Below are positions 1 to 64,000 of a DNA stretch of 64,000 nucleotides, piece by piece. The position numbers and the translations under genes were made by a program. The DNA comes from Elusimicrobiota bacterium (GTDB taxonomy: Bacteria; Elusimicrobiota; Elusimicrobia; UBA1565; UBA9628): positions 46,806 through 110,805 of the forward strand of contig DAHVNA010000001.1 of the NCBI GenBank assembly GCA_027319565.1. Direction: 5' to 3'. Under the pieces are notes generated by a model. That model did no database searches and was not told where the DNA came from. It worked only from the letters and a program-made list of their open reading frames with translations. Positions within the stretch are counted from its first letter, which is position 1; each line of letters begins with the position of its first letter.

Positions 1-273
1 CTCGACCTCGCTTCCGAAATCGGCGTGGCCGGGAGTGTCGACGATGTTGATGGTAATTCCTTTGTAGACGACCGAGGTGTTCTTGGCTAAAATCGTGATT
101 CCCTTTTCTCTTTCCAGCGGGTTTGAATCGAGCACCTGTTCTTGCGGCTGATCCATTTTGCTTGAAAAAAGCCCCGTTTCCTTGAGCATTGAATCGACTA
201 AGGTCGTTTTCCCGTGATCGACGTGGGCGATGATGGCGACGTTGCGCGTATCGTTTCTGCGTTGAGTGGTCAT
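1..273 (-). CDS. typA: GTP-binding protein TypA/BipA, N-terminal part (gene runs off the window start)
   Basis: Reverse translation from the ATG at 271-273 gives [34 protein letters not shown]...[44 protein letters not shown]1/G2/G3 GTPase motifs are arranged as in TypA/BipA. Confidence 0.85.
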
Positions 274-313
274 GATATCCTTTTCTCTAAATGTTCAGCG
301 CGGACTCAATCGG

Positions 314-2074
314 CTACCTTTGGGGGTTTTCGGAGGCTCGCGGACTGCTGTGAATAATTAATTCGTAATATTCTAGCAAATAATAGGGGATAAGGGTGTG
401 TTGGTTTTCCCCTGTTTTGAGAACGACATAGAAAAGCCCGATATTGGCGACTTCTCCTGTTTTTCCGGCGATCTCGATGACGTCGCCCACTCTAAAGGGG
501 CTTTGCCAGCGAAGGGAGACGGCTTGGGCGATATTGGCGAGAATATTGTTTGAGGCTAGGGTAAATGCAGCGGCCCCAACTCCAAGCCCGACCGCCAAAC
601 TCGTCAGATGAAGCCCCAAGGCGCCGATGGCCAAGCTGATGCCGATGATATTGGCGGCCAATTGAAGGGCGAGGCGAAACAGGGCGGTGGTTTCCTCGTC
701 CCAATGGGCATATTTGCCGATCAGCGGGATAAACTCTTGCAGAGAATGGGAGATCGCGCTTGAGACTAAAAGCGCAAACAGGCTTTGAGCGAAAGGGAGA
801 ATAGAGCCGATGAAATGATACCCCGCGTGCGCCTTTAATACGGGCAGAGCTTCTCCAAATAGAAATAACCCAAAACCCCAGAGCGCCGCTTTTAAATAAG
901 AAGAGTAAGGGAGTTCCTTTAAGGCCTTCCAAAACGGGACTATTCCCAAATTCAGCAAAACCTTAAATGAAATCTTATCATCGATATTGTAGGGCCGAAA
1001 GAGTTCCACGGCTTTATTGCTGATTTGAGAATAAGTGAAGTAAACGGTTTCAGGGCCGGGATCTCCTGGAATCAGGGCATCGGGAGCCATTTGAAGGAAC
1101 TGAAGCTTGACGTATTTCGGCTTCAGATCGGCGACTTTGTAAATTTTATCGTCGATGCGTATTTTTTCGTTGAGATTGAAAGGACGATTGATGACAAATA
1201 GCGTTGCGCGCAAGAGGTTGGAAAGAGTTTTGTTAATGGCTAGGCCCAGGGCGATGCCACCCGCGGCAAATAAAACCTGATTTGAGATTCCCGCAAAGTG
1301 GAGAACCAGTCCTAATCCCAGAAGCCAATTCGAGGCCGAGGCGGCAAAGCGGACGGTGTCGGTGGTGTTAGGGTTCCAGTGAAATGCGGCAGATAACTTT
1401 GAAATCGACCATGAGAGCGCGCGATGGACTCCGTAAATCAAAAATAAAAGCCCGGAGCCAATGATATAAGGCTTGGTCAGTGTCCATCCGGCTGCCGGGT
1501 GAATGGCTTTACTGGCGGCAAGGGCTGGCGCGGGAATTAAAAAAGTTGAGGCTATCGCTGAGCTGGCGATTTTAGCTTTCTTTAGAAAAGGCGCCGAAAA
1601 TAGACCTCTCTTGGGAGTTACGGCTTCTCCATCCTTGCTCTTATCTCCGGACCAGAATCTGGTCCAACGAAGAGCGGAATGTTCATAACTTTCTTTTTGC
1701 ATGGATTGATTCTCTTTGATTGATAGGTTTTTTGCCGCCTTCAATGAGTTTTCAGAAGCGGGAGTTTGAGATTTTTTCGCCGATGTCTGGATGAGCGGTT
1801 TTAAATGGAATAAAGGCGCGATTTGTGTTTTTTCTCTCTGGATGGCGGGGATGTTTAAAACTTCCATTTTCGGGTCGGGTAGCGTTGCTGGATAATCTAA
1901 AGAGAATTGGGATGGCGTTTCTGGATTGGCCAGGGACGAGAATTGAAGAGAAGCGGGCGCGGAAAAATGGGTTTCTGGGTTTTTCAGGCTTTCAATGGCG
2001 GCGTTGGCCAGCGCGGTTTGGAAAAATAAAATCGCGACTAAACCAATGGCGATAAACGGTCTCAGTTTATTCAA
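314..2074 (-). CDS. Mechanosensitive ion channel (MscS) family protein with signal peptide and long N-terminal extension
   Basis: N-terminal signal-like MNKLRPFIAIGLVAILFFQTALANA. Multiple TM helices. C-terminal MscS-type beta-domain signature RWQSPFRVGDVIEIAGKTGEVANIGLFYVVLKTGENQHTLIPY. Confidence 0.75.
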   Translation of the reverse strand: MNKLRPFIAIGLVAILFFQTALANAAIESLKNPETHFSAPASLQFSSLANPETPSQFSLDYPATLPDPKMEVLNIPAIQREKTQIAPLFHLKPLIQTSAKKSQTPASENSLKAAKNLSIKENQSMQKESYEHSALRWTRFWSGDKSKDGEAVTPKRGLFSAPFLKKAKIASSAIASTFLIPAPALAASKAIHPAAGWTLTKPYIIGSGLLFLIYGVHRALSWSISKLSAAFHWNPNTTDTVRFAASASNWLLGLGLVLHFAGISNQVLFAAGGIALGLAINKTLSNLLRATLFVINRPFNLNEKIRIDDKIYKVADLKPKYVKLQFLQMAPDALIPGDPGPETVYFTYSQISNKAVELFRPYNIDDKISFKVLLNLGIVPFWKALKELPYSSYLKAALWGFGLFLFGEALPVLKAHAGYHFIGSILPFAQSLFALLVSSAISHSLQEFIPLIGKYAHWDEETTALFRLALQLAANIIGISLAIGALGLHLTSLAVGLGVGAAAFTLASNNILANIAQAVSLRWQSPFRVGDVIEIAGKTGEVANIGLFYVVLKTGENQHTLIPYYLLEYYELIIHSSPRASENPQR

Positions 2075-2176
2075 GATGCCTTATTTTACTTTAAAGAGAT
2101 TGAGAGACAATTGGGTCCAAAGTCCTAGAAAAGCCTCGGCAAAGGGCCCAGATTTTTTGCCACAGGCTGGGCCTCA

Positions 2177-2205
2177 TTGACAGTTCTCCTTCAAACTGCT
2201 AAATT
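2177..2205 (+). promoter_or_regulatory. Sigma70-type promoter candidate upstream of hpf
   Basis: TTGACA (2177-2182), 17-nt spacer, TAAATT (2200-2205). An AAGGAG Shine-Dalgarno follows at 2227-2232. Confidence 0.4.
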
Positions 2206-2242
2206 TTTGAAGAGAGTTCCCTTTATAAGGAGATTAAAATTT

Positions 2243-2773
2243 ATGGAAATCCATTTTACCGCTAAGCAAATCAAGATCACTCCGGCCATCCGGCAATATG
2301 TCGAAGATAAATTAGAGAGAACGCAAAAATATTTTGACTCCATTGTCTGGGCCCAGGTTTTTTTATCCGTCGAAAAAAGATCCCATAACGCGGAATTCGT
2401 TTTGCACGCTCCAGGACAGACTTTTCGCGCGTTGGCGACGGCGTCGGACCTCTATTCCGCTGTGGATTTGGCGGGCGACAAAATGAACGCCCAAATTAAG
2501 AAATTTAAAGAAAAACTTAAAAACAAGCATAAAATCCCGACTGGAGAGGCGGTCGCGTCTTTTCTCGCCAGCGGCCCGCGATTTGATTTTATCGATCAGG
2601 TGATGCCGCTCCTCACTCCCGAACAAGCCGTTCGCAATTTGGACTCATCCGAGAGACCATTCTTTTTGTATCAAGATAAAGACTCCCATCAAATTCATGT
2701 CGCGTACCGGACTGATGGCGAGCACTATCGCATCGTCCGTCCCATCAAGAAATCCGGCGTAGCCGGGAAGTGA
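2243..2773 (+). CDS. hpf: Ribosome hibernation promoting factor, long form
   Basis: MEIHFTAKQIKITPAIRQYVEDKLERTQKYF...NAEFVLHAPGQTFRA is the RaiA/HPF sigma54-modulation fold signature. The start at 2243 is preferred over the ORF-track TTG at 2177 because of the AAGGAG RBS. Confidence 0.85.
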   Translation: MEIHFTAKQIKITPAIRQYVEDKLERTQKYFDSIVWAQVFLSVEKRSHNAEFVLHAPGQTFRALATASDLYSAVDLAGDKMNAQIKKFKEKLKNKHKIPTGEAVASFLASGPRFDFIDQVMPLLTPEQAVRNLDSSERPFFLYQDKDSHQIHVAYRTDGEHYRIVRPIKKSGVAGK

Positions 2774-3720
2774 TTACACAAGATTTAACAGTTGAGCGCT
2801 TGTTTAAAGAGCAAGCGAAATCCCTGGGTTTGGATTTGGTCGCTGGCAAGCGCGGCCTTGGACGCTTAATTACGGTTCCCGAGATTAACCGCCCGGGCTT
2901 GGCCTTGGCCGGTTTTTTGGAGCATTTCAGTGCCGAGAGAGTCCAGGTTTTTGGCCGCGGCGAGCAGTCTTATTGCATGAAGGTCGGCTCTAAAACTCTT
3001 CAGAAATCCCTATCCTTGATATTGGATTCAAAAGAGATGCCGTGTGTTTTGTTTACCCATGGGCTCGATATCCCGTCCGTTCTTCGCTCCGAATGCGACA
3101 AGAGAGGCATTCCTCTTTTTCGATCGCATCTAAAAACCGCCGATTTAGTATCCGAGCTTGGAGAAAAACTGGAGTATGAACTTTCTCCCAGTTGCCTGGT
3201 CCACGGAGTTTTCGTGGATATTTATGGAATGGGCGTTTTGATTCAAGGCGGCGCTGGAATGGGAAAATCGGAGTGCGCGCTCGAACTTCTCAAGCGCGGG
3301 CATATTTTAATCGCCGATGACGTAGTTCGCCTGCAGCATCGGCGTGGAGGGGTTCTAAGAGGAATATGCCCTGAACCATTGAAAAATCATCTCGAGGTGC
3401 GAGGACTGGGCATCTTGGACGTCAGCCTTTTATTTGGCATTGGGTTTATTTTGGAGCATAAGCGCGTGAGGCTCGCTGTTCAGCTTTTGCCGTGGGAAAA
3501 AGTCGAATATCCAGATCGCACTGGCCTTTCCGACACGACAGTTTCTTTTTTAGGAATTGATATCCCTCAGGTTCGCATTCCCGTCATGCCCGGGCGCAAC
3601 CTGGCCGTTTTAATCGAGGTGGCGGCCCTCAACCAAAGATTAAAAATTCATGGCTATCATGCCGCGGAAAACTTTAATCAGAAATTGATTGATCGTATGC
3701 GCGAGGCCGGCAAGAAATGA
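2770..3720 (+). CDS. hprK: HPr kinase/phosphorylase
   Basis: GVFVDIYGMGVLIQGGAGMGKSECALELLKRGHILIADDVV contains the P-loop and HprK signature. The GTG start overlaps the hpf stop (GTGA). Confidence 0.9.
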   Translation: MITQDLTVERLFKEQAKSLGLDLVAGKRGLGRLITVPEINRPGLALAGFLEHFSAERVQVFGRGEQSYCMKVGSKTLQKSLSLILDSKEMPCVLFTHGLDIPSVLRSECDKRGIPLFRSHLKTADLVSELGEKLEYELSPSCLVHGVFVDIYGMGVLIQGGAGMGKSECALELLKRGHILIADDVVRLQHRRGGVLRGICPEPLKNHLEVRGLGILDVSLLFGIGFILEHKRVRLAVQLLPWEKVEYPDRTGLSDTTVSFLGIDIPQVRIPVMPGRNLAVLIEVAALNQRLKIHGYHAAENFNQKLIDRMREAGKK

Positions 3721-4595
3721 GTTCTGGTAAAAAAACGCGCTCAAAGCAGAAAGTTTTTATCATCACCGGCATTTCCGGCGCCGGTAAAAGCCAGGCTTTA
3801 AAGGCCTTTGAGGATTTTGGATTTTTTTGTGTGGACAATCTCCCGCTGACCCTTCTTGGAAATTTCGCGGATTTCTTGACCAAGCGCCGAGACCGCGACA
3901 AGGTTGCCCTGGGGGTCGATATTCGGGAAGGAAAATATCTGGAAGGTTTGCCCCGGCTCCTCAAGAGTTTGCCGCAGAGAGGGATTGATTACCGCATTAT
4001 TTTCCTGGACGCTTCAGATGACATCGTCATTCAGCGATTTTCCGAGACCAGGCATCGGCATCCGCTGGGGCTTAAAATTTCGGAGGCGATCAAGGAAGAA
4101 AGGCGGCAGCTGGAACCGATTAAGGAAATCGCGGATAAACTCATTGACACCAGCGGTCTTACCCTGGGCGAGTTAAAAGAGGTTCTTTCTCAAACTCTGG
4201 AACTTTCCGACGCGGAGGAAATGAATTTGTCGGTGGTCTCTTTCGGATATAAGTACGGAATTCCCCGCGACGCCGATATCGTGCTTGATGTTCGTTTTCT
4301 TCCCAACCCCAATTATGTCGAGAGCCTTAAGAAAAAGACCGGGCTTGATTCCAAGGTGAGAAAATACGTGATGAGTCAGCCTGCGGCGACTAAATTTCTC
4401 GAGGGTTTTTGGCGTTTGGCGCGGGAGCTTTTGCCTCAGTATATTCGCGAGGGCAAGTCTTATTTGACGATCGCCATCGGATGCACCGGCGGCAAGCACC
4501 GGAGCGTGGCGATTACCCATCTTCTCGCTCAAAAGCTTAAGTCCAGCGGTTATCCCGTTCAAGAATTCCATCGCGACATTAGAGATGACTCATGA
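3717..4595 (+). CDS. rapZ: RNase adapter protein RapZ (YvcJ/YhbJ family P-loop protein)
   Basis: VFIITGISGAGKSQALKAFEDFGFFCVDNLP at the N-terminus and CTGGKHRSVA near the C-terminus. ATGA overlap with hprK. Confidence 0.9.
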   Translation: MSSGKKTRSKQKVFIITGISGAGKSQALKAFEDFGFFCVDNLPLTLLGNFADFLTKRRDRDKVALGVDIREGKYLEGLPRLLKSLPQRGIDYRIIFLDASDDIVIQRFSETRHRHPLGLKISEAIKEERRQLEPIKEIADKLIDTSGLTLGELKEVLSQTLELSDAEEMNLSVVSFGYKYGIPRDADIVLDVRFLPNPNYVESLKKKTGLDSKVRKYVMSQPAATKFLEGFWRLARELLPQYIREGKSYLTIAIGCTGGKHRSVAITHLLAQKLKSSGYPVQEFHRDIRDDS

Positions 4596-4858
4596 CCGAG
4601 CGAGAATTTACGATTCCTAATACCTTAGGGCTGCACGCTCGTCCGGCGGCGATTTTGGCCCAGGAAGCGGGGAAATTTAAGAGCGCTATTACCATTTTGA
4701 AAGATGGCCTTGAAGTTAACGGGAAAAGCGTTATGGGACTTATGCTCTTGGCCGCGGAATGCGGTTCAAAACTGCGGATTCGCGCCGACGGCCCAGATGA
4801 AATTCCGGCGCTGGACGCCTTGCGCGCGCTGTTTGACAAAAAATTTGGGGAACAATAG
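4592..4858 (+). CDS. ptsH: Phosphocarrier protein HPr (both His15 and Ser46 contexts present)
   Basis: GLHARPAA (His15 site) and NGKSVMGLMLL (Ser46 site). 88 aa. ATGA overlap with rapZ. Confidence 0.9.
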   Translation: MTEREFTIPNTLGLHARPAAILAQEAGKFKSAITILKDGLEVNGKSVMGLMLLAAECGSKLRIRADGPDEIPALDALRALFDKKFGEQ

Positions 4859-4860
4859 AA

Positions 4861-6579
4861 ATGATTATCGTTAAAGGAATTGGGGCCAGCCGAGGAATTG
4901 CGATTGGAAGCGCTTTTGTCCTCGAGGATGAAGAAGTCGTCGTAACCCGCGTTGAACTGCCCAAACAGCTTTTGAGAGCCGAGGTCAAAAGGTTTAAAGA
5001 AGCGCATAAGGCCGCCCTGCGGGATTTGGACGCCGCCGAAGCCAAGGTTCTTAAGTTTTTAGGGCGAGACCACGCCAAGCTCATTCATGCCCATCGGATG
5101 ATTTTAACGGATACCTTGATTACCAAGGATGTTCCGATGCGCATTATCAAAGAGGGGGTCAATGCGGAGTTCGCCCTTTCGGAATCCGTTGAATCGGTGG
5201 CGCAACAGTTTGAAAAAATAGATGACGATTTCTTTAGGGAAAGAAAACATGATTTGATGGACGTGGCCAAACGCCTCTTGGCCCATCTTCTTAAAAAGAA
5301 TAAAAAATCGATGCCGGCTCCGGCGGAAGGCTCTATTTTGGTCGCGCGAAATCTCTTGCCTTCCGAAACCTTGAGCCTTCATGACTCCAAGGTACTGGGT
5401 TTTGCGACCGATTTGGGCGGAAAGTCAAGCCATACCGCCATTTTAGCCCAGAGTCTGCGCATCCCGGCGGTCGTGGCCTTATCCGATGCCAGCCGCCGGG
5501 TTAAAACCGGAGATTTTCTCATTATCGACGGCGAAAATGGCCTTTTATTTATCGATCCGACTCCGGATGTAGTCGCCAAATATAAGAATCTGCAAGATAA
5601 AGAAAAATTGGCGGAGAAGTCTTTGGAATCCTTGCGCGGGCTTCCGGCGGTGACCGCCGATGGGAGAAAAATCCTGCTTGAGATTAATCTCGACTCCTTG
5701 GAGGAAGTCAAGGGAATTTCCGCTTTAAATCCCGACGGGGTGGGATTATTCCGAACCGAGTATTTGTTCTTAAATCGTCCGGCCCCGCCTTCCGAAAAAG
5801 AGCAGTCGACCATTTATGCCGCGGCTCTTAAAGCCTTGGAGCCGAAATCGGTCGTTTTTCGGACCGCGGATTTGGGCGGCGATCGCGTGGCCGCTTTGGG
5901 AGTGGAAGCGGTGAGAGACGAAGCCAATCCGTTCATGGGACTTAGAGGGGTGCGCCTGTTTTTGCGCCATCAAGAAGTTTTTAAGACTCAAATCCGCGCT
6001 ATTTTGCGGGCCGCCTCCAAAGGCGGACACGCCCGGATTTTAATTCCGATGGTTTCATCCCTATGGGAAATCCAAAGCGTTAAAGACATTATCTCTCAAG
6101 CCAAAACCGAGCTTGAGAAAGAATCGGTCGTGATTCCGGGAAAAATAGAATTGGGGATCATGGTTGAAATTCCATCCGCGGCTATTTTGCTTGACGTCTT
6201 TTTGCCTCATCTGGATTTTGTTTCGATTGGAACCAATGATTTGATTCAATACATACTCGCGGTCGACCGCATCAACGACCACGTCGCGCACCTCTACGAC
6301 GCTTTTCACCCCGCCGTTTTAAGGTTCATCAAGATGATCGTCGATGCGGCGCAAAATCAAAAAAAACGCGTTGGCGTCTGCGGGGAAATGGCCGCGGATT
6401 TAAAAGCAGTGCCCGTTTTGGTGGGGCTTGGGATTGAAGAAATTTCCGTTCCGATGCGCATGCACTTAAGGGTCAAGGAAGTCATTCGTTCACTCAACTA
6501 CAAAGCGCTGTCTGCCAGCGCTTCCAAGGCCTTGGCGGCTTCCGACGCCGAAGAAGTTCGCCGGTTGTTCGGATACTAA
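4861..6579 (+). CDS. ptsI: Phosphoenolpyruvate-protein phosphotransferase (PTS Enzyme I)
   Basis: 572 aa. GGKSSHTAILAQSLRIPAVV contains the phospho-His region. The GLFRTEYLF and SIGTNDLIQY motifs are typical of EI. Confidence 0.95.
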   Translation: MIIVKGIGASRGIAIGSAFVLEDEEVVVTRVELPKQLLRAEVKRFKEAHKAALRDLDAAEAKVLKFLGRDHAKLIHAHRMILTDTLITKDVPMRIIKEGVNAEFALSESVESVAQQFEKIDDDFFRERKHDLMDVAKRLLAHLLKKNKKSMPAPAEGSILVARNLLPSETLSLHDSKVLGFATDLGGKSSHTAILAQSLRIPAVVALSDASRRVKTGDFLIIDGENGLLFIDPTPDVVAKYKNLQDKEKLAEKSLESLRGLPAVTADGRKILLEINLDSLEEVKGISALNPDGVGLFRTEYLFLNRPAPPSEKEQSTIYAAALKALEPKSVVFRTADLGGDRVAALGVEAVRDEANPFMGLRGVRLFLRHQEVFKTQIRAILRAASKGGHARILIPMVSSLWEIQSVKDIISQAKTELEKESVVIPGKIELGIMVEIPSAAILLDVFLPHLDFVSIGTNDLIQYILAVDRINDHVAHLYDAFHPAVLRFIKMIVDAAQNQKKRVGVCGEMAADLKAVPVLVGLGIEEISVPMRMHLRVKEVIRSLNYKALSASASKALAASDAEEVRRLFGY

Positions 6580-6583
6580 AGCG

Positions 6584-8395
6584 ATGGATCCTAGGCATAT
6601 TCGCAATTTTTCGATTATCGCCCATATCGATCACGGCAAATCCACCTTGGCGGACCGAATTCTGGAACAGACGGGGAGTTTAGACCGGAAAATGCGCCAT
6701 GTCGATCAGGTGATGGATTCAATGGAGCTTGAGCGTGAGCGCGGCATTACGATTAAGGCTAAAGCCGTCCGGATGAAATATAATTTCAAGGGAGAAGAGT
6801 TCATCCTTAATTTGATTGATACCCCCGGGCACGTGGATTTTAGTTATGAGGTTTCCCGCGCCTTGGCGGCTTGCGAAGGGGCTTTGCTGCTAGTGGACGC
6901 GACCCAGGGGGTCGAAGCGCAGACAATCGCCCACGCGGGTTTGGCCGGCTCTTTAGGGCTTAAAATTATTCCCGTTATCAATAAAATTGATTTGCCCTCG
7001 GCCGATTTGGACGCGACTCTCGAGCAGATTTGGGAAACCTTAAAAATTGAGGAAGAAGAAATTCGAGTCAGCGCAAAAGAAGGCCGCGGGGTTTCCGAAC
7101 TTTTAGAAGAAATCGTGCGCCGAATTCCGCCGCCGGATGCCAATCCCGAAAGCCCTCTTTGCGCCCTGATTTTTGATTCGACCTTTAATTCTTACCGGGG
7201 AGTCGTCTTGTTGGTTCGCCTCAAGGACGGAATCGCCAAAGCCGGAATGAAGATTCGATTCTTTTCGACGGGACATGAGGCGGTCATTGAAGAAGTCGGA
7301 TTTTTGATGCCGCAACTCCGCAAGGCCGATAGTTTGTCGGCGGGAGAGGTAGGCTACGTTATTTGCGGTATTAAAGATATTCATCAGGTTCGGGTCGGAG
7401 ACACGATTATGGAGTCGATGAGGCCTTTGGCGAAGCCCTTGAGCGGATATCAAGAAGCCAAGCCCGTCGTTTTTGCCGGCATTTTCCCGGTCAACGCCGC
7501 CGACTATCAATCTTTGTCGAGCGCGCTCCAAAAACTCAATTTGGAAGACAGCTCCTTTCAGTATCAGGGCGAGCAGTCCCAGGCTTTGGGGTTTGGTTTT
7601 CGTCTCGGGTTTCTCGGGCTTCTGCACATGGAAATTCTTAAAGAACGCCTTGAGCGCGAGTTCGGACTCTCTTTGATTATCACCGCTCCCAATGTCCGCT
7701 ACCGCGTTCAAATTAAAGAGGGGTCTTGGAAGGTGGTTGAAAATCCCTCTCAGTGGCCGGATCGCTCCATTATCCAATCTGTCGAAGAGCCATATGTCTT
7801 GGCGACGATGATCGTTCCGGTCGAATATCAGGAAGGGGTTCTCAATTTGCTCAAGGAAAAGCGCGGCGAGTATAAAAATATTGAATATCTATCGAACAAA
7901 CGACTTTTGATAGAATACCATTTGCCGCTTTCGGAGATGGTCATTAGTTTTTATGATCGGCTAAAATCCATTTCCAAAGGCTATGCGTCCTTGGACTATC
8001 AGCCGGAGGGCTATCGCGTCTCCGATTTGGTTTTCCTGGAAATTTTAATTCATGGACAAGCGGTAGACGCCTTGAGTCAAATTGTCCACCGCGATAAGGC
8101 CTACGGGGTCGCTAAGGCTCTTTGCGAGAAGCTCAAGGAATTGATTCCGCGGCAAAATTTTGAGGTGGCGATCCAAGCTCAAATCGACGGGCGTATTATC
8201 GCGCGGGAAACCCAGTCGGCGGCGAGAAAAGACGTTCTCGCCAAATGCTATGGCGGCGACATCACTCGAAAGCGGAAGTTGTTGGAAAAGCAGAAAGAAG
8301 GAAAGAGAAAGGCGAAACTTTTAGGCAAGGTCGAGGTGCCGCAGGAGGCGTTTTTGGCCGCCTTAAGGATCGATGAACCGTCGGAAAGGGGATAA
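6584..8395 (+). CDS. lepA: Translation elongation factor 4 (LepA)
   Basis: IRNFSIIAHIDHGKSTLADRILE, LIDTPGHVDFSYEV, and a C-terminal LepA-specific region including KCYGGDITRKRKLLEKQKEGKR. Confidence 0.97.
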   Translation: MDPRHIRNFSIIAHIDHGKSTLADRILEQTGSLDRKMRHVDQVMDSMELERERGITIKAKAVRMKYNFKGEEFILNLIDTPGHVDFSYEVSRALAACEGALLLVDATQGVEAQTIAHAGLAGSLGLKIIPVINKIDLPSADLDATLEQIWETLKIEEEEIRVSAKEGRGVSELLEEIVRRIPPPDANPESPLCALIFDSTFNSYRGVVLLVRLKDGIAKAGMKIRFFSTGHEAVIEEVGFLMPQLRKADSLSAGEVGYVICGIKDIHQVRVGDTIMESMRPLAKPLSGYQEAKPVVFAGIFPVNAADYQSLSSALQKLNLEDSSFQYQGEQSQALGFGFRLGFLGLLHMEILKERLEREFGLSLIITAPNVRYRVQIKEGSWKVVENPSQWPDRSIIQSVEEPYVLATMIVPVEYQEGVLNLLKEKRGEYKNIEYLSNKRLLIEYHLPLSEMVISFYDRLKSISKGYASLDYQPEGYRVSDLVFLEILIHGQAVDALSQIVHRDKAYGVAKALCEKLKELIPRQNFEVAIQAQIDGRIIARETQSAARKDVLAKCYGGDITRKRKLLEKQKEGKRKAKLLGKVEVPQEAFLAALRIDEPSERG

Positions 8396-8397
8396 AC

Positions 8398-9396
8398 ATG
8401 GAAGGACGACTTTTTTTAATCGGAGTGGCGATGGGACTCTATACCTGGAGGAGCCGAAGCCTGAAAAAAAATGGCGGTTTGGACAGCCCTCTGAGAAGGG
8501 GGCTGTGGCACGGGCTTTTCTGTTCTCTCGCCGCGGCGGCGGCGGCCTTGGTTTTATCGGTGTCGATGGAAAAACACACGCGCTTTGTCTTTGTCGGTCC
8601 CAATGCCTTTGCGGCTTCGGAATTTTATCCCAGTATTATCGCCGCGATTGTCGGGTTCATTTACGGGTTTTTCCGCGGCAAGGCCGAGCCGGAAAGTAAG
8701 AGAGGCTATTTTTTGCTGGAAGACTCGGAATGGGCGGAAACGGTTTTTTCCGCCGTCCTTCTAGCGGCGACGATTATGTATTTCATCGTTCAAGCTTTTA
8801 AAATTCCCTCCGGGTCGATGGAGAATACGCTGTTGATCGGCGATCATCTTTTCGTCAATAAATTTATCTATGGGCTGAGGATTCCATTTACGGGAGAGCG
8901 TATTTTCAATTTTCGCGGGGTTAAAAGGGGGGACATCATGGTTTTCTCTTTTCCCGACCAAGATCCCCGCGATGTCCACTGCGGTTCCGTTCAATACCAC
9001 CGAGATTTCATTAAGCGCGTGATCGGGCTTCCGGGAGATAAAATCGAGGTCAGGGCCGGGCAACTCTACATTAACGATGTTCCGATTAAAAACGAGCCAT
9101 ATGCTCATTTTTCCGATGGCGAGATGCGCCAGCCGGAATCGGTTCGGGCTTTTGATCTCAGTCCCAAAAAATACCAGGAATTGTGGCAGAATCACGAGCT
9201 GGACGGCATACTCCAAGACGTCCAGCGCGATTTCTTTGGGCCCGTAACCGTTCCTCCCAATTCCTATTTTATGATGGGGGACAATCGCGACCGCTCCTGC
9301 GATTCTCGCTATTGGGGTCCGGTTCCGCTCAAAGACGTGCGCGGCAAGGCTTGGTTTATCTATTGGCCGCCGTCGCGGATGGGAACGGTTCACTGA
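8398..9396 (+). CDS. lepB: Signal peptidase I
   Basis: IPSGSMENTLLIGDHLFVNK (catalytic Ser box), KRVIGLPGD (Lys box) and GDNRDRSCDSRYWG box. Follows lepA as in many bacteria. Confidence 0.9.
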   Translation: MEGRLFLIGVAMGLYTWRSRSLKKNGGLDSPLRRGLWHGLFCSLAAAAAALVLSVSMEKHTRFVFVGPNAFAASEFYPSIIAAIVGFIYGFFRGKAEPESKRGYFLLEDSEWAETVFSAVLLAATIMYFIVQAFKIPSGSMENTLLIGDHLFVNKFIYGLRIPFTGERIFNFRGVKRGDIMVFSFPDQDPRDVHCGSVQYHRDFIKRVIGLPGDKIEVRAGQLYINDVPIKNEPYAHFSDGEMRQPESVRAFDLSPKKYQELWQNHELDGILQDVQRDFFGPVTVPPNSYFMMGDNRDRSCDSRYWGPVPLKDVRGKAWFIYWPPSRMGTVH

Positions 9397-9414
9397 GGGA
9401 CGTTTCCATTTTGC

Positions 9415-9816
9415 TTAAGAATGCGTGCGCTTGGGAATGTAGCGAACCCCGTCTAAATCCTTGAAAGCGGCGTCTTGGGTCCACAAAACGGCATTTTTCA
9501 TGCGGGCGGTGGCCAGAATGACGGCATCGGCCATCGGCAGGTTGAGTCGGACGGCGAGTTGCGCGGCATTTAAAGCGACGGCGGCGTTCAATTCGACGAC
9601 GTCTCCCTGTTGCATTAAGGCCGCAACCTGAAGCGCGGAGTTTTCTCCGCGTTGAACTAAGACCCGTTTAAAGACTTCATAGATAGAAATAGAGGGGACC
9701 ACGAGGAGCTTGGTCTCTTCAATCGCGGGAGCGAAAAAGGCCGCATTGCGGCCATCCGCTAGATATTCCAGCCAGCCGGAGGAGTCTACGACGTTCAAGA
9801 CGATATTAGCGCTCAT
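9415..9816 (-). CDS. vapC: PIN-domain toxin, VapC family
   Basis: MSANIVLNVVDSSGWLEYL... has the N-terminal acidic D of a PIN domain, plus ...PMADAVILATA... and WTQDAAFKD. The internal ATG at 9816 is chosen because the longer ORF-track start overlaps the antitoxin gene. Confidence 0.8.
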   Translation of the reverse strand: MSANIVLNVVDSSGWLEYLADGRNAAFFAPAIEETKLLVVPSISIYEVFKRVLVQRGENSALQVAALMQQGDVVELNAAVALNAAQLAVRLNLPMADAVILATARMKNAVLWTQDAAFKDLDGVRYIPKRTHS

Positions 9817-9832
9817 CGTTGAACCCTGGGGC

Positions 9833-10042
9833 TTAAAACCGGTCTTTTTCCCGCGGGAGGTTGGTGTCGATGCCCTTGAGAAAACCGCGCATGGCCTTGG
9901 CGGGGCGCACAAGGATAAACTCGATGCGGTTTTCATAGCTTAGAACCTGGACCTTTTCGCCGGGGCGAATTCCCAGCGACTGCCGCACATCTAAAGGTAT
10001 GACGACCTGGTATTTCGGCGAGATCGTGACCGTGTGTTGCAT
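9833..10042 (-). CDS. vapB: AbrB/MazE/SpoVT-type antitoxin (VapB-like)
   Basis: 69 aa. MQHTVTISPKYQVVIPLDVRQSLGIRPGEKV is a swapped-hairpin AbrB-type DNA-binding motif. Lies 16 nt upstream of vapC. Confidence 0.75.
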   Translation of the reverse strand: MQHTVTISPKYQVVIPLDVRQSLGIRPGEKVQVLSYENRIEFILVRPAKAMRGFLKGIDTNLPREKDRF

Positions 10043-10074
10043 GGGCTTTCTCCTATCGATATCTACATTGTAAT

Positions 10075-10103
10075 ACTATAACACGATCGATTGGAATTGT
10101 CAA
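10075..10103 (-). promoter_or_regulatory. Sigma70-type promoter candidate for vapBC, with imperfect inverted repeat over the -10
   Basis: Minus strand reads TTGACA (10103-10098), 17-nt spacer, TATAGT (10080-10075). Flanking ATCGAT...ATCGAT and TGTTATAG/TATTACA half-sites overlap the -10. Confidence 0.4.
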
Positions 10104-10990
10104 TGCGCGTTTTTTGAAGGGGAGTTCTTTTCTTTCGCCGCGGATTTAAGCATGGCCGCGGCGGTGTAAACGACGACTAAAATGACAAGCCAGCGAATCA
10201 AGGTCAACGGGAGAGATTTAACCACGTAGGCGGCGATCAAAACGGCTGGACTTCCGCCAATAGTCAGACCCAAGGCCGGACCAGCTTCATATTTCTTTTC
10301 CTTAATAAAACGCGCGGCGGCGACCGGCATTAAAAACGCGCAGGAACCCATCATGATGGGAAAAGCCGCCTTCGGATTCATTCCTAAAAGGCTAATCAAG
10401 ATCATGCAGGGGGCGTAGAGCCCGATTCCCAGGGTCATTAAGGCGCCTAAAATGAAGTTGCCTAAAACGGCGATGATAAGTCTTAGCCCCCAAAGCTTTT
10501 CAGCGATTCCCCCGGCCGGAAATAGCCCGAAATTGGAAGCCAGAAAAATGCCGGCCGCGACAAAAAGGGCGATTCCCATGCCGATTTGAATTTTACGGCG
10601 AGAAAGCGAAGCGACGATTCCCGATCCCAGCCAGGCGCCGACAACGGAGGCGGCAATCATCAAGACCAAGGTCTTGGCCTCCACCGAGACAATGGCGATA
10701 AAGATTAAGGCCTCAAGCAAGGTCGGTATCGTGTGACCGACATTGAGGGTTCCGGGGATATTTTCATCGGAGACCACTTTGGCGATTTTAAAAAGGGCGG
10801 TGGTGGTGGCAAAAGAGCCGATTCCCAAGGTGTCGAGAAAATCGGTCGCAAAACCGATGGCCGATTCCGCGAGAGTGGGCATGAGCCGGCGGGAAAAATC
10901 CTTGCTCGATAAGAGAGCCTTGATCCAAATAAAAATAAAAGCAACCCCAAAAACCCCCAGGGCGACAAACAGCGCGAATTTGAGAGACAT
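10100..10990 (-). CDS. Polytopic membrane protein, probable TauE/SafE (DUF81) anion-exporter family
   Basis: 296 aa, about 8 hydrophobic segments with a two-fold internal organisation. Family assignment is from overall look only (FLDTLGIGSFA..., LGIGLYAP...). Confidence 0.5.
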   Translation of the reverse strand: MSLKFALFVALGVFGVAFIFIWIKALLSSKDFSRRLMPTLAESAIGFATDFLDTLGIGSFATTTALFKIAKVVSDENIPGTLNVGHTIPTLLEALIFIAIVSVEAKTLVLMIAASVVGAWLGSGIVASLSRRKIQIGMGIALFVAAGIFLASNFGLFPAGGIAEKLWGLRLIIAVLGNFILGALMTLGIGLYAPCMILISLLGMNPKAAFPIMMGSCAFLMPVAAARFIKEKKYEAGPALGLTIGGSPAVLIAAYVVKSLPLTLIRWLVILVVVYTAAAMLKSAAKEKNSPSKNAH

Positions 10991-11054
10991 TGAATAGAGG
11001 ATAACACTTTCATTAATGGAATTTTAACGCCCGGCCCTGTTAAAATAGAGAGGT

Positions 11055-11144
11055 ATGGCGTATAGTTACATCGTCTCGGGCGTGCTGGTCATTGTGTTAT
11101 TGATTTATATGCTCTTTGCCTTGTTTAAGCCGGAGTGGTTCTAG
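11055..11144 (+). CDS. kdpF: K+-transporting ATPase subunit F (29 aa, not in the ORF track)
   Basis: ATG at 11055. Product is MAYSYIVSGVLVIVLLIYMLFALFKPEWF, a single TM helix ending 7 nt before the kdpA ATG. Size, hydrophobicity and position are typical of KdpF. Confidence 0.7.
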   Translation: MAYSYIVSGVLVIVLLIYMLFALFKPEWF

Positions 11145-11151
11145 GTGTTTT

Positions 11152-12834
11152 ATGACCATTAATGATTGGATTCAAATAGGGGTTTATCTTGGAGTTTTGC
11201 TTCTCTTGGTCAAGCCTTTGGGGCTTTACATGGCCAAAATTTTCGAGGGAGAATGGCCCGGTCCCCGCGTTTCTTCCCTTGTGGAGCGTCCGATCTATCG
11301 CCTATTTGGAGTTGATGACTCATCCGAGATGAATTGGAAGTCTTATGCCGTTTCCATGCTTCTCTTTAATTTTTTTGGCTTTGTCATCGTCTACGCCATT
11401 GAGAGATTGCAGTTTTATTTGCCGCTGAATCCTCAAAAATTCGCCGGAGTTCCGCCGGATTTGGCCTTTAACACCGCGGTCAGTTTTGTGACCAACACCA
11501 ATTGGCAGGCTTATGGGGGCGAGACCACCATGAGTTATTTGACCCAGATGGCGGCCCTCACCACCCAGAACTTCGTTTCGGCGGCCTCCGGCATGGCGGT
11601 TTTAATCGCCTTGATTCGAGGCATTACCCGCAAACAGACGGAGTGGTTGGGAAATTTCTGGGTTGATTTAACGCGCGGCGTCCTTTATATTCTTTTGCCT
11701 CTTTCTTTCCTTTTGGCCCTGGCTTTAATTTCCCAGGGCGTCATCCAGAATTTTAGCCCTTATCGCATGGTTCAAGATAAACTAATCCCCATGGGGCCAG
11801 CCGCTTCTCAAATCGCGATTAAACAATTGGGAACCAACGGCGGGGGTTTTTTTAACGCCAATTCCGCCCATCCCTTTGAAAATCCCACTCCGCTGTCAAA
11901 CTTTTTGGAGATGTTGTCCATTCCCCTCATTGCGGCTGCTTTATGCTACACCTTTGGCGCTATGGTTAAAGACGTCAAACAAGGATGGGGGATACTGACG
12001 GCGATGGTCTTGATTTTTGTTCCGCTCCTTTTAATGGCCGTTCATTCCGAGCGGGCGGGAAACCCGGCTTTTGCGTCCTTGGGCATCGATCAATCGTCGG
12101 GCAACATGGAGGGAAAAGAAGTTCGCTTAGGCGCCGTCAATTCGGCCTTGTGGGGGGCGGTGACAACCGCGACCTCCAATGGTTCTGTCAATTCCATGCA
12201 TGATTCCTTTATGCCTTTAGGCGGATTTGTCACTCTTTTCATGATGCAGTTAAGCGAAGTCGTTTTTGGCGGAGTCGGCTGCGGCCTCTATGGGATGCTC
12301 GCCTTTGTCTTCGTGGCGGTCTTTGTCGCGGGATTAATGGTGGGGCGCACTCCAGAATATTTGGGAAAAAAGATAGAGAGTTTTGAGATGCAAATGGCTT
12401 CCGTCGTCATTTTGATCATGCCGGCTATTGTCTTGGCGTCAACCGCGATTGCCGTCAGCTGTGAGATTGGAAAATCCGCCGTTTCAAATCCCGGGCCGCA
12501 CGGGTTTAGCCAGATTCTCTATGCCTTTACTTCCATGGGAAATAACAACGGAAGCGCTTTCGCCGGGCTTAATGCCGATAACCCCTTTTATAATATCCTC
12601 GGGGGCTGGGTCATGCTTTTAAGCCGCTTTTGGGTGAAAATTCCGGTCCTGGCCATGGCGGGATCTCTCGCGCGGAAAAAGATCATTCCCTCCGGCCCCG
12701 GAACTTTGCGGACTTCCTCTGTCTTATTTATCGGGCTGTTAATCGGGGTTGTTCTCATCGTCGGAGTTTTGTCGTTTGTTCCCGCCTTGGCCTTGGGGCC
12801 CATCGCGGAATATTTGGGAATGGCCCATCTATGA
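11152..12834 (+). CDS. kdpA: K+-transporting ATPase subunit A
   Basis: [31 protein letters not shown]..., [10 protein letters not shown] and [19 protein letters not shown] selectivity-filter-like repeats. The ATG at 11152 is preferred over the ORF-track start, which overlaps kdpF. Confidence 0.95.
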
Positions 12835-14894
12835 AGCCGACATCCAGAAAGAAGTCTTTGTTTGACCCGCCGCTCCTGAGAAGGGCGGCGCTCGATTCCT
12901 TTCTTAAATTATCGCCGCGCAATCAGATGAGAAATCCGGTGATGTTTTGCGTTTTTGTCGGGGCGATTTTAAGCTCGGGCTTATTTGTCCAGAGTCTTCT
13001 GGGAACGGGAGAAGCCCCTTCCGGTTTTATCTTTCAGATTTCAGCGTGGCTGTGGTTTACCCTTTTGTTCGCCAATTTCGCCGAAGCGATGGCGGAGGGG
13101 CGGGGCAAGGCTCAGGCGGAGAGTTTAAGAAAGACCCGAAAGGAGGTCAAGGCCAGAAAATTGAGTTCTGCCCAAAAAAATTCGGATTTTGTCGTCGTCT
13201 CTTCATCGGAACTCCGCTCTGGAGATATCGTTTTAGTTCAAGCCGGCGACTTTATCCCGGGAGACGGAGAAGTCATCGAGGGAATCGCTTCGGTCAATGA
13301 AAGCGCGATCACCGGCGAAAGCGCGCCGGTCATCCGGGAAAGCGGCGGGGATCGCAGCGCGGTGACCGGAGGGACCTTGGTCCTGTCCGATTGGATTATC
13401 GTTAAAATATCCGCCAATCCCGGCGAGGCCTTTTTAGATAGAATGATCGCGCTGGTTGAAGGCGCCAAACGCCAAAAAACTCCCAATGAAATCGCCCTCA
13501 ATATTTTACTGGCGGCGTTGACCATTATTTTCTTGTTGGTCTGCGCGACGCTCCTTCCTTTTTCCATTTATAGCGCGGGCGTCTCCGGCCATGGAAATCC
13601 CGTGACGATCACGGTTTTAATCGCGCTTTTTGTCTGCTTGGCGCCGACCACGATAGGCGGTCTTTTGTCGGCTATTGGCGTGGCAGGCATGGACCGAATG
13701 ATTCAAGCCAACGTCATCGCGACCTCAGGAAGAGCGGTCGAGGCGGCGGGAGACGTGGACATCCTTTTATTGGATAAGACCGGAACGATTACTCTCGGCA
13801 ATCGCCAGGCTGTCGAACTCATTGCGGCTCCCGGAGTTTCAGAGGGTGATCTGGCCGATGCGGCCCAATTGTCCTCCTTGGCGGATGAGACTCCCGAAGG
13901 GCGCAGCATTGTCGTCTTGACCAAGGAGCGTTATGGAATTAGGGCCCGGCAGTTGCGGGAGTTGGGAGCAAGTTTCATTCCTTTTAGCGCGCGCACCCGG
14001 ATGAGCGGCGTCAACATTGAAGACCGCGCCATCCGTAAAGGGGCCGCCGAGGCGATAGAGGCGTTTATCCAAGATCAAAACGGGGTGTATCCGAGGGAGA
14101 TTAAAGAGTTGGTCGAAAGAGTCGCCAGACAGGGAGAAACTCCCTTGGTTTTTGCCGACGGCCCCAAGGTCTTGGGAATCGTCCGCTTAAAGGATATCGT
14201 CAAAGGCGGCATCCGCGAGAGATTCGCTGATTTAAGGAAAATGGGAATTCGGACGATCATGGTGACCGGCGACAATTCCTTGACCGCCGCGGCCATTGCC
14301 GCGGAAGCGGGGGTGGATGATTTTCTCGCGCAAGCCTCTCCGGAAGCGAAACTCCGCTATATTCGCGATCTTCAAAAAGAAGGGCGCCTGGTCGCGATGA
14401 CGGGAGACGGGACCAATGACGCTCCGGCCTTGGCTCAAGCGGATGTGGCGGTCGCGATGAACACGGGAACGCAGGCGGCCAAGGAAGCGGGCAATATGGT
14501 GGATTTAGATTCCAATCCGACCAAGCTCATCGAAATTGTCGAGATTGGAAAACAATTATTGATGACTCGCGGCGCCTTGACCACTTTTAGCATCGCCAAT
14601 GATATCGCGAAATATTTTGCCATCATCCCAGCGGCCTTTGTCGGCGTCTATCCCTCTTTAAACGCGCTCAACGTCATGCATCTCTCAAATCCTCAAAACG
14701 CCATTCTTTCCGCCGTTATTTTTAACGCCCTTATCATCGTGTTTCTCATTCCCCTGGCCTTAAGAGGCGTTCGCTATCGCCACGTTTCTGCCGAAGAGCT
14801 TTTGCGCCGGCATGTTTTGATTTACGGTTTAGGCGGCCTCATCGTTCCCTTTGTCGGAATCAAGATGATTGACCTTATTTTGAGGTGGATTTAA
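12831..14894 (+). CDS. kdpB: K+-transporting P-type ATPase subunit B
   Basis: [11 protein letters not shown] (phosphorylation site), MVTGDN and [21 protein letters not shown]. The ATG at 12831 overlaps the kdpA stop (ATGA). The 67-aa upstream extension in the ORF track lies inside kdpA. Confidence 0.97.
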
Positions 14895-14895
14895 G

Positions 14896-15501
14896 ATGAC
14901 AGCCAAAGAAATCCAAAATCAAAGCGTCATTGCCCTCAAGGTCATCTGCTTTTTTACGATTTTATTGGGGCTTCTCTATCCTGCCCTTGTGACCGCGTTC
15001 GGACAGGTTTTGTTTCCCCGGCAGGCTCAAGGCAGCTTGATTGTCGATAGCGGCCAGGTCCGCGGCTCGGCTTTGATTGGTCAATCCTTTGACGGAGATA
15101 ATTACTTTTGGGGGAGACCGTCGGCGACCAGTCCTGATCCTTATAATTCCGCTTCATCTTCAGGCTCTAATTGGGGGCCCAATAATCCCGCCCTTTGGGC
15201 GGCGGTGAAAGAGCGGATCGCCTTCTACAGAAAAAATAATCCCTCCTCCAAAAAAATACCCGTCGATTTAGTGACCGCCTCCGGAAGCGGCCTTGACCCC
15301 GATATTAGCCCCGAGGCCGCTTTTTTTCAGGTCAAAAGAGTCGCTCATGCGCGGGGAATTTCCGAAGCCGTCGTTCAAAAGCTGGTCCAAGACCATATTC
15401 AAACGCGGCAATGGGGGTTTTTAGGCGAACCCCGGGTCAATGTGTTACTCCTCAATCTGGCGCTAGACAGGATTTCCAAAAATACCCCGGTTTCAAGATA
15501 G
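14896..15501 (+). CDS. kdpC: K+-transporting ATPase subunit C
   Basis: 201 aa, single N-terminal [10 protein letters not shown]...[13 protein letters not shown] and [17 protein letters not shown] motifs are typical of KdpC. Confidence 0.93.
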
Positions 15502-15558
15502 CTGTCGACTTCCTTGGGTCTTGCCTCAAGGGGGCCGAATCGCTACAATGGTAAAAAG

Positions 15559-18225
15559 ATGCCTGAGCGCCCAAACCCCGAAGAAATTCTATCCCAGATT
15601 CAACAAGAAGAAAATAGCGAGCTTTTTGGAAAGCTAAAAGTTTTTTTAGGGGCCGCTCCCGGAGTGGGGAAAACCTTTTCGATGCTGGAGGCCGCCCGCC
15701 TTAAACAAGAAGAGGGCCTCGATGTGGTGGTGGGCGTTGTCGAAACTCATGGGCGAGAGGAAACTCAAGAGCGGCTGGCTGGCCTTGAGGTCTTGCCCCG
15801 AAAAAAAATTCTCTATCACAATGTCGAACTCCTTGAATTCGATCTCGATGCGGCAATCAAGCGCGCTCCGGCATTGATTTTAGTTGACGAGCTCGCTCAT
15901 TCCAATGCGCCGGGCTCTCGCCATGTCAAGCGTTGGCAGGACGTTCAGGAATTACTCGCCTGCGGAATTGACGTTTATACCACGGTCAATATTGGTCATC
16001 TGGAAAGTCTCAATGACATCGTTTCCCAGATTACTGGCGTGACCATTAGGGAGACTATTCCCGATTCGATTATCGAAAAAGCCGCGTCGGTCGAATTAGT
16101 CGATTTGCCGCCGGAAGAACTCATCGAGCGTTTAAAAGACGGCAAGGTTTATTTTAGCGATCAAGCGAGAATCGCGGAGAAGAATTTCTTTAAGATCGGA
16201 AATCTAACGGCGCTCAGGGAATTGGCGCTGCGGATGACGGCCGAGAGAGTCAACGACCAGGTTCAAGCGCGCCGGGGACAAGAGCCGGATGGAAAAACCT
16301 GGCCTACGACCGAGAGAATTCTTGTCTGCGTGGGGCCGGGCCCGGGCGCGGCCAAGCTTGTTCGGGCGGCAAAGAGAATGGCTGCGGCTTTGCGCGCGGA
16401 ATGGACGGCGGTTTTTGTCGATTCGGCGCGAAGAATTTCTTCTTCCGCGTTTAGAGACTCGGCCATCGAAAATTTAAGGCTGGCCGAACAATTGGGCGCT
16501 GAGACGATTACGCTGACCGGCATGGATGTGGCTGAGGAAATCGTCAGTTTCGCCCGCTCTAAAAACGTCACCAAGATTATCATCGGGAAAAACGCTAAAA
16601 GAAGTTTCAAGGATTATTGGAAAGGTCCGGATCTTCTTGATGAGGTGATTCGCAAAAGCGGGGAGATCGAAGTTTGCGTGGTAATGGGAAACCCTCAAAG
16701 AGTCGTTAAAAGGACGGTCGAGGAAGCGCGGGAAAAATTATCCCTGGTTAATTATGGAATCGCCTTTGGCGTTTTTCTCTTGTGCACGCTGGTTTCTTTT
16801 TTGGTTTATGCGCATTTATCCCTGATTAACATCATCATGATCTATTTATTGGGAACGGTCGTTGTCGCCGCTCGGGGAGATCGTTGGGTCTCGATTTGGA
16901 TGTCGGTCTTAAGCGTTTTGGCTTTTGATTTCTTTTTTGTCGCGCCTAGATTTAATTTCGCCGTTTCGGACAGCCAGTATGTATTGACCTTTTTGATTTT
17001 TCTCGCCGTCTCTCTTTTAATTAGCCATTTGTCCGGCGCGATTCGCCGCCAGGCCGAGATTGCCCAGATTAACGAAAGACGGACGGCGGCCCTTCACGGC
17101 TTAAGCCGCCGCTTGGCGGTGGCCATTGGGACCGAGAATATCCTCTCCGTCGCGGCGCCCCATCTGGCGGAGGTTTTTGATGGATCGGCCGCTATTTTTC
17201 TTCCGGATTCCAAGGGGAATCTCGCCTTAAAAGAGGCGGCTCCCAAGGAAGAAAAAGCCGACGCCAAGGAACTGACTATCGCCCAATGGGTCTATGATAT
17301 CGGACAATCGGCGGGGTTTGGAACTCAAACCCTTCCATTTCTGGACGCGATCTATTTGCCTCTCAAGGGAGCCAATGCCTTGGTCGGCACCCTGAGGCTT
17401 AAGCCAAAAGATAAAAACAGGCTTTTGCTTCCGGAACAGCTTTTTCTGGTTGAAGCCTTTAGCAATCAAATTGCCTTGGCTTTGGAGGTTTATCGCCTTC
17501 AAGAGACTACCCGCCAATCCCAGATCGAGATTGAATCGGAGAAAATGAGAAATTCCCTCTTAAGTTCGGTTTCCCATGATTTAAGAACGCCCTTGGCGGC
17601 GATTATCGGCTCTGCTTCGACACTGCTAGAAAGAGATTCCTGGGCGGATATCAAGGCGGCCAAGGATCTCATTAAAAACATCTATGATTCCGGCTTGAGT
17701 TTGAGTCGCTTGGTCGGAAATCTGTTGCATGCGACCCGGCTTGATGCCGGAGCGATCCCTCTAAACCGCAGAAAAGTTTCTTTGGATGAAATTCTCGAAT
17801 CGGCTATCCATAAGCTTGAAGCGGTCTTGGCGGGGAAAGCTTTTAACATCGATATTCCGAAAGATTTCCCGTTGATTCCAGTCGACGATGCCCTTTTTGA
17901 GCAAGTTTTTATCAATCTGTTGGATAACGCGGCTAAATACGCCCCCGCCGATTCTCCGTTAGATATCAGCGCTTCCATTGAAGGCAATCAATGCCTGATT
18001 CAAATCGCCGATCGCGGGCCGGGGCTCGATCCCCAGGAAGCGGAGCAAATTTTTGATAAGTTTTACCGCGGGTCCCAAGCAAAACAAAAAGTCGGAACGG
18101 GGCTGGGCTTGACTATTTGCCGCGCCATTGTCAAAGCTCATGGGGGAAAAATTTGGGTTGAAAATCGCGCGGGCGGAGGCTCCATTTTTAAAATCTTGAT
18201 TCCTTTGACTGAATCTCATGCCTGA
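15559..18225 (+). CDS. kdpD: Sensor histidine kinase KdpD
   Basis: N-terminal KdpD domain (GKLKVFLGAAPGVGKTFSML), Usp-like region, 4 TM, H-box SHDLRTPLAAI, N/G boxes LLDNAAKYA and GTGLGLTICRAIV. The ATG at 15559 is preferred; a TTG at 15514 is possible. Confidence 0.93.
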   Translation: MPERPNPEEILSQIQQEENSELFGKLKVFLGAAPGVGKTFSMLEAARLKQEEGLDVVVGVVETHGREETQERLAGLEVLPRKKILYHNVELLEFDLDAAIKRAPALILVDELAHSNAPGSRHVKRWQDVQELLACGIDVYTTVNIGHLESLNDIVSQITGVTIRETIPDSIIEKAASVELVDLPPEELIERLKDGKVYFSDQARIAEKNFFKIGNLTALRELALRMTAERVNDQVQARRGQEPDGKTWPTTERILVCVGPGPGAAKLVRAAKRMAAALRAEWTAVFVDSARRISSSAFRDSAIENLRLAEQLGAETITLTGMDVAEEIVSFARSKNVTKIIIGKNAKRSFKDYWKGPDLLDEVIRKSGEIEVCVVMGNPQRVVKRTVEEAREKLSLVNYGIAFGVFLLCTLVSFLVYAHLSLINIIMIYLLGTVVVAARGDRWVSIWMSVLSVLAFDFFFVAPRFNFAVSDSQYVLTFLIFLAVSLLISHLSGAIRRQAEIAQINERRTAALHGLSRRLAVAIGTENILSVAAPHLAEVFDGSAAIFLPDSKGNLALKEAAPKEEKADAKELTIAQWVYDIGQSAGFGTQTLPFLDAIYLPLKGANALVGTLRLKPKDKNRLLLPEQLFLVEAFSNQIALALEVYRLQETTRQSQIEIESEKMRNSLLSSVSHDLRTPLAAIIGSASTLLERDSWADIKAAKDLIKNIYDSGLSLSRLVGNLLHATRLDAGAIPLNRRKVSLDEILESAIHKLEAVLAGKAFNIDIPKDFPLIPVDDALFEQVFINLLDNAAKYAPADSPLDISASIEGNQCLIQIADRGPGLDPQEAEQIFDKFYRGSQAKQKVGTGLGLTICRAIVKAHGGKIWVENRAGGGSIFKILIPLTESHA

Positions 18226-18913
18226 ACTGATTTTGCTCATTGAAGACGACTCTTCTATTAGGCGTTTTGTGTCGGCGTCTTTGTCCGACCAAGGGTTTAA
18301 GGCGCTTGAAGCCGTCACCGGAAAAACCGGGTTGGAATATTTAGTTTCTCATAAGCCCGCTTTGGTTCTTTTGGATTTGGGGCTTCCGGACGGAAATGGA
18401 ATTGAGGTTCTCAAGCGCATTCGGGAGTGGTCCCGGGTCCCCGTCATCATCATTTCCGCGCGGGGGCAAGAAAGGGATAAGGTCGCGGGGCTTGACGCCG
18501 GCGCGGATGATTATTTGAGCAAGCCCTTCGGCGCGGCCGAGTTGTTGGCGCGGATTCGAGTCTCTCTGAGGAGATTTAAAGCCGACGGAGGCGATTTCCC
18601 GGTTTTTAAGACCGGAGATCTCAAGGTCGATCTGTCCAAACATCATGTTTGGATTGGGAAAAAAGAAATCCATCTATCTCCAATTCAATATAAGATTCTT
18701 GCCATCTTGGTTCGCCAAGCGGGTCGGGTGGTGACCAGGGAGAAATTGCTCGATGAAGTTTGGGGTCCGGATAAGGATGCCGGAATCGATTCGGTGCGAA
18801 TTTACATGCATCAATTGCGGAGAAAAATAGAAAAAAATCCCTTGCGTCCGCAGTATTTAAAAACCGAACTGGGCGTGGGATACCGGATGATTACGGATGA
18901 GGAGCGGATTTAA
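18218..18913 (+). CDS. kdpE: OmpR-family response regulator KdpE
   Basis: Receiver domain (LILLIEDD...LVLLDLGLPDGNG...SKPF) plus a winged-helix output (LSPIQYKILAILV...GVGYRM). Overlaps the end of kdpD. Confidence 0.9.
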   Translation: MPELILLIEDDSSIRRFVSASLSDQGFKALEAVTGKTGLEYLVSHKPALVLLDLGLPDGNGIEVLKRIREWSRVPVIIISARGQERDKVAGLDAGADDYLSKPFGAAELLARIRVSLRRFKADGGDFPVFKTGDLKVDLSKHHVWIGKKEIHLSPIQYKILAILVRQAGRVVTREKLLDEVWGPDKDAGIDSVRIYMHQLRRKIEKNPLRPQYLKTELGVGYRMITDEERI

Positions 18914-18929
18914 TATCATATACTAAAAT

Positions 18930-19265
18930 ATGTCTAAAAACGAGGAGATGGTGTTTAAAATCAAGGCGGATTTTCTCAAGTCTCTCGCGCATCCCGTGCG
19001 CCTTCAGATTATCGAATACCTCAAGGACAAGGAGTCCTCGGTGGGGGAGATGGTCAAGAATTTAAGCGTCGAGCAATCCGGGCTCTCCAAGCATTTGGCG
19101 ATCTTGCGCCAATCGGGGATATTGAGTTCTCGGCAGGAAAAAGTGACGGTTTTTTATTCGGTCCGGGATCGCGATATTTTCAAGATTTTGCGCCCTATCG
19201 CCGAGATTTTGGCTAAAAGACTCAAGGAAGGCCAGGAAATTTTATCCCAGCTGGGTATTTCTTGA
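18930..19265 (+). CDS. ArsR/SmtB-family transcriptional regulator
   Basis: 111 aa. FLKSLAHPVRLQIIEYLKDKESSVGEMVKNLSVEQSGLSKHLAILRQSGIL is the ArsR-type wHTH. Confidence 0.8.
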   Translation: MSKNEEMVFKIKADFLKSLAHPVRLQIIEYLKDKESSVGEMVKNLSVEQSGLSKHLAILRQSGILSSRQEKVTVFYSVRDRDIFKILRPIAEILAKRLKEGQEILSQLGIS

Positions 19266-19352
19266 TGGATTTGAAATTATATGCTAAATTGGGAATATAT
19301 TCATATTTTAGTCGAAGGCGTCGCGAGATAATCAATTTACAGGGAGGTTTAT

Positions 19353-21143
19353 ATGAAAACAATTAAGCACAAAGAGCTTGAAAGTTGGGTTAACGAGACG
19401 GCCAAAGTAGGCGAGCCGGACCAAGTTTATTGGGTGGACGGGACTCCCGCAGAAAAAGATCGTCTGACCAAAAGAGCCATTGCCCGCGGTTTTATCATCC
19501 CCTTAGACCAAGAAAAATATCCCGGTTGTTATTACAGCCGTTCCCACTCCAATGATGTCGCCCGCACCGAGCATTTGACCTATATCTGCGCCAAAAATAA
19601 GGAAGACGCGGGGCCGACCAACAATTGGATGTCGCCGGAGGAGGGTTACGCGAAATCAAAAGAGATATTGAAAGGCTCGATGCATGGTCGGACGATGTAT
19701 GTGATTCCCTTTTCGATGGGGCCCATTGGGTCTCCGTTTTCAAAAATCGGGGTTGAGATTACCGATTCTCTCTATGTCGTTTTAAACATGCTGATTATGA
19801 CGAGAGTCGGAGACAAGGTCTTGGATCAATTGGGAACAGACGGAGCCTACACTAAATGCCTGCACACCCGGGCGGATCTTGATGTTCAACACCGTTTCAT
19901 CCTTCATTTTCCGGAGGATAATGCCATTGTCTCGACCGGGTCGGCCTACGGCGGAAACGCCCTTTTAGGAAAAAAATGCCTGGCCTTGCGCATCGCCTCT
20001 TGGCAGGCGAGAGAGGAGAAATGGCTGGCCGAGCATATGCTGATCTTGGGCATTGAAAAAGACGGCAAGACCGAATATGTGGTAGCGGCTTTTCCTTCCG
20101 CTTGCGGAAAGACCAATCTCGCGATGTTGATTCCGCCAGAAGGGCTCAAGGGCAAGAATTACAAAATCTGGACCTTGGGAGATGATATCGCCTGGCTGAG
20201 AAAAGGGAAAGACGGGCGTTTATGGGCTTTAAATCCGGAATCGGGCTTTTTCGGGGTCGCTCCGGGCACCAATTCAAAAACCAATCCCAACGCGATGAAG
20301 ACGATGAGTCAAAATACGATTTTTACCAACGTCCTTTTGGGAGATGATCTCACTGTTTGGTGGGAGGATGGCGAAGGTCAGCCTCCCTCTTCGGGCGTCG
20401 CTTGGGATGGAAAACCTTGGAAGCCGGGAATGAAAGACTCTTCCGGTAAGCCCGTCTTGGGCGCTCATCCCAATAGCCGCTTTACCTCTCCGGCCGGTCA
20501 ATGCCCCTCGATCGCCCCCAATTGGGAAGACCCCCGGGGCGTGCCCATCTCGGCGGTTATTTTCGGCGGAAGGCGAGAGCGCTTGGCGCCCTTGGTTTTT
20601 GAATCCTTCGATTGGACTCATGGAGTTTACGTCGGAGCGACGATGGCTTCCGAAAGAACCGCGGCCGCCGATGGAAAAGTCGGCGAGGTGCGCCGGGATC
20701 CGATGGCGATGATTCCATTTTGTGGATACAATATGGGCGATTATTTCGCTCATTGGCTCGAAATGGGGCGCGAGATTTCAAAACCTCCGAAGATCTTTCA
20801 CGTCAATTGGTTCAGAAAAGACGAAAACCGGAAATTTCTCTGGCCCGGCTACGGGGAGAATTTGCGCGTTCTTGAATGGATTTTGGCCCGCTGCCGAGGG
20901 GAAGGAAAAGCCCAAAAAACTCCGATCGGCTTTGTCCCGTCTTCTGACGCCTTGGACCTGTCGGGGCTTAATATTCCAAAAGAGACGATTGATAAGCTTC
21001 TTGAGGTTCGCTCCGAAGACTGGGTTTCCGAGCTCGATGGCGTTAAAAGCTTCTTTGAAAAATTTGGGGATAGCTTGCCCAAGGAACTTTGGAAGCAGTT
21101 TGAGGAGCTCAAAAGCCGCCTTCAATCCAAGGTCGCGGCTTAG
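19353..21143 (+). CDS. pckG: Phosphoenolpyruvate carboxykinase (GTP)
   Basis: 596 aa. FPSACGKTNLAML kinase-1a P-loop, GDDIAWL, and FHVNWFRKDENRKFLWPGYGENLRVL, characteristic of GTP-PEPCK. Confidence 0.95.
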   Translation: MKTIKHKELESWVNETAKVGEPDQVYWVDGTPAEKDRLTKRAIARGFIIPLDQEKYPGCYYSRSHSNDVARTEHLTYICAKNKEDAGPTNNWMSPEEGYAKSKEILKGSMHGRTMYVIPFSMGPIGSPFSKIGVEITDSLYVVLNMLIMTRVGDKVLDQLGTDGAYTKCLHTRADLDVQHRFILHFPEDNAIVSTGSAYGGNALLGKKCLALRIASWQAREEKWLAEHMLILGIEKDGKTEYVVAAFPSACGKTNLAMLIPPEGLKGKNYKIWTLGDDIAWLRKGKDGRLWALNPESGFFGVAPGTNSKTNPNAMKTMSQNTIFTNVLLGDDLTVWWEDGEGQPPSSGVAWDGKPWKPGMKDSSGKPVLGAHPNSRFTSPAGQCPSIAPNWEDPRGVPISAVIFGGRRERLAPLVFESFDWTHGVYVGATMASERTAAADGKVGEVRRDPMAMIPFCGYNMGDYFAHWLEMGREISKPPKIFHVNWFRKDENRKFLWPGYGENLRVLEWILARCRGEGKAQKTPIGFVPSSDALDLSGLNIPKETIDKLLEVRSEDWVSELDGVKSFFEKFGDSLPKELWKQFEELKSRLQSKVAA

Positions 21144-21276
21144 TGTTTGTTGCGAGCCCTAAGATCGGGGTTTTTTCCGCTATGAGCGGAATACACTTGA
21201 TACCAAAACGCAGACTTGGATCGGCGATTCGGTAGAGCACGTTCTTCGGGTTGCGCTCCGATTGGCCGAGAGGTTA

Positions 21277-21297
21277 ATTATCCTTGTCAAGGATAAT
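21277..21297. repeat. Perfect 10-1-10 palindrome ATTATCCTTG-T-CAAGGATAAT in the intergenic region
   Basis: Read directly from the sequence. Both arms are exact reverse complements. Confidence 0.9.
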
Positions 21298-21357
21298 CCA
21301 GACAAAGGATAACATGAATCTAAAAGTAACTGCTCAGGCCAAGGGAAATCTATCGCG

Positions 21358-21450
21358 TTCTCCCTCTCCCTTGACGGGAGAGGGAGGGGTGAGGGTGAGC
21401 GAAGCTCATCGTCACCCCCCATCCTAACCTTCCCCCGCAGGGGGGGAAGG
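21358..21450 (+). repeat. GC-rich REP-like element with two strong stem-loops
   Basis: CTCCCTCTCCC-ttgac-GGGAGAGGGAG (21360-21386), followed by GGGTGAGGGTGAGC, then CCTTCCCCC-gcagg-GGGGGAAGG (21428-21450). A related element occurs inverted at 26201-26304. Confidence 0.75.
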
Positions 21451-21483
21451 AAATTAACAAAGAGCCTGAGCAGCTATGAGAAT

Positions 21484-21534
21484 TTACCCCAAGAGGGCGA
21501 CGAGCTTGCTGGGAGACGCGGCGCCGCGGACGAT
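21484..21534 (-). repeat. Displaced remnant of a DUF167 gene 3' end (left copy of the island-flanking direct repeat)
   Basis: The 51 nt align without gaps to 25967-26017 with 43/51 identities. The minus strand reads IVRGAASPSKLVALLG-stop, versus IVRGASSPSKLVALLG-stop in the intact gene. An in-frame TAG lies immediately upstream. Confidence 0.8.
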
Positions 21535-21623
21535 CTATGTTTGGCACAATAAACAACTTCTCGGAGTTTTAGCGATCGCCAGAATATTTTTCGAGATTTT
21601 ATTGGGATTTTACTGCTTCGTTA

Positions 21624-22151
21624 TTACTCGGGACAGTCTAACAATGCCTTTTCAAATTCTTCCACAAATTTTACAGCTCTTTGATAAAGCTCATATACTT
21701 CTTGTCCTGTTTGTTCTATGTGGTAGGCGGCGAAGTTTTTATGTGCCAATTCGTTCCTTAACCCCCCAATTTGGATAAATGAACGGATGGCTTCCTCTAA
21801 TTCCTGCTCATTCTTAATCTTGACTTGAAAGCTTGTTGAAAAATTGTCGCCAAATAGTTTTAAAAATTTATTTGCGTTTTGCGCTTCCCAGTCGAAATAT
21901 GTGTGATATTGTCTGGAAATCGCTTTTGCTTCCATCAGCGCCTTAATTTTTGAATTATCCTGAGAAGCTTGTAATACAAAATTTCGAATAATCTCCTGAA
22001 TACGCGTCTCAAAATAGCTTGCGGCTGACATGATCAAAATTTTCTTGAGTTTATTGTCAGCATCAATAAATAGTGAAATCTCGTTTTTAGATTTAAGAAA
22101 CTCCAATATCCCTGAATTTTCCTCATACAAGTTGTCAATTGGTGTCGACAC
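21624..22151 (-). CDS. HEPN-motif protein (putative RNase effector), partner of the upstream DUF262 gene
   Basis: 175 aa, helical-looking, with an Rx4H motif in IQIGGLRNELAHKNF. The GTG start lies 7 nt after the DUF262 stop, has no Shine-Dalgarno, and is in another frame (coupled reinitiation likely). AT-rich. Confidence 0.55.
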   Translation of the reverse strand: MSTPIDNLYEENSGILEFLKSKNEISLFIDADNKLKKILIMSAASYFETRIQEIIRNFVLQASQDNSKIKALMEAKAISRQYHTYFDWEAQNANKFLKLFGDNFSTSFQVKIKNEQELEEAIRSFIQIGGLRNELAHKNFAAYHIEQTGQEVYELYQRAVKFVEEFEKALLDCPE

Positions 22152-22158
22152 TTTTGAG

Positions 22159-23331
22159 TTAATAAGATGGGAGAAGCTCTTTTGCTCGTTTGAGCCTCAA
22201 ATTGACTTTTGCCTTGTTCGTGGTTTGTGATTTTATTGCGCTAAGAAAGTCGTCATCTTTCTTTAGAGCCGCTAGTTGGTCGGTAGTAAAGTCCTTTTTT
22301 ACCAGTTCTTTCTTTTGGAACGCTGGCGAGCATATTGCGTAAAAAACCGCCTCATAAATCGTGATATTGAATCTCCCGGGTTTCAGCGTAAACACAGCAG
22401 GATCGACAGAAGCGATGGATTTTAGGAACGAGGCAAACATTTTTCGTCTGTAGCTGATGTCTGCGTCGCTTAAAGATTTACATTGTTTTGAAAACTCGTT
22501 TAGAAAGATTGTCATGGAGGAAGAGTATTTTTCGCTATTTTCCAACATGGCGAATCCCCTTAACAAAACCTCGATATCCTTCATTCGGATATCCAGCTGG
22601 GGAGATGCAAGTAGCTTTCTCCACTGGGAATCTCTATTTAGCTCGGCCAGAAGCTCATAAAACTTAGAGTGATAAAGACTTGCGCGAATTTCTTGCGCCG
22701 CTAGGTTAACTCCACCAGAATTCAGTCTGCTGAATATCTCGTAAATTGAAGAGTCTCCTTCCGGGGAGCTTTGCTTCAAGATTATATTCCTAATGGTCCT
22801 CAGATCGAATGTTGATCTAGTTTCCTCTGTAAGCGTTTTGTAATTGAGGCCATCCAGTGGTCGCCGTTTATCCGGGTCGATTTTTTTTAGCCGGAGATTA
22901 AAGTTGCCAAAGTAATTGTCATTGGCAAGTATTTCATCCGGAATGATCCCGTCTTTGTTGTATATCTGCCGCATCTCTATGCGCTTTTCGTCTTTGGGAA
23001 AGCGACCTATCACAAAAAAATAAATACTTAGCAGGCGTTGCTGCCCATCTACTACAAGAAATTTATTCTTAATTCTAACTTCCTCGAAAAGAAATATCTG
23101 TGGTATTGGCAATCCTAGAATGATCGATTCGATAAGCTTAGATGCGCGTTTTATGTCCCACACGTAATGTCTTTGAAAAGGAGGGAGCTTAAATGTTCCC
23201 TTTTGTATGAAATCAAATATGGTTTTAATGTTGAAATCATTTGGAGCGGAGATAATGTCGTATTCATTAATTCCAATGCCTTCTTCCTGATCCGCCTCGT
23301 CCTTATCAAGCCATCCATTGTCTTCTTCCAT
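22159..23331 (-). CDS. DUF262 (ParB-like NTPase/nuclease N-terminal) domain protein without a DUF1524/HNH domain
   Basis: FKLPPFQRHYVWDIKRASKLIESIILGLPIPQIFLF, FLVVDGQQRLLSIYF and IFSRLNSGGVNLAAQEIRASL. The ATG at 23331 has a GGAGG 6 nt upstream. The longer ORF-track start overlaps vsr. Confidence 0.85.
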   Translation of the reverse strand: MEEDNGWLDKDEADQEEGIGINEYDIISAPNDFNIKTIFDFIQKGTFKLPPFQRHYVWDIKRASKLIESIILGLPIPQIFLFEEVRIKNKFLVVDGQQRLLSIYFFVIGRFPKDEKRIEMRQIYNKDGIIPDEILANDNYFGNFNLRLKKIDPDKRRPLDGLNYKTLTEETRSTFDLRTIRNIILKQSSPEGDSSIYEIFSRLNSGGVNLAAQEIRASLYHSKFYELLAELNRDSQWRKLLASPQLDIRMKDIEVLLRGFAMLENSEKYSSSMTIFLNEFSKQCKSLSDADISYRRKMFASFLKSIASVDPAVFTLKPGRFNITIYEAVFYAICSPAFQKKELVKKDFTTDQLAALKKDDDFLSAIKSQTTNKAKVNLRLKRAKELLPSY

Positions 23332-23348
23332 TTCAATCCTCCAAAAAA

Positions 23349-23765
23349 TTATTTCTGTATTTTCCTTAACATGCGCGTTTGGCATGACTTGGGCATTAGG
23401 CGCACGTCATGCTCCCAGATGCGCGCGATTTCCCAGCCATGCTTTTTGAGTTCGCGATTCTGTTTCTGATCGCGTCGCATATTGCCAGCGATTTTCTTCT
23501 CCCAATATTTTTTGTTGGACTGGGGACGTAGATTGCGCGTACAATGGGCGCAGCCATGCCAAAAGCAACCGTCCACGAAAATGGCGAGCTTTTTCTTTGG
23601 AAAAACGATATCCGGAGCGCCGGGCAAGCCCCGCCCATTCGTCGTCCAGCCTCGAATCCCTTTGGAAATAAGCCAGCCTCGTAGTCGCAATTCGGTCGAG
23701 CGCGTTCCAGTCGATTTAATGGCGGACATGATCTTTGACCGCTTCGCGCGAGAGACGGTGTCCAT
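23349..23765 (-). CDS. vsr: Very short patch repair endonuclease
   Basis: 138 aa. RSKIMSAIKSTGTRSTELRLR..., PGAPDIVFPKKKLAIFVDGCFWHGC and RDQKQNRELKKHGWEIARIWEHD are typical Vsr. Confidence 0.9.
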   Translation of the reverse strand: MDTVSRAKRSKIMSAIKSTGTRSTELRLRGWLISKGIRGWTTNGRGLPGAPDIVFPKKKLAIFVDGCFWHGCAHCTRNLRPQSNKKYWEKKIAGNMRRDQKQNRELKKHGWEIARIWEHDVRLMPKSCQTRMLRKIQK

Positions 23766-23769
23766 CCCA

Positions 23770-24546
23770 TTATTCGCCGCGGTGAACCCTAATCCATGAA
23801 GGATCGAAGCTCATTTCTTTCAATACCGCGGCCGCGGATAAATGCGGCGGTCTACGGACGCTAAATCGCAAGCGATTGGTCGGGACGTTCTCTATTATGG
23901 TGAATTGAGAGCCGGTAAATTGCCATGTGAATCGATGTTGGTTTGTTTGGCGGTCGTATCCTTCCAGATTTTTACGCTTATTCATTTTCCACTGGAATTG
24001 GTCTGGCGGGTACATGATAGTTTCCGTTTCGAACGCGGTGAATTCGGAAAGGTCCGGCCCTTTGATGAGGACGACTGTTCGCATATGAGCGTATCGCGCT
24101 CGGAGATTCCCGACTCGCTCGTTCCATATTTTTAAGACGTCAGAGCCGATGCTCTGCGGATCTCTTTGCATATCGCGTTCATCAAAAGAATATGCGGGAG
24201 AGTTTCTTCCGGAAATAAGGCGAATCTTTGTTATCTCGAAGGGTTTGTTCCCTTTGACCGTTTTCGCGCCCCACGCGCAATTGCCCATGATGACGTCATC
24301 CAGTCCGACGTTCGACGGCTTCCATTCGGCCCCAATCGCGACGGCGAATATTCGTTCCCAAACGCGGCCTTCTATATCTGGTTGCCTGCCGGGGAGACCG
24401 CAGAGGGGGTCGGTCGCTAGGATATAGACTATTTCCCGTCCAACATTTAGGGCGAAGTCGCGGGGGAAAACGTTCAAAGGATAGGGCGGCGGGACTCTCT
24501 CGACCGTTCGGACGCGCGGACGTTTTTCGGGCGTGGGCTCGGGCAT
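23770..24546 (-). CDS. Putative type II restriction endonuclease (family not recognised)
   Basis: 258 aa, located between dcm and vsr with 4-6 nt gaps. A possible PD-(D/E)xK-like region is VGLDDVIMGNCAWGAKTVK. The call rests mainly on context. Confidence 0.5.
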   Translation of the reverse strand: MPEPTPEKRPRVRTVERVPPPYPLNVFPRDFALNVGREIVYILATDPLCGLPGRQPDIEGRVWERIFAVAIGAEWKPSNVGLDDVIMGNCAWGAKTVKGNKPFEITKIRLISGRNSPAYSFDERDMQRDPQSIGSDVLKIWNERVGNLRARYAHMRTVVLIKGPDLSEFTAFETETIMYPPDQFQWKMNKRKNLEGYDRQTNQHRFTWQFTGSQFTIIENVPTNRLRFSVRRPPHLSAAAVLKEMSFDPSWIRVHRGE

Positions 24547-24552
24547 TCTTTT

Positions 24553-25575
24553 CTACGCTAGAGCCATATCTCTAGAGTTTATGGTTTTTTTAGATTGGGA
24601 CTTGACAGGGGTTAGAGCCTTATCCAGCCGCTCAAGAACGGCGCGGATAACGGGAACGGCCACGGAATTTCCCGCTTGTTTTCTTGTTTGGGAATCGTTC
24701 GAGACAATCTCATATGAGTCGGGGAAACCCTGGAGTCGCAACATTTCTCGGGGGGTGAGCCGCCTTTTGCCGTCGACTAAAAGGTAGTTGTATGAGGCTC
24801 CGGCGCGGAGAGCGCAAGAAAATGGATAGGAGCTAACGTGTCCGCCCTTGTTCTCGTGCCATATGGCGGGGCTAAACTTGCTCTTGTGGGCCGCCATGCG
24901 GCTTTTGACGATTCTCTCCGAGGTGAAATGTTTGGAGTCGACATTTTTTTCAAGTATCTCGGCCAAGGGTTTCATTGGCGCTCCGCCTGACGGCCATTCA
25001 AACTTGATGTCCTCCAAGGAGCCTACGATGAGTATTCGTTCTCTTTTCTGGGGCAATCCGAAGTCTAAAGCGTTAAGGACGCGCCAAGAGGTTTTGTAGC
25101 CCAGTTCCGTCAAGGTTTTTAGTATGGCGGAGAGCGTTTTGCCGTTATTGTGGCTGACAAGCCTGCGGACGTTTTCAAGGACGAAAGCGCGCGGTTTTTT
25201 TTCCTTAATGATGCGCGCGATTTCAAAGAAAAGCGTTCCCCTTGCGTCGTCAAAGCCTTTCCCCTCGCCGATGATGCTGAAGGGTTGGCAGGGGAAACCC
25301 GCGAGAAGAACGTCATGGTCGGGGATGCTGGAAGCCGGTATCTGGTGGATGTCTCCGAGAGGCTTTAGTCCAAAGTTTCGCTCGTATGTCCTTCTCGCTT
25401 CATCATCGATGTCGGACGCCATTTCGCATTGCCAACCGAGCGAATTCGCGGCTAAATGGAATCCGCCGATGCCACAGAATAAGTCAATGAACCGTAGGGG
25501 GACCGAGCGAGTCTCATAGTTCCCCTTGCTTTCACGCAACTGATTCTCTCTTGAGTTCCAGTGATGATTCTTCAT
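24553..25575 (-). CDS. dcm: DNA (cytosine-5)-methyltransferase
   Basis: Motif I FIDLFCGIGGF, motif IV GFPCQPFS, motif VI FVLENV, motif VIII QKRERILIVG, motif X GNSVAVPV. The ATG at 25575 (GGGAAGG upstream) is preferred; the ORF-track TTG at 25647 is an alternative. Confidence 0.92.
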   Translation of the reverse strand: MKNHHWNSRENQLRESKGNYETRSVPLRFIDLFCGIGGFHLAANSLGWQCEMASDIDDEARRTYERNFGLKPLGDIHQIPASSIPDHDVLLAGFPCQPFSIIGEGKGFDDARGTLFFEIARIIKEKKPRAFVLENVRRLVSHNNGKTLSAILKTLTELGYKTSWRVLNALDFGLPQKRERILIVGSLEDIKFEWPSGGAPMKPLAEILEKNVDSKHFTSERIVKSRMAAHKSKFSPAIWHENKGGHVSSYPFSCALRAGASYNYLLVDGKRRLTPREMLRLQGFPDSYEIVSNDSQTRKQAGNSVAVPVIRAVLERLDKALTPVKSQSKKTINSRDMALA

Positions 25576-25665
25576 CTTAACCTTCCCAATTATATCAAGT
25601 CTGCCGCGCGTTCGCGCTTCCTGATGCCTTTTGCGCGATTCAGTCAACTGGAGTGGCGCTAGATT

Positions 25666-25878
25666 TCAAAGTCGCTCGCAATTCGCGTATTTGATGCCCA
25701 TCCTGTACGCTTTGTCTGCCGTTAAACGCTTTCCTTTCGACAGAATCGCGATCGTAGTAGAGACGATGCTCATCGCTCTTGAAACGGATTCGTCCGTGCC
25801 GCGTTCATCCAGTTTTGCCAGAGCGGACATCAACACGCTTTCCAATTCCATCGCATTGATTTTTCTCAGTTTTTTCAT
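25666..25878 (-). CDS. Small hypothetical protein at the head of the island operon (possible regulator)
   Basis: 70 aa with a strong GGAAGGAGG RBS upstream of the ATG. No canonical Xre-type C-protein HTH was recognised. Confidence 0.4.
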   Translation of the reverse strand: MKKLRKINAMELESVLMSALAKLDERGTDESVSRAMSIVSTTIAILSKGKRLTADKAYRMGIKYANCERL

Positions 25879-25966
25879 TTACCCGCCTCCTTCCTCATCC
25901 TTATTACGGGTTAGGGGGCATATTTGTTCCCCGAACGTTTAGGTTTCGCGGCTTTGTTAGGAAAAA

Positions 25967-26191
25967 TTACCCAAGCAGGGCGACGAGCTTGCTGGGGGAA
26001 CTCGCGCCGCGGACGATTTTAAGGCGCTTGGCTTTAACGCCGAGATGCTGGGCGAGAAGGGAGAGAACCGCGGCGTTGGCGCGGCCGTTTTCAGGTTTAG
26101 CCTTCACATCGATGGCGAAAGAATGCGGGGCCGTTGAAATTATGAAATTGCGGCGGGCTTCGGCGCGGACTTTAACCTTAAAGAGAGTCAT
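25967..26191 (-). CDS. DUF167 (YggU-like) family protein
   Basis: 74 aa. ...FAIDVKAKPENGRANAAVLSLLAQHLGVKAKRLKIVRGASSPSKLV matches the DUF167 pattern (KP.A..G.AN..l...la..l...k..i.i..G..sr.K). The ATG overlaps the upstream stop (ATGA). Confidence 0.75.
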   Translation of the reverse strand: MTLFKVKVRAEARRNFIISTAPHSFAIDVKAKPENGRANAAVLSLLAQHLGVKAKRLKIVRGASSPSKLVALLG

Positions 26192-27120
26192 GAGTTAATT
26201 GACCCCTCACCCTTGCCCTCTGCCTTCACTCGCGAAGCGAGAGCGTGCCGGAGCATCTTTGGGAAAGACGTTATGCTCCGGCCTCCCGCAAGGGGAGAGG
26301 GAGAAATAATGGTTTCTATTTTTTCTTCCAGTCGCCCGAGAAGCCTTAAAAGCCCGTCCAGGATTGTGAGGGGGTGGGGCGGGCATCCCGGAATGAAGAG
26401 ATCCACTGGAACAAGCGCGGCCGCTCCTCCCAGATGCTCTTTAGAATCCATAAACGGCCCGCCGCTGATCGCGCAGGCGCCGATGGCGATGACGATTTTG
26501 GGCGCCGGAACCGCTTGATAGGCCAATTGAAGGGCCTCTTTCATATGATTGGTGACGGGCCCCGTGATGATAAGGCCGTCGGCGTGCCGGGGAGAAGCGA
26601 CAAATTGAATGCCAAAGCGGCCCAAATCAAAGACGACATTGTTTAAGGCCGTTAATTCCGCCTCGCAGGCGCTGCAGCCCCCGGCGCTGACCTGCCTTAG
26701 TTTAAGGGAACGCCCAAAAAGGCGGCGCATTTCTTCTTTTAATGACGTGGCTAATTTCGCCTCTTGAGACTGGATGAGTAGATCTTCCCTTTGATTGGCG
26801 GCCAAGCGGTGATTGCAGGTAAAGACGATCGCGCCCTCCGGGCAACTTTTCGCGCACTCCCCGCAAAAAAGGCAGCGGCCCATATCCAAGGACAGGGTTT
26901 TTTTCTCGGGGTTATGTCCTTCTTGAAGGGCCTGGGTCGGGCATACGCTCAAACAATCGGCGCAGCCCGAGGCGCATAAATCTTGGTTGACTTCGGGGCG
27001 TCCGCGAAAACGTTCCGGAAACTCCGGGTTTTCCTTTGGAAAATTCGAGGTTCGGTATCCCTGTTTGAAGCGGTTTTTGATGATTTCAATCATAGCGGTC
27101 TCATAAATCATGTCCGGCAT
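26188..27120 (-). CDS. Fused 2x[4Fe-4S] ferredoxin (HycF/NuoI-like) and NuoB/HycG-like small subunit
   Basis: N-terminal CASGCADCLSVCP and CLFCGECAKSCP. C-terminal SAGGCSACEAE, IGACAISGGPF and IPGCPPHP (NuoB-type cluster ligands). About 40 C-terminal residues are encoded by the REP-like element. Confidence 0.8.
   Translation of the reverse strand: MPDMIYETAMIEIIKNRFKQGYRTSNFPKENPEFPERFRGRPEVNQDLCASGCADCLSVCPTQALQEGHNPEKKTLSLDMGRCLFCGECAKSCPEGAIVFTCNHRLAANQREDLLIQSQEAKLATSLKEEMRRLFGRSLKLRQVSAGGCSACEAELTALNNVVFDLGRFGIQFVASPRHADGLIITGPVTNHMKEALQLAYQAVPAPKIVIAIGACAISGGPFMDSKEHLGGAAALVPVDLFIPGCPPHPLTILDGLLRLLGRLEEKIETIISPSPLAGGRSITSFPKMLRHALASRVKAEGKGEGSINS
26201..26304 (-). repeat. Second REP-like GC-rich element (inverted relative to 21358-21450), lying inside a coding sequence
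   Basis: Minus strand reads TCTCCCTCTCCCCTTGCGGGAG...CCGGAGCAT-(16 nt)-ATGCTCCGG...GAGGGCAAGGGTGAGGGGTC. It shares the TTCTCCCTCTCCC..TTG.CGGGAG head and the GGGTGAGGG tail with the first element. Confidence 0.65.
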
Positions 27121-28570
27121 AGGAGAGATTAAAACTCTTATTGCACAGGGGAAAATCGGAGATTTCTCCTTGTCTGACCGAGAGCGCCACCGCCATCCAA
27201 TTATGAAAAGAAGGATCGATGATCTTATACCCGCTTAGTTTTCCCTCTGAGTCGCTGATCGCGATATGGCACACTTCTCCTCTCCAGCCTTCGATCAGCG
27301 AGACAGACAAACGCTCTTCCAAAAATTTTCCGCCGGGAACCGCCAAATCTCCCTCCGGCAAGGAATCTAAAACCGCGCTTAGAAAATCAAGAGACCTTTG
27401 GGATTCTAAAAATCGAATCATCGCCCGCGCAAAGACGTCTCCTGTTGTCAATTTAACGGTCGGAATGTAGCGAAAGCGAAAAAGCCCGTGTGGGTGATCT
27501 TGCCGAACATCGATGTCTTTTCCGCTGGCCCGGGCCGCGAGTCCGACCAAGCCCAGATCGGCGCAAACTTTTTGCGAGATAACTCCCGTTTCTTCCAGGC
27601 GCGAAATGACCGAGGGCTCGCCAAAAAACATCTCTCCAATTTCCTTAAGATGCCGCTTGGCGCGCCCAAGGGTTTCAAGCGTTTGAGAGCGCATTTGGGG
27701 CGGGATGTCAAAAGCCGCTCCGCCCAATTTGAGAAATCCCTTGCCGTAGCGATTTCCGGAAATCAGCATCAAGATATTGAGAAAGTCTCCGCGAAGACGC
27801 CCGAAATAGGCGGAGGCGGGCAAATATCCGATGTCATTGCTGATGGCGCCAAGGTCTCCGATATGATTGGCCAATCTCTCGGTTTCAAGAAGAATCGCCC
27901 TTAAGGCCTCCGCTTTTAAGGAGGGGTTCATTCTTTGAAGGGCTTCCAAGGCTCGGCAATGCGCCCAGCCGTGGGCGATGGCAGAATCTCCGCAAATAGA
28001 TTCCGCGATTGACAAGGAAAAGCGAGTGGAGTCGCGCAAAAGTTTCTCCGCCCCGCGATATTGGTATCCCAGTTGTATTTCCAGATGGTGAATCGTTTCT
28101 CCGTGGCACTGAAACCGGAAATGGCCGGGTTCGATGATGCCAGCGTGAATGGGGCCGACGGCGACTTCATGGATTTCTTCGCCTTCCTCTTTAAAGAAAA
28201 CGGTTTCATCGGCGGGTTTTTGGCGCACGGGCTTTAGCCAGGGATGTTCCTCGGGAGTGATCCCCGAATTTTCATAGATCTCGCGCTCAAAGAGATGGGC
28301 TTGGGGCAGATCAAGAGTCAGAGCCTGATAAGATGAAACCGGCTCTGAAGAGTTTAGGTATAATTTTCCCGCCGCGTCGTCGGCCAAGACGCTCAAAAGT
28401 CCGGCGGGCTTTTTTCCGTTTCCATTTAAAATCAGCGCGCAAAGCCTTTTTCCGGATGAAGCCATTTTGAGAATATCGGATCTGAAATCCGAAATAGGGA
28501 CTTCGGGAATCTGGGAAACTTTGAGAGATTCTCCGTTGCGAATTAAGGCGAAACGAGAAAGAGAGCTCAT
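27101..28570 (-). CDS. HycE/HyfG-like large subunit (NuoC-NuoD fusion), apparently lacking most NiFe-ligand cysteines
   Basis: NuoC-like LFEREIYENSGITPEEHPWLKP, then VGPIHAGIIEPGHFRFQCHGETIHHLEIQLGYQYRGAEK. The L1 position reads ESICGDSAIAH and the C-terminal position reads IIDPSFHNW. The ATG at 28570 overlaps the upstream stop. Confidence 0.85.
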   Translation of the reverse strand: MSSLSRFALIRNGESLKVSQIPEVPISDFRSDILKMASSGKRLCALILNGNGKKPAGLLSVLADDAAGKLYLNSSEPVSSYQALTLDLPQAHLFEREIYENSGITPEEHPWLKPVRQKPADETVFFKEEGEEIHEVAVGPIHAGIIEPGHFRFQCHGETIHHLEIQLGYQYRGAEKLLRDSTRFSLSIAESICGDSAIAHGWAHCRALEALQRMNPSLKAEALRAILLETERLANHIGDLGAISNDIGYLPASAYFGRLRGDFLNILMLISGNRYGKGFLKLGGAAFDIPPQMRSQTLETLGRAKRHLKEIGEMFFGEPSVISRLEETGVISQKVCADLGLVGLAARASGKDIDVRQDHPHGLFRFRYIPTVKLTTGDVFARAMIRFLESQRSLDFLSAVLDSLPEGDLAVPGGKFLEERLSVSLIEGWRGEVCHIAISDSEGKLSGYKIIDPSFHNWMAVALSVRQGEISDFPLCNKSFNLSYAGHDL

Positions 28571-30006
28571 AAAACTCCGTTGAGCGCGTTGGCCGATCGC
28601 TTTAACGCGTGAGTCAGCCAATGCGGCAGCCATAAACCCAGAAAAAGAACCGCCGACATTAAAATGATGGGCGGCAAAACCATGAAGGGGGAGTCTCCTT
28701 GGGCGGCCTTGTCCGATTTTTCTTGAGGCGTTCCATAAACGACCGATAAAACCGTCGTCGCCATGCCGATAAAAACCGCGGCCAGAAAAATGACAAAGCC
28801 AAAAGCCGCCCCAAAATGCCCGCTATCCAGCGCGGAGCGCAAAATTCCAAATTCGCTGACAAAAGAGGCGAAGGGCGGGGAACCCGTAATCGCGATAAAT
28901 CCCAACAAGAAAAGAGCCGCCGAGATGGGCACGCGGCCTAAGGCCCCGCGGGCGTGATCCATGGTTTTTCCGCCAAAGGCGCGGTGGATATTTCCCGCCG
29001 ATAGAAAGAGGGCTCCCTTGGTCAGTCCGTTGTTGATAAGATGCAACAGCGCGAAAAAAGTTCCCATGGGGCCCAGCCCCACGCCCAAGACGAGAATTCC
29101 CATATTCTCGACGCTCGAATAGGCGAGCATCCTTTTAAAGTCGCGTTGCCCGATCACGAATACGGCGGCCGTCGCCATGGACAAAAGGCCGATTAGGATT
29201 AAAAGTCCCTGGGCAAATTCCAGAAGTCCGGCGGACGAGCAGATTTGAAATATCCGAAGGATTCCTAAAAAGGGGCAACTGGTCATGACTCCCGCCAAAA
29301 CTCCTCCGGCGACTCCCGGTGCCTCGCCGTAAGCGTCGGGCTTCCAGGAGTGAAGCGGGGAAAGCCCCATTTTGGTTCCGTAGCCGACTAGTAGAAAGAT
29401 AAACGCGCCCTTAAGCCAGGGAAGAGACAAGATGCGCGCGTGGAGAATCAAAGAATCAATGACGAGAGGATCAGATTTAACGGCGTTAGCGGGCGTGGCT
29501 AAAGCCAGAAAAAAAGTTCCCAGTAGCGCAAGCCCGATGCCGAGAGAACCCATCATCAAATATTTCCACGTAGCCTCTAAAGATCTCTGATTATGGTTAA
29601 AGTAAATCAGGGGAGCCGAGGCCAGTGTCAGCGCTTCCATTCCGACCCACAAAAGCCCCATCTGCCGACTGACGCAGACAAGGCTTGCGGCGGATAAAAT
29701 AAAAGCGAGAGAAGCCGTAAAAAGGCGATTGGGGCGCTCTTTTCTTAAGCGCAGATACTCAAGGCAGTAAATCGAAAAAACCAAAAGCATCGCGCTGGAC
29801 AAACTCAAAACGATGAGCCCCGCTTCATCCAAGCCAAACCAGCCCAAGGGGGAAGGCGTTGGAATCGTCTTCCAGCAGGCGATGACCAAGGACAGGTGAA
29901 TTGAAAATCCCAACGGCAAAATCCAAGGGCGCCAATCGTCGTTTTTGACGAGAAGAGACGAAAGACCCATCAAGGCGGGGATTCCCACTAAGCAAAGATA
30001 AATCAT
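28567..30006 (-). CDS. NuoN/NuoM/HyfF-like antiporter-type membrane subunit
   Basis: 479 aa, about 14 TM. LSPLHSWKPDAYGEAP and RMLAYSSVENMGIL motifs of the Mrp/Nuo antiporter-like family. Confidence 0.85.
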   Translation of the reverse strand: MIYLCLVGIPALMGLSSLLVKNDDWRPWILPLGFSIHLSLVIACWKTIPTPSPLGWFGLDEAGLIVLSLSSAMLLVFSIYCLEYLRLRKERPNRLFTASLAFILSAASLVCVSRQMGLLWVGMEALTLASAPLIYFNHNQRSLEATWKYLMMGSLGIGLALLGTFFLALATPANAVKSDPLVIDSLILHARILSLPWLKGAFIFLLVGYGTKMGLSPLHSWKPDAYGEAPGVAGGVLAGVMTSCPFLGILRIFQICSSAGLLEFAQGLLILIGLLSMATAAVFVIGQRDFKRMLAYSSVENMGILVLGVGLGPMGTFFALLHLINNGLTKGALFLSAGNIHRAFGGKTMDHARGALGRVPISAALFLLGFIAITGSPPFASFVSEFGILRSALDSGHFGAAFGFVIFLAAVFIGMATTVLSVVYGTPQEKSDKAAQGDSPFMVLPPIILMSAVLFLGLWLPHWLTHALKRSANALNGVL

Positions 30007-30022
30007 GATATTTTCGAGTTTC

Positions 30023-30670
30023 TTAATCTCCCAAATTCGTCAAATTTTCCGTGTTAATCGAATCAAAGGCGCGGGCGATATGGTTGATGACAATCCCCAT
30101 GACAAAGACGGCGACAAAAACGTCTAAAAGGACCCCCATCTCGATGAGCCAGGGCGCTTGATAAGAAATAGCCAGGCCGAAAAGGTAGATTCCGTTTTCA
30201 AACATCAAGTATCCAATGACCTGGGTCACCGCCTTGACGCGGACGATCATCATCAGCATTCCCATCATCAAGACCGACAAGGAAACCGGAACCAAAAGGC
30301 TGGTCCTGATATTGTCCGGAAGCGGCAGGCGAGCGGCGAGAAGAAAAGAAATGCCAATCAGAAAAGCGCCGATAAGAAGAGAAGAGTTATACCCAATCAA
30401 CGGCTCCATTTCCCTGCGGATTTTGACCTCGCGAATGGCGTAGGATAAAACGCGCGGAATCAAGAAGCCCTTGAGGATAAACATGCCGGAGGCGATCAAA
30501 AGAATCTGTATTCCAAAGCCTTGCCTGTCGATGAGCAAGGGCAAAATCCCCAGACACATTCCCTGAAGCGCGATGATTCTGATGCAGCCGATCAGCGAAG
30601 AATTTCCCAGAGCGTAAAAACTAAAAAGAGCGATCAAAACCAGGAGGATTTGAGAGAACGCTTGCATATT
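30023..30670 (-). CDS. HyfE-like small membrane subunit (NuoK-related)
   Basis: About 215 aa and very hydrophobic. Its position between the HycD-like and HyfF-like genes matches hyf operon order. The ATG at 30670 abuts the upstream stop. Confidence 0.7.
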   Translation of the reverse strand, partial: NMQAFSQILLVLIALFSFYALGNSSLIGCIRIIALQGMCLGILPLLIDRQGFGIQILLIASGMFILKGFLIPRVLSYAIREVKIRREMEPLIGYNSSLLIGAFLIGISFLLAARLPLPDNIRTSLLVPVSLSVLMMGMLMMIVRVKAVTQVIGYLMFENGIYLFGLAISYQAPWLIEMGVLLDVFVAVFVMGIVINHIARAFDSINTENLTNLGD

Positions 30671-31562
30671 ATCTCGCCGCCAAAATAAGCCCAAAGGCCG
30701 CAAGACAAACGGCGGCAATCAGAAGCTGCGGCACGCGAATGAGGCGCAAGCGGGCCATGCTCGATTCGATGACTCCGATAAAAATAGCCAAGCCGCACAA
30801 GCTGAGAGTCAAGAAAAATGCGTTTGAGGCGAGGCGCGGCGACAGGAGTCGAATCCATAAAACGCCCATCAACATGAGTTTGAGCTGGGCTCCATATAAA
30901 ATAAAGGCGAGATCGGGGCCGGAGTGATCTAGAACCATCACCTCATGGATCATCGTCAATTCAAGGTGGGTGTTGGGGTCGTCCACCGGAATTCGAGAAT
31001 TTTCCGCCAAGAGAACGATCAAAAGCCCGCTTCCGGCCAAAAGAACGCTCGGCGCGGGGAAAGATCTTTGGCCGGGTGAGAACATTTGCTTAAGCGACAG
31101 GTTTCCGCAATGAACGGCGAGGCTCGCGAAAATCAGGATGAGCGCCGGTTCGGCGTAGCTGGAAAAAGCCGCTTCGCGGCTGGCCCCCATGCCCTCAAAG
31201 CTCGATCCGGTATCTAAGGCCGCGAGAATTGTGACAAAGCGTGCGAGCGCGAATAAGTAGATGAATAAAATCGCGTCTCCGTTAAAGGAGATGAGCGGCG
31301 CGCCAAATAAAGGGACAAGAGAGGCCGCCATTAACACCGCGGAAAGAGAGAGGACCGGCCCCAGGCGGAACACCCAGCCGCTGGTCTCGCTATAAACGAC
31401 TCCTTTCCCGAGAAGTTTGATCGTGTCATGGAGCGGTTGAAAAACCGGAGCTCCGCGCCGCCCAGCAACAAAGGCCTTGGTCTTGGCGATGAGCCCCAAC
31501 ATCATAGGCGGCATGAACAGAATCAAAAACAAAATTTTAGGCGCGAAAATTAAAGTTTCCAT
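30669..31562 (-). CDS. NuoH/HycD/HyfC-like membrane subunit
   Basis: 297 aa. AGRRGAPVFQPLHDTIKLLGK, GSSFEGMGASREA and NSRIPVDDPNTHLELTMIHEVMVLD are typical of HycD/NuoH. Confidence 0.85.
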   Translation of the reverse strand: METLIFAPKILFLILFMPPMMLGLIAKTKAFVAGRRGAPVFQPLHDTIKLLGKGVVYSETSGWVFRLGPVLSLSAVLMAASLVPLFGAPLISFNGDAILFIYLFALARFVTILAALDTGSSFEGMGASREAAFSSYAEPALILIFASLAVHCGNLSLKQMFSPGQRSFPAPSVLLAGSGLLIVLLAENSRIPVDDPNTHLELTMIHEVMVLDHSGPDLAFILYGAQLKLMLMGVLWIRLLSPRLASNAFFLTLSLCGLAIFIGVIESSMARLRLIRVPQLLIAAVCLAAFGLILAAR

Positions 31563-33349
31563 ATTAAAATTGCGATGAGAAAGGCCGCGGCGTAAAGGAG
31601 ATAAAACTGAAGTTTTCCGCGTTGAATTTTCTTGGGCCAGGCGATCAGACCCTCAAACGGACTTAACAGCTTGGGAAGCCAGGTCTCAAGAGCGGGATCG
31701 GGAACTCTGGAGTGGAAAGAAGACGATTTCGGCCAATAGCCATTGGGCGCGCGCGATTCTTTTTGTATCAGAAAACCGTCAAAGGTTCTTGTCGCCGGCA
31801 TGGAATAAGAGGAACCCGTATATTGCATGCGCGGAGTTGGAGAGGTAAAACCGCAGGCCCAGGTCGCTCCGGCTTCGGTCGGGCGTTTTTTGAGGGAGGT
31901 TTTCTTGATGGCCCAGAAAATGGCGATTAGAATCCACAGCAGCGCGCCCATAAGCCCGACTAAGTCCAACAAGGCCGACCATTTTTGAAGATCGGCGGAA
32001 AAGAGTAAGGGCGTTGGATGAGAAATGTTGGAGGCCGCGAAAAAAGCCGCTTTGAGCGCCCAACCCGGGAATAGCCCGATCAATAAGCAAAGAGCCGCCA
32101 AAATTCCCATGGGGATCAGCATGAGAGAGGAGGGCTCTTTCGCTTTTTGGGCGGATTTTGAGTGCGGTTTTCCCAGGAAAATCAGGCCGTAAAATTTTGT
32201 AAATGTTATTACTGCAAATCCCCCAATCAGAGATAACATCGCGGCGGCTAAAGAGAAAAAAATGATTTCGCGCCGATAATCCATCTGAAGAAAACCGCAA
32301 TAGAGAAGCCACTCTCCGGTAAACCCGTTTAAGGGGGGAAGGCCGCAAATAGCCAGGCTTCCAACGGCCGTCAAAGCGGCGACGCGGGGCATTATTTTTT
32401 GGAGTCCGCCGCAGGATTCGATATCTCTTGTTCCAGTGGCCAGGTAGACGGCTCCCGCCGACAAAAACATCAGCGATTTAAAAAAACCGTGGTTTAAAGT
32501 GTGGAGAATCGCGGCGGAAAAGCCGAGGAGAGACAAAGAGAAATCGCCGCGGGCAAGCCCGTAACAGCCGAGCCCCGCGGCCGCGAGGATAATTCCGATA
32601 TTTTCAATGCTGCTGTAGGCCAACAGCCTTTTAAAATCTCTCTGCATGGCCGCGAAGGCGATTCCAAAAAGCGCCGTGAAAAGCCCCAGGACCATCAAAA
32701 AAACCGAGGTCGAAATGGAAACGGGGCCTAAAATCGAAAAAAATCTCAACAGGCCGTAGAGACCCATTTCAATCATGATGCCGGACATTGCGGCGGAGGC
32801 GTGGCTGGGAGCGGCCGGGTGAGCTTCTTGAAGCCAAATATGGAGCGGCCAAAATCCCGCCTTCATCCCAAAGCCGATTAGAAACAGCCAGAAGACCGAC
32901 ACCCGCTCGAACATGGAAAGCGGTTTTGCCGCCAAAAGCGCGCCAAACTCAAATGAACCGGCGTTTTTCCATAAAAAAGCGAAGCCCGTTAAGAGGCAGA
33001 GAGAACCCGTGTGCGTGCACAATAAATATAATTTTCCGGCCTTGCGGACATCCTCTTTTTGATGTTCTAAGGAGACTAATCCAAAGGCGGATAAAGCCAT
33101 GATTTCCCAACAGACTAGAAAAAGAACCGCGTTTCGGGCGCAAACTAGAAAAGCCATCGAGACAATGAGAGCCGCGAAAAAAAATCTCGCGGGGGCTTTC
33201 GCGATGTGATTAGAGGACGCGGAAAGATATCCTTCTCCATAGATTCCGGCGCAAAAACCGACGACTAAGACCAAAAAGAGAAACGCCGCCGACAGAGAGT
33301 CGATTCCGAGATGAAACACGGCGCCGGGAAGAGACCAAGGATAAATCAT
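31550..33349 (-). CDS. NuoL/HyfB/HycC-like antiporter-type membrane subunit
   Basis: 599 aa. GFWPLHIWLQEAHPAAPSHASAAMSG, RLLAYSSIENIGII and HGFFKSLMFLSAG motifs. Confidence 0.85.
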   Translation of the reverse strand: MIYPWSLPGAVFHLGIDSLSAAFLFLVLVVGFCAGIYGEGYLSASSNHIAKAPARFFFAALIVSMAFLVCARNAVLFLVCWEIMALSAFGLVSLEHQKEDVRKAGKLYLLCTHTGSLCLLTGFAFLWKNAGSFEFGALLAAKPLSMFERVSVFWLFLIGFGMKAGFWPLHIWLQEAHPAAPSHASAAMSGIMIEMGLYGLLRFFSILGPVSISTSVFLMVLGLFTALFGIAFAAMQRDFKRLLAYSSIENIGIILAAAGLGCYGLARGDFSLSLLGFSAAILHTLNHGFFKSLMFLSAGAVYLATGTRDIESCGGLQKIMPRVAALTAVGSLAICGLPPLNGFTGEWLLYCGFLQMDYRREIIFFSLAAAMLSLIGGFAVITFTKFYGLIFLGKPHSKSAQKAKEPSSLMLIPMGILAALCLLIGLFPGWALKAAFFAASNISHPTPLLFSADLQKWSALLDLVGLMGALLWILIAIFWAIKKTSLKKRPTEAGATWACGFTSPTPRMQYTGSSYSMPATRTFDGFLIQKESRAPNGYWPKSSSFHSRVPDPALETWLPKLLSPFEGLIAWPKKIQRGKLQFYLLYAAAFLIAILIWKL

Positions 33350-34011
33350 GGGCGCGGGTTAAAACTCCTTAGGATCAGAAGAATTTCCTCGGCGCTTGAG
33401 CGTCGGTCAAGCCTCTTGAGAAAATCAGGACGATGAAGGGCCTGCGCGATTTGAGAAAGAATCAAGAGATGAGCGCGGATAGTCGGGCTGAGCAAGACAA
33501 AAACGACTTTAGATAGAATCAATTCGCCGCCGGGGCTCTTTTTAAACGGAATCATCTCTTTTAAAAAACAGAGAGTTAAAACGGGTTTTTCGATTCCAAA
33601 AATAAGCGGGCTGCGCGCGTGCGGGAGAGCGATTCCATTGAGGACGGTCATCTGCTTGTTTTGTTCCAGGAGAACCTTAAGCGCCAGGGCCCGGTCTTGG
33701 GAATTGGACAAGGGCAGAAGCTCGCAAATATGGGTCAAGACCGCCTTTGAGTCCTCGCCCGCGATGTCGTAATGGATATTTCCCTCTAAAAGGGAATCTA
33801 ACGAGCCAGCGAAGGTCTCTTCCCCCGGAATTGAGTAAAGAGTCTTCGCCGGAATGTTGTGATGATTGGCCCACTCCAACAAATCCACCCGATTAATTCG
33901 GTATCGGCCGTTGATCATGATCGCCGGCAGGCGACGGTCTTTGATAAAACGCGAAATTTCCGATTCGGGAATATCGAGAATTTTCGCGGCTTCTCCCAAA
34001 CTTAAATCCAT
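33346..34011 (-). CDS. HTH (excisionase/MerR-like) - PTS EIIA(Ntr/Fru-type) fusion protein
   Basis: N-terminal LSLGEAAKILDIPESEISRFIKDRRLPAIMINGRYRINRVDLLEW. The C-terminal EIIA_2-like domain has the phosphorylatable His context NGIALPHARS. The stop overlaps the hyfB-like ATG (ATGA). Confidence 0.75.
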   Translation of the reverse strand: MDLSLGEAAKILDIPESEISRFIKDRRLPAIMINGRYRINRVDLLEWANHHNIPAKTLYSIPGEETFAGSLDSLLEGNIHYDIAGEDSKAVLTHICELLPLSNSQDRALALKVLLEQNKQMTVLNGIALPHARSPLIFGIEKPVLTLCFLKEMIPFKKSPGGELILSKVVFVLLSPTIRAHLLILSQIAQALHRPDFLKRLDRRSSAEEILLILRSFNPRP

Positions 34012-34116
34012 CGGGCTTCAGCGTTGGAAGCGGGTGTAAAACCAGGAGACCAAAAATTGATCGGCTTTAGGGCTGACTTTTCCAAGACCTTTTTTCATCG
34101 CAGGGTGACAATTTTT

Positions 34117-34145
34117 ATTTTAACATTAATTGTTTTTAGAATCAA
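34117..34145 (-). promoter_or_regulatory. Sigma70-type promoter candidate for the HTH-EIIA/Hyf-like operon
   Basis: Minus strand reads TTGATT (34145-34140), 17-nt spacer, TAAAAT (34122-34117), about 105 nt upstream of the ATG at 34011. Confidence 0.4.
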
Positions 34146-34225
34146 TGCATATATGGTGATTTATTCATATATAGTCGAAATACGCGCCTCTAAGCGCTAA
34201 CTGCTAGGCCGCGGCCAGGATCACG

Positions 34226-36112
34226 CTACAGGCATTTTTCATGCCAGAGTTCGAGCATTAAAAGAGCCCACAGGCGATATCCATGATCGCGCCTTGCGCT
34301 CTGATGCTCTTCCCACAGCTTGAGGAGGGCTTTTTCCGCGAAATATCCGCGCGCAAGAGCTTGCGGACTAAGAACATGGGCTTCCCAGAAATTTTTGAGC
34401 GGTCCCCTAAACCATGTTCCCAGCGGAATCCCAAAGCCCATTTTTTTTCGGTTCAAGATGGAAGGGGGAAGCTTGTCTTTAAAGGCTTCTTTTAAAATCC
34501 ATTTATGGCCGCGCAGTCCCTTGAGTTTCCAGTTTCCGGGCAGGCCAAAGACGAGCTCCACGAACTCATGATCCAGAAAGGGCGAGCGCGCCTCGAGAGA
34601 ATTAGCCATAGAAGCGATGTCAACCTTGGTCATCAGACACTCCGGAAGGTAGGTCTTAAAATCAACGTAGAGCATCTGATTGACGAAATCTTCTTTCTTT
34701 GAGCGTTCAAAATAATCGGCGAAATAGCGCGCGGCTTGATCTTGGGTCCCAAGGCGCTTTAGAAACTCCGGCTGATAAAGGCCGGTTTTGTCTTCCTCGG
34801 AAAAAAATCCGATCATCTTAAGATGGCGGTGGGAAATATCGCTAAACACGGCGGAGCGGAAAAACCGCTTGAGCCTCCAGAAAAAACCGTAAGGCGCGTC
34901 GTATTCCGGAAGATTTTCGGCGGCGGCTTTAAGCGCGCTTAGGGCGGAAGGCGGCAGATGATCGAAAATTTTTCCCAGTTTCATCGCGAAATAGCGGATG
35001 TAACCCGCGAAATTCTCGTCTCCCCCGTCTCCGTTTAAGGCGACGGTGACATGTTTTCGGGTTTCTTGGGAGACGTAATAAGAAGGAAGAGCGGAGGGAT
35101 CGGCATAAGGCTCTCCGTAATGCCAGGCGAGTTTGGGCAGAATTTCTGCCATCTGGGGCTTGACGATAAATTCGGCGTGTTCGCAGGCGTATTTTTCGGC
35201 GATTTGGCGCGCGAAAGGCAGTTCCGAAAATTCTTTTTCGTCAAAGCCGATGGAAAATGTCTTGACCGGACGGGAAGACAATTCGCTCATCAGGGCGACG
35301 ACAATTGAAGAATCAATCCCGCCGGATAAAAACGCGCCAAGAGGGACATCCGCAATCATCCGGAGGCGGACCGATTCTTTGAGTTTTTCTCGGATCTGAA
35401 TTTGGGCCTCTTGCCAGTCAATTTTAAGCGGCGGTTTTCCAAGAGGCAGTTCCCAATACGGTTCGACGCTCGTTTGTCCATTTTGATAAACGAGTTTGTG
35501 CCCGGGCGGCAGTTTTTTTACCCGCGCATAAATGGTTTGGGGCGAGGGGATATACTGCAGGGATAGAAAAAGATCAATGGCCCCGGGGTTAATTTCTTTC
35601 GAGATATTCTCAAGAGCGAACAGGCAGCGGAGTTCGGAGGCAAAAGCGATAAAACCGCTGTTTTGGTGGTAGACCAAGGGCTTTTTCCCGATTCGGTCTC
35701 TCGCGAGAAGAAGGCGTTTTTTGGGTTTATCCCAAAGGGCGAAGGCGAACATTCCTCTCAGGCGGGAGAGGCACTCATCCCCCATTTTTTTATAGAGGGC
35801 CAAGATGACTTCGGTATCGCTGTGGGTCTTAAATTGAAAGCCCTCGGCCTCAAGCTCCTGTTTGAGCTCCTGAAAATTATAAATCTCGCCGTTAAAGACA
35901 ATCCAAAGAGACTCATTGTCGTAAGACAGAGGCTGATGTCCGGTTTTAAGATCGATGACCGACAAACGCCGCATCGCCAGGCCCAAGCCGCTTTCCAGGT
36001 GAAAGCCTTCGTCGTCGGGGCCGCGATGGGAGATTAAATCGTTGGCGGCTTTAAGGCGGCCGGCGTCGACTATGCGTCCGTCTTGGTAGGCTATTCCACA
36101 GATTCCACACAT
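34226..36112 (-). CDS. asnB: Asparagine synthase (glutamine-hydrolysing)
   Basis: MCGICGIAY (Ntn Cys2) and SGGIDSS PP-loop. 628 aa. Confidence 0.93.
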   Translation of the reverse strand: MCGICGIAYQDGRIVDAGRLKAANDLISHRGPDDEGFHLESGLGLAMRRLSVIDLKTGHQPLSYDNESLWIVFNGEIYNFQELKQELEAEGFQFKTHSDTEVILALYKKMGDECLSRLRGMFAFALWDKPKKRLLLARDRIGKKPLVYHQNSGFIAFASELRCLFALENISKEINPGAIDLFLSLQYIPSPQTIYARVKKLPPGHKLVYQNGQTSVEPYWELPLGKPPLKIDWQEAQIQIREKLKESVRLRMIADVPLGAFLSGGIDSSIVVALMSELSSRPVKTFSIGFDEKEFSELPFARQIAEKYACEHAEFIVKPQMAEILPKLAWHYGEPYADPSALPSYYVSQETRKHVTVALNGDGGDENFAGYIRYFAMKLGKIFDHLPPSALSALKAAAENLPEYDAPYGFFWRLKRFFRSAVFSDISHRHLKMIGFFSEEDKTGLYQPEFLKRLGTQDQAARYFADYFERSKKEDFVNQMLYVDFKTYLPECLMTKVDIASMANSLEARSPFLDHEFVELVFGLPGNWKLKGLRGHKWILKEAFKDKLPPSILNRKKMGFGIPLGTWFRGPLKNFWEAHVLSPQALARGYFAEKALLKLWEEHQSARRDHGYRLWALLMLELWHEKCL

Positions 36113-36113
36113 A

Positions 36114-37271
36114 TTAATGAGTTAAAGAGAGTCTATATATTGTCTCATAACGTTCGGCGGTTTTATCTATTGAATAAAATTCTTCAACCCGTTTACGGGC
36201 AGCTCTTCCCATTTCTTCCGCTAAGTGCGGATGGGTCAGAAATTTCGATGTTTGAGCTTGAATCTCTTCCTCGCTGTCGGGGCGAAACAAAAAACCGGTC
36301 GTTCCGTCGATGACGGCTTCGGCGTTTCCGCCCACCCGGCTGGCTAAGGCCGCCAGGCCACAGGCCATCGCTTCTAAAAGCGAATTAGACAAGCCTTCCG
36401 CCAATGAGGGGAGAACAAAAACATCGGCGGCGGGATAAACGGCGGCTAAATTAGTTTGAGGGGGATAAAAATGAACGCGATCTAAGATGCCGGCTTGCTC
36501 GGCGGTTTTCCTGATGGCCTTTTCCTCAAAGCCTTCTCCAAAGAGAGCCAAAGAGGCTGGAATTTTAGCCTTCTTGATCGCTTCCGCCCAGGCGTCGATA
36601 AAAAAAGGAAGATGCTTTTGCGGGGCGAATCTGCCGGTGTAGAGAAAAACGATATCTTCAAGCGGCAATCTCCATTTCGTGCGCAAAACCTTTTTTGCCG
36701 TAGATGAGGGGCGAAATTTTCGTAGGTCCACCCCATTGGGAATTCTCTGAATGGAAACTTCGCCCAGGTATTTTTTTGCTTCCATTTCTTGTTCGAGAGT
36801 CAGCGCGATAAAAGACGGTCGAAGCAGTTTTAATAGCAGAATTTTTATTTTGCCCAGGAGAGTTTGAGAGGACATTTTCAATTCTCCGAATTCTCCGGCG
36901 GCGCCCAGTTTGATAAAGACCGGCTTTCGAAAAATTTTTCCTAAAAACGCCGCGGCCAGAGCCGGAGAACTCGCCAGATGGGCGTGAAAAATATCGTAAG
37001 AGCGCGCGTTCAAAATTAAGCGCCAAGAAAGAGAAATCATAAAGCTTAACGAATTTAAAAGTCCGGAGCCAAAACAGCGCAACCGATAAACGGAAATCCC
37101 GTTGATTTCCTCAAAACTCTTAAGTCCTTTCTTTCTTTGAGTGAAAACCGAAACCTTAATTCCCCGATTTTTAAGCGAACTTGCCAATGTCAGCGCTTGC
37201 CTTTCGGCTCCGCCAATATGAGGGTAGAAGTTGGCGCTGATCATTAAAATCGAAAAAGAGGTCTCGGCCAT
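36114..37271 (-). CDS. Glycosyltransferase family 4 (GT-B, RfaB-like)
   Basis: ISANFYPHIGGAERQAL at the N-terminus and the EGLSNSLLEAMACGLA...G E-x7-E region. The ATG at 37271 shares 1 nt with the upstream stop. Confidence 0.85.
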   Translation of the reverse strand: MAETSFSILMISANFYPHIGGAERQALTLASSLKNRGIKVSVFTQRKKGLKSFEEINGISVYRLRCFGSGLLNSLSFMISLSWRLILNARSYDIFHAHLASSPALAAAFLGKIFRKPVFIKLGAAGEFGELKMSSQTLLGKIKILLLKLLRPSFIALTLEQEMEAKKYLGEVSIQRIPNGVDLRKFRPSSTAKKVLRTKWRLPLEDIVFLYTGRFAPQKHLPFFIDAWAEAIKKAKIPASLALFGEGFEEKAIRKTAEQAGILDRVHFYPPQTNLAAVYPAADVFVLPSLAEGLSNSLLEAMACGLAALASRVGGNAEAVIDGTTGFLFRPDSEEEIQAQTSKFLTHPHLAEEMGRAARKRVEEFYSIDKTAERYETIYRLSLTH

Positions 37272-38263
37272 TAATTTTTTTCCTTGAGGACGCTGGTTTG
37301 AGCGGAGATGTCGGCCAGCGAAAATCCTATTTGTGAAAGACAAAAAAGACCGAAGAAAGTCACCGTTAAATACATGGCCGCATGGGTCAAGAGGGCGAAA
37401 GCCAGCGAAGAATCGAGGGGAGTTTTGAGCTTGAGCATGATATTTTCAACCAGGACCTCAAAAGCGCCGAAACTTCCCGGAGCGGCGGGCAAGGCCGAGG
37501 CAGCGGCGGCCCAGGACAAAACCAAGATAGAACCCGGATATCCGAGAGAAATTCCTAGGGCCTTGGCCCCGGTCCAGTAGGTCAATGCGTCGGCGCACCA
37601 CAGGGCAAGGCTTAAGGCAACGCAGATCGAGGCGGTTTTTATATTTTTAAGCGCGGCGGCTCCGTTAAAGAGACCTTCAAACATCTCGGAAACCTTGGGC
37701 CATCGGGAAAAATAACGGTTGACTAGCGAGATTAAAAAATTCTTTTTTTCCTCGGCAAAGATTAAAAAAATCAGTCCGCCAATGGTGAGAAAAAGAAAGA
37801 AGAGGACGGAGTGGCGCAGCGTTTGCGGGACTAGCTTGGGATAAAAAGGCGCGACCATGGTAAAAAGAAAAAGCAAGGAGGCTAAATCGAGAACTCGTTC
37901 GATGGCGACGCTAGACAGGCTTGCGCTTAAGGGAATTTCTAATTCCCGGCCGGCTAAAACCGCGCGCGCAAGTTCCCCTAAACGCATGAAAAGGACATTA
38001 TTGACGGCAAGTCCCGCGGCCTCCAAACAGAGAAGCTTGGCCGGAGACGCTTGCGGACTGACAAAGAAAAGAAGGGCTTTCCATCTCAACGCGCGGATAA
38101 AGAGATCGAGAAATATGATAGATAACATGGCTAATATCCATTGCGGGCGGGCGCGGGCGAGAATTTCTAAAAGAGCGGGCAGCGGCACATGCCGAAACGC
38201 CAGCCAAATAAACAGGGCGCTCAAGGAAATCGAGAGAACCACGAATAGATGCCGGCGATTCAT
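37271..38263 (-). CDS. Flippase-like membrane protein (lysylphosphatidylglycerol-synthase TM-region family, UPF0104)
   Basis: About 330 aa and 8 TM. The N-terminus LFIWLAFRHVPLPALLEILARARPQWILAMLSIIFLDLFIRALRWKALL is typical of this family. Confidence 0.65.
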   Translation of the reverse strand: MNRRHLFVVLSISLSALFIWLAFRHVPLPALLEILARARPQWILAMLSIIFLDLFIRALRWKALLFFVSPQASPAKLLCLEAAGLAVNNVLFMRLGELARAVLAGRELEIPLSASLSSVAIERVLDLASLLFLFTMVAPFYPKLVPQTLRHSVLFFLFLTIGGLIFLIFAEEKKNFLISLVNRYFSRWPKVSEMFEGLFNGAAALKNIKTASICVALSLALWCADALTYWTGAKALGISLGYPGSILVLSWAAAASALPAAPGSFGAFEVLVENIMLKLKTPLDSSLAFALLTHAAMYLTVTFFGLFCLSQIGFSLADISAQTSVLKEKN

Positions 38264-40092
38264 GGGATTTTTAATACGAGAGAAAACCAAATGAGCCAGG
38301 CGGCCATTGAAATCAGAATTAAGATGGTCCAATAGTTGGGACAATAGATAAAGTCGACGCTGAAAGCGCCTGAGGCTTTTGCGGGTTTAACAACCAGGGA
38401 GAGAAATCCATTCCAGGAAACAATGGAAGTTTTTTTGCCGTTCCAATAAGCTTGCCAATTGCGATAAAAAGGTTCGGAAACAACCAGGGCTTTGGCCGTT
38501 TCATTCACCTCCCCGGAAATCCGCCAATGGTTTTCATTGAGGATGTTGAGCGCGGGATTTCCCGGAAGACGTTGTTTTTCTTGATTGACAAAATAGGCGA
38601 GAGAATTGGGAGGCGAGACGGAGATAATCGAATCTGGTTTGAGAAAAACCCAATTGACTCCCAAATCCTTCATTTCCGGGGTGTCCCACTTTTGCAGATA
38701 ACTTCGGCTGGCATCCGCGGCGGGACGGCCTTCGCTTCTAAAAGCGTAATCCGGAAATCCTTTAAGATAAAAGGCCTCATAACCATTGACGTTCATTACA
38801 TGATACATCATCGCCTTGTCGGGGTTTCCAATAGCGGGGGAGATTAAAACCCTTCCTGGTTTCCCCGATAACGTTTGCGCGAAAAAATGGTGAGGCCGAA
38901 GATAAGGTGCGGCGTCTTGGGCCTTAACCAAGTCGCGGTTTAAGATTAAAAGCTGAAAGAAAGACAGCGCGGCTAAAATAGCGAGCGGAACTTGAGCGGA
39001 TTTTTTGAAAGATTTTAAAGCGCTTCCAGCGGCACAAAAAAATCCCCAGAGGCACAGAAAAGAAAAGCGAGAAGGCGTTCTTAAAAAGTGAAGCGGCGTA
39101 TGCGATAAAAGCCATGGATAGGCCGGGTTGTGTCGCCCAAGGGCCAAGAAAATTCCAGTGGCGATGAGAAGAGAAAAAAAACTAAACGGTTTTTTTAAGA
39201 CTCCAAGTCCGGCCAGCAAAAGGACAATGAGCCCGGGAAAAGCGGAAGAGTTTTCCAAAATGACCGACACCGGCGTTGTCGCGTTCATGAGTCCTTTAAG
39301 CCCAAGTCCTGGCCATATCCAAGAGAGAAATTCTTTTTTGTCCACCGAATACCCGAGAGAATAAAGAAGCGTCCAATTCTCGCGAATGGAATGAAAGAGA
39401 AATTGTGCGGTCATCACCCATTGGATGGAAGCTAAAAAGGCCGCAAAGGCGGAAGAGAGAAGAAATGTTTTGAGTAGCTCTTTGTGAAACTTGGAAAAAC
39501 ACGCCCATAAAAGCATCGCAAAGGCGTTGATGATCATGAATTGGGGATGGCCTGAAAAAAATTGAAGAGCCCAAATTCCGGACAGGAGAATTTTATTCTG
39601 AAAGAGAAAAGCGGTCCAAGCCCACGGCACCCAAGCGAGAGAAGCGAGAATGGTCGGAATGCCTTCGGCGATTCGACCGGTTAAAAACGGGCAGAGCCCG
39701 TAGGAAATTCCCAGAATCCAAGCGGCTTCGGACTTGAGTCCTTGGGATTTTCCTAAAAGAGCCATTCCGAGTCCCGCCCACCATAGATGAAAAAGATTTT
39801 CAAAAGAGAAGGAAAAAAGAAGCGGAAAAATTTTACCGACGACGGCCAGGGGATAAAAAAGGGCGGCTTGCGAATTAGCCGCCAAGGGAACTCCGCCAAA
39901 AATATAAGGATTCCAAAAAGGGAATTGCCCTTTTTGAAGGCAGTTGAGAGCGGTTTCCCGGAGGGGATAATGGTAAAAATAGAGGTCTCCGAAATTGAAA
40001 AGCCCGGTATGCGGAGTCCACCAGGAAAATCCCGGTAGAAATAAGATTAAAAGAGACCAGAGAAATAAAAAAACAAAATCTTTCTTTGTCAT
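38260..40092 (-). CDS. YfhO-like GT-C membrane glycosyltransferase (paralog 1)
   Basis: 610 aa, polytopic N-terminus plus a periplasmic C-terminal domain. Contains GDLYFYHYPLRETALNCLQKGQFPFWNPYIFGGVPLAANSQAALFYP. Confidence 0.6.
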   Translation of the reverse strand: MTKKDFVFLFLWSLLILFLPGFSWWTPHTGLFNFGDLYFYHYPLRETALNCLQKGQFPFWNPYIFGGVPLAANSQAALFYPLAVVGKIFPLLFSFSFENLFHLWWAGLGMALLGKSQGLKSEAAWILGISYGLCPFLTGRIAEGIPTILASLAWVPWAWTAFLFQNKILLSGIWALQFFSGHPQFMIINAFAMLLWACFSKFHKELLKTFLLSSAFAAFLASIQWVMTAQFLFHSIRENWTLLYSLGYSVDKKEFLSWIWPGLGLKGLMNATTPVSVILENSSAFPGLIVLLLAGLGVLKKPFSFFSLLIATGIFLALGRHNPAYPWLLSHTPLHFLRTPSRFSFLCLWGFFCAAGSALKSFKKSAQVPLAILAALSFFQLLILNRDLVKAQDAAPYLRPHHFFAQTLSGKPGRVLISPAIGNPDKAMMYHVMNVNGYEAFYLKGFPDYAFRSEGRPAADASRSYLQKWDTPEMKDLGVNWVFLKPDSIISVSPPNSLAYFVNQEKQRLPGNPALNILNENHWRISGEVNETAKALVVSEPFYRNWQAYWNGKKTSIVSWNGFLSLVVKPAKASGAFSVDFIYCPNYWTILILISMAAWLIWFSLVLKIP

Positions 40093-40799
40093 TTTCCTAG
40101 AACGGCCAAACGCAAAATCCAGAAATACCCATAGGCCAATTTCCCCAGATTAAGTTTTGAAAATCCCATCTTTCGATCGACAAAGCGAATCGGTATCTCT
40201 TGTATCTTGATTTTTTTGCGCGCGGCTCTAAAGAGAGCTTCGTGGACGATGGCAGGGCCGCGGGCGCGCAGGCTTTGAGGCTCTATCGCTTGAAGGGCCT
40301 TTCGGCTCCAGGCACGGTATCCGGAATTGGCGTCTTTAACGTTAATTCTAAGAAGAGAGCGGGCATAGAAATTAGCCCAACGGGTTAAAATCTGCCGCCC
40401 CTTAGGGCGTTCAGTGTCGGAGCCGCCTTGAATAAAACGAGAACCGATGACCAGTTCTGAATTTTCAAGGGCCTTGAGCATTTGCGGGATGGACTTGGGA
40501 TCGTGGGAAAAATCCGCGTCCATTTCGATGGCGGCGTCAAAATTTTTTTCTAGCGCGTAGAGAAAAAGATCCCGTCCCGCGGCTCCGCGACCATAGGGCG
40601 GCTTTCGCTTTAATATCGAAATTAAAGGATAGCGATTTCGGAGATTTTCGGCGATTTTGGCGGTATTGTCCGGGCTTGCGTCGTCGGCAATCAATATTTC
40701 AAGTCCGGGAATTTGGAGAGAAAAAATTTCTTCTATTAAATGCGCGATATTTTCCGATTCGCAATAAGTGGGAATGCAAACGAGAACCCGGGAATTCAT
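40089..40799 (-). CDS. GT2 polyprenyl-phosphate glycosyltransferase (Dpm1/CsbB/GtrB-like)
   Basis: VLVCIPTYCESENI...ILIADDASPDNT...MDADFSHDP (DxD)...GSRF. The ATG at 40799 overlaps the upstream stop. Confidence 0.85.
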   Translation of the reverse strand: MNSRVLVCIPTYCESENIAHLIEEIFSLQIPGLEILIADDASPDNTAKIAENLRNRYPLISILKRKPPYGRGAAGRDLFLYALEKNFDAAIEMDADFSHDPKSIPQMLKALENSELVIGSRFIQGGSDTERPKGRQILTRWANFYARSLLRINVKDANSGYRAWSRKALQAIEPQSLRARGPAIVHEALFRAARKKIKIQEIPIRFVDRKMGFSKLNLGKLAYGYFWILRLAVLGK

Positions 40800-41806
40800 A
40801 TGAGACGCTTGACAGCAGAGAATACCCGGGACTCTGAAATCGTGTTGAGGCAGCTGTTCTCTCTTGAGCAGTGAGGGCGGTAAAAGCAATCGCAGGGCTG
40901 GGCGACTATTTTTTCTCCTTGGCCGAAGACATCGAGTTCGGATGAAGAGGTCGGCCCAATGAGAACCAGGACCTTTTTTTTAAGAGCCGTCGCTATATGA
41001 AAGGCGAGACTGTCGGTGGTAATCAGGATTTCGCAAAAGTCGATCAAGGCGGCAAAGGCTTTAATGGGCATGGGGGGCGGCACTATGACGCCACTCAAGC
41101 CTTTTGAGATCGTCTTATTCCGTTTCTTTTCTTCCCGGCCTCCCAAGAGAAGAATTGGTTTTTTAAGCGCGGATAATTTTTTTAAAATCTCCCGCGATTT
41201 TGCCACAGACAATTCTTTGGAAGGCCATCGGCTTCCTGCTCCGGGGTTAAACCCGATGGCGCCGCCGCTAAGAGAATGTTTCCTCGCGAAATTGAAGGCG
41301 GTTTTTCGCTCGGATTCCGTTAGAAAAATTTGCGGGCGAGCGATTTCGCTTTTTTTAAACCGCGACAGGCCTAAAATGGAGAGCCACAGATCGAAAAAGG
41401 TTTTCCGGTTGAGCCGTTTAAGATTATCGGCTTTCTTTTTGTCGGGGTTTAAAAGGCTCATTTGATAATAGGGGGCGCTGTCATCGGTATAGGATAATTT
41501 TCCATCTTTAACGATTACCCCGGTGATTTTTGGGGAAAAGGATTCTTGGGCGGTTTGGGCGAGGGCTTTGTCTTCTTCAAGGCTGAGCGTCCAGTCAAAT
41601 TTTTGCGCGATCTGTCTTGGAGCGGTGAAAATCTTTTCAATCAAGGGGTTTTGCGCGAGAAGGAACTTTGCTTCTTTTGAAGTCAACCAGAAAATTCTCG
41701 CGCGATAAGCGCAAGACAAGGGCCGAAGTAGAGCCGTTGTCCGCAATACGTCGCCCAAGGCTCCGGTTTTAACGATCAAAATCGTGATTTGTTTTTTTCT
41801 TCTCAA
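40796..41806 (-). CDS. Glycosyltransferase family 9 (heptosyltransferase-like)
   Basis: ILIVKTGALGDVLRTTALLRPL, GFNPGAGSRWPSK and ITTDSLAFHIATAL. A TTG start overlapping the upstream TGA (TTGA) is proposed. The ORF-track start at 41887 overlaps the preceding gene by 85 nt. Confidence 0.8.
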   Translation of the reverse strand: MRRKKQITILIVKTGALGDVLRTTALLRPLSCAYRARIFWLTSKEAKFLLAQNPLIEKIFTAPRQIAQKFDWTLSLEEDKALAQTAQESFSPKITGVIVKDGKLSYTDDSAPYYQMSLLNPDKKKADNLKRLNRKTFFDLWLSILGLSRFKKSEIARPQIFLTESERKTAFNFARKHSLSGGAIGFNPGAGSRWPSKELSVAKSREILKKLSALKKPILLLGGREEKKRNKTISKGLSGVIVPPPMPIKAFAALIDFCEILITTDSLAFHIATALKKKVLVLIGPTSSSELDVFGQGEKIVAQPCDCFYRPHCSRENSCLNTISESRVFSAVKRLI

Positions 41807-43758
41807 TGCCTTAATTCTCTCATTTTGCTGGCGGCGTAGAAAAATAAAAAGATGAACGAAAAAACGGTAATGAGAATTCCCCGCCAAACGGCGTCGGAAT
41901 CATAAACCAGAAACAGAGCGGACCAGCCTTGGGGAACTTCTATTTTTTGAAACGCCTTTAAGGCCGGCTGGCTGGCAATGGGCCTGGTCGCCCCAGAAGC
42001 TTTTAAATATCCCTTCCATCCTGGATAGCGGGCTTCGGAGAGAAATACCCAGCCCGGGCGACCGTTGCCCGATATTTGATACCCATTTGCGTTTTTTAAA
42101 TTCTCGACCTTGAGAGGCTCAAGCGCGATATCAGGCTTTGGAATGGCCAGTCCCGCGGGAAAAAAGTTCCCGGCTTGAGGGGAAAGAAAATAGGCGCGGC
42201 TTAAATTTTTTGATGAGACAATTTCATACCTTTGCCAGACCAAGAGACCTTGATATTGGAGGCTTCGGGTTTGGGGAATTTTTGACGGGCTCAGCAGATA
42301 TCGGATATCGGCCCAGGGCATGATTTTTTGGGCGTGATGAAGGCCGTTTGAGCCGTAGAGAAAATCCATCAGGGCGTAGTTGTCCGCCGGAACGAGCGGT
42401 TGACCGAAATTTCCCGCCGCGGATAACTCAAAGGGGGAATTGGTCAGCCCGTAGAGGCGGCTTTTCCAATCGTAGATTCCTTGTCCCGATGTTTTTTCAA
42501 GAGCGAGCGGAGAGAGAAGGTAGCGGTTTGAACCTAAATTATTTTGCAGAAATTCCACCAGAGGACCTTTGTAGGGAAAAAATGAGAAAGGCTCAAGCGG
42601 GAAGGCCTTAAAAGCGTAGAAGGAAAGTTCCGCGGCCAGCAACACAGCCGGAAGGCAAGGAGAAACCTTAGGGATATCAATGATTCGCTGGGCGCCCAGA
42701 GCGGCGGCGAGAGCGGCCGGAACCAAGATGAGATAAGAAATGTTTCCGGGATAACGAATGAATCTTAGAAAAGGGATATGAATCCAAAGATAAGAAGAAA
42801 AAGCGTTGGCGCCAGCCAGGCTAAGAATGAGAATCAAGGATATCCATAAAAGCCAAAAGATTTTCTTTTTTAAAGGCATTTGGCTCAAACCCAGCAGGAC
42901 TAAAAAAAATCCGCTGAAGCCGGCGTAAAGGCATGTCCACCAATTGACGGCGGGATTAAAACGGCTGAGCCCGCTTAAAGCCGGACTAATCCACTGAAGA
43001 AGATCAAGCGCTCGCAAATGAAATTGAAAGGCTTCCGCTTGAGTGATCCCCAAAGCTCTAACGGAATTTTGAAAGAGTTCGCTCGCGGGCACAAGAAGCG
43101 CGGCGGAAAAGCCAAGGGAGAAAACGCAGCCCGCTAAAAGCCGCAGCGAGGTCTCCAAGAATTTTCGTCGTGTCGTTAAGACAAGCAAAATGCTTGAAAA
43201 AACAGCTCCGGCCAAAAAAGGAGGATAGCCCGCGAAAAAAACGGCGCTAAGAGTCAAAGCGAAAAAAATTGGAATATCCAAAAATAAAAATAAGCCTGGA
43301 AACAATGAAAAAGAAGAAAGGTGATTGAGAAAGGGTTCGCGGCTGATGGCGATTCCGCTGAATCCCCAAATGAGTCCGGCGCAGAGGCTTGCGGGATGGG
43401 AAAAACCCAGCGAGCGAATCCATAAGTAACATAAAAAACAGGCGAGCCAGTAATGCAGGATATGAAACAGAAAAAGAGCCGCCGGAAATTTAAAGAAATC
43501 AAAAATAATGGAGGCGGGATAGTAGAGACCGTCCTGCATGGCGGCGGCTTGCGGCATCCCGAAATAAAGATAGGGATTCCAAAGAGGCAAGCGCCCAGTC
43601 ATTAATTCTTGACTGTCAAAGATTCTCCACGGATGCTGAAGATAGGTCAAATCTCCCCAAAAAGGGGATAGTCCCCTTATAAAGGGAAACAAGAATGGGG
43701 GCAAACATATAAAGGCAAAAAAAATCGCGGCCCGCGCGTAAGAGTTGTTTCGATTCAT
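41803..43758 (-). CDS. YfhO-like GT-C membrane glycosyltransferase (paralog 2)
   Basis: 651 aa. GDLTYLQHPWRIFDSQELMTGRLPLWNPYLYFGMPQAAAMQDGLYYP parallels the motif in paralog 1. Confidence 0.6.
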   Translation of the reverse strand: MNRNNSYARAAIFFAFICLPPFLFPFIRGLSPFWGDLTYLQHPWRIFDSQELMTGRLPLWNPYLYFGMPQAAAMQDGLYYPASIIFDFFKFPAALFLFHILHYWLACFLCYLWIRSLGFSHPASLCAGLIWGFSGIAISREPFLNHLSSFSLFPGLFLFLDIPIFFALTLSAVFFAGYPPFLAGAVFSSILLVLTTRRKFLETSLRLLAGCVFSLGFSAALLVPASELFQNSVRALGITQAEAFQFHLRALDLLQWISPALSGLSRFNPAVNWWTCLYAGFSGFFLVLLGLSQMPLKKKIFWLLWISLILILSLAGANAFSSYLWIHIPFLRFIRYPGNISYLILVPAALAAALGAQRIIDIPKVSPCLPAVLLAAELSFYAFKAFPLEPFSFFPYKGPLVEFLQNNLGSNRYLLSPLALEKTSGQGIYDWKSRLYGLTNSPFELSAAGNFGQPLVPADNYALMDFLYGSNGLHHAQKIMPWADIRYLLSPSKIPQTRSLQYQGLLVWQRYEIVSSKNLSRAYFLSPQAGNFFPAGLAIPKPDIALEPLKVENLKNANGYQISGNGRPGWVFLSEARYPGWKGYLKASGATRPIASQPALKAFQKIEVPQGWSALFLVYDSDAVWRGILITVFSFIFLFFYAASKMRELRH

Positions 43759-45197
43759 GGGCAGGGAAGATGAAGGGCTTTAAGAGAGTCGCTTTGGGCT
43801 TCTGTGGGGTTGCCGCTAATCTGCTCAAGGCTAGAGAGTGCCTTCCAATTGGAGGCGCGGCAGGGATTTTCTTGGGCGGCTTTTTTCCAATGGCGAATGG
43901 CGCTTAAGAGTTCCAGTTGAGAATGCGGGGATTTCTCTTGGGAGGAGCGAAAATCAATTTCGGCGACCAGTCTTTCAACGTCGGCATCCGGAGCCCAAAG
44001 AAGAGATTTTAGAAATTCTTGGCGGACCTCCGCTATTGGCGCATGACGGTTGAAAAGGGAGATTCCTTCCACCTTAAGTCTTTCTTCATTCCAGCGTGCC
44101 CAGGCCGGCTTAACCAAAATTGCGGTTAGGATTAAGATAAATATTGCCAGAGGAAATCTAAAATTGCCGAGCGGATTTAATTCTGGAGGTTGAGAAACTT
44201 CGGAAGCGGCCAAATAGCAGAAAATAAAAAAGATAGCGGGAACAGAAAGAGAATAGTCCCAAAATCCAAGGATCAAAGCGGCAACAATAGCCAGGCGCTT
44301 CATGGGGGCCTTAGGGAGGATGAGAAAAATTCCTGCCAGAAAAACAATCAGATAGGGCATTCCGCATTCCGCCGCCGTTTGGAGATAAAACTGATGGGCG
44401 TAGATTGAGCGCAGTAAATGCCCTGAGAGTTCAACGGGAATTATATAGGTTAAAACCCCGGGGCCGACTCCGAGCCAAGGCCTTTGGGCGATAGCGCGCA
44501 AGGCCGCCTGCCACCACATCCAGCGATTTTGAAAATCAAAAGCGGGTTTTTTTGCGATTAACACGAGACAGAGAGTGAAGATAAAAAAAGCGAGCAATTT
44601 TATCTTCCGGGGCATTTGCTTTTGAAAAATGAGCGCGGCGGTGGCGAGGCTAAACCATGCCCCGACGCTTTTGGTCGCCAGCAGCATCAGAGTTAAACAC
44701 GCGGCTAAAAATACGCGCTTTTGTTCCCAAGCCAAAGGCAGCAAAAGAACGATAAAGGAAGCAAAGATATTGGCGTTTGGAAAAAAAGAGGCGACTTCTA
44801 AATGCCTAAAAATGAAAATTTGAACGGCGGCGTAGGCGCAGAGAATGTAGACGCTAAAAAAAATCGCTTGGTCAATTTTAGCGCGTGCACTTGGGGAAAG
44901 CGGCGACAAAAGGGGAATAATCCATAGCCCCAAAACAAGAGATCTCCACGCGATTAAAGCTTGCACCGGAATTGGGGAAAGGAAAGCTGAAACAAAAGAG
45001 ATTAGGCTTAGAAATATCGCCCATAGCAATAATGGAATTGGGGGCATTTGAGCAGCATCATTCCAGACGCGCCTTGAAATTTCAATTCCCAGGATTAGAA
45101 CAGCCAAGAAAAAAACAAGAGACGCTTCTTGTTGCGTGATCAGACCGCCGAGAATAGGGCTAAGAGAAAGTAAACCCGCTAGCCAAAGAACAAGCAC
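43755..45197 (-). CDS. O-antigen ligase (Wzy_C) family membrane protein with a TPR-like C-terminal tail
   Basis: 480 aa, about 10-12 TM and a large loop region, with a soluble helical C-terminus. Starts 4 nt after the pilQ stop. Confidence 0.6.
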   Translation of the reverse strand: MLVLWLAGLLSLSPILGGLITQQEASLVFFLAVLILGIEISRRVWNDAAQMPPIPLLLWAIFLSLISFVSAFLSPIPVQALIAWRSLVLGLWIIPLLSPLSPSARAKIDQAIFFSVYILCAYAAVQIFIFRHLEVASFFPNANIFASFIVLLLPLAWEQKRVFLAACLTLMLLATKSVGAWFSLATAALIFQKQMPRKIKLLAFFIFTLCLVLIAKKPAFDFQNRWMWWQAALRAIAQRPWLGVGPGVLTYIIPVELSGHLLRSIYAHQFYLQTAAECGMPYLIVFLAGIFLILPKAPMKRLAIVAALILGFWDYSLSVPAIFFIFCYLAASEVSQPPELNPLGNFRFPLAIFILILTAILVKPAWARWNEERLKVEGISLFNRHAPIAEVRQEFLKSLLWAPDADVERLVAEIDFRSSQEKSPHSQLELLSAIRHWKKAAQENPCRASNWKALSSLEQISGNPTEAQSDSLKALHLPCP

Positions 45198-45200
45198 CGA

Positions 45201-47147
45201 TTAATCAGCCAGAATTTTAGGCGTGACAAAAATTAAGAGCTCATCGCGAGTGCGGACGACGTTTTTGCTCTTAAAGAGCCATCCGAGTATCGGAATATCT
45301 CCCAAGATCGGAACCTTGGCGATTTGATTGGTGACGGAATCGTGAATAAGTCCGCCGATGACGATGGTCTCTCCGTCGCGCACGAGAACGGTTGTTTGGG
45401 CGATGCGAGAGTCAATGGCCGGGGCTCCGGTCGCGGCGTTTCCAGCGACGGTGACGGAGGGTTGGCTGACATTGGGGTTGATAATCAAGGTGATTCTTCC
45501 GTCCGCGTTGATGGTTGGAGTGACCGAGAGCTGAATTCCGGTCGTGACATATGTCACGGTTTGGGTTTGGGTGCCAAGACCTCCGGCGATCACGTTAGCT
45601 GTCACGTAAGGGATTTGGGTTGTGACATTGATGTTGGCGGCTTGATTGTTTAAAGTCGCGATTTTAGGATCGGATAACACTTTAAGTTTTCCTTCTGCGG
45701 CGGCGGCAGAGAGTGTGGCGCTTAAAAACATGCTGTTGGTAATGCGGCCCAAGGTCAATTCCCCAAAAATAGTCGAGGCGGGAAGATTGACTCCTGTTCC
45801 TCTGGCGATGGCGTTGGTGACAGTGGTCATCGCTCCGGAAGTCGGCATGGGCATCACTCCGGTCGCGCCCGCGCCGTTGGTGAGATTGGGGTTGGTGAGA
45901 AAAGGAGTTTGGGTGGTTGAGTTTAAAGAATTGGGCGGGGTAATCGTTCCAATTAAATTCTGTCCGTTTGTGCCTCCAATATTGCTGTTATTGACGCCCT
46001 GATAATCCCATTGGACGCCGAGGTTTAAATTGTTGTTGAGACTCACTTCGACGAGTTTAGTTTCAATGAGGACTTGTTTGGGACGGACGTCTAATTCTTT
46101 AACAAGCCTTTCAGTCGAGGCGACGGCCTCAAGAGGAGCGGTGACGATGAGGGAATTAGTTTTAGCGTCGGCTAACGTCGTGCCTTTAACTCCTTGAGCC
46201 TTGTTGACCGCATTAATTTCCGGAAGAATATCAGAAGCCTTTGTATAGTTGAGCGTCAAAACCTTGGTGACCGTCGCGGCGGTCGCCTGGGATTTTGTCA
46301 AAGCCGAGGGAGTGAGAATCCGCAGAATATCGTTTCCAACCTGCATCGTGGATAAATTCATCATAGCCAGCACGGTTCGAAAGGCTTCGTTAAACGGAAC
46401 ATGAGAGAGGTGAAGAGTGAGGTTGCCGCTGACATCCGGGCCGTAGACGATATTAATTTTAGATTTCGCAGCTAACAGCCGCAATACATCTCGGATATCG
46501 GTGTTGTCGAAATCAAGAGAGATGGGTTCCCGTGGCAGATGGCTGAGAATATCGATTCCCACGTCCGAACCGTGATGGATATGTTTTTTCTTTAAGGCGC
46601 TTCCAACTGCTTCTGGAACCGCGAGCTTGGGAAGAGAAGAGGCCGCGGGATCTAAGGGTAAAGTAGCGGGCGTTCCGGCCACGGGTTCGGTGGCTAAAGA
46701 TAGGCTGACGCTGTCTATCTGCGCCTTGTCTTCTCCAATTAAAACCACGAGTTCTGAACCGTGATTGGTAACGCGGTAGGGCTCTAAATCTTTGAGATCA
46801 AAAACCACCCTGGCGACAGGCATCGGGTGATCTTTAAATTGGGCGATGCGCACGCTTTTGAGATAGCGGCCTTTGCCTTTGAGCCTTTTTTTAGGAGCCG
46901 GATAGCGCGAATTTTGTATTTCGACAACGAGTCTCGGGGGGCTTTTGAGGAGAAAGCTGTCATAAGTTTCCTGATGATTGAGCTTGATTTTAACTTCATC
47001 GGGAGAGAGTCGAACCGATTGAATCGTCGCGATTTCCGCCGCCATGATGATCGTAGGAGAAACAACTTGAAAAATGAGCAGCGTGATCATTAAAACGCGC
47101 TTAATATCGACAGTCCGAGGAAGGGCCATAATTTTTTCTCCATTCAT
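45201..47147 (-). CDS. pilQ: Type IV pilus secretin PilQ
   Basis: N-terminal AMIN-like domain (IQSVRLSPDEVKIKLNHQETYDSFLLKSPPRLVVEI) and a C-terminal secretin domain ending VPILGDIPILGWLFKSKNVVRTRDELLIFVTPKIL. Confidence 0.9.
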   Translation of the reverse strand: MNGEKIMALPRTVDIKRVLMITLLIFQVVSPTIIMAAEIATIQSVRLSPDEVKIKLNHQETYDSFLLKSPPRLVVEIQNSRYPAPKKRLKGKGRYLKSVRIAQFKDHPMPVARVVFDLKDLEPYRVTNHGSELVVLIGEDKAQIDSVSLSLATEPVAGTPATLPLDPAASSLPKLAVPEAVGSALKKKHIHHGSDVGIDILSHLPREPISLDFDNTDIRDVLRLLAAKSKINIVYGPDVSGNLTLHLSHVPFNEAFRTVLAMMNLSTMQVGNDILRILTPSALTKSQATAATVTKVLTLNYTKASDILPEINAVNKAQGVKGTTLADAKTNSLIVTAPLEAVASTERLVKELDVRPKQVLIETKLVEVSLNNNLNLGVQWDYQGVNNSNIGGTNGQNLIGTITPPNSLNSTTQTPFLTNPNLTNGAGATGVMPMPTSGAMTTVTNAIARGTGVNLPASTIFGELTLGRITNSMFLSATLSAAAAEGKLKVLSDPKIATLNNQAANINVTTQIPYVTANVIAGGLGTQTQTVTYVTTGIQLSVTPTINADGRITLIINPNVSQPSVTVAGNAATGAPAIDSRIAQTTVLVRDGETIVIGGLIHDSVTNQIAKVPILGDIPILGWLFKSKNVVRTRDELLIFVTPKILAD

Positions 47148-47148
47148 T

Positions 47149-47661
47149 TTAGCGTTTTTCTCCCTTCATGCGAAGGACTTGCACGTCTCCGTCTCGAGCT
47201 TTTAAATAAACAGTTTTTCGCCGCGGGTCAATATGCCCGGTGACCCCCGGAATCGCTTTTCCCTTGGAATTATAAATTTTGTTTCCTTTTAAAATAAACC
47301 CGGCGCCGTAATTGGCGTCGATGAGAAGGGCAAAACCGGTTTTTTTGCCGACCATGAGCCCTTGGAGGATGAGATTATGAATATTAAAGTCCGCCAGTTT
47401 AAAGGGCCTTTGTGGAGAAGAAGAGCTTCCGGAAGAGGCCTTTCTAAACGGATCTCGGAGACTGGAAGCGGTATAAATCATTGACGGCGTCAGCGTTGGT
47501 TTTGCGGCAACCTGGGTTTTCGGGGCGGGCGGTGGAAGTTTTCCCGCAGTGGCGGATTGAGCCTGGGAAGATTGCTTATTTTGAGCCGGAATTGGAATAG
47601 CTGAGCCTTTCGCATTTCCGATAAAAATTAAGGATAAGGCGAGGGCGATAAAATTTTTCAT
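47149..47661 (-). CDS. pilP: Pilus assembly lipoprotein-like protein, PilP position
   Basis: 170 aa with a signal peptide and a C-terminal beta-domain (LQGLMVGKKTGFALLIDANYGAGFILKGNKIY). Lies between pilO and pilQ. Confidence 0.55.
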   Translation of the reverse strand: MKNFIALALSLIFIGNAKGSAIPIPAQNKQSSQAQSATAGKLPPPAPKTQVAAKPTLTPSMIYTASSLRDPFRKASSGSSSSPQRPFKLADFNIHNLILQGLMVGKKTGFALLIDANYGAGFILKGNKIYNSKGKAIPGVTGHIDPRRKTVYLKARDGDVQVLRMKGEKR

Positions 47662-48212
47662 GTCTTGTATTGATAAGCTAGTAAAATAAAATTGACATGC
47701 ATAAGGCCGGTTTCCGCGTTCGCGGGGCCAAAAGAGACGTCTTGAATATTGAAAATTCTCTTTTTGAGCGCCAGCGCCGCGAAGAATTTGCCGATATCAT
47801 GAAATTGCCCTTCGATTGTAATCGGGTATTGAAGTTCGAAAAAATAAGGTTTAGAGATTTGTTTGCCGGGAGAAAAACTAACGACTGAAATATTATATTG
47901 CTGGGCTAGCCCGCTGAGAGTCACAAGAGTGTCGCCCACGCTTTTCGAATTGGGTATTTGTTTAGAGACTTCGTTTGTTTGTTTGTTGAGCTCATTAAGC
48001 TGGACTTTTAGATGAGGCATCATCATGGATTGCCGCGTTGCGGTCGTAATTTTTGAATTAAGATCGGAGATCTGTTTTTGAAGGTCGGCTTCTTTCTTAG
48101 AAATAGGAACCCAAAAAAAAGCGGTGTAGAGATATCCCAAAGAAGCGACGCACAAGACGGCGGCCAAGAGCATCTTCTGCTGGTTTTGAGACAGCTTGAT
48201 TTTAAGCGTCAT
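47658..48212 (-). CDS. pilO: Type IV pilus assembly protein PilO
   Basis: 184 aa with a single TM, a coiled coil and a ferredoxin-like C-terminus. Operon position fits. Confidence 0.75.
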   Translation of the reverse strand: MTLKIKLSQNQQKMLLAAVLCVASLGYLYTAFFWVPISKKEADLQKQISDLNSKITTATRQSMMMPHLKVQLNELNKQTNEVSKQIPNSKSVGDTLVTLSGLAQQYNISVVSFSPGKQISKPYFFELQYPITIEGQFHDIGKFFAALALKKRIFNIQDVSFGPANAETGLMHVNFILLAYQYKT

Positions 48213-48772
48213 TGGGTATTGTTAGTGTAGAGCGCGGTCAATGTAAAATTATAGGTTTTTTGTTCGGAATCCACCCTTGTAATCGCTCCAAGATCGATAT
48301 TGGAAAATCGCCCGGAGTTTTTAAGGCGGAGCATCCATTCCGCGATATCGTCTTGGGCCGCGGCTTCTGCCGAGATGTTTAATTTAAGAGGAGACATCTG
48401 GCTTCCGCCGCCGGTCGTGCTGAGATTTTTAACCTGGATGTCGAAGGGCACGCTTCTGACAAAGTCAGACATAAAATAAGGGTAAAACGTTCTTCCTTTG
48501 ATCAAGGTCGAGATGACGCTTAAACGCTGTCGAATGGCCTTGGCCTCCGATTCAAGTTTGTCGACTTCAGAGACAATGACTTCGAGCTTTTTAAGTTTCG
48601 CTTGGGCTTCGGATAGGCTCTTTTCCTCTTTAGTCATTTGTGAGTAATGGAACCAAGAGAGAAATAACAGAAACATGCAGGTGGCGGCCGCGGCCAAGGC
48701 CGCGCGGAAAAGAAGTTCCTTTTCTTTGGCCTTTGCCAGTATCTCCGCCGGAACGAGGTTGATTCTAATCAT
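48209..48772 (-). CDS. pilN: Type IV pilus assembly protein PilN
   Basis: The MIRINLVPAEI N-terminus (PilM-binding peptide), a single TM and a coiled coil. Confidence 0.8.
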   Translation of the reverse strand: MIRINLVPAEILAKAKEKELLFRAALAAAATCMFLLFLSWFHYSQMTKEEKSLSEAQAKLKKLEVIVSEVDKLESEAKAIRQRLSVISTLIKGRTFYPYFMSDFVRSVPFDIQVKNLSTTGGGSQMSPLKLNISAEAAAQDDIAEWMLRLKNSGRFSNIDLGAITRVDSEQKTYNFTLTALYTNNTQ

Positions 48773-48787
48773 GAGATTTCATAAAGC

Positions 48788-49987
48788 TCATATCCAATCA
48801 TTGGGTTTGCGCAACGCAAGCCCGATGGCCACGGCAAAAGCCGGGGTGATTTCTTTTGGAATAGACTGGAAATTTTCTATCGCGGCCAGAGGATTGAGAA
48901 CAGAAACAGGGGTTTTAAATTCCAAGCTCAAATAGCGGTCTAAATTTTTAAGGGCGGCGGAGCCCCCCATCAAGACGATGCGGCTGATGACGCGGTCTGA
49001 GCCCTGGGAGAGAAAAAAGTCGACGGAGCGGTGGACCTCGATGGTTAAATCTTTCAAAACGCCCATCAAGGCGTCGGAAATCGCGACGTCTTCTTTGCGG
49101 CCTTCCGCGATGGCCGCGTCTTTCTGCTCGGCATCGAAAAGAAGGGCGTGGGCTCTCTTGAGAGACTCGGCTTGGGCTAGCTCGCAATTAAGGGCCTTCA
49201 TGATGGCCCGCGTAAAGGTTTGTCCCGCGGTGAAAATATCGCGGACAACGCGGGTATTTCCCGCGTCAATAATGGAGAGATTGGTTACGGAATGGCCGAT
49301 GTTTAAGTAGAGGGTCCCGCCGGGTTCCGCGGCGGAGGGATCGAATTGGGTAAAGAGGTTTTCAAGGGCGAAGGAATCGACATCAATGATGCTGGGGTTG
49401 AGGCCGGCCTCCTGGAGAATCTCGACTCGGGATGAAATGATTTCTCTTTTTGCCGCGACTAAAACGGTCTCCATTTTCTTTTGGCCTTCTTCGGCGGCTT
49501 CGCCCAGAATGTGAAAGCCGAATTGGACGTCATTGACGTCAAAGGGAATGAATGGCTCGGCTTCAGTGGTGATAGTGGCCGAAAGTTCCGACTTGGTCAG
49601 AAGCGGGAACTTGACATAGCGGACAATCATCGAGTTTCCGGAGACTGAAGTCGCGGCATATTTATTTTTGATTCCGCTTTGGATTAAAAAAGCGCGCAGG
49701 GCGTTTAGTGTCCCCAGTTTTTTCTCTTCGGGAGATTCCTCGGGTTTATTCTCCAGTGGCAAATACCCCCAGGAGCGCAACATAAACCCCGTTTTGGTGG
49801 GCGATAAAAGGGCGATTTTAACGGCGTAGCTTCCCAGATCGATTGCGAGGAGGCTTTTCCTCGCTTCTATCAAAGATTTGACGCGTTTAATTTGGCTGGA
49901 TGCGGCCGCCGCGATTTTCGCAAATTTTTCTTTAAGGTTCCCTTTTATAGCCGTCTCCTTAATATGAAATAAAAAGCCATACTCCAT
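48788..49987 (-). CDS. pilM: Type IV pilus assembly ATPase-fold protein PilM
   Basis: Actin-like fold motifs LLAIDLGSYAVKIALL, YLNIGHSVTNLSII and LMGGSAALKNL. Confidence 0.88.
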   Translation of the reverse strand: MEYGFLFHIKETAIKGNLKEKFAKIAAAASSQIKRVKSLIEARKSLLAIDLGSYAVKIALLSPTKTGFMLRSWGYLPLENKPEESPEEKKLGTLNALRAFLIQSGIKNKYAATSVSGNSMIVRYVKFPLLTKSELSATITTEAEPFIPFDVNDVQFGFHILGEAAEEGQKKMETVLVAAKREIISSRVEILQEAGLNPSIIDVDSFALENLFTQFDPSAAEPGGTLYLNIGHSVTNLSIIDAGNTRVVRDIFTAGQTFTRAIMKALNCELAQAESLKRAHALLFDAEQKDAAIAEGRKEDVAISDALMGVLKDLTIEVHRSVDFFLSQGSDRVISRIVLMGGSAALKNLDRYLSLEFKTPVSVLNPLAAIENFQSIPKEITPAFAVAIGLALRKPNDWI

Positions 49988-50014
49988 CTAATAAAATTAA
50001 AACCGTATAGACAA

Positions 50015-50043
50015 TTAATAACAGGAATAAAGCGGACTGTCAA
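50015..50043 (-). promoter_or_regulatory. Sigma70-type promoter candidate for pilM
   Basis: Minus strand reads TTGACA (50043-50038), 17-nt spacer, TATTAA (50020-50015), about 28 nt upstream of the pilM ATG. Confidence 0.4.
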
Positions 50044-50105
50044 GACTCTGAGCTTTAAAAAAAATTTGCCGGGGCTTGCCAGCTTTTGCTAAGTTATAAG
50101 CGGAT

Positions 50106-51137
50106 ATGGCACAAGACGCTTTAGCGGTTCAAGGTAGCTACGAAGTCCTCGGCAAAGAATTGTTGCGCCGCATCCATTCCCTGATGGTTGGCGCTCGGGT
50201 AATGGAAGAACGCCTAATCAAGATGTCCAAAAGCGGGGATGGCTTTTTTTGGATTGGAGGCCCGGGGGAAGAGGCCTTTAACGTTCCCTTGGGGCTTCAG
50301 GTCAAAAAGGGAAACGGGCTTGAATTTGATTATCTCCATCTCCACTACCGCTCCAGCGCGATTCTTCTGGCGATGGGAGCAAAGCCCATTGATTCGATAC
50401 GCCAAATGCGTTCGGTTGCGACAGACCCTTATTCCAAGGGCCGCAATTTCGTCAATCACGCCGCGATTCCCGAATGGAACGTTGTTCCGATGTCTCCGAC
50501 CATTGAAACCCAATACTCGACCGTCATCGGGACCGGCATCGCCCAAGCTAGAATTAAAACTGATGCTATTTCTATCGTCAACGGCGGCGATGGGGGAACG
50601 GCTGAGGGAGATTTTCATTCTTGTTTAGTATGGAGTAATCGTCCGGCGCTTCCGCTTCCGATTCTCATCATCGTGGTCAATAACGGCTACGCGATTTCAA
50701 CCGCAGAATCAACCCAGCACGGCGAACGCCAAATTTCCGATTGGGGCCGCGTTTTTAATATGGCGGCAAAAACGATTAACGGTAATGACCCGGTCGAATC
50801 TTACCTGGCCATTAAAGAGGCGATGGCCTATTGCCGCAAGGAGCGCAAACCCTATTTGTTAGAGGCGAAAACCAGTCGCTTAAACGGGCATTCCTCTTCT
50901 TCCGGAGCCAATCGCGTTCAAGAGCCGGATTGCATCGCTCTTTTTGAGGCGGAGCTTAAAAAACGCGGTTTAATGACGCAGGAAGAAATTGCCCGCGTGT
51001 GGGATGAGGCCGTTAAGGCCATTGATCGCGATCAGCAGCAGGTCAAAACCGAGCCCTTTCCCAAGCCGGAAACGATTTGGGAAGACGTCTTTGCCGAGGG
51101 CCTGCCCGAATCTTATCCGACCAAGGGGGGAAGCTGA
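50106..51137 (+). CDS. 2-oxoacid dehydrogenase E1 component, alpha subunit (TPP-binding)
   Basis: 343 aa. GGDGGTAEGDFHSCLVWS...LPILIIVVNNGYAIST is the TPP-binding motif region. Confidence 0.88.
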   Translation: MAQDALAVQGSYEVLGKELLRRIHSLMVGARVMEERLIKMSKSGDGFFWIGGPGEEAFNVPLGLQVKKGNGLEFDYLHLHYRSSAILLAMGAKPIDSIRQMRSVATDPYSKGRNFVNHAAIPEWNVVPMSPTIETQYSTVIGTGIAQARIKTDAISIVNGGDGGTAEGDFHSCLVWSNRPALPLPILIIVVNNGYAISTAESTQHGERQISDWGRVFNMAAKTINGNDPVESYLAIKEAMAYCRKERKPYLLEAKTSRLNGHSSSSGANRVQEPDCIALFEAELKKRGLMTQEEIARVWDEAVKAIDRDQQQVKTEPFPKPETIWEDVFAEGLPESYPTKGGS

Positions 51138-52195
51138 TGGCCAATATGGCTCAGGCCATTCGTCTGGCCCTTCACTACGGCGAGGAAAATCTCGGGGTCA
51201 AGGAGATTTTTGGCGAAGATGTCGGCGCGCCTTTGGGCGGTGTTTTTACCGCGACCCAAGGGCTTAAAAACGCTTGGAATTCTCCGTTGGATGAGCGCGG
51301 CATCGTCGGCGCGGCTCTGGGGCTTGCATGGGCGGGTTCTCGCCCGGTCGCTGAAATCCAATTTGTCGATTATATCTTCAATGTCATTGATTTGTTAAAA
51401 CTCTGCGGGAATGCCCACTGGACTTCCGCTGGCAGATATAAAACTCCGATGGTCTTGATGACTCCCACGGGATCGGGCATTCACGGCTCGGTCTACCACT
51501 CCCACTCTTTCGATTCCATTGCCTCGAAAATCCACGGCATGAAGGTGGTTTGTCCCTCAACTCCTATAGACGCATATGGTCTTATGATTGCTTCTATCAA
51601 AGATGATAATCCGGTTTTGTTCCTGAAGCCGAAGGCTCTCTTGCGCACCAAGGGGGAAGAGTTAATTCCCGGCGAACCTGCCGATGAGAAAGAGCTTAAG
51701 GCCGCTATTGACGCTCCAATTGGCGACCGCAGCCAGTGGAAGCCGAATTGGCCCAAGGTTCAGGAATACACGGTTCCCATTGGAAAAGCCAAAATTTCTA
51801 AGCCCGGCAAGGATGCGACCGTTGTCACGCATGGCCGCCTGGCCCCCATCGCTCTTGAGGCCGCCAAGGAGATGTTGTCTGCTGGAGAAGGCGATGTCGA
51901 AGTCATCGACATGCGTTCCCTGATTCCGTATGACTGGGCCGCCATTCGCGATTCAATTCGCAAGACCGGGCGAGTTTTGTTTTTGAATGAAGAGACGGAG
52001 ATTTCTAATTTTGGCGAGCATTTGTTTCGCCGGACTGTTGACGAATTGTTTTACGAATTAAAAACCCGCCCGCGTCTTCTCTGCGGGAAAGCGACCCCGG
52101 GAATCAGCTTGTCTCCCAATCTCGAATATTTCACCGTCCCTCAGAAAGCGGATGTTTTGCGCGGCATTCGAGAGCTTCTCTCCGAAGAAGCGTAA
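51137..52195 (+). CDS. 2-oxoacid dehydrogenase E1 component, beta subunit
   Basis: MANMAQAIRLALHYGEENLGVKEIFGEDVG..GGVFTATQGL, PLDERGIVGAALGLAWAGSRPVAEIQF. The ATG at 51137 shares 1 nt with the alpha-subunit stop. Confidence 0.9.
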   Translation: MANMAQAIRLALHYGEENLGVKEIFGEDVGAPLGGVFTATQGLKNAWNSPLDERGIVGAALGLAWAGSRPVAEIQFVDYIFNVIDLLKLCGNAHWTSAGRYKTPMVLMTPTGSGIHGSVYHSHSFDSIASKIHGMKVVCPSTPIDAYGLMIASIKDDNPVLFLKPKALLRTKGEELIPGEPADEKELKAAIDAPIGDRSQWKPNWPKVQEYTVPIGKAKISKPGKDATVVTHGRLAPIALEAAKEMLSAGEGDVEVIDMRSLIPYDWAAIRDSIRKTGRVLFLNEETEISNFGEHLFRRTVDELFYELKTRPRLLCGKATPGISLSPNLEYFTVPQKADVLRGIRELLSEEA

Positions 52196-52217
52196 TAAAA
52201 ATTCTCGCCGCCGGGCG

Positions 52218-52622
52218 CTACGCCACGCGCCAAGGCCTATAGGAGTCGGCGTTTCCGGTGGCGCCGTCAATTCCCATAATTTTTGCGATCTCGCCGCGAA
52301 GCTTCGGCCCATCAAAGGGTTTTGTGATATAGGCGCGGGCACCGATTTCTAGCGCGCTTTTGGCGATTTCAATATCGTATTCGCCGGTGAGCATTAAGAC
52401 GATCACGCTGGGATCGGCCTTAAGGGCAGCCTGAAGGACGGCGATTCCGCTTATTTCCGGCATCGCGATATCTAATAAAATCAACTTGGGTTTTTGGGTT
52501 TCAATCCTAAGCAGGGCTTCTTTCCCGTTGGAGGCTTCTGAAATTTCGCCGAGTCCCGAAAGAAGAATGCGCAAGGTTTCCCGAATCTCGGCGTTGTCGT
52601 CGACAATTAGAATGGAGCCCAT
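52218..52622 (-). CDS. Single-domain response regulator (CheY-like receiver)
   Basis: ILIVDDN...LILLDIAMPEISG...YITKPF. 134 aa with no output domain. Confidence 0.85.
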   Translation of the reverse strand: MGSILIVDDNAEIRETLRILLSGLGEISEASNGKEALLRIETQKPKLILLDIAMPEISGIAVLQAALKADPSVIVLMLTGEYDIEIAKSALEIGARAYITKPFDGPKLRGEIAKIMGIDGATGNADSYRPWRVA

Positions 52623-52700
52623 GTAAGGTTTCAGCCTCCAAGAAAAGTATAGCAGTATCCAGTCAAGCCGTCCACCGCGAAAGTCCTGTCAGATGCGCCA

Positions 52701-53072
52701 TTATTCCCCGAGAATGTTGATATCAACGGAATCGACGGGCTTGCAGGCTTTTGAGCAGGTATAAAGCTGGACATGGGATGTACACTCCGCTCCGGTTAGA
52801 AAATTCTGAAATTCCCAGAGAAAGGCTCGGAGGGTGAAAGCGTAATATCCCTTGGAATCGGTCGCGACGGTTTTTTCATCCTCGATTTTTTCGCTGATTC
52901 TGTCTGTTCGGTCGCATTCCTTGATGATTTGTCCCTTAATGGTTAACGGTTGACCGTTTTTGAGCGTCGCTTGTCCACTTTCCTTTTGCCAATAAAGGCG
53001 CGGGTAGACGATGCACCCTGAAAAAACCAGGCACAGAAAAACGGGCCAAGGCCTCAGATTTTTCCGTTCCAT
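52701..53072 (-). CDS. Hypothetical lipoprotein
   Basis: Lipobox LVFSGC after a signal sequence. 123 aa. No family recognised. Confidence 0.45.
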   Translation of the reverse strand: MERKNLRPWPVFLCLVFSGCIVYPRLYWQKESGQATLKNGQPLTIKGQIIKECDRTDRISEKIEDEKTVATDSKGYYAFTLRAFLWEFQNFLTGAECTSHVQLYTCSKACKPVDSVDINILGE

Positions 53073-53368
53073 CCTTCTTCCTTTAACAAGGCCGCTTTTT
53101 TCTTGACTCCGCCCGGCGCGGAAAACCCCGTCAATTTTCCGGTGGCGCTGATAACGCGGTGGCAGGGAATGATCGGCGAAAACGGATTTTTAGCCAAGGC
53201 TTGGCCAACGGCCCTGGCCGCGCGCGGTTTTTTTATCTTTTTTGCGATCCAGCCGTAGCTGCGCGCTTGTCCCTTGGGAATCTCGGCGCAAGCTTTCCAG
53301 ACGGACTGGTAAAAAAGAGGGTAGCTTGCCATTTTTTTTAGAATCGCCTTGGGTATTTTGGGTTTCAT
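53054..53368 (-). CDS. MGMT-family (methylated-DNA-protein-cysteine methyltransferase DNA-binding domain) protein
   Basis: 104 aa with IPKGQARSYGWIA and the active-site context IIPCHRVI. Confidence 0.8.
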   Translation of the reverse strand: MKPKIPKAILKKMASYPLFYQSVWKACAEIPKGQARSYGWIAKKIKKPRAARAVGQALAKNPFSPIIPCHRVISATGKLTGFSAPGGVKKKAALLKEEGWNGKI

Positions 53369-54465
53369 TTTGGCGGATAGATGATTTTTCCAAGAATTCT
53401 AGACCCCCGTGCTCCGGTGGCCGCAGGACAATTATTGGGAAGCCGCTTAAAAGCGCGATAAGCCAGCCAGGCAAAGCAAGCCGCTTCCTTGGCCATGACC
53501 GGCATTCCGCGCTCTTGGGCGCTTATGACTGGGATGGTCTTTAAAGCCAGTGACAATCTCCGCATGAGAAAATGGTTTAAGGCTCCCCCGCCGCTGACAA
53601 TGACCTCGGAGACTTTTTGAGGCGCGAAATCTTGAATAGCTCTTGAGATGGACTCGGCCGTCAAATCAGCTAATGTCGCGAGAACATCGGGCAGATTTTC
53701 CCGGCTTAGTTCGCCAAAACCGTCGTTTAAAAATTTTTCCCCGAATTCATTTCTGTCCAGGGATTTCGGCGGAGATTTCTTGAAGTAAGAAATCTTAAGC
53801 CATTCTTTTATTTTTTCCGGGTTTGATTTTCCCTGCGCGGCCAAAGCTCCGTTTCGGTCCAGCGATTTTTTGCCGGAACTTAGAACTCTCACCGCCAAAT
53901 CCATCAGGCAATTGCCGGGGCCGGTGTCAAAAGAACTCCAGAGCTTGTTTTTGCCCACGAAGCTGAGATTGGCGATGCCGCCGATATTGAGAACGGCGCG
54001 AAGCGGGCCCGATCCGTATAAAAATTGGTCGAAGGCCGCGATTAAAGGCGCTCCTTGTCCGCCGGATGCGATATCCTGGGGCCTAAAATCGGCGATGACG
54101 GGGCAGCGCATTTCTTCCGAGATAAAGGCGGGTTCCCCGATTTGAAAGGTGTTGGGCGGATTGTCCCCGGGGCCGTGCCAAAGCGTTTGGCCGTGGGAGC
54201 CGACAAGATCGATTGGGCGCCCTTTCGATATTTCCCGCGCGGCCTTGGAAAATAGAATTCCAAGAGCGGCGTTGAGGCGAGAGATTTCTTTGATATTGAG
54301 GGTCGATGCGTTGAGGATTTTTTCCCGCAATTCCTTTTTAAACGGAAATGTCTTAAAACGGAGGACTTGAAGGGATTTTTCCGAAATTAAAGTCAGCGCC
54401 GCCGTGATTCCATCGGCGGAAGTGCCGGACATAAGCCCTATGACCTTCATTTTTTTCTGTAACAT
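53365..54465 (-). CDS. anmK: Anhydro-N-acetylmuramic acid kinase
   Basis: KVIGLMSGTSADGI N-terminus, NIGGIAN and DTGPGNCLMD motifs. 366 aa. Confidence 0.9.
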   Translation of the reverse strand: MLQKKMKVIGLMSGTSADGITAALTLISEKSLQVLRFKTFPFKKELREKILNASTLNIKEISRLNAALGILFSKAAREISKGRPIDLVGSHGQTLWHGPGDNPPNTFQIGEPAFISEEMRCPVIADFRPQDIASGGQGAPLIAAFDQFLYGSGPLRAVLNIGGIANLSFVGKNKLWSSFDTGPGNCLMDLAVRVLSSGKKSLDRNGALAAQGKSNPEKIKEWLKISYFKKSPPKSLDRNEFGEKFLNDGFGELSRENLPDVLATLADLTAESISRAIQDFAPQKVSEVIVSGGGALNHFLMRRLSLALKTIPVISAQERGMPVMAKEAACFAWLAYRAFKRLPNNCPAATGARGSRILGKIIYPPK

Positions 54466-54576
54466 TTTTTTTACAAACTTGAAATCTTTTTGTGACGCGC
54501 TTCTGTTAACCTAAATAGTGACGGAACACAACGGTACGACACCACGATGACAACAGCTCACACGCTCCTAAATCTT

Positions 54577-54606
54577 GGCGCCTCTTCAAGAGGCGCCTTT
54601 TCTTTT
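54577..54606 (+). terminator. Plus-strand Rho-independent terminator structure with no annotated plus-strand gene upstream
   Basis: GGCGCCTCTT-c-AAGAGGCGCC (54577-54597), followed by TTTTCTTTT (54598-54606). The hairpin also covers the stop codon of the minus-strand kinase gene. Confidence 0.5.
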
Positions 54607-56145
54607 CATTAAAGGAATCAACAAGGTGACCGTCGTTCCTATCCCAATCTGGCTTTGAATCTTGATATTCCCGCCGTGATTTTGGGCCACTCTTTTGACA
54701 TAGGGAAGCCCAAGCCCGAGCCCCTCGACTTGCCCGGTAAAATAAGCCTCGATTTGGTGAAAACGGTCAAAAACCTTGTCGAGGTCTTCCGGAGGAATTC
54801 CGGGGCCGGAATCGGCGACCGAAAAAAGAGCTTGAGAGGAATCTTCTTTTAATTCAACGGCGATTGATTTTGCTTGAGGCGCGGAAAATTTTACGGCGTT
54901 TTCAATGAGGTTGACCATCGCATTTTTGATTTGAGAAGAATTGGCCAAAACCGAGGGAGAGGCGGTTTTTTGAATGGAGACAGAAAAGTGATTTGTTTTG
55001 ATCAGGGGTTCTGTTTCTTTCAAAGCTTCATCCAAGACTTTTTCGAGAAGAGTCGGTTCAAACTGGACCGTGTCTTCCGGGCTTTCCAGCGAGACATAGC
55101 GCAGAAGTTTGTCGATGAGATTGGCTAATTTTCGTCCTTGTTGCCGGAGTGAATCGAGAAGCGAGGCGGTCGCGGGCCGGGCGTTTTCTTTGAGCTCTTC
55201 CGTCAAAAGATCGGTAAATCCCAGGATCGAAGACAGGGGGGTTCTGAGTTTGTGAGAGATAAAGGAAAGAAATGTTCTTTTGATGGATTCTTGACGCCTT
55301 AGTTCGGTCTCATCTCGAAATACGTAGAGAAAGACCGGCTTTTCTTTGGCGTCAGAGTTTTTATTTTTAATGGGGGTTGCCAGTCCGCCTAGAATGAGGG
55401 GCTTGATTTCTTTTCTTTCGGCGGTGAAGTGGACCGGCCCGGTCTCTAGGCGCCTTGAAATTTCAGGCCAGGATGGAAACAATGTCCATTGGCTAAAGAG
55501 TTCGTTTAAATCGGAGCGTCCGCCCAAAAATTTCTTGGCGGCGCGGTTGGCAATCAAAATGCGGCTTTTCTCATCGGTTAGAATCGCTCCATCGGACATC
55601 TCGACAAAGACGATATCCAATTTTTGGCGTTCGTCTTCAAGCGAGGCGAAAAGCCGGGCGTTTTCAAGGGCGACGGCGGCTTGAGCGGCGAGGGCTTCCA
55701 GAAGTTCGGCGTCATTGGAAGTAAAGGCTCCGGTTTTTTTGTTAATCGCTTCAATAACCCCCAGAATACGCTCTTGACGCATCATTGGAACGGCTAGAAT
55801 GGAACGGGTAGAAAATCCGGAGAGGTGGTCCATTTTGGGAGACCAGCGGGAATCTAAATGGACATCGGTAATGAGAAGCGGTTTTTTGTCGGCGGCGACC
55901 GCGCCCGCGATTCCCTGTCCTATTTTAAGCCTTATTTTTTTCGCTTCTTCTCCCAGGCCCAAGCCGATGTCAAAATAGAGCTCTTGGGTTTCGGAATCAA
56001 GCAAAAGTAAAGACGCGCTCTCGGCGTTAGCCACTTCCGCGGAAAGTTTGGTGATTGCGCGCAAAAGATTGCCGATATCTAAATTGGAAGCGAGAAGCCG
56101 TCCCGCTTCCAGGACTTTTTTCCAAGACTCTTTATCTTCCATCAA
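54586..56145 (-). CDS. GAF-domain sensor histidine kinase
   Basis: N-terminal GAF (LLLLDSETQELYF...GIAGAVA...). H-box SHKLRTPLSSI, N box LIENAVKFS and G box GLGLGLPYVKRVAQ. Confidence 0.85.
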   Translation of the reverse strand: MMEDKESWKKVLEAGRLLASNLDIGNLLRAITKLSAEVANAESASLLLLDSETQELYFDIGLGLGEEAKKIRLKIGQGIAGAVAADKKPLLITDVHLDSRWSPKMDHLSGFSTRSILAVPMMRQERILGVIEAINKKTGAFTSNDAELLEALAAQAAVALENARLFASLEDERQKLDIVFVEMSDGAILTDEKSRILIANRAAKKFLGGRSDLNELFSQWTLFPSWPEISRRLETGPVHFTAERKEIKPLILGGLATPIKNKNSDAKEKPVFLYVFRDETELRRQESIKRTFLSFISHKLRTPLSSILGFTDLLTEELKENARPATASLLDSLRQQGRKLANLIDKLLRYVSLESPEDTVQFEPTLLEKVLDEALKETEPLIKTNHFSVSIQKTASPSVLANSSQIKNAMVNLIENAVKFSAPQAKSIAVELKEDSSQALFSVADSGPGIPPEDLDKVFDRFHQIEAYFTGQVEGLGLGLPYVKRVAQNHGGNIKIQSQIGIGTTVTLLIPLMKRKGAS

Positions 56146-56197
56146 AGGCTATTATGATACTTTCCAAAGACTTAGTAAAATGAAAAAGGCTTAAGAC

Positions 56198-57406
56198 ATG
56201 GAAAAAACAAATCGGTTTTTGCTTTGGGTCTTTTTAGTGGGGATTAGTTCCGCCGTCTGCGGCGCGGCCTATCTCGCCGTTCTCAAAAAACTTTTTTCGT
56301 GGATTGGCCCGGACGCCTGGGCCTCTAGTCGGATCGTCCATGGCCTTCTTTTGATTGGGGCCGGAATCGCGATTGCGTCTTTGGAGCGCTGGGCGGGGCC
56401 TTCCGGAAACGTCGAGATGCTGGTCGACAATATCCATGAGATGGGAGGAAACCGGGACCGAAAAAATCTTTTGTCTCTGATCCCATCCTCTTTGATTTCA
56501 ATCGCGGTGGGGGGCGCGATGGGGCCGGAGGCGCCCTTGGTTCAAACGACCGGTTCCTTGGGAAGCTGGTTCGCGGACATGAAAGGCCTGAGCGTCTCCG
56601 AAAAAAGGACGTTAACGATCACCGGCATGGCCGCCGGCTTTACCGTTTTATTTGGCGTCCCTTTGGGAGCGAGCCTTTTCGCTCTTGAGATTTTGCATCG
56701 CCGCGGCATGGAGTATTACGAGTCTCTTCTCCCCGCGATTTGGGGATCTTTGTGCGGGTACTGCGCCTATGCCGCGCTGACAAGATTGGATTTAAGCCCT
56801 GTCTGGTCTTTTTCGTATCCCATTGACGCGCTTCATTTGCGCGATTTGGTTTTTTCCGTCTTGTGCGGAATTCTCGCCGCCTTGGCGGCTGTGGCCTTTA
56901 TCTTTTCCAACCGCGTTTTAAGCCGATTTTTCAAAGCCCTGCCTCTGTTTGTCCGAGGAGCTTTAGGCGGACTGATTCTCGCCCTTTTGGCTTTTTTATC
57001 TCCTTACGCGTTGACCTTTGGAGAATATCAAATGAACGGCCTGGCCGTCGCCGCGCCGGCGGCGTCTTTTTTCGTTCTCGCTTTCGCCGCTAAATTCATG
57101 GGGACATCGACGACATTTTCCGCGGGCTGGAAGGGGGGCTTTATCATTCCGCTTTTTTTTATGGGCGCGGCGTTGGGGAGATTATTGCATCTGGGTTTTC
57201 CAGCGACCCAGGAGGTTCTGCTGGTCGCGTCCTTGATGGCGGCCTTAAACGCCGCGGTGACCAAGACGCCCTTGGGATCGGTCTTGGTGGTCACCGAAAT
57301 GACGGGGATCCGGATTTTCCCTACGACCGTTCTCTCGGTCATGCTGGCGATGCTTTTAACGAGCCGTATAGGGCTTATTGAAAGTCAGCGCCCGCGAGAA
57401 AATTAG
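56198..57406 (+). CDS. ClC-family voltage-gated chloride channel / H+-Cl- antiporter homolog
   Basis: 402 aa, about 10-11 TM. GGAMGPEAP (the GxEGP-like selectivity motif region) and GVPLGASLFALEIL. Confidence 0.82.
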   Translation: MEKTNRFLLWVFLVGISSAVCGAAYLAVLKKLFSWIGPDAWASSRIVHGLLLIGAGIAIASLERWAGPSGNVEMLVDNIHEMGGNRDRKNLLSLIPSSLISIAVGGAMGPEAPLVQTTGSLGSWFADMKGLSVSEKRTLTITGMAAGFTVLFGVPLGASLFALEILHRRGMEYYESLLPAIWGSLCGYCAYAALTRLDLSPVWSFSYPIDALHLRDLVFSVLCGILAALAAVAFIFSNRVLSRFFKALPLFVRGALGGLILALLAFLSPYALTFGEYQMNGLAVAAPAASFFVLAFAAKFMGTSTTFSAGWKGGFIIPLFFMGAALGRLLHLGFPATQEVLLVASLMAALNAAVTKTPLGSVLVVTEMTGIRIFPTTVLSVMLAMLLTSRIGLIESQRPREN

Positions 57407-57412
57407 GTGGTT

Positions 57413-57910
57413 TTATAGCACGCTTTCGATTTTTTGGATGAGTTCCTTGGACAAAGGTTCTACTTGTGGGCCGAAGCGATCGGCGACATTCCCTTTGCGG
57501 TCCACCAAAAATTTCGTGAAATTCCAGGGGATCTCGCCGTTGTGTCCGGATTCCGTGGTTAAAAATTCATACAAGGGGTGAATTCCTTCGCCCTTGACCT
57601 TAATTTTGGCGAACAAATCGAAGCTGACGGAATATTTGGTTCGGCAGAAATGGGCGATTTCTTGATTGCTTCCGGGTTCTTGTTGCCCAAACTCATTGGC
57701 GGGGAAAGCTAAAATTTTAAATCCCCGGTTTGAGAATTGTCGGTAGAGTTTTTCAAGGCCTTCATATTGTGGAGTGTATCCACAGAGGGAAGCGACATTG
57801 ACGATCAAAAGCGCTTTTCCCTCATAGTCGGACAAGGATTTTTTTTGCCCGTCAATCGTGTCAACAGTAAAATGATAAATTTTTCCCGCTTCCGCCGTTT
57901 TTTCGCCCAT
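57413..57910 (-). CDS. Glutathione peroxidase (Cys-type)
   Basis: LLIVNVASLCGYTPQYEGLEKLY, ILAFPANEFGQQEPG and WNFTKFLVDRKG. The ATG at 57910 is preferred over the upstream ORF-track start. Confidence 0.9.
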   Translation of the reverse strand: MGEKTAEAGKIYHFTVDTIDGQKKSLSDYEGKALLIVNVASLCGYTPQYEGLEKLYRQFSNRGFKILAFPANEFGQQEPGSNQEIAHFCRTKYSVSFDLFAKIKVKGEGIHPLYEFLTTESGHNGEIPWNFTKFLVDRKGNVADRFGPQVEPLSKELIQKIESVL

Positions 57911-58072
57911 AAGTTTTCCCCTGATTTTTCTGATTTTCTCTTTTGTTCCAAAAACGAGATTGCCGATTATAAGAGCGGCGCGCGTTCCGGCATTATTTTC
58001 CATATCTCAACCGCGTCAACTAGAGACGAACGCCTCTATTTTATATAATGAGAGAGTCCTTTGGATAATTTC

Positions 58073-58146
58073 GCGGGCGTGGTTCAATGGTAGAACGGGT
58101 CCTTGCCAAGGATCAGACGAGGGTTCGATTCCCTTCGCCCGCTCCA
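58073..58146 (+). tRNA. tRNA-Gly (anticodon GCC), CCA encoded
   Basis: Hand-folded cloverleaf. Acceptor GCGGGCG/CGCCCGC, D arm GTTC-AATGGTA-GAAC, anticodon arm GGTCC-TTGCCAA-GGATC, T arm GAGGG-TTCGATT-CCCTT, discriminator T, then CCA. Confidence 0.93.
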
Positions 58147-58260
58147 GATTTTAAGTTCCGTAATTTCCTATCTTAAGAAAGATTGCCGTGCATCAACTGC
58201 GTCACTCGATGCCTTCAAGCGGGATCCAGGTTCCTGACGCACGGGGTTTGGCGGTCTAAT

Positions 58261-58572
58261 CTAGGTGCGCTCAACCTCGATTCCGAATTCGCCGTCTTCC
58301 TCATGGACGTGAAGCGTCAGCGCCCGGCAACAGACTTGACAGTCCTCGTAGAGAACTTGCCCCGCGTCGTCTGAGGAAACCTTAATTTCAAAACTTTCAT
58401 CGCAATAGGGACATTCAACCAGAACATCTTGTTCCAAGACCTCGTCCCCGGATTGAGTGGATATTTCTTCAAGGACCGATTCGAGAACCTGTCCATTAGG
58501 GGGAAAGGCCTCCGGCTTGGATTTTTGTTTTTCTTTTTTCGCGCGGCTTGCGGTTTTAGTTTTGCTTTTCAT
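58261..58572 (-). CDS. CPXCG-motif zinc-ribbon protein with a lysine-rich N-terminal tail
   Basis: MKSKTKTASRAKKEKQKSK..., then VECPYCDESFE and YEDCQVCCRAL cysteine pairs. The ATG at 58572 is preceded by AAGAGG. Confidence 0.7.
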   Translation of the reverse strand: MKSKTKTASRAKKEKQKSKPEAFPPNGQVLESVLEEISTQSGDEVLEQDVLVECPYCDESFEIKVSSDDAGQVLYEDCQVCCRALTLHVHEEDGEFGIEVERT

Positions 58573-58687
58573 CTCGTCACCTCTTTTTCGCCTCTTTTGA
58601 AATATAATGCAGGAACTGATTTCGCGCAAGACCCAGAAAGGACCTAGTCTCAATAAAATGGTAATATCGAAAAATAAGGAGAAAATC

Positions 58688-61414
58688 ATGGCCCCGATAT
58701 CGAAAGACAGTTTTAAAGCGGCTTCAATTCTAAAGGTAGGCGGCAAAAAATATCGCTACTATTCCTTGGAGGCTTTGTCGGAAAAAGGCTTTGACTTGTC
58801 TAGCCTGCCTTTTTCGCTTAAAATTTTCCTTGAGAATCTTTTGCGTCGGGAAGATGGGCAAAGCGTCACGGCTTTGGATATCGAAGCCTTGGCGGGATGG
58901 AAGAAAAAATCTCCGGTCGGGCGCGAGGCCTTTTTCATGCCGGCCCGCGTTTTGATGCAGGATTTTACCGGAGTTCCCGCGATTGTCGATCTGGCCGCGA
59001 TGCGGGACGCCGTTAAATCCCGCGGCGGAGATCCGCGCGCGATCAACCCCTTGATTCCGGTTGATTTGGTCATCGATCATTCCGTCCAGGTCGATTTTTT
59101 TGGAACCAAAGACGCGCTTTTAAAAAATTCCGAGATGGAGTTTAATCGCAATCAAGAGCGTTATTCTTTCTTAAAGTGGGGGCAAAAAGCATTCCGGGAT
59201 TTTCGCGTCGTTCCGCCGGAGACCGGAATATGCCATCAGGTCAATCTTGAGTATTTGGCGAAAGTCGTTTGGACAGGTAAAACGGAAGGCGGAGAAACTC
59301 TCGCCTATCCCGATTCCTTGATCGGCACCGATTCTCACACGACGATGATTAACGGGCTTGGCGTTTTGGGTTGGGGAGTGGGCGGAATAGAGGCTGAAGC
59401 CGCGATGCTGGGACAATCCTTGTCCATGCTGATTCCGGAAGTGATCGGCTTTAAACTCACGGGGCGGCTTTCTGCCGGGGCCACCGCCACCGACGCGGTT
59501 TTGACCGCGACCGAGATGCTGCGTAAAAAAGGAGTGGTCGGAAAATTCGTCGAGTTTTACGGGCCGGGCCTGTCGAATCTTTCCGTCGCCGATCGCGCGA
59601 CCTTGGCCAATATGGCTCCGGAATACGGCGCGACCGTGGGCTTTTTCCCGGTTGATGATCAGACCCTCAAATATCTCCATTTGACCGGGAGAACAGATGA
59701 GGAAATCGCCTTGATTGAAGCCTATTGCCGCAAGCAAGGGATGTTTAGAACCGACGAAAGCCCCGAGCCCCATTTCTCAAGCGTTCTTTCCTTGGATTTG
59801 GGAACGGTCGAGGCCTGCTTGGCCGGCCCCAAAAGGCCGCAGGACCGGGTTTTATTGTCCGAGGTCAAAAAATCATGGAACGCGGCCCTGTCTTCCCTTA
59901 TAAAGGAAAAAGACAAGAAGGGAAATCTCCCGGCGCCGCTGGGAACGGAAGTTGAAATTAGTCTTGATGGGCGTCCCGCCAAGATCGCCCACGGAACGGT
60001 TTCCATCGCGGCCATTACCTCTTGCACGAATACCTCAAACCCTGCGGTTCTGATCGCCGCCGGGCTTCTCGCCCAAAAAGCCGTTCAAAAAGGGCTTAAG
60101 ACCAAGCCCTGGGTTAAAACCAGCCTCGCCCCGGGCTCAAAAGCGGTCGCGGAATATTTGCGCGCTTCCGGGCTTTCAAAATATTTGGATGAACTCGGAT
60201 TTCAATTGGTGGGATATGGCTGCACGACCTGCATTGGAAATTCCGGCCCCTTGCCCGATGCGGTGGCAAAGGCGGTGTCGGAGAAAAATTTAATCGTCGC
60301 CGCGGTTTTATCCGGAAACCGCAATTTCGAAGGACGCGTCAACGCCTTGGTCAAGGCCAATTATTTGGCTTCTCCGCCCTTGGTCGTGGCCTATGCCCTG
60401 GCGGGAAGTATTGACATCAATTTAAGAGCCGAGCCCCTGGGCCAGGATAAAAACGGGGCTCCGGTTTATCTCAAGGATATTTGGCCGACCCATGAGGAAA
60501 TCACGGCCTTGTCCGAGGAACATGTCAAAAGAGAGCTTTTCACGAAAGCCTATGCCGATGTTTTTTCCGGAGGGAAAAACTGGCGGGCGATTTCCGTTCC
60601 TCAAAGCGAGCTTTACGATTGGCAGGAAAACTCAACCTATATCCGCCGCGCCCCTTATTTCGAGCAGTCCAAAACGGTTCAGGCCGATATCGCCGGCGCG
60701 CGCGTCTTGGCGGTTTTTGGAGATTCCATCACCACCGATCATATCTCGCCCGCGGGCTCTTTCCCGAAAGATTCTCCGGCGGGGCAGTATTTAGATGAGC
60801 GCTTGGTTTCCGTCAAGGACTTTAACTCCTACGGCTCTCGCCGGGGCAATCACGAGATCATGATGCGCGGAACTTTCGCCAACACCCGGATCAAGAATCT
60901 CATGCTCGACACTTCCGGCGGATATACCCTGATTTTGCCGGAGAAAAAACAAGCCGCGATTTTTGACGCCGCCGAGGAATATCGAAAGCGAAATATCCCT
61001 CTCATTGTTTTAGCGGGGAAAGAATACGGTTCCGGCTCCAGCCGCGACTGGGCGGCTAAGGGCCCGGCGCTTTTGGGGGTCAAAGCCGTCATAGCCCAAA
61101 GTTTCGAGCGCATTCACCGCTCCAATTTAGTTGGCATGGGGATTTTGCCCTTGGAGTTTTTAGCCGGACAAAGCCTTCAAACCCTGGGGCTTACCGGCTT
61201 TGAGACTTTTGAAATTAAAGGTATCGAAAGTCTCAGGCCGAAAAAGGAATTGTCCGTCCGCGCTCAAGACTTAAGCGGAAAAACGACCGAGTTTAAGGTC
61301 TTGGCCCGCATTGACACCGCGGTCGAGCTTGAATACTGGAAATCCGGCGGGATTTTGCCATATGTCCTTGAACAAATTCTCAGCCAAGGCCAAAAACAAC
61401 CCGCGCGGGTTTGA
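58688..61414 (+). CDS. acnA: Aconitate hydratase A
   Basis: LMQDFTGVPAIVDLAAMR, IGTDSHTTMINGLG, ITSCTNTSNP, GCTTCIGNSG, GNRNFEGR and SGSSRDWAAKG motifs. The ATG at 58688 has an AAGGAG RBS. Confidence 0.95.
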   Translation: MAPISKDSFKAASILKVGGKKYRYYSLEALSEKGFDLSSLPFSLKIFLENLLRREDGQSVTALDIEALAGWKKKSPVGREAFFMPARVLMQDFTGVPAIVDLAAMRDAVKSRGGDPRAINPLIPVDLVIDHSVQVDFFGTKDALLKNSEMEFNRNQERYSFLKWGQKAFRDFRVVPPETGICHQVNLEYLAKVVWTGKTEGGETLAYPDSLIGTDSHTTMINGLGVLGWGVGGIEAEAAMLGQSLSMLIPEVIGFKLTGRLSAGATATDAVLTATEMLRKKGVVGKFVEFYGPGLSNLSVADRATLANMAPEYGATVGFFPVDDQTLKYLHLTGRTDEEIALIEAYCRKQGMFRTDESPEPHFSSVLSLDLGTVEACLAGPKRPQDRVLLSEVKKSWNAALSSLIKEKDKKGNLPAPLGTEVEISLDGRPAKIAHGTVSIAAITSCTNTSNPAVLIAAGLLAQKAVQKGLKTKPWVKTSLAPGSKAVAEYLRASGLSKYLDELGFQLVGYGCTTCIGNSGPLPDAVAKAVSEKNLIVAAVLSGNRNFEGRVNALVKANYLASPPLVVAYALAGSIDINLRAEPLGQDKNGAPVYLKDIWPTHEEITALSEEHVKRELFTKAYADVFSGGKNWRAISVPQSELYDWQENSTYIRRAPYFEQSKTVQADIAGARVLAVFGDSITTDHISPAGSFPKDSPAGQYLDERLVSVKDFNSYGSRRGNHEIMMRGTFANTRIKNLMLDTSGGYTLILPEKKQAAIFDAAEEYRKRNIPLIVLAGKEYGSGSSRDWAAKGPALLGVKAVIAQSFERIHRSNLVGMGILPLEFLAGQSLQTLGLTGFETFEIKGIESLRPKKELSVRAQDLSGKTTEFKVLARIDTAVELEYWKSGGILPYVLEQILSQGQKQPARV

Positions 61415-61421
61415 TTTAGAC

Positions 61422-61838
61422 TTAAATTTGGCCAAGGGCTTTAAGCCACTCGGGGGGTGGAGCGATGAGCTTGCGCTCTTTTAGATCGAATAGGGCAAAG
61501 ACAAATTCCGCCCTGCACGCGATTTTCCCGTCTTCTTGGAGTATGACCTGCTCCATTCGCGCGATTTTGCCGCGATAATCCAGACATTTCGAGCGGATGA
61601 TGACGGACTCACGATTTCTAAGTTCTCTCTGAAAGCGCAAATGCGCCTCTAAAACCACCGGGCCGATTTGGCGTTTTTGGATTTCATCCCTGCCGAATCC
61701 ATTTTTCGTGATTAAGTCCCAACGGGCCTCCTCGAAAATCTCGAGATAAACGGCGTTGTTGACATGCCCAAAGGCGTCGAGATGGCGTTCCAAGATTGTC
61801 AGAGGATACTCATGCGCGAGGGCGGGCTTATCTTTCAT
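61422..61838 (-). CDS. Acyl-CoA thioesterase, hotdog fold (YbgC/4HBT family)
   Basis: 138 aa. ...LDAFGHVNNAVYLEIFEEARWDL... is typical of 4HBT-type thioesterases. Confidence 0.8.
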   Translation of the reverse strand: MKDKPALAHEYPLTILERHLDAFGHVNNAVYLEIFEEARWDLITKNGFGRDEIQKRQIGPVVLEAHLRFQRELRNRESVIIRSKCLDYRGKIARMEQVILQEDGKIACRAEFVFALFDLKERKLIAPPPEWLKALGQI

Positions 61839-61839
61839 C

Positions 61840-62439
61840 TTATCTTCTCCACCAACTCAAGACGATCGCGCTTCCAAGGGGAAGCCAGAGATTGTCGTTA
61901 AAGTAGGCGGTAGTCGGCAGAAATTCAAGCGCGGTTCCAATTGCCGCGGCCACGAGAGAGGCAAAGAGCGGAAAGCCGAAAGAAAGACAGACAAGAGCGC
62001 AAACCAAAAAGCAGGCGATACTTCCCTCAAGGGATTTGTGCCCGCCAAAAATTTTATGCGTTCCAAAAGTTTTTCCGATTAAGGCGGCCAAGGCGTCTCC
62101 CAGGGCCGCGCAAAAAAGAGAGGCCGAGACGATTTTTGGGTTTTTTCCAAAAAAGGAAATCACGATTAAAGCTCCGGCGGCGGTGTAAAAAGCGCCGCTG
62201 TAGCGGGTTTTTTCCTCGGGGCGAGAGAGACCTCTAAAGAGTTGGATTAAAAATTCGTTGAGCTTGGGAAAATAGAGCCGAGAGGCCTCTAGGAACATCA
62301 GAAATAGCGTCCATATCAGTAGCCACCTGGTAATGCGCGGATAACCAAGCAGAAAATAAGCCGCCAGATAAGCCAAGGACAAAAGGTGAAAGGCTTTTCT
62401 TCTGATTTCGAGGGACAGTTCGCTTTTTGAGACCGACAT
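61840..62439 (-). CDS. Membrane protein of the CTP-dependent polyprenol/diacylglycerol kinase - cytidylyltransferase superfamily
   Basis: 199 aa, about 6 TM. RRKAFHL near the N-terminus and GDALAALIGKTFG...KSLEGS resemble dolichol/phytol kinase and CdsA-like motifs. Confidence 0.5.
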   Translation of the reverse strand: MSVSKSELSLEIRRKAFHLLSLAYLAAYFLLGYPRITRWLLIWTLFLMFLEASRLYFPKLNEFLIQLFRGLSRPEEKTRYSGAFYTAAGALIVISFFGKNPKIVSASLFCAALGDALAALIGKTFGTHKIFGGHKSLEGSIACFLVCALVCLSFGFPLFASLVAAAIGTALEFLPTTAYFNDNLWLPLGSAIVLSWWRR

Positions 62440-62462
62440 TGAGATTCTCTTTTATTGAAATT

Positions 62463-63623
62463 TTATTTAAACCGCGACAGGCGAAAGCGCTGAAGATTGA
62501 GGCTGGGTTTACCGCTTAGAATCCAGTCCGATAAAATTTTTCCAATAGCGGGGGAGACGGAAAAGCCCTTTCCGTTAAACCCGGCCGCGATAAAAGCGTT
62601 CGGAAATTTTTTTAAGCGGTCGATGATAAAATCTCCGTCCTTGGTCGCGTCAAAATGGCAAAGAGAGGTCTCGGATTCTGAGTAGGAGGCGATGTCCGGG
62701 ATGTGTTTTTTGAGAAAGGCCCGGCATTTTTTTTCGACAGAGGGCGGCGGGGCTTTTGACTTTTCCTCATCGGGATCGCCCAAAGGCCCGGGTTTGTAAT
62801 CGACCAGTTTCATGTATCCGTGAACATGCATCGGGAATCCGCAAAAGCCCGAAGAGTTTAGGCGAAAAGCCGAGAAGTGTTCCAGGCGAAATCGCCCGGG
62901 ATTTTGCGGGGGCTTGAGATAAATCTGAAATTGCCGGGTCGGGCGAAGAGGAATGCGGTAATTCTTGAGAATTTTAGGGCTCCAGATTCCGGTCGTAAAA
63001 ATGAAATTTTCAGCGGTCCAGATTTTTCCGTTTGAGTCCTTAACGCCCTTGAGCTTGCCGGATTTGTCCTCAATTAAACTGACAATCTTGACCCGCCCGT
63101 TAACCAGGGTTCCTTCTTTTTGAGCGAGGCTCGCAATCAGTGAAAGAGCCCTCTGAGCCCAGATAAATCCGCCGTCGGGATGAAAAAGAGCGCCTTTAAG
63201 CGCTTTCGCGTTAAAGACGGCGTGTTCTCGGCCGAGATCCTTTTTGTCGATCCATTCCGCGCGGATTTTCATTTTTTTTAGAGTCTCAAGGCTGTGCGTC
63301 TCAAATCCGGGGGTTTTGTTGGCTAGGTCAAGAAACCCGGTCTGGGAAAAAATAGTTTGTCCGCTCTCGGCGTTGAGTTTAAGCCAGAAGGGAAGAGACA
63401 TTCGGGCTAATTCCGTGTAAAAAGAGTCTTTGCCATAAGTGAGGTAAAAGGCCCGCATGTGGTCGCCCGAGGGGGCCTTGAAATTGGGAATGTCGGCCTG
63501 ATCTAAAACGGCGACCTTTTTCCGATTGGAACTGAGCCAATAGGCACTTGAGAGCCCGACGATTCCCCCTCCGATAATAAGGACGTCTAGCTTGGGAGAA
63601 ACGGTCTGGCTAAGGGTTTTCAT
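62463..63623 (-). CDS. FAD-dependent oxidoreductase (DAO family, sarcosine/glycine-oxidase-like)
   Basis: [18 protein letters not shown] Rossmann motif. 386 aa. ATGA overlap with the upstream etfA-like gene. Confidence 0.8.
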
Positions 63624-64000
63624 CCGCCCCGGCGCTTTTTAATTTCGGCGATGATGAGGGGAATCAGCTCATAGAGATCGCCCACGACCGATAAGGACGC
63701 GGTTTTCATCATCGGGCATTCCGGGTCGGTGTTTAAGGCGAGAATGGTTCCGGAAGAGGACATGCCCGCCAGATGCTGGATCTGTCCAGATATTCCACAG
63801 GCGACATAGAGCTTGGGATGAACGGTTTTTCCCGTCAGCCCCACCTGATGGCTATAGGCAATCCATCCCGCGTCGACGGCTGCGCGGGAAGCCCCGACGG
63901 CGGCTTTAAGAGCGCTGGCGAGTTCGCGGATGATTTTAAATCCTTCTGCGTTTCCCAGTCCCCGTCCTCCGCTGACGATGCGTTCCGCGGTCCCAAGATC
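63620..64000 (-). CDS. etfA: Electron transfer flavoprotein alpha subunit, C-terminal part (gene runs off the window end)
   Basis: The frame stays open to the window edge. It reads ...[80 protein letters not shown]..., the ETF-alpha FAD-binding signature. Confidence 0.85.

Follow-up and report, generated by a model that had tools for sequence, protein, structure and literature searches.

The window analysed here, a stretch of 64,000 nucleotides from an Elusimicrobiota bacterium, carries a block of defence genes between the end of a membrane-hydrogenase operon and pckG, and this block is bracketed by two copies of the 3′ end of a DUF167 gene. From left to right, the genes and features of the locus are as follows.

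19353 to 21143, plus strand: pckG, GTP-dependent PEP carboxykinase, a convergent core gene that bounds the variable site on its far side
21144 to 21483, no strand assigned: 340-bp spacer separating the left relic from pckG
21484 to 21534, minus strand: left copy of the repeat, a non-functional relic of a DUF167 3′ end, reading IVRGAASPSKLVALLG and a stop codon; the repeat reaches 21475
21535 to 21555, minus strand: 21-nt junction between the two relics, where about 470 bp of the original arm appears to be missing
21556 to 21600, minus strand: hydrogenase relic, 45 nt of a small-subunit (Oxidored_q6) gene, reading KSRKIFWRSLKLRE
21624 to 22151, minus strand: HEPN protein of the RiboL-PSP type, paired with the DUF262 protein (PF18735, E 7e-21; weak PD-T4-2_B match, 1e-3)
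22159 to 23385, minus strand: DUF262/GmrSD_N protein, PD-T4-2_A- or NsnA-like (PF03235, E 2.6e-32; PADLOC NsnA, 3e-58, and PD-T4-2_A, 1e-41)
23349 to 23765, minus strand: Vsr, very-short-patch repair endonuclease (PF03852; TIGR00632)
23770 to 24546, minus strand: 258-aa putative type II restriction endonuclease (REase), named from gene context
24553 to 25647, minus strand: Dcm, C5 cytosine DNA methyltransferase (PF00145, E 3.7e-88; PADLOC MTase_II, 1e-109; TIGR00675)
25666 to 25878, minus strand: 70-aa ORF with no family match, first gene of the inserted block in the window's clade
25879 to 25966, minus strand: intergenic stretch after DUF167, carrying the ribosome binding site of the 70-aa ORF
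25967 to 26017, minus strand: right copy of the repeat, where the intact DUF167 gene ends (last 16 codons and stop); the repeat reaches 25958
25967 to 26191, minus strand: DUF167 gene (YggU family; Pfam PF02594, E 1.9e-16; TIGR00251), the final gene of the hydrogenase operon
26312 to 27120, minus strand: hydrogenase/complex-I-like small subunit (2x4Fe-4S plus NuoB-like domain), parent of the 45-nt relic and of a 331-bp piece duplicated in a related contig, L018

The six genes of the block are those named in an earlier note made from the sequence alone. The methyltransferase and Vsr pass their curated cutoffs (TIGR00675, 299.9 bits against 100.65; TIGR00632, 121 against 97.85), and together they mark a type II m5C restriction-modification (R-M) system with Vsr. 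From what is known of these families, Dcm methylates host DNA, the REase would cut unmethylated incoming DNA, and Vsr mends T:G mismatches arising from deaminated 5-methylcytosine. The DUF262 NTPase and HEPN nuclease form what we take to be a separate, predicted antiphage module. In other assemblies, Dcm is called at 340 aa and the DUF262 protein at 390 aa. The 258-aa ORF had no family or PDB sequence match; it lies immediately downstream of a C5 methyltransferase in all four independent contexts, shares 97% amino acid identity with its L018 counterpart, and is on this gene context a putative REase. The 70-aa ORF has an 86%-identical homologue at the same place in L018 to L027, only its first 7 codons are retained in L011, and the cassette of L028 does without it.

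PD-T4-2 consists of a DUF262 protein and a PF18735 RiboL-PSP HEPN protein (Vassallo et al. 2022, PMC9519451), and this adjacency, by which the system is defined in a domain summary (PMC10952713), is found in the window, where the pair is a distant sequence relative only, with a weak HEPN match to PD-T4-2_B. Menshen (NsnABC) was considered for the same genes and set aside: the DUF262 protein is NsnA-like, but no NsnB or NsnC match was found among the seven island proteins, and its partner is the HEPN protein. The DUF262-HEPN pair is kept in all four other contexts examined (L028, L030, L032, and L033) and is joined to Dcm-REase-Vsr here and in two of the four (L028/L030 and L032).

The earlier note had described the island as compositionally composite and possibly acquired in more than one step. 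The drop in GC is real (HEPN, 0.36; DUF262, 0.41; Dcm, 0.52; window, 0.50). However, an unrelated genome of 62% GC has Dcm-REase-Vsr-DUF262-HEPN in this order and with a matching GC gradient, and composition therefore fails as a sign of two-step acquisition. Judging from this gene order, the set is a recurring five-gene unit. Remodelling of the locus over several steps is nonetheless seen in other evidence, namely a mosaic breakpoint within vsr and the replacement of cargo in sister lineages, both described below.

The repeat itself held up on realignment. The two copies match without gaps at 43 of 51 nt, two blocks of which (20 nt and 14 nt) are identical, and lie 4,483 bp apart, start to start; a repeat search lengthens the pair to 60 nt (21475 to 21534 and 25958 to 26017) at 82% identity. 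The right copy is, as had been proposed, the genuine end of the 74-aa DUF167 gene, contiguous with the full ORF and reading KIVRGASSPSKLVALLG before the stop, while in the left copy, on the same strand, an in-frame TAG directly precedes IVRGAASPSKLVALLG. Read codon by codon, five of the eight differences are synonymous (GCG/GCC, TCC/TCT, CTG/CTC, and CTT/TTG), in agreement with the original count, and the other three share one codon (AGT/GCG, Ser to Ala). A dispersed repeat, the alternative that the earlier note had itself raised, is ruled out within the 64-kb window, where the runner-up ungapped match to the 51-mer on either strand reaches only 28/51.

Comparison with relatives confirmed a presence/absence polymorphism bounded by the repeats. 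In four assemblies of a related species (L013, L014, L015, and L042), the site is empty, with a single DUF167 gene and pckG 14 bp away. Positions 21496 to 21534 of the left copy match the end of DUF167 at the empty site (L013 and L015) at 38 of 39 nt, where genome-wide identity is about 88%, and the right copy aligns within the empty-site gene at 82%. The left copy is thus of the empty-site type, as expected if the original end had been displaced to the far side. All of the comparison sequences come from metagenome assemblies, in which two similar arms might be merged into one and so give a false impression of an empty site; the agreement of four independent assemblies argues against this.

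Other relatives carry different cargo. L018 and L022 have the 70-aa ORF, Dcm, REase, and the N-terminal half of Vsr as in the window, followed by other genes, so that the R-M core, but not the distal part, recurs beside DUF167 in these relatives. Homology between L018 and the window stops right after the FVDGCFWHGC motif of Vsr, which marks the mosaic breakpoint. The R-M core is 89.7% identical to its L018 counterpart and the flanks 85 to 89%; being as diverged as the flanks, the core is either old or moving together with them. In L011, L040, and L041, HigB and an HTH antitoxin take the place of the window's cargo. Overall, four allelic states are seen among relatives, and different alleles co-occur within single samples (ERZ27233560, JGI 3300033990, and ERZ27237422). 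With pckG as a conserved boundary in L011, L013, L018, L040, L041, and L042, the space between DUF167 and pckG is a variable defence site among related uncultured bacteria.

The noncoding sequence on either side of the block carries its own record. About 35 nt of the 340-bp spacer, next to the left relic, shares homology with the short spacer that separates DUF167 from pckG in L013 and in L018 (in L018, that of its second copy; alignment by eye); the remainder is rich in GC hairpins and specific to the window's species. The intergenic stretch on the DUF167 side is conserved in L011 and L018.

How far does the duplication extend? In L018 and L022, the second copy covers 547 bp at 96.5% identity and consists of 331 bp of the hydrogenase gene plus DUF167. 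In the window, the 45-nt hydrogenase relic lies 21 nt upstream of the left copy, colinear with it and in the orientation and order of the intact operon. Given the L018 duplication and this colinear relic, the 51-mer is best regarded as a remnant of something longer. We suggest that the left copy, rather than being a 51-bp unit, is what erosion has left of the end of a longer arm of chimeric make-up. That arm would once have spanned at least about 600 bp, comprising part of the hydrogenase small-subunit gene and DUF167, of which the 45-nt and 51-nt pieces are left. Since AAAATCGTC is found in both parent genes of the 21-nt junction, the deletion may have involved microhomology.

Compared with the homologous gene position, the 45-nt relic matches L016 and L017 at 38 of 45 nt and L031 at 36 of 45, versus 25 to 29 of 45 for genes of the window's own clade and 25 of 45 for the host's own gene; the best chance match to unrelated sequence, among 715,068 positions, was 29 of 45. 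By these matches, the relic allele is of the distant-relative type, not the host type.

The cassette matches a known class of integrase-free R-M insertion, that with long target duplication (Nobusato et al. 2000, Gene 259:99; Furuta, Abe and Kobayashi 2010, PMC2853133). The latter study sets out the features of the class, with repeats that often span a stop codon and range from 46 to about 420 bp. As in that class, the insert holds a methyltransferase gene and a few others, is shorter than 20 kb, and has no mobility gene between the repeats or within 10 kb on either side; the direct repeat exceeds 30 bp, is unique within the 64-kb window, and aligns to a single copy at the empty site; and because it spans the stop codon, the target gene stays intact. 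Of the two R-M components expected, the methyltransferase is clear (PF00145, 3.7e-88), and the REase is assigned from position only. Repeat lengths of 51 to 60 bp in the window and 547 bp in L018 compare with the published range. The window differs from the class in that its R-M genes are joined to a PD-T4-2-like DUF262-HEPN pair, that one of the arms is an eroded chimera of a donor-type upstream piece and a recipient-type end, and that the hosts are uncultured bacteria known from metagenome assemblies alone. The chimeric arm points to import of a homologous arm rather than duplication at insertion.

There is also a resemblance to defence hotspots flanked by core genes, such as those of Pseudomonas aeruginosa (PMC10250203), which are fixed sites between conserved genes with strain-varying defence cargo. 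Such hotspots need no flanking duplication, whereas here a duplicated flank accompanies the cargo.

We consider it reasonably probable that an R-M plus PD-T4-2-like cassette was inserted here with a long target duplication and that it is gained and lost by homologous recombination. Insertion would have occurred through homology to the operon end, with no integrase, as the 45- and 51-nt relics suggest. We imagine two routes: a circle carrying the cassette and a related donor's copy of the operon end could integrate by a single crossover, or DNA from a donor already bearing both arms could recombine in by two crossovers. Either route would leave a far arm with a donor-type hydrogenase piece followed by a recipient-type DUF167 end, as is observed. 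In support, the two L018 copies of DUF167 differ at 2 of 111 nt over codons 1 to 37 but at 13 of 111 nt over codons 38 to 74, an abrupt change that marks a boundary of recombination or gene conversion. Recombination between the arms would then delete the block and give the empty allele, in which the one remaining gene ends as the far arm does. Cargo can also be exchanged internally, as the breakpoint inside vsr and the HigBA replacement in a sister lineage show.

Some observations sit less easily with this explanation. In its hydrogenase part, the second copy in L018 is host-like (98% identity with the first copy of L018 itself, against 68% with L016), which would mean either that gene conversion erased the donor signature or that the duplications of L018 and the window arose separately. 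The window's right copy is no closer to L016 or L031 than other alleles are. RecA-type recombination would work poorly on the implied donor and recipient arms, whose identity would have been only about 70 to 85%. Neither a circular nor a donor form of the cassette was found in the data examined.

The earlier note favoured site-specific integration, with the element supplying a surrogate 3′ end. On such a model, a tyrosine or serine recombinase would have integrated a circular element whose attP resembled the DUF167 end, and the integrase would since have been lost or would act in trans. In favour of this model are the direct repeat across the stop codon, with its identical blocks and mostly synonymous differences, and the existence of an empty site whose end is of the far-copy type. 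Also, in another organism (L032), DUF262-HEPN occurs with Dcm, a GIY-YIG protein, and Vsr on a tyrosine-integrase island beside tRNA-Arg. The e14 element and phage 21 in icd are the familiar example, each giving a surrogate 3′ end and having its own integrase and a defined core; the locus shares with them an intact gene with a substitute end and a displaced fragment on the far side. However, the window block has no integrase, and its duplicated arm extends into the upstream gene, by 331 bp in L018 and as the 45-nt relic in the window. The absence of an integrase, as originally noted, was confirmed among gene calls between the repeats and within 10 kb on either side, and it extends to ten further window ORFs of integrase-like size and to all four allelic states seen. 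Intact recombinase-bearing relatives of the kind envisaged were likewise missing from the four alleles, and the 20-nt core had no meaningful match in IMG/VR, its single match lying in an unrelated protein. A CIME-like element is not supported either, given that no integrase-bearing relative with the same att site was found in the small sample of contigs with homologues of DUF167, the 70-aa ORF, or pckG. The 547-bp duplication of L018 and the foreign-allele relic of the upstream gene in the far arm are not what a surrogate-end model predicts, and reading the 51-mer as an att site found no support. We regard site-specific integration as unlikely.

Alternatively, the duplication could have been made in situ, with break and repair copying several hundred base pairs of the recipient and no donor arm involved. 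The published class is commonly drawn in this way (PMC2853133), and L018 has host-type hydrogenase sequence in each of its arms, at 98% identity. Against it, the window's 45-nt relic is far from the host gene (25/45) and nearer to L016 (38/45), and the tail beyond the near copy, over its first 35 nt or so, resembles the DUF167 tail of that same distant relative. In our judgment this is an improbable account of the window. Chance insertions between repeated sequences are a recognized class (PMC2853133), but that part of the operon end was long ago duplicated in tandem and decayed independently, with defence genes later landing between the copies by coincidence, is very improbable, as duplication and cargo are both present (window, L018) or both absent (L013, L042), and no duplicated operon end without cargo was found among the alleles seen.

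Returning to a cassette that moves by homologous recombination, we tentatively propose, at somewhat less than even confidence, that the flank is a portable homology arm that travels with the cassette rather than being made at insertion, a copy of the local operon end leaving together with the cassette. Entry by ordinary homologous recombination would leave donor/recipient chimeric arms, and exit would again proceed by recombination between the arms.

The locus provides a well-resolved natural case in which defence genes are gained, swapped, and lost at one site with neither integrase nor transposase, with four allelic states among relatives found together in the same samples. In its chimeric, eroded arm it offers evidence, rare at the level of sequence, on the origin of long-target-duplication insertions, a class described in 2000. 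If true, the portable arm would offer a mechanism for that class, and defence cassettes may move among related species in a shared habitat with no need of an integrase.

The defence block in the window is bounded by two 51-nt stretches, at 21484-21534 (left copy) and 25967-26017 (right copy), which the earlier note had aligned without gaps at 43/51 positions; we obtained the same identity, and a repeat search extended the pair to 60 nt (82% identity, copies 4483 bp apart). This is not a dispersed repeat, since the second-best ungapped match to the 51-mer in the whole window was 28/51. The DUF167 gene that ends with the right copy is intact (74 aa). The left copy translates to IVRGAASPSKLVALLG* with an in-frame TAG before it and, read codon by codon, five of the eight differences between the copies are synonymous, as had been claimed. 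The proposal that the left copy is the displaced gene end, on the side of the convergent gene pckG, held up: positions 21496-21534 are identical at 38 of 39 nt to the DUF167 end at an empty site, and the ~35 nt past the left-copy stop can be aligned by eye to the short spacers that separate DUF167 from pckG in two comparison contigs (L013 and the second DUF167 copy of L018).

Genes of the block, in order from DUF167 onwards
25666-25878, minus strand: 70-aa ORF, no family match
Minus strand: Dcm (PF00145, TIGR00675)
Minus strand: 258-aa ORF, REase candidate, no family match
23349-23765, minus strand: Vsr (TIGR00632, over cut-off)
Minus strand: DUF262/GmrSD_N (PADLOC NsnA 3e-58, PD-T4-2_A 1e-41)
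Minus strand: RiboL-PSP HEPN (PF18735)

Searches of Pfam, NCBIfam, PADLOC and PDB sequences gave no match to the 258-aa protein. Homologues with 46-54% identity are found on four IMG/VR contigs, directly after a C5 MTase in both of the two contigs examined. Among 5.8 billion proteins, homologues of the 70-aa ORF form a single cluster, and within the window clade they always come directly behind DUF167.

Metagenome assemblies supplied all of the comparison sequences, a weak point of the mechanism proposed below. The block is present in all of the same-species contigs (L001-L010, 99.9-100% identical). A GTDB genome scan with the hydrogenase subunit as query gave one useful relative, L011. More distant relatives show four states at the locus.

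States of the locus in more distant relatives
Empty (L013, L014, L015, L042): hydrogenase small subunit, DUF167 (77 aa, ...IVRGAASPSKLVALLGSQA*), convergent pckG 14 bp on
Island with other distal cargo (L018-L027): DUF167, 70-aa ORF, Dcm, 258-aa ORF, Vsr, second Dcm, HATPase_c_3/Hypoth_Ymh protein, 80-aa hydrogenase small-subunit fragment, complete second DUF167, pckG
Island sub-variant (L019, L023, L024): one or two opposite-strand ORFs in place of Vsr (in L019 and L024, also of the 258-aa ORF)
HigB and HTH antitoxin (L011, L040, L041): toxin-antitoxin pair between DUF167 and pckG

Flank identities (window versus the others, ~88%; L011-L013, 90-91%; L011-L018, 98% in pckG) give the tree (window, (L013, (L011, L018))). 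In L011, ~100 nt of intergenic sequence and codons 1-7 of the 70-aa ORF remain, so L011 formerly had the block. The genes for the HigB toxin and HTH_3 antitoxin (8197-8999 in L011; also in L040 and L041) directly abut the pckG stop codon, and their carriers are close to L018 (98% in pckG). In L019 and L024, opposite-strand ORFs of 192 and 93 aa replace REase and Vsr (about 1800-2700), possibly making the first Dcm an orphan methylase; L023 retains the REase and has only the 93-aa ORF. A family search gave no match for either ORF. Different alleles also occur in single samples: a window-type island and an empty site in ERZ27233560, an L018-type island and the HigBA allele in JGI 3300033990, and window-type and L018-type islands in ERZ27237422. 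Exchange among co-resident relatives is therefore plausible.

The earlier note read the locus as site-specific integration into the 3′ end of DUF167. Consistent with what it had reported, no integrase was found within 10 kb on either side or among ten other window ORFs of suitable size, and no recombinase was present in any of the locus alleles seen. There is no tRNA or tmRNA target near the island, the only tRNA of the window being tRNA-Gly at 58073, and the spacer at 21100-21650 gave only sub-threshold matches to known RNAs, all to hairpin-shaped models. A viral attP was rejected; the sole IMG/VR match to the 20-nt core lies inside an unrelated protein and reaches 32/51 over the full repeat. 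The DUF167 protein found nothing in JGI metagenomes.

We also asked whether a REP/MITE pair could represent transposon ends. The stretch between DUF167 and the gene for the hydrogenase small subunit contains, at 26192-26311, a palindromic, GC-rich insert of 120 bp. This insert is confined to the window species (missing in L011, L013, L018 and L022), and the upstream ORF reads through it, giving 310 aa versus 263, with a TGA stop that overlaps the DUF167 start codon. At the other end, a species-specific, hairpin-rich spacer of 340 bp (21144-21483, mainly 21350-21451) lies between pckG and the left copy. Exact matches to GGGAGAGGGAG occur in the window only at 21360, 21376 and 26293, in other words at both ends of this locus and nowhere else. 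The inserts at 26192-26311 and ~21350-21450 share only a 24-nt hairpin motif and are absent from relatives with the same island core, and so do not explain the insertion.

The idea that the left copy is a self-contained att site is contradicted by two findings. In L018 and L022, the duplicated arm is 547 bp (96.5% identity) and takes in DUF167 together with the final 331 bp of the hydrogenase gene. At 21600-21556 (upstream of the left copy by 21 nt), the window itself reads KSRKIFWRSLKLRE, which is a piece of the gene for the hydrogenase small subunit, correctly ordered and oriented. Together, the long arm and this colinear relic suggest that the far arm, the duplicated operon end on the pckG side, originally measured at least ~600 bp, of which ~470 bp would have been lost internally. 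At the homologous position, the 45-nt relic matches two comparison contigs (L016/L017) at 38/45 and a third (L031) at 36/45; the hydrogenase genes of the window's own clade match at only 25-29/45, and no match above 29/45 was found elsewhere in 715,068 scanned positions. The far arm is thus chimeric, its upstream part coming from an L016/L031-like lineage and its gene end being of the type of the empty-site host clade. The two DUF167 copies of L018 differ at 2/111 nt in codons 1-37 and at 13/111 in codons 38-74, a sharp shift that would fit a crossover or conversion boundary.

A reading of the block's composition in which the AT-rich half is a later addition was not borne out. The nearest DUF262 homologue (63% amino acid identity) comes from a high-GC organism (flank GC, 0.62), on a contig of 92 kb that has the same five-gene order, Dcm, REase, Vsr, DUF262 and HEPN. 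The two blocks align colinearly (window 25502-22490; 3079 nt, 67% identity), and their proteins share 79, 71, about 60, 63 and 48% identity. GC falls in parallel, from 0.49 through 0.43 to 0.40 in the block of the high-GC host and from 0.52 through 0.41 to 0.36 in the window. The AT-richness of this half is therefore a trait of the cassette and does not indicate that it was added later. In this 62%-GC genome (L028/L029/L034; JGI Ga0307374_10000319 and related), the cassette follows a PaaA-like gene (about 3750-7760 in L028) and does not include the 70-aa ORF; L028 stops 650 bp past HEPN, so that the far boundary is outside view. In JGI metagenomes, an alignment query with the 258-aa protein brought up nothing beyond a copy of the L028/L029 contig from another sample. 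The DUF262-HEPN pair was found in all four other contexts examined. One of these contexts is an island on contig L032 (3149-10320). Next to tRNA-Arg, it encodes a tyrosine integrase and an HTH_17 protein, followed by DUF262, HEPN, Dcm, a GIY-YIG protein and Vsr; a different organism thus carries this defence combination on an integrative island of the classical type.

The core common to the window and L018 is 89.7% identical, like the flanks, with the REase protein at 97%, which suggests a core that is old and under selection. Homology between the two stops inside vsr (window 23349-23765, L018 2469-2882), being ~88% up to the FVDGCFWHGC motif and essentially unrelated directly beyond. This conserved catalytic motif seems to have been a recombination point for exchange of the downstream cargo. 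In the C-terminal half of Vsr, the window shares 30/64 residues with the outside cassette and L018 shares 22/63, which points to the L018 vsr as the likely chimera and to its distal cargo as the replacement. That cargo (L018 2882-5657), a second C5 MTase and a 559-aa HATPase_c_3/Hypoth_Ymh protein, is probably another modification-linked defence pair.

Of the earlier interpretation, then, the displaced end at the pckG side stands; the self-contained att site and the use of composition as a sign of stepwise acquisition do not. Presence or absence of the block is a polymorphism bounded by repeats, with an empty site among relatives; the arm is long in one lineage but eroded and chimeric in the window, and cargo has been replaced internally. 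The block probably entered by recombination using homology to the operon end, either by a single crossover with a circle bearing cassette and arm or by two crossovers with a donor that already held both arms; arm-to-arm recombination would then yield the empty allele. The shortness of the relics and the host-type hydrogenase part of the L018 far arm are weak points of this mechanism.

By domain content, the DUF262-HEPN pair fits PD-T4-2 (PMC10952713); the lack of NsnB and NsnC sets it apart from Menshen. The locus as a whole lacks two defining features of integrase-mediated elements. With restriction-modification (R-M) insertions with long target duplication it shares an M gene, a size of <20 kb, a repeat of >30 bp, a relative in which the site is empty and the lack of mobility genes; for the R gene that the class also has, the 258-aa ORF is a candidate. 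In that class, repeats range from 46 to about 420 bp, often across a stop codon (PMC2853133). Judged by its sequence features, the locus probably belongs to this known class, with the R gene as a candidate. The putative donor/recipient chimeric arm is an additional feature here and bears on how long-target-duplication insertions form.

Follow-up and report, generated by a model that had tools for sequence, protein, structure and literature searches.

The distal end of a restriction-modification (R-M) island in an Elusimicrobiota genome carries a gene for a DUF262 protein (gene A) directly followed by a gene for a small HEPN protein (gene B). This locus raises the question of whether the two genes form a defence module in their own right and, if so, whether that module is a new one. 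Based on an analysis of the surrounding window, which is the whole stretch of 64,000 nucleotides studied here, and of related loci in other genomes, we propose that the pair is probably a two-gene anti-phage module with the architecture of PD-T4-2. The features on which the argument draws are collected in Table 1.

Table 1 Features of the island and its edges, with positions in the window.
Feature	Position	Strand	Evidence
Left direct repeat, 60 nt, displaced pseudo-3' end of yggU, island edge	21475-21534	.	Repeat search and alignments
Gene B, stand-alone RiboL-PSP-family HEPN, 175 aa, GTG start	21624-22151	(-)	PF18735 E=7.3e-21
A-B spacer, 7 nt, no Shine-Dalgarno box	22152-22158	(-)	Sequence
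Gene A, DUF262/GmrSD_N protein, 390 aa	22159-23331	(-)	PF03235 E=2.6e-32; PADLOC NsnA 3e-58, PD-T4-2_A 1.3e-41
Shine-Dalgarno box GGAGG of gene A, within the 17-nt vsr-A spacer	23338-23342	(-)	Read from sequence
vsr, very-short-patch repair endonuclease, 17 nt upstream of gene A	23349-23765	(-)	PF03852 and TIGR00632, E=3e-35
258-aa ORF between dcm and vsr, probable type II restriction endonuclease	23770-24546	(-)	No known family
dcm-type C-5 cytosine DNA methyltransferase	24553-25647	(-)	PF00145 E=3.7e-88, TIGR00675
Right direct repeat, 3' end of intact yggU (DUF167), other island edge	25958-26017	.	Repeat search, alignments, empty site in L175/L176

The product of gene A combines a ParB/Srx-fold DUF262 NTPase domain with a helical C-terminal (ParBDB-like) domain, and its N-terminal tail (residues 1-30) is acidic and disordered. 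The original prediction had described a 390-aa product with a full DUF262 signature, and this description is borne out by the motifs FQRHYVW, VVDGQQRL and FSRLNSGG, by the invariance of the residues FQR..VW, DGQQR and F.RLN.GG in an alignment of 31 homologues, and by PF03235, the sole domain detected by Pfam. The longest open reading frame from the first ATG extends over 22159-23385(-) and comprises 408 aa. The start at 23331, which gives the 390-aa product, has a GGAGG box 6 nt upstream and agrees with the lengths of homologues and with the public gene call (P0036). The PADLOC NsnA model matches gene A over its full length (3.1e-58, residues 19-405 of the 408-aa frame), and DUF262 relatives of the protein number in the thousands. 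An AF2 model of the protein has a mean pLDDT of 77; most of the C-terminal domain exceeds 90, and the N-terminal tail is at about 32. A Foldseek search with this model placed BrxU (7p9k) first with a probability of 0.99, followed by weak matches to ParB, Noc and KorB. The protein had also been said to carry no recognisable nuclease, which agrees with our searches: Pfam detected no DUF1524/HNH nuclease domain, no histidine is invariant within residues 220-390 of the 31 aligned homologues, and Foldseek on the C-terminal half returned no nuclease match.

The product of gene B had been read as a HEPN protein, and PF18735 covers it over its full length (residues 7-171). Its HEPN motif, IGGLRNELAHKNF, contains R132-N133-x3-H137, so that the spacing R132-x4-H137 fits Rx4-6H. 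These three residues are invariant in 33 homologues, and among 146 cluster representatives of gene B relatives, which share at most 50% identity, R132 is kept in 100% and both N133 and H137 in 99%. Such near-absolute conservation argues for a catalytic role, and we regard gene B as encoding a predicted RNase effector. A profile search with the protein recovered 906 clusters at 50% identity. The AF2 model is all-alpha with a pLDDT of 92. Foldseek of this model against the PDB returned nothing at E<=1e-3, with Csm6 (6tug) and a toxin-antitoxin entry (7bxo) appearing at E ~3, and a PDB profile search gave nothing relevant, only designed repeat proteins. The putative HEPN fold is assigned on the basis of the Pfam match and the R-N-x3-H motif.

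The junction between the two genes is laid out as first described. The TAA of gene A (22159-22161) is followed, after the short spacer, by the GTG of gene B (22149-22151) in a different frame, and we found no purine-rich box upstream of this GTG when reading the sequence. The GTG lies inside a predicted hairpin (RNA fold -23.9 kcal/mol, z=-2.7). Translation of gene B is probably coupled to that of gene A.

A DUF262 protein joined to a PF18735 HEPN protein is also the architecture of PD-T4-2, and the window pair is thus not a new system. PD-T4-2 of E. coli ECOR65 (QOYX01000002; Vassallo 2022) is catalogued as 'DUF262, HEPN', and HHpred places its proteins A and B in PF03235 and PF18735, respectively (PMC9519451, Tables S1-S3). 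It protects E. coli against T4 both when cloned and in the native strain ECOR65, which is sensitised by its deletion (PMC9519451). The window pair shares with it the two-gene operon, an N-terminal DUF262 domain (PF03235) without DUF1524 in gene A, and a stand-alone RiboL-PSP HEPN protein (PF18735) of ~165-180 aa as gene B. The same association was listed even earlier, in a table that describes Ribo L-PSP-HEPN as 'Fused to endoRNase L-PSP; operon with ParB' and gives Rx4-6H as a conserved motif (Anantharaman 2013, PMC3710099). That entry is a computational catalogue entry only, to which our analysis adds counts for the pairing and a definition of the clade, its spacing and its mobility. The view that the pair was an unnamed and uncharacterised system consequently had to be abandoned.

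The window pair nevertheless differs from PD-T4-2 in several respects. Its proteins are slightly longer (390 and 175 aa, compared with a system of 1540 bp in ECOR65), its host is an Elusimicrobiota bacterium, and it is joined to an m5C R-M/vsr block. The PADLOC PD-T4-2_B model matches gene B only marginally (E=1.1e-3), and the PD-T4-2_A model matches gene A at ~1e-40, below what a close member would be expected to score, which together point to a different clade. Judged by these model scores, the window pair is placed in a separate, large clade from PD-T4-2. The PADLOC model of the HEPN partner is likewise marginal on the E. coli prophage and Akkermansia phage members of the clade that were tested, and the pairs on E. 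coli and Salmonella IncX1 plasmids are not close to the PADLOC PD-T4-2 models. A blastn search of E. coli genomes with an Erwinia clade-1 pair recovered a prophage-borne pair other than PD-T4-2, and the same search with a gammaproteobacterial clade-2 pair at a distant setting found nothing. Since the PD-T4-2_B model barely detects these HEPN proteins, members of the clade may be unannotated or carry a truncated HEPN call; in the public records of the source genome the HEPN gene call is truncated.

A second clade has the same layout, with A proteins that are 30-35% identical to that of the window and downstream proteins that all match PF18735 (19/19). Some of its HEPN proteins also match PADLOC PD-T4-2_B (best 1.4e-6), and hhalign relates the two HEPN clades with a probability of 97.9%. 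The HEPN clade of the window has an extra near-invariant motif, RQYHTYFxW, which the second HEPN clade lacks in our alignment. At one clade-2 locus an AIPR abortive-infection protein stands in place of the HEPN protein, a replacement that fits a sensor with a swappable effector.

Recurrence of the pair in other genomes, in the same order and with a short gap, had been named as a point to check, and our counts show an obligate, closely spaced pair; none of the observations listed beforehand as contradicting the prediction was made. When DUF262 proteins at least 40% identical to gene A were taken in, the next gene along the same strand encoded a HEPN protein in 53 of 54 genomes. Conversely, of the 74 HEPN-bearing metagenome contigs with room upstream, 71 have a DUF262 gene as the immediate upstream neighbour of HEPN. 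Gaps between the two genes are mostly -4 to +15 nt, with overlaps of -4 or -1 nt at 16 of the 54 loci. The distance matrices of A and B are correlated (r=0.59; 0 of 999 Mantel permutations were as high), and B evolves faster than A (mean pairwise identity 36% vs 49%). The gene order (A, then B), the close spacing and the parallel divergence of the two proteins are maintained in many bacterial phyla, in some archaea, on plasmids and in a phage, with carriers that include Akkermansia phage Chambord, an Exiguobacterium plasmid, IncX1 plasmids and an E. coli prophage. In 50 of 51 genomes, the G+C content of the pair falls below that of its flanks. Upstream neighbours are heterogeneous across 47 loci, for which reason we rejected a conserved third gene of the module.

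Several of these properties could alternatively be read as those of an addiction module resembling toxin-antitoxin (TA) systems, in which A would restrain B as a HEPN toxin and the pair would primarily stabilise its carrier DNA, with defence secondary. HEPN toxins are common in TA systems, the putative toxin gene comes second in a tightly coupled pair, B is the faster evolving partner, and the pair adjoins the replication gene of IncX1 plasmids in addition to being carried by the Exiguobacterium plasmid and prophages. However, protein A, with its 390 aa, invariant NTPase site and DNA-binding-type domain, far exceeds what an antitoxin needs, and PD-T4-2, of the same architecture, protects against T4 and sensitises its native strain when deleted. 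Taken with the lack of an MNT partner among the neighbours (Pfam) and of an RNA-antitoxin repeat, this makes the addiction reading unlikely in our assessment. A HEPN-MNT or type III (RNA antitoxin) TA system in the narrower sense was rejected, as there is no MNT gene adjacent to the pair, no meaningful tandem-repeat array that could serve as an RNA antitoxin at the region, and no match to Rfam families in the region.

Among characterised DUF262 systems, NsnA of Menshen (NsnABC; Millman 2022; Li et al. 2025, PMC12065111) shares with gene A the ParB-DUF262 domain and the helical C-terminal (ParBDB) layout. Unlike Menshen, the window has neither the NsnB ATPase nor the NsnC inPIN-nuclease effector and encodes a single HEPN protein instead; membership in Menshen was rejected because NsnB and NsnC are absent downstream of gene A. 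The type IV and PT-sensing DUF262-DUF1524 enzymes GmrSD, BrxU and SspE share the DUF262 NTPase with its DGQQR motif, followed by a helical middle domain. In contrast to these enzymes, the window pair lacks the DUF1524 His-Me nuclease, and its effector is a separate protein of the RNase-type HEPN family rather than a DNase. With DUF1524 neither fused nor adjacent, membership in the GmrSD family of type IV enzymes was also rejected.

A type IV-like mode of action would still be conceivable if the DUF262 protein itself nicked or cut DNA and the HEPN protein were a non-catalytic or regulatory partner. ParB-fold domains were treated as DNase domains in Anantharaman 2013 (PMC3710099), the closest structural relative of A is the type IV enzyme BrxU, and PD-T4-2 was selected on T4, with T4-selected systems generally also protecting against T2 and T6 (modified-cytosine DNA). 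In GmrSD, BrxU and SspE, however, cutting is performed by DUF1524, whereas DUF262 acts as the NTPase or sensor (PMC10952713, PMC12065111). The absence of DUF1524 and of an invariant histidine in the C-terminal half of A, together with the near-absolute conservation of R, N and H in gene B, also speaks against DNA cleavage by A, and we consider this alternative very improbable.

We instead favour an anti-phage module in which a sensor licenses an RNase. This proposal draws on the analogy with GmrSD, BrxU and SspE, where DUF262 reads DNA and activates an attached nuclease, and on the RNase chemistry of HEPN proteins; GmrSD and SspE use DUF262 as an NTPase sensor, and ParBDB has been described as a DNA-binding domain (PMC12065111, PMC10952713). 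On binding DNA, protein A would detect a feature peculiar to phages, with modified cytosines as the most plausible candidate. By binding or hydrolysing NTP, A would then release or activate protein B, and a HEPN dimer of B would cleave cellular or phage RNA (tRNA or mRNA) and so stop the infection, with growth arrest as the probable cost of this RNA cleavage. The window pair adds no new principle and leaves the kinds of systems known unchanged. It belongs to a class of defence module that is very widespread and has drawn no mechanistic study, and its clade offers highly conserved, compact proteins in which to study how a ParB-fold NTPase may switch on an RNase.

In the Elusimicrobiota genome, the pair forms the distal end of a dcm-REase-vsr-DUF262-HEPN island of ~4.4 kb, which is inserted at the 3' end of yggU and beyond which, after gene B, lies the convergent pckG. 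The two 60-nt direct repeat copies at its edges are 82% identical, and the insertion site is empty in the close relatives L175 and L176. The island is horizontally acquired. The pair is also compositionally foreign, with a G+C content of 36.2% in the HEPN gene and 40.9% in the DUF262 gene, compared with 52.0% in vsr, 52.8% in the REase candidate, 51.6% in dcm and 49.9% in the whole window. The AT-richness noted in the original prediction therefore stands, but the neighbouring genes lie at ~52% and not in the mid-50s as had been estimated, a small discrepancy and the only one, as all other sequence observations of the prediction were reproduced.

The arrangement of the island suggests a further possibility, namely that the pair works here as a component of the m5C R-M operon rather than by itself, for example as a back-up when R-M is bypassed or lost. 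The five genes share one strand and are separated by 6, 4, 17 and 7 nt. Around the vsr/A junction we detected no promoter-like site on the minus strand; a scan of the region for promoters and terminators gave counts not above those of shuffled sequence. A syntenic five-gene block is present in another host, in which the flanking genes have a G+C content of ~62%, with identities to the window of 79% for dcm, 73% for the REase, 63% for vsr, 63% for A and 48% for B. In Akkermansia phage Chambord a C5-MTase gene overlaps the start of A, and 9 of 160 other loci have a C5-MTase homologue within their flanks. In most genomes, however, the upstream neighbours are unrelated, with PF00145 in only 2 of 89 upstream ORFs and diverse housekeeping or other defence genes making up the remainder. 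The G+C content of the pair is below that of the R-M genes in both syntenic blocks, which points to a separate origin. Moreover, PD-T4-2 functions when cloned alone, and co-location with R-M genes is an ordinary defence-island pattern. We thus regard a functional dependence on the R-M operon as distinctly unlikely.

A more integrated arrangement, in which the pair would be the fixed, co-transcribed cistrons 4 and 5 of a dcm-REase-vsr operon and the block would move as a unit between distant hosts, also seems to us an unlikely one. In such a hybrid the sensor would be tuned to cytosine modification or to the failure or loss of R-M, and the HEPN RNase would form a second layer. The island, its empty-site comparator and the syntenic copy in another host provide a natural comparison for asking whether R-M and DUF262-HEPN cooperate.

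Concerning the R-M genes themselves, public gene calls (L084) start dcm at an internal ATG, giving a product of 340 aa. The 258-aa REase candidate has no match in Pfam, NCBIfam or PADLOC, nor in a plasmid tblastn search, and a homologue that is 73% identical occupies the same position in L089/L091.

The stretch carries a new, divergent DUF262-HEPN gene pair of the PD-T4-2 type. Two adjacent minus-strand ORFs of 390 and 175 aa (genes A and B, respectively) had been reported, and both were recovered at exactly the same coordinates. The original sequence observations were confirmed. Gene A encodes a DUF262 protein and gene B a HEPN protein, both with intact catalytic motifs. Protein A has PF03235 (GmrSD_N/DUF262) as its sole Pfam match (2.6e-32), and its FQR..VW, DGQQR and F.RLN.GG motifs are invariant across 31 aligned homologues, in line with the full DUF262 signature originally described. 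The absence of a His-Me/HNH pattern from its C-terminal part also held, since these homologues share no invariant His in this half, so that a hidden His-Me/HNH site can be ruled out. By sequence reading, GGAGG lies 6 nt before the ATG of gene A. A 408-aa reading starting at an ATG at 23385 was rejected, as it overlaps vsr and is unsupported by homologues and the public gene call.

Features of the pair and its surroundings in the window
Feature	Position	Strand	Description
Segment between pckG and pseudo-yggU end	21144-21474		about 330 nt
REP-like palindromes	21358-21386		G+C-rich, CTCCCTTGACGGGAGAGGGAG
Direct repeat, first copy	21475-21534		60 nt; duplicated 3' end of yggU (DUF167); 82% identity between copies; bounds insert
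Gene B	21624-22151	-	175 aa, GTG start
RQYHTYFxW loop of B	21885-21914	-	residues 80-89
Gene A	22159-23331	-	390 aa, DUF262/GmrSD_N
Acidic tail of A	23242-23331	-	residues 1-30
258-aa ORF	23770-24546	-	probable REase, between dcm and vsr
70-aa ORF	25666-25878	-	dcm-proximal island end
Direct repeat, second copy	25958-26017		as first copy
Related REP-like copy	26283-26305		
tRNA gene	58073-58143	+	
dcm, 258-aa ORF, vsr, A, B		one strand	gaps 6, 4, 17, 7 nt

The AlphaFold model of A starts with a disordered acidic tail (pLDDT about 32), continues into an alpha/beta domain resembling ParB and ends in a helical C-terminal domain (pLDDT mostly >90). The only significant Foldseek match of this model in the PDB was BrxU, a GmrSD-family enzyme (probability 0.99), followed by weaker matches to ParB/Noc/KorB CTPases; that the ParB-like domain itself cuts DNA seems very improbable to us. 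The ParB-DUF262 plus ParBDB layout is common to A and NsnA, the DUF262 sensor of Menshen, whose C-terminal domain has been argued to bind DNA (Li et al. 2025, PMC12065111). PADLOC likewise matched A to NsnA over its full length (3.1e-58) and to PD-T4-2_A (1.3e-41). DUF262 proteins of clade 1, the sequence clade of the window's pair, have in common a disordered, strongly acidic N-terminal tail, 25-50 aa long, with 9-15 D/E, usually 0-2 K/R and a conserved W-x-D, which might serve as a DNA mimic or autoinhibitory segment.

Protein B, originally assigned to HEPN from its motif, matches HEPN_RiboL-PSP (PF18735) over residues 7-171 (7.3e-21). None of 33 homologues deviates at R132, N133 or H137, and among 146 representatives of 50%-identity clusters these residues are conserved at 100%, 99% and 99%, respectively. 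The AF2 model is all-helical (pLDDT 92), and neither Foldseek against the PDB nor a PDB profile search returned a significant solved relative, so the HEPN assignment derives from the Pfam profile and the motif. Public gene calls of the same organism (compare L084, 9301-9708) shorten this gene to 135 aa, from an internal ATG, or to 160 aa, from a TTG. The 175-aa GTG start is favoured over both because the N-terminal 40 residues align with homologues, and the predicted model favours it as well. A HEPN profile search found 906 clusters at E<=1e-3, and the matches listed are, with few exceptions, stand-alone proteins about 170-200 aa long. The RQYHTYFxW loop is near-invariant in clade-1 HEPNs (R80, Y82, H83, F86 and W88, 91-99% conserved) and absent from clade 2, a second DUF262-HEPN clade, in an alignment of both; it may form a second functional site.

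The A-then-B pairing is obligate, and its spacing fits translational coupling. As originally noted, the GTG of B lies 7 nt past the TAA of A, the two genes are in different frames, and no Shine-Dalgarno sequence precedes the GTG; this start codon also falls inside a predicted hairpin (z=-2.7). Scanning one genome per species with a DUF262 alignment yielded 80 loci. Of these, 54 are at least 40% identical to A, and 53 of them have a B homologue directly 3' on the same strand; the remaining one is a truncated match. Conversely, A is directly 5' of B in 71 of 74 metagenomic contigs having a B homologue and room upstream. Gaps are mostly -4 to +15 nt, including ten ATGA-type and six 1-nt overlaps.

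The pair is horizontally mobile and its genes have co-diverged, with pairwise distances correlated at r=0.59 (0/999 Mantel permutations that high) and B evolving faster than A (mean identity 36% vs 49%). Hosts include Chloroflexota, Bacteroidota, Actinomycetota, Pseudomonadota, Bacillota, Cyanobacteria, Methanobacteriota and Nitrosopumilaceae, and carriers include Akkermansia phage Chambord, an Exiguobacterium plasmid and a lambdoid prophage of E. coli NRG 857C. Of 5,426 complete E. coli genomes, 31 have the clade-1 pair of this prophage (3928-5644 of locus L177; A 46% and B 37% identical to the window). It adjoins a truncated major-capsid gene. A DUF262-PF18735 pair also sits beside the replication gene of E. 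coli/Salmonella IncX1 plasmids (p573-5; L081 2923-4563). A toxin-antitoxin-like addiction module is an unlikely alternative reading of this mobile two-gene unit; the predicted defence module of DUF262 sensor and HEPN effector is supported.

The suggestion that the system is unnamed was not supported. PD-T4-2 from E. coli ECOR65, annotated 'DUF262, HEPN' (two genes, 1,540 bp), has the same architecture, with HHpred matches to PF03235 (protein A, 99.7%) and PF18735 (protein B, 97.8%); once cloned it protects against T4, and its deletion sensitises the native strain (Vassallo et al. 2022, PMC9519451). A 'Ribo L-PSP-HEPN ... operon with ParB' was already tabulated in 2013 (Anantharaman et al., PMC3710099). 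The architecture is thus both known and named. Reviews group PD-T4-2, Menshen and Dazbog as DUF262 systems without DUF1524; our literature search found no mechanistic study of PD-T4-2. Judging from PADLOC model scores, the window's pair is probably not closely related to the pair that was tested: PD-T4-2_A scores about 1e-40 for A, as for every clade sampled, and PD-T4-2_B reaches only 1.1e-3 for B and has no convincing match to the HEPN of the NRG 857C prophage or p573-5. The interest of the pair lies mainly in clade breadth, marginal detection by current models and its natural R-M-linked variant.

By analogy with GmrSD, BrxU and SspE, A would bind DNA and recognise some feature specific to the phage, for which modified cytosine is a plausible candidate. 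When A binds or hydrolyses NTP, B could then be released or activated and, as in HEPN biology generally, may cleave RNA as a dimer and abort infection. Clade 2 (30-35% identity in A) has the same layout, and its downstream proteins of about 155-165 aa match PF18735 in 19/19 cases, some also matching PD-T4-2_B (best 1.4e-6); hhalign relates the HEPNs of both clades with 97.9% probability. At one clade-2 locus (L064 6002-7771), a 589-aa AIPR (PF10592) abortive-infection protein replaces the HEPN after DUF262, which suggests one DUF262 sensor with exchangeable effectors.

The direct repeat bounds an insert of about 4.4 kb, within which no integrase or transposase was found; in a relative with 92%-identical PEPCK the site is empty, pckG being directly convergent on yggU (L175 10740-10900). 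The segment carrying the REP-like palindromes is missing there too. PEPCK relatives show the host of the window to be an Elusimicrobiota MAG. Searches of Pfam, NCBIfam and PADLOC and a tblastn against plasmids gave no match for the 258-aa ORF, presumably the cognate restriction endonuclease. The nearest A homologues (63%) lie in the same five-gene block elsewhere (L089 5763-9760, L091 182-4179), beside paa and aldehyde-dehydrogenase genes (flank G+C 61-64%), with identity to the window falling along the block (dcm 79%, REase 73%, vsr 63%, A 63%, B 48%). As originally noted, A and B are AT-rich (40.9% and 36.2% G+C vs 51.6-52.8% in the three upstream genes and 49.9% in the whole window); they are the most AT-rich genes of the L089/L091 block too, and the pair is AT-richer than its flanks in 50/51 genomes (median difference -13 G+C points). 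Elsewhere its neighbours are heterogeneous: C5-methylases make up 2/89 upstream ORFs, and a C5-MTase homologue occurs somewhere in the flanks of 9/160 other loci. We consider it rather improbable that the pair is an integral part of an R-M operon, and read the co-location as the clustering usual in defence islands, together with one sub-lineage in which the pair is welded to an R-M/vsr cassette. Every contig of this organism has the 70-aa ORF, which lacks a Pfam match and is absent from the L089 syntenic block; it could be a controller/regulatory protein or spurious. Apart from the single tRNA gene, Rfam matched nothing within the 64-kb window.
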